From the NCBI GenBank assembly GCA_048941015.1, contig JBHLNZ010000099.1, forward strand, positions 1 to 10,006: a stretch of DNA of 10,006 bases. The letters run 5' to 3'. Under the pieces are notes generated by a model. It saw only the letters and a program-made list of their open reading frames with translations, made no database searches and was not told where the DNA came from. Below are positions 1 to 10,006 of this stretch, in pieces. Position 1 is the first letter of the stretch, and every line of letters begins with the position of its first letter. The stretch comes from Promethearchaeota archaeon (lineage in GTDB: Archaea; Asgardarchaeota; Lokiarchaeia; Sigyniarchaeales; SOKP01). The position numbers and the translations under genes were made by a program.

Positions 1-1301
<1,301 letters not shown>

Positions 1302-1338
1302 TCAATTTAATATGAATCTATGAAAAATTTATTCTTAA

Positions 1339-2340
1339 TTACTTTTTAAGTAAGTTTTTGGCAACTTCGAAAGCATATTTATAATCGAATATTTTTAACC
1401 CCTTTGTATTAGCTGCTTCTTTAAGTATTTGAGCTTCTGAATCAGCTTTAAGTTTACCAAGAGCTAATGCCCCTATTGCAAAAATTCCAGGAAAAATCTC
1501 TTCATTCTTATACTTTGGTTTTATTCCTTCAATTCCATATGGAGGTACTAAATTTATATCAACAATTATTTTTTTTCCTTTTAATTTTTTAATAGATTCT
1601 TCTGATAAAATCTCTACTCCCGCTGCGGCTAAACACCAAATTATGTCAGCATCCTTACAAATATTTAACCTCTGTTCAGGATAAGGAGCAAAAATTCCTT
1701 TAATTTCGTTCGAATCTTGTTTAGCCTCATCACTTAATTCTTTTGCTAGATTACTAATAAATTTTTCATTTGATTTATCCCATGTTTCCACAATATAAGC
1801 TTTACAATGGTTTTTTGATGCTAGGACGGCTGCAATCCTTGCAACAGGCCCTGCTCCAAATATAACTACTTTTTTTCCTTCAATATTTGTAATATCATGC
1901 TTTTTGTTTAAAATGTCAATAGTCATTGCCACAACAGCAGAAGCAGTAGTATGAGATCCTCTGGGATCGATTATCACTGGACATTCGAAAGGCGGTATTA
2001 ATGATTTAATTACTTCTTTCGCAATTTTTTCTCCTTCATTAACATTTGATCCTCCTATGAAAAAAGTTGTGGGTGCATTTGGTTTACGTGAAAATATTGC
2101 ATCTTGAACTAGTTTTGGGACATACTGAGCACTCATTTTGCTAACTGGGACTACAATGTCAAAACCTGCATCATATGCCATATTAATATCAAATGGTGAA
2201 GCATTCTCATCTGTATCGAAAAAGTAGCAGATCTTATCCGTTGTATCTTTTTTTTTTATTATAATTGGTGAAAGTTCAATAATTGATTTTTTACCAAGTA
2301 TGTTTTCAATTATTGTTTCTGTCTTATTATTTTGGACCAT
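1339..2340 (-). CDS. mtdB: NAD(P)-dependent methylene-tetrahydromethanopterin (or -H4F) dehydrogenase, MtdA/MtdB family
   Basis: SPFDINMAYDAG, LVQDAIFSR, FIGG, DPRGSHTTASAVVA, Rossmann FGAGPV, AAAGVEIL, DINLVPPYGIEGI and GALALGKLK match MtdA/MtdB motifs in order. MtdA versus MtdB is not resolved by eye. Confidence 0.85.
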   Translation of the reverse strand: MVQNNKTETIIENILGKKSIIELSPIIIKKKDTTDKICYFFDTDENASPFDINMAYDAGFDIVVPVSKMSAQYVPKLVQDAIFSRKPNAPTTFFIGGSNVNEGEKIAKEVIKSLIPPFECPVIIDPRGSHTTASAVVAMTIDILNKKHDITNIEGKKVVIFGAGPVARIAAVLASKNHCKAYIVETWDKSNEKFISNLAKELSDEAKQDSNEIKGIFAPYPEQRLNICKDADIIWCLAAAGVEILSEESIKKLKGKKIIVDINLVPPYGIEGIKPKYKNEEIFPGIFAIGALALGKLKADSEAQILKEAANTKGLKIFDYKYAFEVAKNLLKK

Positions 2341-2384
2341 TTCTTATCTCACTTCCTTATTTTTTATAATTTTATAAATAAAAT

Positions 2385-3098
2385 TTATTTAATTGTATCA
2401 ATTTCAACCTCTTTTTCTAATTCCTCGGTTTTGATAACCCTTTTAATTTTTACTTGTTCAGTTTCAACTCCAAGTTCTTCAGCTAATTTTTCAAGACCAT
2501 CAAAATGTCTTAAATCGCAAATAAATAGTGCTTTTAATTTTTTACCTTCTGCATTTTTAGCGAGATTCAAAATATTCATCATCATCCACGCTTCTCTTAT
2601 TTTATATCTGACTTCATCTTCTTGAGAATTATAATCTTTTTGTAAATATTCTTTCCATAAGATTAATCGTTGAAAAAGTTCGTCATCCTTGGGAATATGA
2701 CCATTTTTTTCAACTATTCCTTTTATACGATCTTCCAATTTTTGCAACATAGTTCTATGTTCATCTAAAGCCGCTGAAAGATAATATTCTGCATTTTCTG
2801 AAATATCCGCATGTTTGAAAGGAATCCCCTTCTGATCGAAAAGCTTTTTTATTGGATCATTTGAATTATAAGGCCAGTAATTTGGTTTTTCTTCTAAAGC
2901 AAGATTTGGTTTATATCTCTCTATAATTGTGTCAATTAGTTCTAAATATTCTTTTGAAATTAGAAGTAGGTTCCATACCAAATCTTCCTTTTTTTCTTGG
3001 GGTATTTCAAACCACCAATCAATTGAAAATTCACTTTCGATCATTATTAATTTTAAAATTTTTTCTTTTAATGGTTTTAATTCTAAAACTTCAGGCAT
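2385..3098 (-). CDS. Hypothetical protein, possibly TraB/GumN/Tiki (EreA/ChaN-like) superfamily
   Basis: 237-aa ORF with GAGGGG RBS. YKPNLALEE, a helical insert, and REAWMMMNI...LFICDLRHFDGLEKLAEELG resemble the TraB/GumN P-x-x-h-x-x-E and R...h-h-h-G-x-x-H-x-x-G-L motifs. The CDS is solid; the family call is tentative. Confidence 0.75.
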   Translation of the reverse strand: MPEVLELKPLKEKILKLIMIESEFSIDWWFEIPQEKKEDLVWNLLLISKEYLELIDTIIERYKPNLALEEKPNYWPYNSNDPIKKLFDQKGIPFKHADISENAEYYLSAALDEHRTMLQKLEDRIKGIVEKNGHIPKDDELFQRLILWKEYLQKDYNSQEDEVRYKIREAWMMMNILNLAKNAEGKKLKALFICDLRHFDGLEKLAEELGVETEQVKIKRVIKTEELEKEVEIDTIK

Positions 3099-3123
3099 TT
3101 TTATTTTCCCCTCATTAAATTAT

Positions 3124-3747
3124 TTAAAATATTATATTTTGAACAGTGTGTTTTTTATTATAAGATATGACTTTTACCCCTAAGTCTCTCAAGTTCTCAG
3201 TAACTTGAGGACAAATATCTTCACATATATCTTCCTGAATAAAGTGTATAAAAGATATTGTTTCAGTATAAATTTTACAATTACGCGCTAAATCTAACAT
3301 TTTTTTAACAATCCATTGTGGTCTCAATTTTAAACTCAAAAATATCTCTTTTTCTTGAATTTCTTCTGCTAGCATGTCAATCCAATTGCGTAATGAAATC
3401 ATCTTATATGATTCTTTATCATCTTCCTTCTCATACTCTTCATATAATTCATTCAATAATTCTTGTTTGTCTAAAATCTCTTCATATAAATAGCCCATTG
3501 CAAATTCTGGAATATCTACTTGATAATAAGGAATTTTAAGTTCATCTAATAACTGTGCAAATGATGTTTTACTAAATTCATTCAAATTTACCTGAAAATC
3601 TACGGTCACAAAATTGATATTCTTTCTTTTTAAAAACTCCTTCAATTTTGGGATATCAGGGTTCTGAAAGTATTTAATATTTTCTTTTGAAGTCATATAT
3701 GAGACAATTCTCTTATTTTTTATTGGCTTTAATTCCAATACTTCCAT
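3124..3747 (-). CDS. Hypothetical protein, diverged paralog of 2385-3098
   Basis: 207-aa ORF with GAGGTG RBS (3762-3757). Shares EVLELKP, IP----DI, W---L, R--W----L-LA-N and LGV with its neighbour. Confidence 0.8.
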   Translation of the reverse strand: MEVLELKPIKNKRIVSYMTSKENIKYFQNPDIPKLKEFLKRKNINFVTVDFQVNLNEFSKTSFAQLLDELKIPYYQVDIPEFAMGYLYEEILDKQELLNELYEEYEKEDDKESYKMISLRNWIDMLAEEIQEKEIFLSLKLRPQWIVKKMLDLARNCKIYTETISFIHFIQEDICEDICPQVTENLRDLGVKVISYNKKHTVQNIIF

Positions 3748-3856
3748 TCTTTTTTACACCTCTCTGCCTTCTATTTTTAAATTGATTTTATTTACCTGAG
3801 TAAAAGATCAAATAGCCAAAATATAAAGAATTTGACAAGAAAATTTTTGGAAAAAT

Positions 3857-3872
3857 TGATAATAATTATTGT
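3857..3872. promoter_or_regulatory. Operator-like box A (imperfect palindrome)
   Basis: TGATAATAATTATTGT. The core GATAATAA|TTATTGTC (3858-3873) pairs at 7 of 8 positions, and the box is 14/16 identical to the reverse complement of box B. Confidence 0.45.
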
Positions 3873-3964
3873 CTTTTTCTAGATCTCAACTAATTATATT
3901 ATTATACTGAAATTGAACATCTAATTACTGACCATGTAAATTGAGTGATCGAAAATAGACAAGA

Positions 3965-3972
3965 TTTATATA
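3965..3972 (+). promoter_or_regulatory. Putative archaeal TATA box for the HTH-hdrA-mvh operon
   Basis: TTTATATA preceded by a purine-rich BRE-like stretch (GAAAATAGACAAGA), about 100 bp upstream of the start at 4072. The AT-rich background limits specificity. Confidence 0.45.
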
Positions 3973-3977
3973 ATCGT

Positions 3978-3993
3978 ACAATAATATTTATCA
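3978..3993. promoter_or_regulatory. Operator-like box B (inverted copy of box A)
   Basis: ACAATAATATTTATCA (reverse complement TGATAAATATTATTGT), immediately downstream of the putative TATA box. Confidence 0.45.
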
Positions 3994-4071
3994 TGAAGAA
4001 AAAAAAAATTGTCAAAAATTAACTTTTAACAAATAAAATATTAATTAGAAAAAAGGAAGGTTTGAATAAAA

Positions 4072-6618
4072 TTGGATGTATATTCAATCTTGTCTCATCC
4101 TTTTAGAAGAAAAATTTTACTTATACTTGAAAAAGAAGGGTATATCCCTTACACTGATTTAATGGAAAAGCTTGGACTTGATGCAACTGGTCAATTAAAT
4201 TTTCACTTAAAAAAACTGGGCACCTTAATAAGCAAAGACAAAAAATCCTATTATTTAACCGAAGATGGTAAAATTATTTTAAGATTAATGAATCTAAATA
4301 AACGTATTTTATCAGGGGAAAAAATTGAATACCTAGATAAAAAAGGAAGTGAAATAAATAGGATAGGCGTAATAATCTGTAATTGTAACACTGAAATTTC
4401 AAATGTTATTAATATAAATGCCCTTCAAAATTATATTGAAAAAATAAATAATGTAGTTTCTGTTAAAATTTTTAATAATTTATGTTTAGAACGCAATTTT
4501 GAAAAAATCACAAATTGGATTAAAGAAAATTTTTTAAATAAAATAGTAATCGCAGCATGCTCTCCAAAAACTCATCAACATATCTTTGAAAGAATTTTTC
4601 AAGATGCAATTGATCGTGTAAATATTGAAATTGCTAATTTAAGAGAACAATGTTGTTGGGTTCATAATTTTAGTGAAAAGCAATATGATCCCCTCTTTAC
4701 CTTAAAGAAAGCACAGTTATTAATTGAAGCTGCTGTAGAAAGAGTAGCTCTTCAAAAAGAAATTAAAGTTAAAACAGTTGAAGTTGAAAAAAGCTGTGCA
4801 ATATTGGGAGGGGGAATTGCTGGAATGTCGTTGGCTTTAAACTTGTCAAGAACGGGAATAAAAGTCTATCTTATAGAAAAGTCCCCTACTCTAGGGGGAA
4901 AAGTCGCACGTTGGCATAGGATTTCAGATATGGGTGATTGTTCTATTTGCTTTATTTCAGAATTAATTGGAGAGATTGCTAAAGAAAAAAATATTGAAAT
5001 TTTAACTAATACTGAAATTGAGAATGTTTCAGGAGAAGTAGGAAATTTTGTTATTGATTTAAATAAAAAACCTCGTTATATCGATGAAAAAAAGTGTACT
5101 GGTTGTAAACAATGTATTGATATATGTGGTAAAGAAAAAGTTAATCAATTTGAATTTAATTTGAATAGAAGAAAAGTAATATATCTCCCTTTCCAAAATG
5201 CTTATCCTTATATTCCTTTAATTGATGAAAATGACGTCAATAATTGCCTTAATTGTAGAATTTGTGAGCGTGCATGTATTAATCAAGCAATAGATTTAAC
5301 TCAAAAACCTGAAAATATAAAAATAAAAGTTGGAGCAAAGGTAATCGCAATTGGTGCCGATCTTTATCCTGACTTAGATGAATATCAATATAATCCTCAA
5401 AACAATATAATTACTTCTGCTGAATTTGAAAGAATTTTATCCTCGGATGGAATTACTGAAGGAAAGCTAATTAGACTTTCAGATGGAAAAGTAGTTAAAA
5501 CTGTATCTATAATACAAGAAGTAGGCTCTAATAGTTATCAATGCGAGTACATGGACTTATTAGCCAAAAAGTACATTAATGAAATAAAGATAAAAAATCC
5601 CAATTGCGAAGTAAATGTATTTTATGATTTAAGTAAGTTGAAAGAAAAAAATGAGCTTTTACTAAAATCTACACATCCACGATATCTTTATGCTAATAAC
5701 GTTTCAATAGAAATAAGAGAAGATAATAATTATATCATAGCAGATTCTATAGAATTTCCAAGTGATTTAATTATTTTAAACGTTAAGTTGCAGCCCAACA
5801 AAGATTTAAAGCATCTTAGAAAAATTATGGATTTCACTCTTGATGAAAACGGTTTTATGAGTGAGGAAACATTAGCTTCTGGTATTTTTGGGGTTGGGAC
5901 TATATTTGGACCATTAAATTATCAATCTACAATATCTACTGCTAATAATGTAGCTCTTAAAATTATTTCACAACTTTCAAACGACTTTTTAAAATCTGAA
6001 TTCACAGGGATAGAAATCAATGAAGAAAAATGTGGATTATGCGGTCTTTGCATTCAATCTTGTCCTTTTGGCGCAATAAGTATTGAATCAGAAAAAATTA
6101 GCATTGATAAGTTTAAATGTAAAGGATGTGGAACTTGTGTTAGCGTTTGTCCTACGAGTGCAATTGAAATGAACATTGATACTTCACAAAAAATATTTAA
6201 AACAATCGAAATTTTCGCAAAATATAATAGAAACCCCAAAATACTTGCTTTTTGCTGTCAATCTTGTGGTTATGCAGCTGCTGATGATGCTGGCTTAAAA
6301 AAGATTCTCTATTCTCCAAATATGTTCATAATTAGAGTTCCTTGTACTGGAAGGGTAGATGCAAATTTCATTTTGAAAGCTTTAGAGGTAGGTTTTGATG
6401 GAGTAATGATTATTGGTTGCAATAAAGACTCTTGTAGATATATAGACGGAATCCAGAAAGTGCAAAGGAAAGTGAGATTATTAAAAAAGCTTTTAGGTCC
6501 AAAAATAGGCAATCGAATTATAGTTAAAAATTTAAATGCCGTAGAGGGTCATAAGTTTGCTAAGATTACAAACAAATTTTATAATATTTTAATGGAGGAA
6601 ATTAAAAATGAAACTTAA
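4072..6618 (+). CDS. hdrA: Fusion protein: ArsR-like winged HTH + divergent HdrA-like flavo-Fe-S protein + MvhD [2Fe-2S] domain
   Basis: aa 1-~80: LSHPFRRKILLIL...YTDLMEKLGL..TGQLNFHLKKL...YYLTEDG (wHTH). From nt 4360, HdrA motifs: RIGVIICNC, VIAACSP, ANLREQCCWVH, GGGIAG, EKSPTLGG, DCSIC, an inserted 2x CxxCxxCxxxC ferredoxin, EFERIL, and a C-terminal 2x CxxCxxCxxxCP. From nt 6238, MvhD motifs: KILAFCCQSCGYAAAD, IIRVPCTGRVD, DGVMIIGC---SCRY. TTG start. Confidence 0.93.
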   Translation: MDVYSILSHPFRRKILLILEKEGYIPYTDLMEKLGLDATGQLNFHLKKLGTLISKDKKSYYLTEDGKIILRLMNLNKRILSGEKIEYLDKKGSEINRIGVIICNCNTEISNVININALQNYIEKINNVVSVKIFNNLCLERNFEKITNWIKENFLNKIVIAACSPKTHQHIFERIFQDAIDRVNIEIANLREQCCWVHNFSEKQYDPLFTLKKAQLLIEAAVERVALQKEIKVKTVEVEKSCAILGGGIAGMSLALNLSRTGIKVYLIEKSPTLGGKVARWHRISDMGDCSICFISELIGEIAKEKNIEILTNTEIENVSGEVGNFVIDLNKKPRYIDEKKCTGCKQCIDICGKEKVNQFEFNLNRRKVIYLPFQNAYPYIPLIDENDVNNCLNCRICERACINQAIDLTQKPENIKIKVGAKVIAIGADLYPDLDEYQYNPQNNIITSAEFERILSSDGITEGKLIRLSDGKVVKTVSIIQEVGSNSYQCEYMDLLAKKYINEIKIKNPNCEVNVFYDLSKLKEKNELLLKSTHPRYLYANNVSIEIREDNNYIIADSIEFPSDLIILNVKLQPNKDLKHLRKIMDFTLDENGFMSEETLASGIFGVGTIFGPLNYQSTISTANNVALKIISQLSNDFLKSEFTGIEINEEKCGLCGLCIQSCPFGAISIESEKISIDKFKCKGCGTCVSVCPTSAIEMNIDTSQKIFKTIEIFAKYNRNPKILAFCCQSCGYAAADDAGLKKILYSPNMFIIRVPCTGRVDANFILKALEVGFDGVMIIGCNKDSCRYIDGIQKVQRKVRLLKKLLGPKIGNRIIVKNLNAVEGHKFAKITNKFYNILMEEIKNET

Positions 6619-7366
6619 ATTTCTTATAACTTCGTTAACATCTTGTAGTGGGTGTATTTCAGCATTGATGTCTTTAGATATCTTTCCTCAATTTATTGAA
6701 AGAACAAAACTAATTTACTTCCCTTTTATTTATGATGAATTAGATATAAATGATTGTGAGATTGCTTTAATTGAAGGATGTGTTTCTGAAAGTAAGCAAA
6801 TTGAATATCTTAAAAAAATAAGAAAATATGCTAAGAAAGTATATGCTTTAGGAACTTGTGCTGCTTTTGGAGGAATTTTAAGTCTTTCCAAAAAAAAGGA
6901 AGCACTCCCAATTTCAAAGTTTATTGAAGTTGACAATATCATTCCCGGTTGTCCTCCTCCTTCAACACTATTTGGTAACTGCTTAATTAATTTGGTAGAA
7001 AACAAGGATTTTAAGTTATCAACAAAAAATTTATGCTTTGACTGTCCTTATAAAAAGGATTTAGAGAAAAATTCAGAAATGTTGATTACAAAATTAAATC
7101 CTAACTATAATGAGATCGAAGATATTGGTAAGAATTCGTCTTGCTTTTTAAATCGTGGAATATTATGTTTAGGCCCAATTACACGTGAGGGCTGTGATCA
7201 CCAATGTATAAATCAAAATATGCCTTGTGAAGGATGTCTGGGGCCAGTTTCAAAAGACTTTACTTCTAATATGGTAAATTTTTTGAGTATGGTTAAGATT
7301 TCTAAAGATTTGGAGAGATATAAGGGCATTTATTACAGATTTTCTAAACCCATTTTAAAGAGGTGA
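6608..7366 (+). CDS. mvhG: [NiFe]-hydrogenase small subunit, MvhG-like (group 3c)
   Basis: SCSGC, EGCV, GTCAAFGGI, IPGCPP, CFDCP, CFLNRGILCLGPITREGC---C-----PCEGCLGP, YYRFS. GGAGG RBS at 6594-6598; overlaps the upstream gene by 11 nt. Confidence 0.92.
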   Translation: MKLKFLITSLTSCSGCISALMSLDIFPQFIERTKLIYFPFIYDELDINDCEIALIEGCVSESKQIEYLKKIRKYAKKVYALGTCAAFGGILSLSKKKEALPISKFIEVDNIIPGCPPPSTLFGNCLINLVENKDFKLSTKNLCFDCPYKKDLEKNSEMLITKLNPNYNEIEDIGKNSSCFLNRGILCLGPITREGCDHQCINQNMPCEGCLGPVSKDFTSNMVNFLSMVKISKDLERYKGIYYRFSKPILKR

Positions 7367-7371
7367 TATTT

Positions 7372-8673
7372 TTGGAAAAAGTAATTGAGGTATGTTCTAG
7401 AATTGAGGGTTATGCAGAAATTAATCTTTTTTTAAATAATGAACAAATTAAATATATTAAATTAGATACTACGGTTTTTCGTGGTTTTGAAACCATTTTA
7501 AAAGGCAAAAAGTTAATTGATATTCCAAAAATAGTATCACGAATATGTGGACTATGTCATGCCTCCCAAACTATTGCAAGTTGTAAAGCTATTGAGGATT
7601 TATATAATATTTTTCCAAGTCCTCAAGCAGTATTATTAAGAAAACTCTTATTATCCGCAGAATTAATAAAGTCACATTGTTTGCATTTCTTTTTCCAAAC
7701 TTTGCCAGATATGTTAAATATCTTCAATTTATGGAATACAACTAATGAAAACACTAACATTCTTCAATTTGATACTCAAACAACGACCATTATATATGAT
7801 TTAATTAAATTAGCTACAAAAATAAATGAAAGTTTTGGCGGAAGGGTTTTGCATTTAATTACACCGATTCCAGGAGGAATTGTGTATAAACCTAGTCAAA
7901 GAAATATAACATTATCTCAAAAAGCGCTTCAAAAAGCATTATTTAATTCAGAATATCTTATTAAGAAATTTATAAATCTCTTTTCAAAATTTAAGCCCCC
8001 TGAAGAATATAATCTAAATAGAATTTCATATTTAGGATTAACAAATAATGGAAGCTATGATAGATATAATGGGCTTTTAAGATTAAAACAAATTGATAAG
8101 CAACTTAAAGATTTTCCTATAAACCTTTATTCAGATTATTTTGATAAAGATGAAGAAATTATTGGGATTCAATTTAAATCTGAAATTGGAGAGAGGGTAT
8201 TGACAGGCCCAATATCAAGGTATAAAATAAACGAAAAATATAACCATGGGACTATTAAAGATTATCTTAATCAATTTGATAATCAATGGAAAAATTCTAT
8301 TCTATTTTGGAATTTTCTACAATTAATAGAAATAAATTCTGAAATTATGGAAAGCATTGAGATTTTAAAAGATAAGAAATTGAATAATAATAGTACTTAT
8401 CCTGTTCTAAAATCTTTAAAGAGCAAGGATGGAATTGGTGCTGTAGAAGCTCCAAGAGGAACATTAATACATCACTATCATCTGAATGAAAGTAATTTAG
8501 TAGATAGTGTGAAATTATATGTAGCAACTGAAATTAACATGCCTTTAATCAATGCAATGATTACCCATTATGCTCAGAAGTTGTATGAAAAGGAAAGTGT
8601 AGATACAGTTATGAAAAAAATCCAGATTATGATAAGATCATTTGATCCGTGTATATCTTGTGCAACTCATTAA
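7372..8673 (+). CDS. mvhA: [NiFe]-hydrogenase large subunit, MvhA-like, without a C-terminal extension
   Basis: SRIEG, RGFE, L1 RICGLCHASQ, SH--HFF, VEAPRGTLIHHY, VAT--N, and L2 RSFDPCISCATH followed by stop. The start is probably TTG 7372, because GAGGTGA (7360-7366) is a strong archaeal RBS 5 nt upstream; the track's GTG 7363 lies inside that RBS. Confidence 0.94.
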   Translation: MEKVIEVCSRIEGYAEINLFLNNEQIKYIKLDTTVFRGFETILKGKKLIDIPKIVSRICGLCHASQTIASCKAIEDLYNIFPSPQAVLLRKLLLSAELIKSHCLHFFFQTLPDMLNIFNLWNTTNENTNILQFDTQTTTIIYDLIKLATKINESFGGRVLHLITPIPGGIVYKPSQRNITLSQKALQKALFNSEYLIKKFINLFSKFKPPEEYNLNRISYLGLTNNGSYDRYNGLLRLKQIDKQLKDFPINLYSDYFDKDEEIIGIQFKSEIGERVLTGPISRYKINEKYNHGTIKDYLNQFDNQWKNSILFWNFLQLIEINSEIMESIEILKDKKLNNNSTYPVLKSLKSKDGIGAVEAPRGTLIHHYHLNESNLVDSVKLYVATEINMPLINAMITHYAQKLYEKESVDTVMKKIQIMIRSFDPCISCATH

Positions 8674-8726
8674 AATTTTAATTTAAAATGTAAAATCTTA
8701 AATAAAAATGACAATGGAGGCTTTAA

Positions 8727-9761
8727 TTGGTGAATTTTTTTAATACAGATAATAATAAGGAAAATAGATCCAAAGAATTATGTGATATTTATTTACTTTA
8801 TTTTGATGAAACTCTTGGGCATATCCCTTTACTTATCCATCCAAATGATCAAGATAAAAATGATGAGGACATAATGCGCATCATAACATTTCATCCCATC
8901 TGGTTTCTGAATGAAAAAGAACAAGACTCTCTTAATCGTATAGACTTAGAATATAACAAAAAGATGTATTTTGCTAAAAAGTTCTATATAAAATCAGATA
9001 GGAAAAAAAGAAGAGCGGGACTTGAACAATCTGATATTGAGAAAATCGTTTTAATTATTGTTTTACCAACGGATTTAGACATTTTTGGGGGCGCACTCTT
9101 AAATAAAATGACAGAAATTATTAAGATCGAATACCAAAATACTTTATTCAAAATTATTGAATCTGAAATCGCAAAGCTTGAGGTTTTAAAAACAGTAAAA
9201 TTAAAAGAAATTATTAATAACGGAAATCTGGAACGAAATAAGCTAAAAAATACAATTACTATTTTTTGTAAAGAATATTTCTCATCGGTTATTAAACAGA
9301 AAGATGCAACAACTATTAAACTGCAAAAAGCGATTTCTTTTCTCTTATTAAAAGGAATTGATATTAGTTATATTACTAGTGATATAGAAAAGAATAATTT
9401 TTCAAATATCAGATTATTTGATCCAGAGAAAAAAACTCCTAACTTATTACAATCAAAAGAAAATTTTAAAATTTTAAACCAGACTATTGATGCGGATTTT
9501 GGGGAGTTTGAAATCTTAGTAAAAAATCAAAGTTCCAAGGATTTAATTAATGTTTATATAAAAATCACTTACGTTAAAGATTTTTTTGAAAAAGAAATTC
9601 TAAGTGAAAAAGTAGAAAAGTGGTTGTCACAGGAAGAATTAATGTTTATTACTCCTATCGTTCCTGGAATTTTAAATTACTTGTTTTTAGTTACAGAAGA
9701 AGATCAAAAGAAAATTAAATTTTCAAGAAAAATTAATTTTGAGAAAATAAGTATGATTTAG
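8727..9761 (+). CDS. Hypothetical protein: putative N-terminal longin/uDENN-like domain and C-terminal Ig/CARDB-like beta domain
   Basis: 344 aa, GGAGG RBS at 8716-8720. IYLLYFDETLGHIPLLIHP resembles the uDENN/longin F-D-x-x-x-G-x-x-x-x-x-x-P start. FEILVKNQSSKDLINVYIKITY resembles Ig-like strands. Domain calls are tentative. Confidence 0.75.
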   Translation: MVNFFNTDNNKENRSKELCDIYLLYFDETLGHIPLLIHPNDQDKNDEDIMRIITFHPIWFLNEKEQDSLNRIDLEYNKKMYFAKKFYIKSDRKKRRAGLEQSDIEKIVLIIVLPTDLDIFGGALLNKMTEIIKIEYQNTLFKIIESEIAKLEVLKTVKLKEIINNGNLERNKLKNTITIFCKEYFSSVIKQKDATTIKLQKAISFLLLKGIDISYITSDIEKNNFSNIRLFDPEKKTPNLLQSKENFKILNQTIDADFGEFEILVKNQSSKDLINVYIKITYVKDFFEKEILSEKVEKWLSQEELMFITPIVPGILNYLFLVTEEDQKKIKFSRKINFEKISMI

Positions 9762-10006
9762 TATTGGAATTCTCTATTTCTTAATTTCGATACCAAATGC
9801 CCTCTGCTAATTAATTGAATTCCAAATTGGGAGGAATAATCACGAGAAAAATCTGTAGCGATATTACATACCATAATACCTCCGTCAATATTAGGAATAT
9901 CTACGCATGCTTTATGTAATTGTCTTAGTTGAGTTATTGAAATTTCTCGCTTCCAATCACGAATAAATATTCCAAACCTACCATTTTTTCCATTATTTAC
10001 AATAGC
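9758..10006 (-). CDS. C-terminal part of an Mrr-like restriction-endonuclease-fold protein (probably catalytically degenerate)
   Basis: Manual translation: AIVNNGKNGRFGIFIRDWKREISITQLRQLHKACVDIPNIDGGIMVCNIATDFSRDYSSQFGIQLISRGHLVSKLRNREFQY*. The pattern resembles the Mrr_cat C-terminal half. Its stop (9760-9758) overlaps the stop of the convergent gene. Confidence 0.65.
   Translation of the reverse strand, partial: AIVNNGKNGRFGIFIRDWKREISITQLRQLHKACVDIPNIDGGIMVCNIATDFSRDYSSQFGIQLISRGHLVSKLRNREFQY

Follow-up and report, generated by a model that had tools for sequence, protein, structure and literature searches.

The sequence examined is a complete contig of 10,006 bp (the window), which on its forward strand carries three tightly packed genes for a hydrogenase-like complex, faced by a second operon on the reverse strand. 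The features to which we refer are the following:

1339-2340, reverse strand: Mtd-like gene (N-terminal domain of methylene-tetrahydromethanopterin dehydrogenase; Pfam Mpt_N, E 1e-23)
2385-3098, reverse strand: gene for a 237-aa weak paralogue of the 207-aa protein (BLASTP E 2e-5, 24% identity)
3124-3747, reverse strand: first gene of the facing operon, for a 207-aa Asgard-specific protein found in about 45 related loci
3833-3874, reverse strand: candidate operator O2 of the facing operon, TGATAA-N6-TTGTCT (3857-3874) with half-site TGACAA (3833-3838), mirroring the layout of O1
3965-3972, forward strand: TATA box TTTATATA in front of the hydrogenase operon; its offset is conserved across 34 distinct promoter sequences
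3976-4014, forward strand: candidate operator O1, inverted repeat GTACAA-N6-TTATCA (3976-3993) with half-site TTGTCA (4009-4014), from a position weight matrix (PWM) scan and conservation
4072-6618, forward strand: fusion gene, with ArsR-like winged helix (aa 1-82), linker, HdrA without HA4 (aa 97-715) and MvhD (aa 721-841), from profile matches and alignment
4075-4317, forward strand: winged-helix domain (DUF7347) with recognition helix TGQLNFHLKKL, from Pfam, PDB profile search and AF2/Foldseek
5503-5607, forward strand: region equivalent to HA4, the [4Fe-4S] cluster of the thioredoxin-reductase domain in canonical HdrA; four-Cys motif absent in the alignment to Methanothermobacter marburgensis HdrA (8RVU)
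6608-7366, forward strand: MvhG/VhuG-type small subunit, 252 aa, with the Cys for three Fe-S clusters (Oxidored_q6/VhuG match)
7363-8673, forward strand: MvhA-type [NiFe] large subunit, GTG start (NiFeSe_Hases match)
7540-7569, forward strand: large-subunit motif L1, with Gln69 replacing His
8644-8670, forward strand: large-subunit motif L2, whose His is the end of the protein

The open reading frames and domain matches bear out the gene order wHTH-HdrA-MvhD, MvhG, MvhA of the original prediction, with an 11-nt overlap between the fusion and small-subunit genes, which recurs identically in relatives, and a 5-nt gap before the large subunit if it begins at TTG 7372, the start chosen by gene callers elsewhere. 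The fusion gene encodes 848 aa from a TTG start. Searches with Pfam and NCBIfam profiles placed the DUF7347 winged helix at aa 2-71 (E 3.5e-10, or 7e-12 when the domain was searched by itself) and an FlpD/MvhD domain at aa 724-840, and the HdrA2 profile, which describes an HdrA-MvhD fusion, covered aa 97-841 end to end (profile positions 1-769 of 777) with 583 bits, below its cut-off of 1100 bits (NCBIfam NF040770). No hdrB/hdrC, hyp or protease genes were found within the window; the predicted absence of hdrB/hdrC and of a protease holds at this scale and not genome-wide, as a HycI-type protease (on C37) and about 22 genes with CCG domains lie outside it.

The reading frame runs from the winged helix into HdrA without a stop codon, and the homologues begin with ATG at the same position, with stops just upstream. 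Full-length forms of the fusion occur in 80 species-level Asgard loci spanning Jordarchaeia to Loki-type lineages and in more than 120 protein clusters, and 120 full-length homologues share 65-91% identity. Both it and its synteny with mvhG and mvhA are thus conserved across Asgard genomes and not unique to one assembly, so that an assembly artefact is excluded as the source of the fusion. In every locus, translational coupling links the hydrogenase genes to the fusion gene. Many lineages co-transcribe an frhB-like gene with them, which in some cases precedes hdrA. Neither a histidine kinase nor any other conserved DNA-binding gene is part of the conserved neighbourhood. Across 66 loci, conservation within the operon is highest in the winged helix (77%), followed by the fusion protein as a whole (71%), the small subunit (63%) and the large subunit (50%). 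Genomes of the same genus also encode a canonical hydrogenase in a second cluster; its type is the one that the cultured isolate MK-D1 expresses (PMC7015854 supplement). When the same two genomes were compared, the canonical large subunits were 90% identical and those of the present type 54%.

The best PDB matches of the HdrA (E 3e-111) and MvhD (E 2e-24) portions are methanogen Mvh-Hdr structures. The FAD motifs, the CxxC pair and five Fe-S sites of HdrA are invariant, and its inserted and C-terminal ferredoxin domains are intact. The four-Cys motif of HA4, the cluster that passes the high-potential electron to HdrBC (PMC12350162, PMC13580544), is absent from all 120 homologues, with one or two remnant Cys in this region in some lineages, and in the alignment with 8RVU no position of the fusion protein could be matched to the Lys that stabilises the flavin of bifurcation. 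What had been described as erosion of HdrA therefore narrows to a family-wide loss of the HA4 motif, and there is no general erosion of the module. The fusion architecture and the end-to-end profile match are shared with HdrA2 of Methanosarcina acetivorans HdrA2B2C2 (NF040770; 'type Ia HdrA', PMC12054007), but the Asgard protein bears a winged helix, scores far below the HdrA2 cut-off, lacks the sixth of the six [4Fe-4S] clusters, that of the thioredoxin-reductase domain, and is paired with a hydrogenase rather than with HdrB2C2.

A PDB profile search with the winged helix recovered the ArsR protein 1Y0U (E 1.7e-4), and the AF2 model (pLDDT 88.9) displays the ArsR/SmtB-type order of elements, α1-α2-α3-α4 (recognition)-β-hairpin-α5. 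Its Foldseek relatives are NolR bound to DNA, YodB, ArsR and CadC, with a probability of 1.0 for NolR-DNA, ArsR and CadC; thus, the nearest relatives by both sequence and structure are all DNA-binding regulators, one of them solved on DNA. Modeling of a homodimer through helices α1 and α5 gave an ipSAE of 0.55 against 0.00 for the best control, a mark attained by 20 of 30 known pairs and 1 of 23 single chains, and this score may echo the likeness to solved ArsR dimers. Contacts agreed between runs by at least 83%, the partner pLDDT was 84, and the recognition helices are unobstructed in the predicted dimer. The recognition helix is invariant in a sample of 30 loci (Hel and Jord lineages included), and three outliers differ. 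These observations point to an ArsR-type DNA-binding fold that is predicted to dimerise. ArsR/SmtB regulators bind specifically to an inverted repeat in their own promoter, and a conserved palindrome occupies the corresponding position here (see below). There is no Cys in residues 1-96 of the fusion protein, and the Cys/His clusters that form the metal or metalloid site of ArsR/SmtB proteins are not found there; therefore any signal must originate in the HdrA body.

Just downstream of the conserved TATA box, and at a fixed offset from it, lies an 18-bp inverted repeat, TGAYAA-N6-TTRTCA, which we consider a putative operator and which is new in the present analysis. Against about one expected occurrence, 943 kb of related loci contain 90 exact copies of the palindrome, mostly upstream of the operon (73 of the 90 within 1.5 kb upstream). 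A site with at most one mismatch was present in 73 of 77 loci, and the repeat is perfect in Jordarchaeia. It tracks the first gene of the operon when the frhB-like gene precedes hdrA, and it accompanies the gene of the 207-aa family where the latter lies away from the hydrogenase genes. In a whole-genome PWM scan O1 was the single match (score 38.3), the runner-up (15.9) being at the level of shuffled sequence, and the composite site has just two copies in the 3.59-Mb genome, mirrored in the 324-nt divergent intergenic region. The 18-bp palindrome is absent from the outlier loci L142-L144, where the half-site occurs in other arrangements. The metVF promoter is the only candidate target beyond the locus and is not conserved (3 of 30), and therefore the regulon looks very small. 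The palindrome anticipated for a dimeric winged helix is thus present as a conserved candidate operator on the operon's own promoter and on the facing one, which could nevertheless belong to another DNA-binding factor.

The large subunit is closest in the PDB to MvhA (9SW2_F, 5ODC_F; E 2e-46), with other group 3 enzymes also near, and matches NCBIfam VhuA with E 1.5e-43, under the family cut-off. All [NiFe] ligands, Glu15, the arginine of the PRG motif and the three small-subunit clusters are retained. As in group 3c enzymes there are two CxxC pairs and a closeness to MvhA/VhuA, but the L1 His and the cleavable extension are missing: L1 reads RICGLCHASQ, in which Gln69 occupies the place of the MvhA His, four residues past the second Cys, and DPCISCATH forms the C-terminus, methanogen MvhA being about 24 residues longer. 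The Gln replaces the active-site His in 66 of 68 relatives, and the extension is absent in 63 of 67. Both traits characterise HoxC, the bacterial sensor (PMC5665086, PMC7294309). In a tree of 150 large-subunit representatives, which included no named group 2b sequence, the large subunits of these loci formed the separate clade that had been anticipated, with 99% support, and five of five clade members tested adjoin a DUF7347-HdrA-MvhD gene. Jordarchaeia sequences, which have the His and the extension, branch outside a Gln clade with 100% support, and the extension-less forms are nested inside the latter. A separate large-subunit clade has the His and no extension, and a missing extension is therefore not diagnostic of a sensor; its loss is likewise not confined to sensors in the literature (PMC7294309), and the bacterial sensor reportedly does not need the Gln to sense H2 (PMC5665086). 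Hence, the sensor-type signatures of the original prediction are real, family-wide and derived in a separate clade, but extension loss is not specific to sensors and the Gln is reportedly dispensable.

The Gln and the missing extension are common to the Asgard complex and the group 2b sensors HoxBC/HupUV, which act with kinase HoxJ and regulator HoxA, and the proposed role, H2 sensing that controls transcription, is alike. The Asgard large subunit, however, is of another lineage outside group 2, with MvhA as nearest solved relative and a clade of its own, and the archaeal complex has no histidine kinase, so that its output would be its own DNA-binding domain. Methanogen MvhAGD-HdrABC (group 3c; PDB 5ODC, 8RVU, 9SW2) supplies the best PDB matches for all parts and has the same electron wire, from NiFe through three Fe-S clusters and a [2Fe-2S] cluster to the CxxC pair and FAD. 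Compared with it, the Asgard complex adds an N-terminal winged helix, has MvhD fused to HdrA, lacks HA4 and an adjacent HdrBC, and contains a fast-evolving large subunit with Gln for the L1 His and no extension.

Given a regulator-type DNA-binding domain of its own and a matching promoter site, the complex probably reports the H2 or redox state directly to transcription. We tentatively favor the reading that the locus encodes a soluble complex, probably (wHTH-HdrA-MvhD)2(MvhG-MvhA)2, that is mainly a one-component H2/redox-responsive transcription regulator. By the same token, we find it plausible, if short of established, that a [NiFe] hydrogenase derived from group 3c convergently gained the active-site traits of bacterial sensors and that its flavin/Fe-S subunit is the transcription factor, making it a direct hydrogenase-to-DNA H2 sensor. 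The conserved fusion, the sensor-type traits, the loss of HA4, the ArsR-type fold and the candidate operator speak for the predicted H2 sensor; the Gln and the absent extension are not decisive, and the frhB-like gene fits an enzyme.

In the mechanism that we propose, H2 would be split at the sensor-like [NiFe] site and electrons would pass through the three MvhG clusters to the [2Fe-2S] cluster of the fused MvhD and on to the CxxC pair and FAD of HdrA. Because the HA4 exit to HdrBC is lost, the charge would be retained in the flavin/Fe-S module or leak slowly towards ferredoxin. The ArsR-type winged helix would adjoin the HdrA N-terminal domain, which in methanogen Mvh-Hdr is part of a mobile arm, and a redox-linked change in this arm could alter the fit of the dimer's two winged helices on TGAYAA-N6-TTRTCA. 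The site begins a few bases past the TATA box and would cover the expected start site, the position of an archaeal repressor, and the mirrored sites would serve the hydrogenase operon and the facing operon. The architecture with its conservation, the sequence signatures, the fold, and the conservation and uniqueness of the operator are what the analysis demonstrates, and DNA binding by the winged helix, its sign, H2 as the signal and the conformational coupling are what we infer.

All catalytic and electron-transfer sites other than HA4 are kept, and therefore the complex could still turn over. This bears on an alternative that we regard as unlikely though serious, namely a bifunctional 'trigger enzyme': a working soluble hydrogenase that evolves or takes up H2 in connection with ferredoxin and, in some lineages, has an FrhB-like subunit to serve a second cofactor. 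Its winged helix would, with similarly limited likelihood, tune its own synthesis and the facing operon by redox load, as in PutA with its FAD and DNA-binding domain. The conserved catalytic ligands agree with this, as do the frhB-like gene in the operon of many lineages, which has the operator upstream and would fit a substrate subunit, a detectable regulon that amounts to about its own locus, and the earliest-branching Jordarchaeia, which keep the His and the extension though already fused to the winged helix. Publications also treat these genes as a group 3c hydrogenase (PMC11291895, PMC6478937). Against it, the large subunit is the least conserved component, evolving at a far higher rate than its canonical counterpart within the same genomes, and bears the sensor-type Gln; HA4 is lost, the Lys for the bifurcating FAD is not alignable, and relatives own a canonical hydrogenase.

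Winged helices may act as protein-protein modules, and the outlier loci lack the canonical palindrome, so one might suppose a purely catalytic complex with the winged helix as a structural or docking module and the palindrome as the site of a separate transcription factor. We consider this quite improbable, given that the nearest relatives of the domain all regulate by binding DNA, the predicted dimer leaves the recognition helices free, the sampled recognition helix is invariant within the most conserved part of the operon, and the palindrome is conserved while no other DNA-binding gene is conserved nearby. Least probable of all is a sensor of redox state rather than of H2, in which the HdrA flavin/Fe-S module would report on the pool of ferredoxin (or of F420/NAD(P)H), with the hydrogenase only resetting or venting the sensor: the intact ferredoxin-docking domains, inserted and C-terminal as in methanogen HdrA, and the FrhB-like partners would suit it, but the invariable translational coupling of the hydrogenase genes and a large-subunit clade co-extensive with the fusion point to H2 as an essential input.

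The H2 sensors known to us come from bacteria and use kinases for signalling, and we know of no account of how H2 is sensed in archaea, notably in syntrophic Asgard lineages. H2 syntrophy of Asgard archaea is central to models of eukaryote origin. PutA (proline utilisation A), in which the redox state of FAD governs a fused DNA-binding domain on its own promoter region, resembles the H2/redox regulator proposed here in concept only: the proteins are unrelated, PutA being bacterial, ribbon-helix-helix and proline-responsive, and the Asgard complex having a winged helix with H2 as the proposed signal. In the literature we found no description of an H2 sensor in which a flavin/Fe-S subunit of a hydrogenase bears a DNA-binding domain. 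The same three-gene cluster was described in Helarchaeota (contigs L077 and L080) as a 'possible energy-transferring complex' by Seitz et al. 2019 (PMC6478937); the portion of that paper on the cluster reads it as a possibly membrane-associated redox complex and mentions no DNA-binding domain, operator or sensor-type residues.

If our reading is correct, archaea would here gain their first described H2 sensor, one that is widespread in Asgard lineages, and sensory [NiFe] hydrogenases would have arisen independently a second time; if DNA binding follows H2 or redox state, it would represent a new direct coupling of a metalloenzyme to transcription. With a defined 18-bp operator and a small regulon, the question can be put to the test in vitro as well as in the few Asgard strains in culture. 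In metabolic reconstructions of Asgard archaea, genes called 'group 3c Mvh-Hdr' mix a canonical enzyme with a regulator-like complex.

With respect to the facing operon, no family was found for the 207-aa protein, and its AF2 model (pLDDT 81.8) had no PDB match. The Mtd-like gene of this operon stands in an identical gene order in a related locus (L014).

The window spans the whole of one 10,006-bp contig of a 3.59-Mb, AT-rich Asgard genome that is 95% complete. Open reading frames, domain profiles and structure matches together bear out the original prediction of a three-gene unit, in which a fusion of winged helix, HdrA and MvhD is followed by MvhG- and MvhA-type hydrogenase subunits:

4072-6618 (+), fusion gene, 848 aa
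6608-7366 (+), MvhG/VhuG-type small-subunit gene, 252 aa, overlapping the fusion gene by 11 nt
7363-8673 (+), MvhA-type large-subunit gene, 436 aa from a GTG start

Other gene callers choose a TTG start at 7372 for the large subunit, which leaves a 5-nt gap. In the fusion protein a DUF7347 winged helix occupies residues 2-71 and an MvhD/FlpD domain residues 724-840, and the NCBIfam HdrA2 profile is matched end to end (residues 97-841), with 583 bits falling below the curated cut-off of 1100. The closest solved structures are chains of the methanogen Mvh-Hdr complex (MvhA, E 2e-46; HdrA, E 3e-111; MvhD, E 2e-24). We also noted a 344-aa ORF of no family 53 nt downstream of the large subunit (8727-9761, +), which has the same place in a same-genus relative (L104) and is absent from more distant loci.

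Among 5.8 billion proteins searched, full-length matches at 65-91% identity formed more than 120 clusters, of which nearly all carry DUF7347, and a scan of one genome per species yielded 80 loci matching fusion residues 1-848, with lineage labels of Promethearchaeota (Loki-type), Hel-, Hermod-, Hod-, Thor-, Odin- and Jordarchaeia. The start codon of the homologues, mostly ATG, lies at the same residue with stops a few codons upstream, and the order of the three genes and the 11-nt overlap recur among related loci. The search proposed with the original prediction, for this architecture and its synteny with mvhGA in other genomes, thus found both across Asgard lineages, and on these alignments the fusion is real and old. 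Many lineages have a frhB/fdhB-like gene of 364-385 aa (PF04422/PF04432) immediately upstream, in the same orientation (L012:6774-7931, L013:6776-7921, likewise L043, L053, L054, L090 and L091), and the complex may have a fourth, cofactor-binding subunit there; the genome of the window has 10 FrhB-like genes elsewhere. Earlier accounts assign these genes to group 3c Mvh-Hdr or describe an energy-transferring complex (PMC11291895, PMC6478937). The Helarchaeota cluster, on the contigs of loci L077 and L080, was drawn as a 'possible energy-transferring complex' by Seitz et al. (2019, PMC6478937), whose account of it makes no mention of a DNA-binding domain in the portion available. Our literature search found no paper joining Asgard, hydrogenase, winged helix and HdrA; the gene cluster itself is already published, and in the sources as available we found no earlier description of a hydrogenase coupled to a DNA-binding domain.

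An alignment of 120 homologues revealed that all Fe-S cysteines of the fusion protein are invariant or nearly so, except for the motif of the thioredoxin-reductase domain. Those kept belong to the N-terminal domain, the CxxC pair C290/C293, two inserted and two C-terminal ferredoxin motifs and MvhD; conservation extends to the FAD glycine motif. The family as a whole lacks the four-cysteine motif of this domain (in M. marburgensis, CVGSRD...CSRVCC), some lineages retaining a remnant of one or two cysteines. This domain of HdrA holds one cluster (PMC12054007), and by elimination we assign the missing motif to the site of that cluster, HA4. In current models HA4 carries the high-potential electron from FAD to HdrBC, and MvhD supplies FAD through the CxxC pair (PMC12350162, PMC13580544). 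Since the HA4 motif alone is missing, the loss as judged from these motifs is specific: it severs the branch to HdrBC and leaves everything else intact. The 'erosion of HdrA' in the original prediction therefore holds for the HA4 motif, but not for the other Fe-S sites, the CxxC pair or the FAD motif. Conservation also holds for the glutamate (AEFER) by which the flavin lysine is positioned; that lysine is not placeable, as the alignment has a gap there. Two further cysteines, Cys194 (4651-4653) and Cys512 (5605-5607), are present in 118 and 116 of the 120 homologues respectively and both absent from methanogen HdrA; they might constitute a replacement site or a redox-active pair.

The large subunit of the window has RICGLCHASQ as its first metal-binding cysteine motif (L1) and ends in DPCISCATH, whereas methanogen MvhA has a histidine in place of the glutamine and about 24 more C-terminal residues. 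The glutamine is found at the L1 histidine position in 66 of 68 related loci, and the chain ends at the C-terminal histidine in 63 of 67; the Jordarchaeia have histidine and a 7-residue extension, and the Helarchaeota glutamine and 5-12 additional residues. The separate large-subunit clade that had been anticipated was recovered with 99% support in a FastTree phylogeny of 150 representatives and the locus sequences, built without named reference sequences and midpoint-rooted for drawing only. Within it the glutamine-bearing forms have 100% support, with the Jordarchaeia outside and the extension-less forms nested inside, and a DUF7347-HdrA-MvhD gene adjoins the large subunit in all five members whose context was checked. 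Glutamine in place of the otherwise universal histidine marks regulatory hydrogenases, yet seems dispensable for sensing (PMC5665086), and large subunits lacking the extension are known in groups 2b, 2d, 4c, 4e and 4g (PMC7294309). Of the sensor-type signatures predicted for this subunit, the glutamine and the missing extension are both widespread in the family, but the latter is weak evidence by itself because an unrelated clade of the same tree has the histidine and no extension. Glu15, the arginine of PRG and all four metal cysteines are conserved; the histidine of RxEGH is kept in 52 of 67 loci and is tyrosine in the window.

Searches of the genome with PF00374, PF02906 and PF00346 returned no other hydrogenase, and we rejected the apparent status of this system as its sole hydrogenase as an assembly artefact, because same-genus genomes have a canonical cluster and a contig of the present genome ends in it. 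A second large-subunit gene is present in most genomes of the genus, and in three of them the canonical cluster comprises a 406-aa small subunit, a 434-aa large subunit with RLEGH and CGICPIPH, HdrC-like and HdrB-like genes and a 262-aa gene (L103:6120-11321; also L105 and L107). Contig C1 of the present genome ends exactly at the HdrB-like gene of this cluster, so that the cluster, at C1:64370-66210, is cut by the contig end. The canonical large subunit ends in ...DPWIK, without the second cysteine pair, which suggests a split or selenocysteine-containing (VhuU-like) C-terminal piece. This cluster resembles the expressed NiFe hydrogenase listed for cultured MK-D1 (PMC7015854, supplementary table 4). 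In one pair of same-genus genomes, identity is 90% for the canonical large subunit versus 54% for the window-type one. Averaged over 66 loci, the winged helix shares 77% identity with the window, the whole fusion 71%, the small subunit 63% and the large subunit 50%, the last being the least conserved part in every locus; these figures are a descriptive contrast, the loci being related and their hydrogenase genes possibly exchanged between lineages.

A profile of 30 winged-helix sequences matched the ArsR-family protein 1Y0U (E 1.7e-4). An AF2 model of the domain (pLDDT 88.9) predicts the order a1-a2-a3-a4-hairpin-a5, and its Foldseek neighbours are the DNA-binding regulators NolR on DNA, YodB, ArsR and CadC (probability 1.0, TM 0.57-0.72), with no match in that search reaching E <= 0.001. 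In the alignment of 30 loci, Hel- and Jordarchaeia included, the recognition helix TGQLNFHL is invariant and the domain contains no cysteine. Two copies are predicted to form a homodimer via a1 and a5, with a score of 0.55 against 0.00 for the best control, a mark attained by 20 of 30 proteins whose solved structures are pairs and by 1 of 23 whose structures are single chains; at least 83% of contacts recur between runs (partner pLDDT 84), and the score may stem from resemblance to ArsR dimers of known structure.

Taken alone, the inverted repeats of the window's AT-rich spacer are uninformative; the candidate operator was found by aligning upstream regions across loci. The shared promoter layout consists of a TATA box (TTTATATA/TTTAAATA), 3-4 bases, TGACAA-N6-TTATCA and a further TTGTCA 15 bases on. 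In the window, its elements and the facing genes are placed as follows:

3965-3972, TATA box of the hydrogenase operon, preceding O1
3976-4014, candidate operator O1 of the hydrogenase operon
3833-3874, candidate operator O2, mirror image of O1, facing the divergent operon
3124-3747 (-), 207-aa protein heading the facing operon
2385-3098 (-), 237-aa weak paralogue of the latter

In 943 kb from 77 loci there are 90 exact copies of the 18-bp palindrome TGAYAA-N6-TTRTCA, against about one expected from composition, and 73 of them are located upstream of the fusion gene at a distance of at most 1.5 kb. Allowing one mismatch, 73 of the 77 loci have a site, and contig ends truncate two of the remaining four; three outlier loci have the half-site in other arrangements. 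The palindrome is perfect even in the Jordarchaeia, the most distant members. Where a frhB-like gene precedes the fusion gene, the element instead lies about 80 nt upstream of that gene, and therefore marks the operon promoter. In archaeal promoters a site just past the TATA box overlaps the initiation site, the position of repressor action. Across the 3.59-Mb genome the composite pattern occurs only at O1 and O2 (0-4 matches anywhere in shuffles), and a PWM scan gave a single match, scoring 38.3, with the next best at the shuffle level of 15.9. The palindrome also accompanies genes of the 207-aa family where these are apart from the hydrogenase genes; none was found at the canonical cluster in L103, L105 and L107.

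A genome-wide regulon drawn from the bare palindrome was rejected, there being 7 exact sites against 3-5 in shuffles. One exact copy lies 102 nt upstream of metV-metF (methylene-tetrahydrofolate reductase; C91:21995-22012, locus L109) behind a TATA-like box, and was discarded as a regulon member, since only 3 of 30 relatives have it; it is shared with just the closest relative and one other genome. In the relatives of this genome, a one-carbon regulon reaching past the adjacent operon found no confirmation. A second conserved motif, ATGATCA, precedes the TATA box by about 20 nt in most of the aligned promoters (GTGATCG at about 3945-3951 in the window) and is present in the metVF promoter of this genome as well. 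Both proteins heading the facing operon are Asgard-specific: the 207-aa protein belongs to no Pfam or NCBIfam family, its Atlas clusters are all Asgard-specific, and Foldseek gave it no PDB match at E <= 0.001; its paralogue likewise has neither family nor Foldseek PDB match.

We conclude that the evidence favours a putatively DNA-binding, probably autoregulatory hydrogenase-flavoprotein complex. That it is a dedicated sensor is a tentative reading, to which we give somewhat less than an even chance, and it draws on the sensor-like residues, a large subunit that evolves fast beside a slowly evolving winged helix, the lost HdrBC branch and the canonical hydrogenase encoded alongside. A bifunctional (trigger) enzyme accords with catalytic and electron-transfer sites that are intact, the frhB-like partner of many lineages, the canonical features kept by the earliest-branching members and a regulon extending little beyond the complex's own locus; we regard it as possible though rather doubtful. 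It is improbable that the complex does not bind DNA at all, and a redox sensor in place of an H2 sensor is slightly less probable still.

A further palindrome recurs at roughly -5.1 to -5.3 kb relative to the fusion gene, past the Cdc48 gene that ends the facing operon, in L016, L017, L020, L021, L025, L027, L028, L033, L037, L065, L069, L081, L089 and L092; the window stops short of this position. In Thor- and Hod-labelled loci the divergent neighbour consists of two ORFs, first an FAD-binding one of 132-162 aa and then an Fe-S one of 472-473 aa (L013:4324-6228, -; similar in L043, L048, L050, L053, L061, L082 and L091). The pair looks like a single HdrA-like gene interrupted by an in-frame stop, which is possibly a selenocysteine codon.

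Follow-up and report, generated by a model that had tools for sequence, protein, structure and literature searches.

The flavoenzyme PutA of E. coli and Salmonella has an N-terminal DNA-binding domain and acts as a repressor of its own gene and of a divergent one. The signal is the redox state of its cofactor: When the flavin is reduced, the protein leaves the DNA. Regulatory [NiFe] hydrogenases like HoxBC/HupUV, which act together with HoxJ-HoxA, signal via a histidine kinase and a response regulator. In archaea, the riboflavin kinase/regulator RbkR combines an enzyme with a wHTH-like domain and binds operators at its own and at pathway genes; comparative genomics provided the first evidence of its regulon (PMC5397151). 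The electron-bifurcating MvhAGD-HdrABC complexes of methanogens (solved structures 5ODC, 8RVU, 7BKB, 9SW2) and the HdrA2-type HdrA-MvhD fusions of Methanosarcina resemble the enzyme part of the protein described here.

Asgard archaea are the archaeal lineage closest to eukaryotes, and current models of their physiology and of eukaryogenesis give hydrogen exchange with partners a central place. To our knowledge, nothing is known about how they sense H2 or control their hydrogenase. The cultured relative MK-D1 was reported to use a single MvhADG-HdrABC hydrogenase for H2 production (PMC7015854). The Asgard DNA analysed here, a stretch of 10,006 nt (the window), encodes an HdrA-MvhD protein with an N-terminal winged helix-turn-helix (wHTH) domain. 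Since a matching palindrome is present in the promoters of its own and of a neighbouring operon, this enzyme subunit probably controls these genes; binding has not been measured. With PutA it shares the combination of a flavin-dependent redox enzyme with its own N-terminal DNA-binding domain, but PutA is bacterial, uses a ribbon-helix-helix instead of a wHTH and has an unrelated enzyme part, and regulation by the Asgard protein is only inferred. Like RbkR it is an archaeal enzyme fused to a wHTH-like domain. However, RbkR acts as a kinase on a small molecule, and CTP and FMN modulate its DNA binding, whereas the Asgard protein is a multi-cofactor redox subunit of a hydrogenase complex.

Architecture and distribution of the fusion protein

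The fusion gene (wHTH, linker, HdrA, MvhD) extends from 4072 to 6618 on the + strand and comprises 848 open codons (848 aa). It begins with a TTG that aligns to the Met of homologues starting with MD[IV]YSILSHPFR. A Shine-Dalgarno-like AGGAAGG, read from the sequence (4054-4060, + strand), is located 11 nt 5' of the TTG, and a purine-rich block is found at the same position in related loci. The original prediction had placed about 95 residues in frame before the HdrA motif RIGVIICNC and had held that HdrA is not initiated independently. Both statements proved correct: Residues 1-96 precede R97-IGVIICNC in a frame that is open throughout, and between codons 60 and 130 the sole in-frame ATG, GTG or TTG is the ATG of codon 73 (M73), about 24 codons upstream of the junction. 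The opposite strand contains no ORF of at least 50 aa at 4072-4360.

The DNA comes from a metagenome-type assembly of 144 contigs with 95% completeness, which might raise the suspicion that two genes were merged by a sequencing, assembly or gene-calling error. This can practically be discounted. The same open frame of about 849 aa is present in hundreds of independent assemblies, an in-frame codon check revealed neither a stop nor a start-like codon at the junction, and the fused family shows no variation at the junction residues R97 and G99, apart from conservative replacements in its most distant members. The fused architecture was found in 191 protein clusters with 65-93% identity over aa 1-220, and 68 species genomes carry it. 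Among 400 sampled genomes of the Asgard phylum, about 120 from several families have the fusion, with mvhG and then mvhA almost always downstream. The same scan revealed the full fusion in 91 of 134 genomes of family f1 and, at 38-56% identity, in f4, f5, f6, f19, f21, f28 and f31. A 147-aa 'split' form from Sigynarchaeota was rejected as a separate gene and is probably a chimeric contig end.

Sequence profiles and structure models confirm that aa 1-81 (4072-4314, + strand) adopt a real ArsR-like wHTH fold, fused in frame to HdrA. The assignment rests on Pfam, AF2 models, Foldseek and composition. DUF7347 (PF24038), an ArsR-like archaeal wHTH family, matches aa 2-71 with an E-value of 7.4e-12 and 45.8 bits (cut-off 27.6), which meets membership, and HTH_24 also exceeds its cut-off (26.2 versus 21.9 bits). 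The profiles specific for the ArsR/SmtB family are not met: HTH_20 (19.8 versus 27 bits) and NCBIfam HTH_metalloreg (23.7 versus 55 bits) remain under their cut-offs, and HTH_5 does not match the fusion protein. The AF2 model (pLDDT 85.6) predicts helices α0 (3-7) and α1 (10-22), a β-strand (24-26), helix α2 (27-34), the recognition helix (39-52), a wing (53-62) and a dimerisation helix (64-81). According to Foldseek, the nearest solved folds with TM scores of 0.57-0.68 are YodB, SarZ, NolR-DNA, CadC, ArsR, HlyU, SmtB and Rv0081, all dimeric repressors; the nearest solved sequence is the putative ArsR 1Y0U. The original prediction would have fallen if the domain had matched no wHTH profile or if HTH and HdrA were separate in all homologues. 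Neither applies, as the profile, the model and the repressor-fold neighbours agree and the fused form overwhelmingly predominates. Its further statement that a fusion of HdrA to a transcription-factor domain is not known stands for the searchable literature, where no relevant paper on a wHTH-HdrA fusion was found (much subscription literature was outside the coverage), but not for the public protein databases, which already contain the architecture, some partial copies being named 'DUF7347 domain-containing protein'.

The domain shares its fold, a predicted α1/α5 dimer and a palindromic, here putative, operator with ArsR/SmtB repressors (SmtB 1SMT, CadC 1U2W, NolR 4OMY, Rv0081 6JMI, the putative ArsR 1Y0U), and the topology α1-α2-α3-αR-β1-β2-α5 with an α1/α5 dimer is met, in the model only. 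It differs from them by the failure to reach the ArsR-specific profiles, by its fusion to an enzyme and by the absence of a metal or thiol site: Within aa 1-81, neither an α3N Cys nor α5 His/Asp/Glu ligands are present, there is no Cys at all, and the only His residues are H9 and H45. A homodimer model of aa 1-100 scored 0.62 compared to 0.00 for the best of three controls. The three runs shared at least 79% of the contacts with a partner pLDDT of at least 81, and the interface is formed by residues 1-13 and 68-88. Of 30 proteins solved as same-chain pairs, 20 attained this score mark, as did one of 23 solved single chains. Because ArsR dimers are solved, the pass may merely reflect likeness to them.

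The wHTH is the most conserved segment of the fusion protein. In its recognition helix (aa 39-52, TGQLNFHLKKLGTL; 4186-4227, + strand), deduced from two alignments, the pattern TG.LN[FY]HLKKL is near-invariant; N43, H45 and L46 do not vary across the phylum, and T39 and G40 hardly do. That the wHTH binds DNA is inferred, not demonstrated, from the near-invariant recognition helix and the co-conserved palindromic operator. The domain is followed by a linker (aa 82-96; 4315-4359, + strand) without a start codon, which is of similar length but different sequence from family to family. Its low model confidence (pLDDT below 50 at aa 84-93) together with this variation suggests a flexible tether of about 15 residues.

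A palindrome linked to the fusion gene

Upstream of the fusion gene, a divergent operon on the - strand (1339-3747) comprises p207 (3124-3747), p237 (2385-3098) and a methylene-H4MPT dehydrogenase (Mtd)-like gene (1339-2340). The intergenic region contains two copies of the 16-bp dyad GAYAA-N6-TTRTC. The promoter-proximal copy TACAATAATATTTATC (3977-3992) has one mismatch in the left half and begins 5 nt past the candidate TATA box TTTATATA of the wHTH-hdrA promoter (3965-3972, + strand). An alignment of 32 intergenic regions shows a conserved TTTA[TA]ATA block there; the role of the box is inferred. About two helical turns beyond this promoter-proximal dyad, an additional conserved half-site TTGTCAAA is located at 4009-4016 within the conserved block TTT[GA]TCAAAA. 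The distal copy GATAATAATTATTGTC (3858-3873) is perfect and lies upstream of the divergent p207 promoter, where a further conserved half-site, TTTGACAA (3831-3838), abuts the candidate p207 TATA box (AAATATAAAG on the + strand, 3819-3828).

The 23.1 kb upstream of the fusion gene contain 42 dyads and the remaining 788 kb 44, a 33-fold enrichment. With the other spacers between 3 and 10, the dyad was found zero or one time upstream of the fusion gene. Most of the 'other' matches precede p207 or a frhB-like gene, which in some loci is the first gene of the operon. In 16 distant loci with GC contents of 26-62%, 21 dyads with spacer 6 were detected versus 0-5 per other spacer. These spacer-6 dyads mostly precede wHTH-hdrA or the p207/p237-Mtd-like genes, also in loci in which the latter operon is found behind mvhA instead. 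GC-rich genomes, in which few matches arise by chance, retain the dyad. In a Sigynarchaeota locus with 52% GC, ACAA-N6-TTGT is present in three copies, none of them outside the intergenic region. Genome G257 had been considered as a fusion-less genome that keeps the dyad. This was rejected, because its contig ends right after the frhB-like gene, which precedes wHTH-hdrA elsewhere; the lack is due to a contig break and not to true absence. The dyad, a new finding of this analysis, is a putative operator whose linkage to the fusion gene is established; that it is bound is an inference for which no binding data exist.

Genome-wide, the strict dyad with spacer 6 is no more frequent than with other spacers in the own genome; because of this, it is not a general promoter element. 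In a PWM scan of this genome, the two sites of the window rank only 25 and 175, and in family f28, which has the fusion, neither a strict dyad nor a convincing alternative palindrome was found upstream of it. These observations would fit a wHTH that binds DNA elsewhere, e.g. at different targets or as a nucleoid tether without specificity, and is linked to the dyad only by coincidence. This is very unlikely in view of an enrichment that is specific for the 6-bp spacer, is located at the fusion gene's own promoter and is retained in GC-rich genomes.

Many complexes contain winged helices that mediate protein-protein contacts, and the domain may instead serve docking or assembly, either by contacting a partner protein or by dimerising HdrA, without any DNA binding. 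The dyad would then belong to another regulator, and an unlinked regulator that uses it could exist. A second enzyme of the own genome, an NrdD-like one, has the same N-terminal domain, which could point to a general role outside DNA binding, and the dimer model suggests that the domain is able to pair. This explanation is nevertheless quite unlikely: Lineages with only 36-45% identity have kept the exposed polar residues N43 and H45 and, in the majority of sequences, also K47 and K48, the wHTH is basic (pI 9.6), the dyad travels with the fusion gene across the phylum, and the locus has no other conserved DNA-binding gene.

The HdrA-MvhD body and the hydrogenase operon

The HdrA body (aa 97-713; 4360-6210, + strand) aligns to the solved HdrA of 8RVU with an E-value of 3e-111 and is colinear with its chain a over aa 92-713. 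It has the expected domain order: an N-terminal Cys4 domain, an FAD/thioredoxin-reductase-like domain with GxGxxG, and inserted and C-terminal ferredoxin domains. C103, C105, C138 and C163 as well as GGGIAG do not vary within the fused family. Since the solved chains begin where aa 92-97 of the fusion align, no solved HdrA has a wHTH. The MvhD/FlpD domain (aa 721-840; 6232-6591, + strand) aligns with solved MvhD chains, and the Pfam FlpD profile meets membership at aa 724-840 (E 9e-35, 119.8 bits versus a cut-off of 22.3). The best NCBIfam match of the body is HdrA2 (residues 97-841, E 9e-175), and mvhG and mvhA are next in the operon. The equivalog score was far from reached (582.9 bits versus 1100 for NF040770, 379 versus 1400 for NF041778). 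Compared to MvhAGD-HdrABC and HdrA2 of methanogens, the Asgard protein has the additional wHTH, has lost one cluster motif and lacks adjoining hdrBC: The [4Fe-4S] ligand set of the thioredoxin-reductase-like domain is incomplete, with EYMDLLAKKY in place of the CSRVCC-type motif (aa 480-502), which is retained in the distant fused members P0148 and P0154.

The mvhG-like gene for the [NiFe]-hydrogenase small subunit (6608-7366, + strand; Pfam Oxidored_q6) overlaps the fusion gene by 11 nt and is syntenic in nearly all complete related loci. It is followed by the mvhA-like large subunit gene (7363-8673, + strand; Pfam NiFeSe_Hases). HdrA-MvhD is regarded as the flavin/iron-sulfur partner of this [NiFe] hydrogenase. 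Because one [4Fe-4S] motif is lost and neither hdrB nor hdrC is present in the operon, the catalytic role of the HdrA body is uncertain.

Both deficits would agree with a regulatory, non-catabolic hydrogenase composed of wHTH-HdrA-MvhD, MvhG and MvhA that only reports H2 to transcription, comparable to HoxBC/HupUV without the kinase. In addition, the large subunit ends with ...DPCISCATH and has no tail to be cleaved, a feature of sensory hydrogenases, and a DNA-binding head and a dyad are at hand. However, the mvhA-like gene is the only NiFe large subunit gene detected in the 95%-complete genome, in which no FeFe or group-4 hydrogenase signature was found either, and a sensor without an enzyme to regulate is less economical. 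The single hydrogenase of MK-D1 with its role in H2 production, the cluster motif kept by distant fused members and about 20 HdrB-like genes elsewhere in the genome also argue against a pure sensor, which is therefore considered unlikely. A regulatory system of the group 2b-like type would require a kinase/response regulator and a separate catabolic hydrogenase, and this test is not met; no histidine kinase is encoded in the conserved locus. The HoxBC/HupUV systems share with the Asgard case a hydrogenase tied to the control of hydrogenase genes and a large subunit without C-terminal extension, but in the latter, the DNA-binding domain is inside the complex and no second hydrogenase was detected in the genome.

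Proposed mechanism and regulon

With a probability of roughly 60%, the fusion protein is a bifunctional subunit of the trigger-enzyme type, a redox partner that represses its own promoter. Here, DNA binding, the signal and whether the protein acts as a repressor or an activator remain inferences. Fold, fusion, conservation, the dyad and its linkage to the gene are supported by the analysis itself; of the definition of a trigger enzyme, catalysis and regulated DNA binding in one polypeptide, only architecture, dyad and genomic context are covered. Two wHTH copies would pair via helices α1 and α5, aided by the HdrA dimer known from solved complexes, and bind GAYAA-N6-TTRTC, the half-site centres of which are 11 bp apart. 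Binding right behind the own TATA box would block polymerase recruitment and, in turn, cause autorepression, while the second dyad upstream of the p207-p237-Mtd-like operon might extend control to these genes. The signal would most likely be the redox or assembly state of the HdrA/Mvh module and, through it, H2 or reduced carriers. As in PutA, flavin reduction might release the protein from the DNA.

A more far-reaching proposal, tentative and not excluded by the evidence, is that the whole Mvh-HdrA complex sits on the DNA as a one-component H2/redox sensor and couples expression of the hydrogenase and of the methylene-H4MPT dehydrogenase-like operon to hydrogen availability. Electrons from H2 or back-pressure from reduced carriers would alter the flavin/cluster state of HdrA, and the tether would pass this state on to the wHTH dimer, which would be released from or engaged at the dyad.

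If true, autoregulation by the fusion protein would for the first time connect H2/redox state directly with transcription in Asgard archaea. The protein would also represent a new kind of trigger enzyme, a hydrogenase-associated flavoprotein of the electron-bifurcation type that contains its own repressor domain and has a small, well-defined operator, and p207 and p237, both of unknown function, as well as the Mtd-like enzyme would become tied to the hydrogenase. The test system is small: a 96-residue domain and a 16-bp DNA site.

The dyad precedes the p207-p237-Mtd-like operon even when this operon is located elsewhere in the genome, including distant GC-rich lineages. In family f1 outside genus g6, all six fusion-less genomes also lack the Mtd-like gene. 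The fusion-less genomes of g6 have tandem Mtd-like genes, and no dyad adjoins these genes. A wider regulon in the own genome was rejected on the basis of the spacer and PWM results reported above. One top PWM match is located 118 nt upstream of metV-metF; metVF was rejected as a regulon member, as the site recurs only in the nearest relative among 30 related genomes. Upstream of the stand-alone wHTH relative P0274, no dyad was found; TTGTC half-sites are present. The closest wHTH that occurs as a separate protein (93 aa) is encoded in overlap with the start of a p237-Mtd-like gene.

The reading frame and its spread

The AT-rich window (24-34% GC) is contig C53 of a 3.59-Mb assembly with 144 contigs and 95% completeness. 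Its wHTH-HdrA-MvhD ORF (4072-6618, +) comprises 848 codons. The TTG at 4072, preceded at 11 nt by AGGAAGG, is taken as the true start because homologues begin with MD[IV]YSILSHPFR. The Pfam family DUF7347, an ArsR-like winged helix, matches aa 2-71 (E 7.4e-12, 45.8 bits, cut-off 27.6). HTH_24 also matches the N-terminal domain above its cut-off, and the scores with HTH_20 and NCBIfam HTH_metalloreg lie under theirs. NCBIfam HdrA2 covers aa 97-841 (E 9e-175), with 583 bits well under the equivalog cut-off of 1100, and the MvhD/FlpD profile covers aa 724-840. In the comparison with solved structures, HdrA of 8RVU/5ODC covers aa 92-713 in a colinear alignment (E 3e-111) and MvhD covers aa 721-840. 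M73, the sole in-frame ATG, GTG or TTG within codons 60-130, belongs to the C-terminal helix of the winged-helix domain. The original prediction of a winged HTH joined in frame to HdrA, without a Met at the junction and with the nearest one inside the C-terminal HTH helix, is correct in each detail.

Whether the fusion is an artefact can be judged from its relatives, which carry the labels Promethearchaeota (Lokiarchaeota) and other Asgard groups. Searching with aa 1-220 yielded 191 clusters of 65-93% identity, nearly all about 849 aa long and combining PF24038 with the HdrA and MvhD families. In this architecture check the homologues are overwhelmingly fused, and the fusion is present in 68 species-representative genomes. 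When 400 genomes of the phylum were scanned with aa 1-140, 139 hits resulted. Fusions of full length, defined as a match to 1-139/140 inside an approximately 850-aa frame, were found in 91 of 134 genomes of the own family and, at 38-56% identity, in seven more families. Clustering at 50% added three fused representatives: P0148, P0154 and P0123. The last is partial, and its cluster includes the 836-aa member P0273. No segment of the fused family is more conserved than the winged helix (mean top-residue frequency 0.86 vs 0.79 for the flavoprotein core). The fusion is real and conserved.

The sole convincing stand-alone relative has 93 aa, and its stop overlaps the start of a p237-Mtd-like gene. 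A 147-aa 'split' form from a Sigynarchaeota MAG was rejected as a separate gene: It keeps the junction (…ISRVGVITCNC) and continues as unrelated, GC-rich DNA at a contig end. Contig L049 has the complete Asgard-type locus under the label 'Candidatus Nanopelagicaceae bacterium' and is probably mis-binned. A second enzyme with an N-terminal DUF7347 winged helix is encoded in the own genome (G000:C109, L008:4705-6684, -). It comprises 659 aa, and its C-terminal part resembles anaerobic ribonucleotide reductase (NrdD). Genome G357 has a similar frame of 671 aa.

The N-terminal domain

The full-length AF2 model (pLDDT 87) contains a confident winged helix at aa 10-75. Confidence falls below 50 at aa 84-93, which suggests that the linker is a flexible tether. 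Between families, its length is similar and its sequence variable. G82 is invariant in all families compared and R97 in the fused family, with a conservative replacement only in the most distant members. Modelled alone (pLDDT 85.6), the domain adopts the topology a0-a1-b-a2-aR-wing-a5. Among solved folds, the nearest are dimeric repressors: YodB, SarZ, NolR on DNA, CadC, ArsR, HlyU, SmtB and Rv0081 (Foldseek E 3e-3 to 2e-2, TM 0.57-0.68). The nearest solved sequence is 1Y0U, a putative ArsR. The domain is basic (pI 9.6). It contains neither a cysteine nor an ArsR-type metal site, so that any sensing must come from the remaining protein.

Modelled as a homodimer, aa 1-100 scored 0.62 vs 0.00 for the best of three controls. 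Of proteins solved as same-chain pairs, 20 of 30 attained this mark, as did one of 23 solved as single chains. Between runs, at least 79% of contacts agreed, with a partner pLDDT of at least 81, and the interface (residues 1-13 and 68-88) is the ArsR a1/a5 interface. Since ArsR dimers are solved, the pass indicates likeness to them and is no proof of pairing.

The dyad upstream of wHTH-hdrA

Alignment of 32 intergenic regions, from loci with a common divergent neighbour, revealed conserved blocks that persist at about 70% protein identity, where neutral DNA should be randomised. On the hdrA side, a TATA-like TTTA[TA]ATA is followed by the dyad and one more half-site, TTT[GA]TCAAAA; on the opposite side, TTTGACAAG is followed by TTGATAA-N6-TT[GA]TCAAAA. 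The dyad core is GAYAA-N6-TTRTC. In 66 loci, the upstream regions of the gene (23.1 kb) contain 42 cores vs 44 in the other 788 kb, a 33-fold enrichment; with spacers of 3-5 or 7-10, identical half-sites are seen 0-1 times. Most of the 44 remaining dyads are putative operator sites themselves: Part of them lie at -1300 to -1520 in loci with an frhB-like gene separating wHTH-hdrA from the promoter; others precede p207 (3124-3747, - in the window) by about 100 nt where the p207 operon is elsewhere. Sixteen loci of distant families (36-66% protein identity, GC 26-62%) contain 21 spacer-6 dyads vs 0-5 for any other spacer, mainly ahead of wHTH-hdrA or the p207/p237-Mtd-like genes. The dyad precedes the latter even when their operon has been relocated directly downstream of mvhA. 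One Sigynarchaeota locus with 52% GC has three ACAA-N6-TTGT, all in a single intergenic region. As a general promoter element the dyad can be excluded: Its frequency in the window's own genome matches that of same-composition controls.

In the window, a perfect dyad lies at 3858-3873 and a one-mismatch dyad at 3977-3992, starting 5 nt after TTTATATA (3965-3972). Extra half-sites occupy 3831-3838 and 4009-4016. The spacing of 11 bp between half-site centres suits a dimeric winged helix. An unlikely rival is that the winged helix has a different DNA target: Despite the enrichment at this gene in related loci, the window's sites are not the best matches in a PWM scan of its genome, and the strict dyad is absent from family f28. 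Both are weak points. A perfect dyad at G000:C91:21996 (L106:2497), 118 nt upstream of the methylene-THF reductase genes metV-metF, is common only to the nearest relative and probably reflects chance or recent gain.

Proposed role and neighbouring genes

A bifunctional subunit is the most parsimonious reading, although DNA binding is inferred and no binding data exist. As an enzyme, it would be the flavin/iron-sulfur partner of the cell's hydrogenase. Its tethered ArsR-type head may bind the dyad as a dimer. The position of the dyad directly behind the TATA box implies autorepression, the usual archaeal mode; upstream of the p207 TATA box, repression or activation would both be possible. A docking module with no DNA role is a less likely rival, against which stand the basic charge of the domain and the dyad. 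As the winged helix lacks an own ligand site, the signal likely comes from the HdrA/Mvh body, as its redox or assembly state, and might work as in PutA, a flavoenzyme with a DNA-binding domain of its own. An archaeal precedent for an enzyme-wHTH regulator is RbkR, first found by comparative genomics (PMC5397151). The protein would belong with trigger enzymes or one-component regulators. The prediction had considered an HTH-HdrA fusion unknown; indeed, nothing on a DNA-binding HdrA was found in the literature searched, and the architecture is already in databases, unremarked.

One cluster motif is lost in the window-type HdrA, a weak point of the interpretation: At aa 480-502 (5509-5577, +), EYMDLLAKKY stands in place of the canonical CSRVCC-type [4Fe-4S] motif. 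The distant fused members P0148 and P0154 keep CS.YCC.

The fusion is followed by mvhG (6608-7366) and mvhA (7363-8673, +), each overlapping the preceding gene, in nearly every locus long enough to show them. A pure H2 sensor is a less likely rival in view of the genome's inventory: This is its only NiFe large subunit, and signatures of FeFe and group-4 hydrogenases were not found in it. Elsewhere the genome encodes 13 MvhD-type and about 20 HdrB-type genes. For the cultured relative MK-D1, a single MvhADG-HdrABC hydrogenase was reported (PMC7015854), whether of the fused type or not. The MvhA-like subunit has the N-terminal Ni motif RICGLCHASQ, ends with ...DPCISCATH without a C-terminal extension and aligns with Pfam NiFeSe_Hases solely at both ends of that profile.

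Outside genus g6, six of six fusion-less genomes of the own family f1 are also without the Mtd-like gene (1339-2340, - in the window). The fusion and the Mtd-like unit seem to be gained and lost together. Near-complete family members with neither are G234, G250, G249, G166, G151 and G169. p237 (2385-3098, -) belongs to no known family and probably works with the Mtd-like enzyme because both are fused in several genomes, as a single protein of 558-565 aa (L042:1748-3424; L101:4925-6607).

In L030 (5759-6850, +) and about 20 other loci, an FrhB/FdhB-like 363-aa gene lies between the operator pair and wHTH-hdrA as the operon's first gene. A second HdrA with an in-frame stop (101/172 aa + 472 aa; L030:3290-5029, -; L042:4516-6468, -; L101:1996-3735, +) adjoins the same operator region, divergent from this operon, and is probably a selenocysteine (TGA) HdrA. 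Behind mvhA, a 344-aa ORF (8727-9761, +) without family match keeps its position in many related loci, with 32-84% identity.

Follow-up and report, generated by a model that had tools for sequence, protein, structure and literature searches.

Glutamine in place of the L1 histidine defines an Asgard clade of Mvh-like [NiFe] hydrogenases and may be a tuning feature rather than a marker of sensing

In the [NiFe]-hydrogenase large subunit encoded in the window, by which we mean the whole 10,006-nucleotide stretch of a Promethearchaeota archaeon analysed here (contig JBHLNZ010000099.1, assembly GCA_048941015.1), the His residue of the nickel-binding L1 motif is replaced with Gln (Gln69). With moderate confidence, we consider Gln69 to be a selected, lineage-defining substitution in the second coordination sphere of an Asgard-specific, Mvh-like clade of group 3, namely, a tuning feature and not a sensing marker. 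A preliminary description of this DNA had taken the Gln as a sign of a low-activity sensory role, but we found this claim unsupported: the residue characterises the family's main [NiFe] hydrogenase throughout the clade instead of being peculiar to this gene, it does not depend on the helix-turn-helix (HTH) partner encoded in the operon, and the Gln of a regulatory hydrogenase itself seems to be uninvolved in H2 sensing (Roncaroli et al. 2015, PMC5665086).

The window sequence and the translation of the open reading frame confirmed the L1 motif as it had been described; the segment (cga ata tgt gga cta tgt cat gcc tcc caa) encodes R60-I-C62-G-L-C65-H66-A-S-Q69, in which the last residue is specified by CAA (Table 1). 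Within a tight operon, the gene for the large subunit comes last among those with a catalytic function, and its database homologues begin three codons downstream of the GTG start, at TTG 7372. The ligand motifs typical of PF00374 (RxCGxC and DPCxxCxxH) are both found, with C62, C65, C430, C433, and H436 all present and invariant in an alignment of 24 large-subunit sequences (A1). Also invariant in A1 are Glu15 in the RxEG motif (proton transfer) and R365 in the APRG motif (active-site Arg), and the earlier statement that the Glu, the APRG Arg, and the four nickel-binding Cys residues are retained was hence correct. What deviates from the CxxCxxxH pattern of PF00374 large subunits is Gln69, likewise in 129 members of the clade described below. 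The preliminary description also drew attention to a change of RIEGH to RIEGY; this change is indeed present (R13-Y17) but carries little weight, and we dropped it as a meaningful change since the last position of the motif varies within the clade (H 99, Q 5, R 4, C 4, Y 2, N 2, S 2, and K 1).

Table 1. Features of the hydrogenase operon in the window (positions are those of the window)
Feature	Position	Strand	Remarks
Promoter region	3831..4016		TTGACAA at 3832-3838, TTGTCAA at 4009-4015
Fusion protein	4072..6618	+	ArsR-like winged HTH (residues 1-90, DUF7347), HdrA (92-713), MvhD (721-840)
MvhG-like small subunit	6608..7366	+	Cys ligand groups for three FeS clusters
MvhA-like [NiFe]-hydrogenase large subunit	7363..8673	+	436 amino acids from GTG start; PF00374, E=2.3e-28
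RIEGY (R13-Y17)	7399..7413	+	Glu15 kept; final position variable in the clade
L1 nickel-binding motif RICGLCHASQ	7540..7569	+	Part of the large subunit; C62 and C65 bind Ni
His66, directly after the second L1 Cys	7558..7560	+	Co-varies with Gln69
CAA codon of Gln69	7567..7569	+	Aligned with the L1 His of MvhA and Gln67 of HoxC
Gln112 in HFFFQ	7696..7698	+	Aligned with HoxC gas-channel residue F110
L5 motif DPCISCATH, followed at once by TAA stop	8644..8673	+	No C-terminal extension
Asgard-only conserved ORF	8727..9761	+	Follows the large-subunit gene; synteny kept in many relatives

Among proteins with solved structures, MvhA chains are the best matches to the large subunit (full length, E about 1e-46), and HMMER alignments place Gln69 opposite the His residue of RICGICDVQH (9sw2_F), RICGICQVAH (5odc_F), and RICGICPVSH (7t2r_D). 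His is thus standard at this position, as had been claimed: it is found in the solved MvhA chains, and Gln occurs in none of the 119 other group-3 representatives. With methanogen MvhA (group 3c; 5ODC, 9SW2, and 7T2R), the protein has in common the four nickel-binding Cys residues, the Glu, and the Arg, and its partners, i.e., MvhG with three sets of FeS ligands, MvhD, and HdrA, are those of the MvhAGD-HdrABC complex. The relay expected of a group 3c enzyme is accordingly present in MvhG and MvhD, the cysteine groups of MvhG being aligned with those of 5odc_E. The HdrA part of the fusion protein matches 8RVU (3e-111) and carries the FAD motif, and both HdrA and MvhD align with the methanogen subunits from end to end.

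Several features nonetheless set the protein apart from MvhA. In addition to Gln instead of His in L1, the stop codon directly follows the terminal His in place of the C-terminal extension of about 24 residues, which is removed by an endopeptidase in group 3c, and the large subunit falls in a separate, well-supported Asgard clade outside the classic 3c group. HdrA, furthermore, is fused to MvhD and has an N-terminal HTH (DUF7347, E=3.5e-10; nearest structure, 1Y0U). The HA4 cluster of methanogen HdrA leads towards HdrC and HdrB, but our HdrA, like the HTH-HdrA clade as a whole, has lost three of the four cysteines of this cluster. Genes for hdrBC were not found adjacent to the operon or to the related loci, although many genes with a CCG domain occur elsewhere in the genome. 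The combination of an HA4-bearing HdrA and hdrBC characteristic of group 3c is therefore not seen.

HoxC of Cupriavidus necator (pHG1, L003:17976-19433) was compared as a representative of the regulatory hydrogenases in group 2b. Its reference motif had been quoted correctly (C60, C63, and Q67); the pHG1 translation reads RVCGICSVSQ with Ile at position 62, has RVEGD in the N-terminal region, and ends at the terminal His. HoxC and our protein are alike in the L1 Gln (Q67 and Q69, respectively), in the absence of a cleavable tail after the terminal His, and in that the His of RxEGH is not conserved. Two of the group 2b features, Gln and the lack of an extension, are therefore found here, but the protein does not belong to group 2 in the phylogeny, and tblastn aligned it with HoxC only locally, over two segments (110 and 117 residues) with 26-30% identity. 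Also, the residue after the second Cys is Ser in HoxC but His or Tyr in the Gln clade, and the partner of HoxC is a histidine kinase while that of our protein is HdrA. A gas channel resembling that of the regulatory hydrogenase was also considered; in the alignment, position 64 is Leu, but Phe110 of HoxC lies opposite Gln112, which is not a bulky hydrophobic residue. Very low H2 turnover, the occurrence of only the Ni-SI and Ni-C states, and insensitivity to O2 are the hallmarks of group 2b. Also typical of that group is a kinase/response-regulator output controlling other hydrogenase genes, but no kinase was found in the operon and no other hydrogenase in the genome; the fused HTH is possibly an alternative output of the signal.

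To place Gln69 in the phylogeny, a maximum-likelihood tree of 110 rows was used (IQ-TREE quick search, LG+G4; PDB sequences absent). The Gln sequences form one clade of 28 rows (SH-aLRT 99), which is nested within an Asgard-centred clade of 39 rows (SH-aLRT 99), and this larger clade is distinct, in the quick tree that has no PDB sequences, from the classic MvhA-like group with PVSH and 24-residue tails. The successive sisters of the Gln clade bear His, namely, Jordarchaeia with RICGLCSSAH and then a KICG[VF]C-AAH lineage (e.g., KICGFCSAAH). Over the whole tree, the His, Gln, and Tyr states need five changes: one gain of Gln at the base of the clade, one in HoxC, one for the Tyr group, and two for His inside the Gln clade. 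Of the latter two, P0024 is deeply nested and, on this tree, reads as a clear reversion, whereas the near-basal position of P0126 is compatible with a reversion as well as with the ancestral state. The tree hence shows a single gain of Gln from a His-bearing ancestor that was already equipped with the winged HTH-HdrA-MvhD and MvhG partners. Sequence convergence is real because HoxC falls outside all of the 108 group-3 rows (SH-aLRT 100); the Gln of the Asgard clade is convergent with, and unrelated to, that of the group 2b H2 sensors. In this respect the preliminary description was right: Gln at this position is a mark of regulatory hydrogenases, and group 3 reached it independently of group 2b.

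Gln is also retained far beyond chance. Among the closest database proteins (48-100% identity), 120 of 121 have Gln, and so do 129 of the 131 members of the well-supported Asgard clade (about 98% retention); the whole set of sequences contains Gln in 129, His in 119, and Tyr in six. When the best 150 representatives after clustering at 50% were inspected, Gln was confined to the nearest relatives, the remaining group-3 proteins having His except for one small Tyr group. In a set of 400 Asgard genomes, 135 belong to the window's family, and about 91 of these encode a large subunit whose similarity is at the level of this clade; the matches listed in a contig scan with A1 were almost all distant bacterial or methanogen loci, plus one Jordarchaeia locus. 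At the 34 related loci, Gln is encoded by CAA (31) or CAG (3), and the His codons are CAC (6) and CAT (2); Gln and His are hence separated by a single third-position transversion, and both Gln codons are in use. Near-fixation of Gln at an overall identity of 30-55% implies selection for Gln, because His is only one third-position transversion away and yet 129 of 131 sequences keep Gln.

The Gln-type sequences differ at further positions. The L1 consensus of the Gln-type sequences is R-I-C-G-L-C-[H/Y]-A-S-Q with His in 53% and Tyr in 36%, so that residue 66 is His or Tyr in 90%, whereas the residue after the second Cys in the His-type enzymes is Pro in 45% and Ser in 33% (78% together) and His or Tyr in only 9%. 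Thus, a hydrogen-bond donor one helical turn before Gln69 co-varies with it; Leu64 and Ser68 co-vary as well. Position 112 is Gln in most Gln-type sequences and Leu in the His-type group-3 enzymes. The stop codon directly after the terminal His is found in 120 of 120 close homologues (all those with a readable C terminus), and a C-terminal tail of 5-11 residues is kept in the basal Gln lineages; the loss of the tail is therefore an event separate from, and later than, the gain of Gln.

In [NiFe] enzymes, the L1 His gives an N-H...S hydrogen bond to a bridging Cys, which would correspond here to Cys433 by analogy with established [NiFe] chemistry. Gln would substitute an amide N-H...S bond and thereby may shift both the electronic structure and the redox behaviour of the Ni-Fe site, in which the co-varying His or Tyr at residue 66 may act together with Gln69. 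The module still looks built for the turnover of H2, with the nickel-binding Cys residues, Glu15, Arg365, the FeS ligands of MvhG, and the MvhD fused to a full-length HdrA. Electrons would pass between H2 and the flavin in HdrA via the intact FeS ligands, and their further acceptor or donor would probably be ferredoxin and not HdrBC, because HdrA has no HA4 and hdrBC is not adjacent.

The preliminary description proposed to test whether Gln co-occurs with the HTH-HdrA neighbour, and we compared the loci of 40 Asgard genomes together with the Jordarchaeia locus from the contig scan. The operon is indeed conserved throughout the Gln clade: of the 35 Gln-type loci, 34 have fused HdrA-MvhD beside MvhG and MvhA (the exception being L113), the fusion gene is seen only in part at L112 and L122, and the HTH itself is visible in 32 of the 35. 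The same HTH-HdrA-MvhD/MvhG/MvhA operon is, however, found in all of the seven His-type sister loci, which include L005, L116-L118 (36-38% identity), L120, and L121 (33%). A classic 3c enzyme (L123) has HdrA-MvhD without HTH, and no HdrA was seen at another classic-type locus (L124). Also, the two His-bearing members inside the clade are in the same context; P0126 is accompanied by DUF7347-HdrA-FlpD and MvhG, and P0024 shares with the window even the Mpt_N flank, a pair of small ORFs, and the ORF downstream. Since HTH-HdrA is shared by the His-type sisters and the His-bearing clade members, Gln and the HTH partner are not coupled. The fusion with HTH is older and broader than Gln, and Gln can revert while the partners stay unchanged. 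The two observations that had been named in advance as speaking against a sensory Gln, i.e., Gln being common in ordinary group-3 enzymes and His in the closest homologues with the same operon, were encountered only at the margin.

Nonetheless, the HTH on HdrA, the loss of HA4, the conserved promoter element, and the tail-less large subunit do fit a regulatory complex, and an alternative reading is that the whole complex senses H2 or the redox state and that Gln is a convergent sensing adaptation as in HoxC and HupV. Slow oxidation of H2 would then reduce the flavin and FeS clusters of HTH-HdrA-MvhD, and the redox state would set the binding of the HTH to the putative TTGACAA/TTGTCAA operators. 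In line with this idea, Gln69 and the missing extension are common to HoxC, and the ArsR-like HTH is better conserved within the family (70-90%) than the large subunit (44-55%); the loss of the HA4 cysteines across the HTH-HdrA clade and the lack of adjacent hdrBC can also be read in this way. Furthermore, a TTGTCAA-type element occurs upstream of HTH-hdrA: TTGTCAAA/TTTGACAA is the most frequent 8-mer other than homopolymers, and TTGTCAAA is found upstream in 20 of 28 related loci, Jordarchaeia included, as compared with about 0.03 expected per locus.

The HTH, the loss of HA4, the lack of adjacent hdrBC, and the promoter element are, however, common to the His-type sisters and tell nothing specific about Gln. 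No kinase or other signalling partner was found in the operon, no target hydrogenase was detected in this genome, and the three-cluster relay plus the four ferredoxin-type clusters of HdrA exceed what a sensor needs. An HTH on an enzyme subunit may simply autoregulate, and the apparent lack of involvement of the regulatory hydrogenase's Gln in sensing (see above) also weighs against this reading. We regard a dedicated sensor complex as unlikely. A simple reading, which would fit both the enzymatic and the regulatory facts, is that the hydrogenase does not bifurcate electrons and autoregulates the operon encoding it, with electrons flowing from ferredoxin via the flavin, MvhD, and MvhG to the NiFe site; tuning of this site by Gln69 remains our preferred explanation.

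Alternatively, His and Gln might be interchangeable, and Gln throughout the clade would then be nothing but a frozen accident of its founder. The two His-bearing members with unchanged operon context would be consistent with such near-neutrality, as would the fact that no sensing role is reported for the Gln of the regulatory hydrogenase (PMC5665086). The retention described above, in which both Gln codons are used and a single transversion would restore His, is difficult to reconcile with this idea, and so is the covariation of Gln69 with His/Tyr at residue 66, Leu64, and Ser68; we consider near-neutrality improbable, even less likely than a role in sensing, and favour the selected, tuning substitution.

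In reviews, the L1 His is treated as conserved in all [NiFe] hydrogenases except the H2 sensors (PMC5665086). With the Asgard clade, Gln is now seen in a second group, which is very large and independent of the first. The Asgard proteins themselves are not new, having been annotated as group 3c or assigned to novel Asgard subgroups, and the new aspect is Gln; no mention of the L1 Gln in the Asgard lineage was found in the literature searched. For example, the hydrogenase of Lokiarchaeum GC14_75 was assigned to [NiFe] group 3c by HydDB (PMC5037454), and the subgroups 3e-3l have been introduced for Asgard archaea (Appler et al., bioRxiv 10.1101/2024.07.04.601786); in the portions of these two texts available to us, neither the L1 Gln nor the absence of a tail, the HTH fused to HdrA, or the lost HA4 cluster is mentioned. 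These proteins are the same kind of cytosolic Mvh-like hydrogenase as ours, and are annotated as MvhADG-HdrABC in metabolic reconstructions. The enzyme of the Gln group is namely the cytosolic hydrogenase that bears this label and serves as a basis for the arguments on H2 syntrophy in the origin of eukaryotes. Gln, the missing tail, the loss of HA4, and the fused DNA-binding domain together suggest that the label MvhADG-HdrABC is at least imprecise. More speculatively, and in our estimate with a rather low probability, the Asgard "MvhADG-HdrABC" may act by itself as a transcription factor responsive to H2 or the redox state, in which a Gln-type, tail-less [NiFe] subunit resembling that of the regulatory hydrogenases reduces the flavin of a DNA-binding HdrA no longer connected to HdrBC and thereby sets the occupancy of the putative operators. 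If so, H2 sensing would have evolved a second time, independently, this being the first such case among archaea, and the electron-bifurcating annotation in many models of Asgard metabolism and eukaryogenesis would refer to the wrong enzyme. The Gln forms, one or two His revertants, and the His-type sisters, all in a single operon architecture, also offer a natural experiment on the hydrogen bond of L1.

In favour of a working H2-converting module, searches of this genome (95% complete) with PF00374, PF00346, PF02906, and tblastn detected no further hydrogenase, whatever the class, and the Gln-type enzyme is the sole hydrogenase also in G200 (99% complete) and G240 (92% complete). HypD was found in 115 of the 135 genomes of the family. 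In the present genome, however, neither hypD nor hypF was found, and the argument from a sole hydrogenase is weakened because these maturation genes were not found here. The two genes are adjacent in relatives (C20:31390-37067 in G261, the closest one), and contig C51 of the window's genome joins the left flank of the G261 hyp cluster directly to DNA of another G261 contig; the hyp cluster is therefore not at that locus in this genome. A real loss of hypD and hypF in this genome is possible. Indeed, among the 42 genomes of the genus there are five in which both genes are missing and the Gln-type operon is nonetheless kept, but about 3.3 would be expected to miss any given gene by incompleteness, and we did not accept the absence as proof of a protein without the cofactor, the count being near that expectation. 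That the operon here is no longer a working hydrogenase but, with its hyp genes lost and no NiFe cofactor, has another role or is decaying seems to us very unlikely: while the missing hypD and hypF, the junction in C51, and the lack of hypD in G240 and G200 would be in line with it, a single gap explains the absence of two adjoining genes, the operon is complete and has kept every ligand, its branch (0.099) is no longer than that of a hyp-bearing sister (0.095), and genes for hypA, a hypB-like protein, hypC, and a HycI-like protease are present. As for the working, tuned hydrogenase that we prefer, cultured Asgard archaea, among them P. syntrophicum MK-D1 and L. ossiferum, express group 3c [NiFe] hydrogenases strongly or abundantly, which concerns group 3c at large with the L1 type unspecified (PMC11216029). 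In the closed genomes G135 and G143, PF00374 is represented only by a different homologue.

In the window's genome (G000), which is 95% complete and was searched as a whole, hypD, hypE, and hypF were not found; despite this, the sole hydrogenase operon detected there is intact. Like G000, two relatives (G240 and G200) have the Gln-type enzyme, the MvhA-like large subunit with Gln69 in place of the L1 His, as their sole hydrogenase, and hypD is absent from both. In the closest relative (G261), hypE-hypD-hypF are present, and the site that they occupy is spanned in G000 by a single contig (C51; locus L141). A real loss of the hyp genes is not established, because the number of genomes without them is about that predicted from incompleteness. 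We also noticed that G000 carries a gene for a HycI-type maturation endopeptidase, yet the only large subunit detected has no C-terminal tail for cleavage.

Many relatives possess a second PF00374 homologue of about 440-456 amino acids, often with hypDF nearby, in which L1 reads RICGICPVPH and the C-terminus reads LPDPW[LIMV]K. Neither DPCxxC nor DP-stop-xxC was found throughout the 12-kb loci of this homologue (L135, L136, and L137); given this absence, the protein apparently lacks two of the four Ni ligands, and its assignment as a hydrogenase is doubtful. No orthologue of this protein was found in G000.

In HTH-HdrA, the winged-HTH-HdrA-MvhD fusion, the cysteines of the [4Fe-4S] cluster HA4, arranged as C...C...CC in the classic enzymes, are gone (window 5500-5600; HdrA residues about 478-510), and the segment that follows is shortened. 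Both features recur in every HTH-HdrA examined, including those of the His-type sister lineage Jordarchaeia. With these cysteines lost, transfer from HTH-HdrA to HdrBC by the canonical route is unlikely. Upstream of HTH-hdrA, the TTGACAA/TTGTCAA element is conserved in 20 of 28 Asgard loci (upstream regions of L085-L118), forming in Jordarchaeia a close inverted pair at positions -98 and -85, and is a candidate operator for the fused HTH.

Features in the window, in its genome (G000), and in relatives (other G handles); C, contig; L, locus
Feature	Location	Remark
TTGACAA/TTGTCAA element	window 3831-3838 and 4009-4016	upstream of HTH-hdrA
344-aa ORF	window 8727-9761	directly 3' of large-subunit gene
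460-aa double small-subunit-like protein	G000:C59:13363-15724	Oxidored_q6 domain
HycI-type endopeptidase gene	G000:C37:3005-3283	
hypE-hypD-hypF	G261:C20:31390-37067	L139/L140
Second PF00374 homologue	L135:6462-7829	G135
Second PF00374 homologue	L136:6011-7327	G250
Second PF00374 homologue	L137:4655-5998	G143

The 344-aa ORF, which matches no Pfam family, is confined to Asgard archaea and keeps its synteny in many relatives (32-84% identity); longin/DENN-like proteins, folliculin and NPRL2/3 among them, are the only ones that it resembles in structure, and the likeness is weak (TM about 0.4). Elsewhere in G000, the 460-aa double small-subunit-like protein (identity about 41% to the G135 protein and 64% to the G261 protein) adjoins a CCG protein of HdrB-like type, and no large subunit lies close by; CCG-domain matches in this genome number 43. 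In a small set of group-3 large subunits (P0185, P0232, P0237, P0238, P0245, and P0258), the L1 His is replaced by Tyr (RICG[IL]C..[AS]Y), a further exception to the rule of an invariant His.
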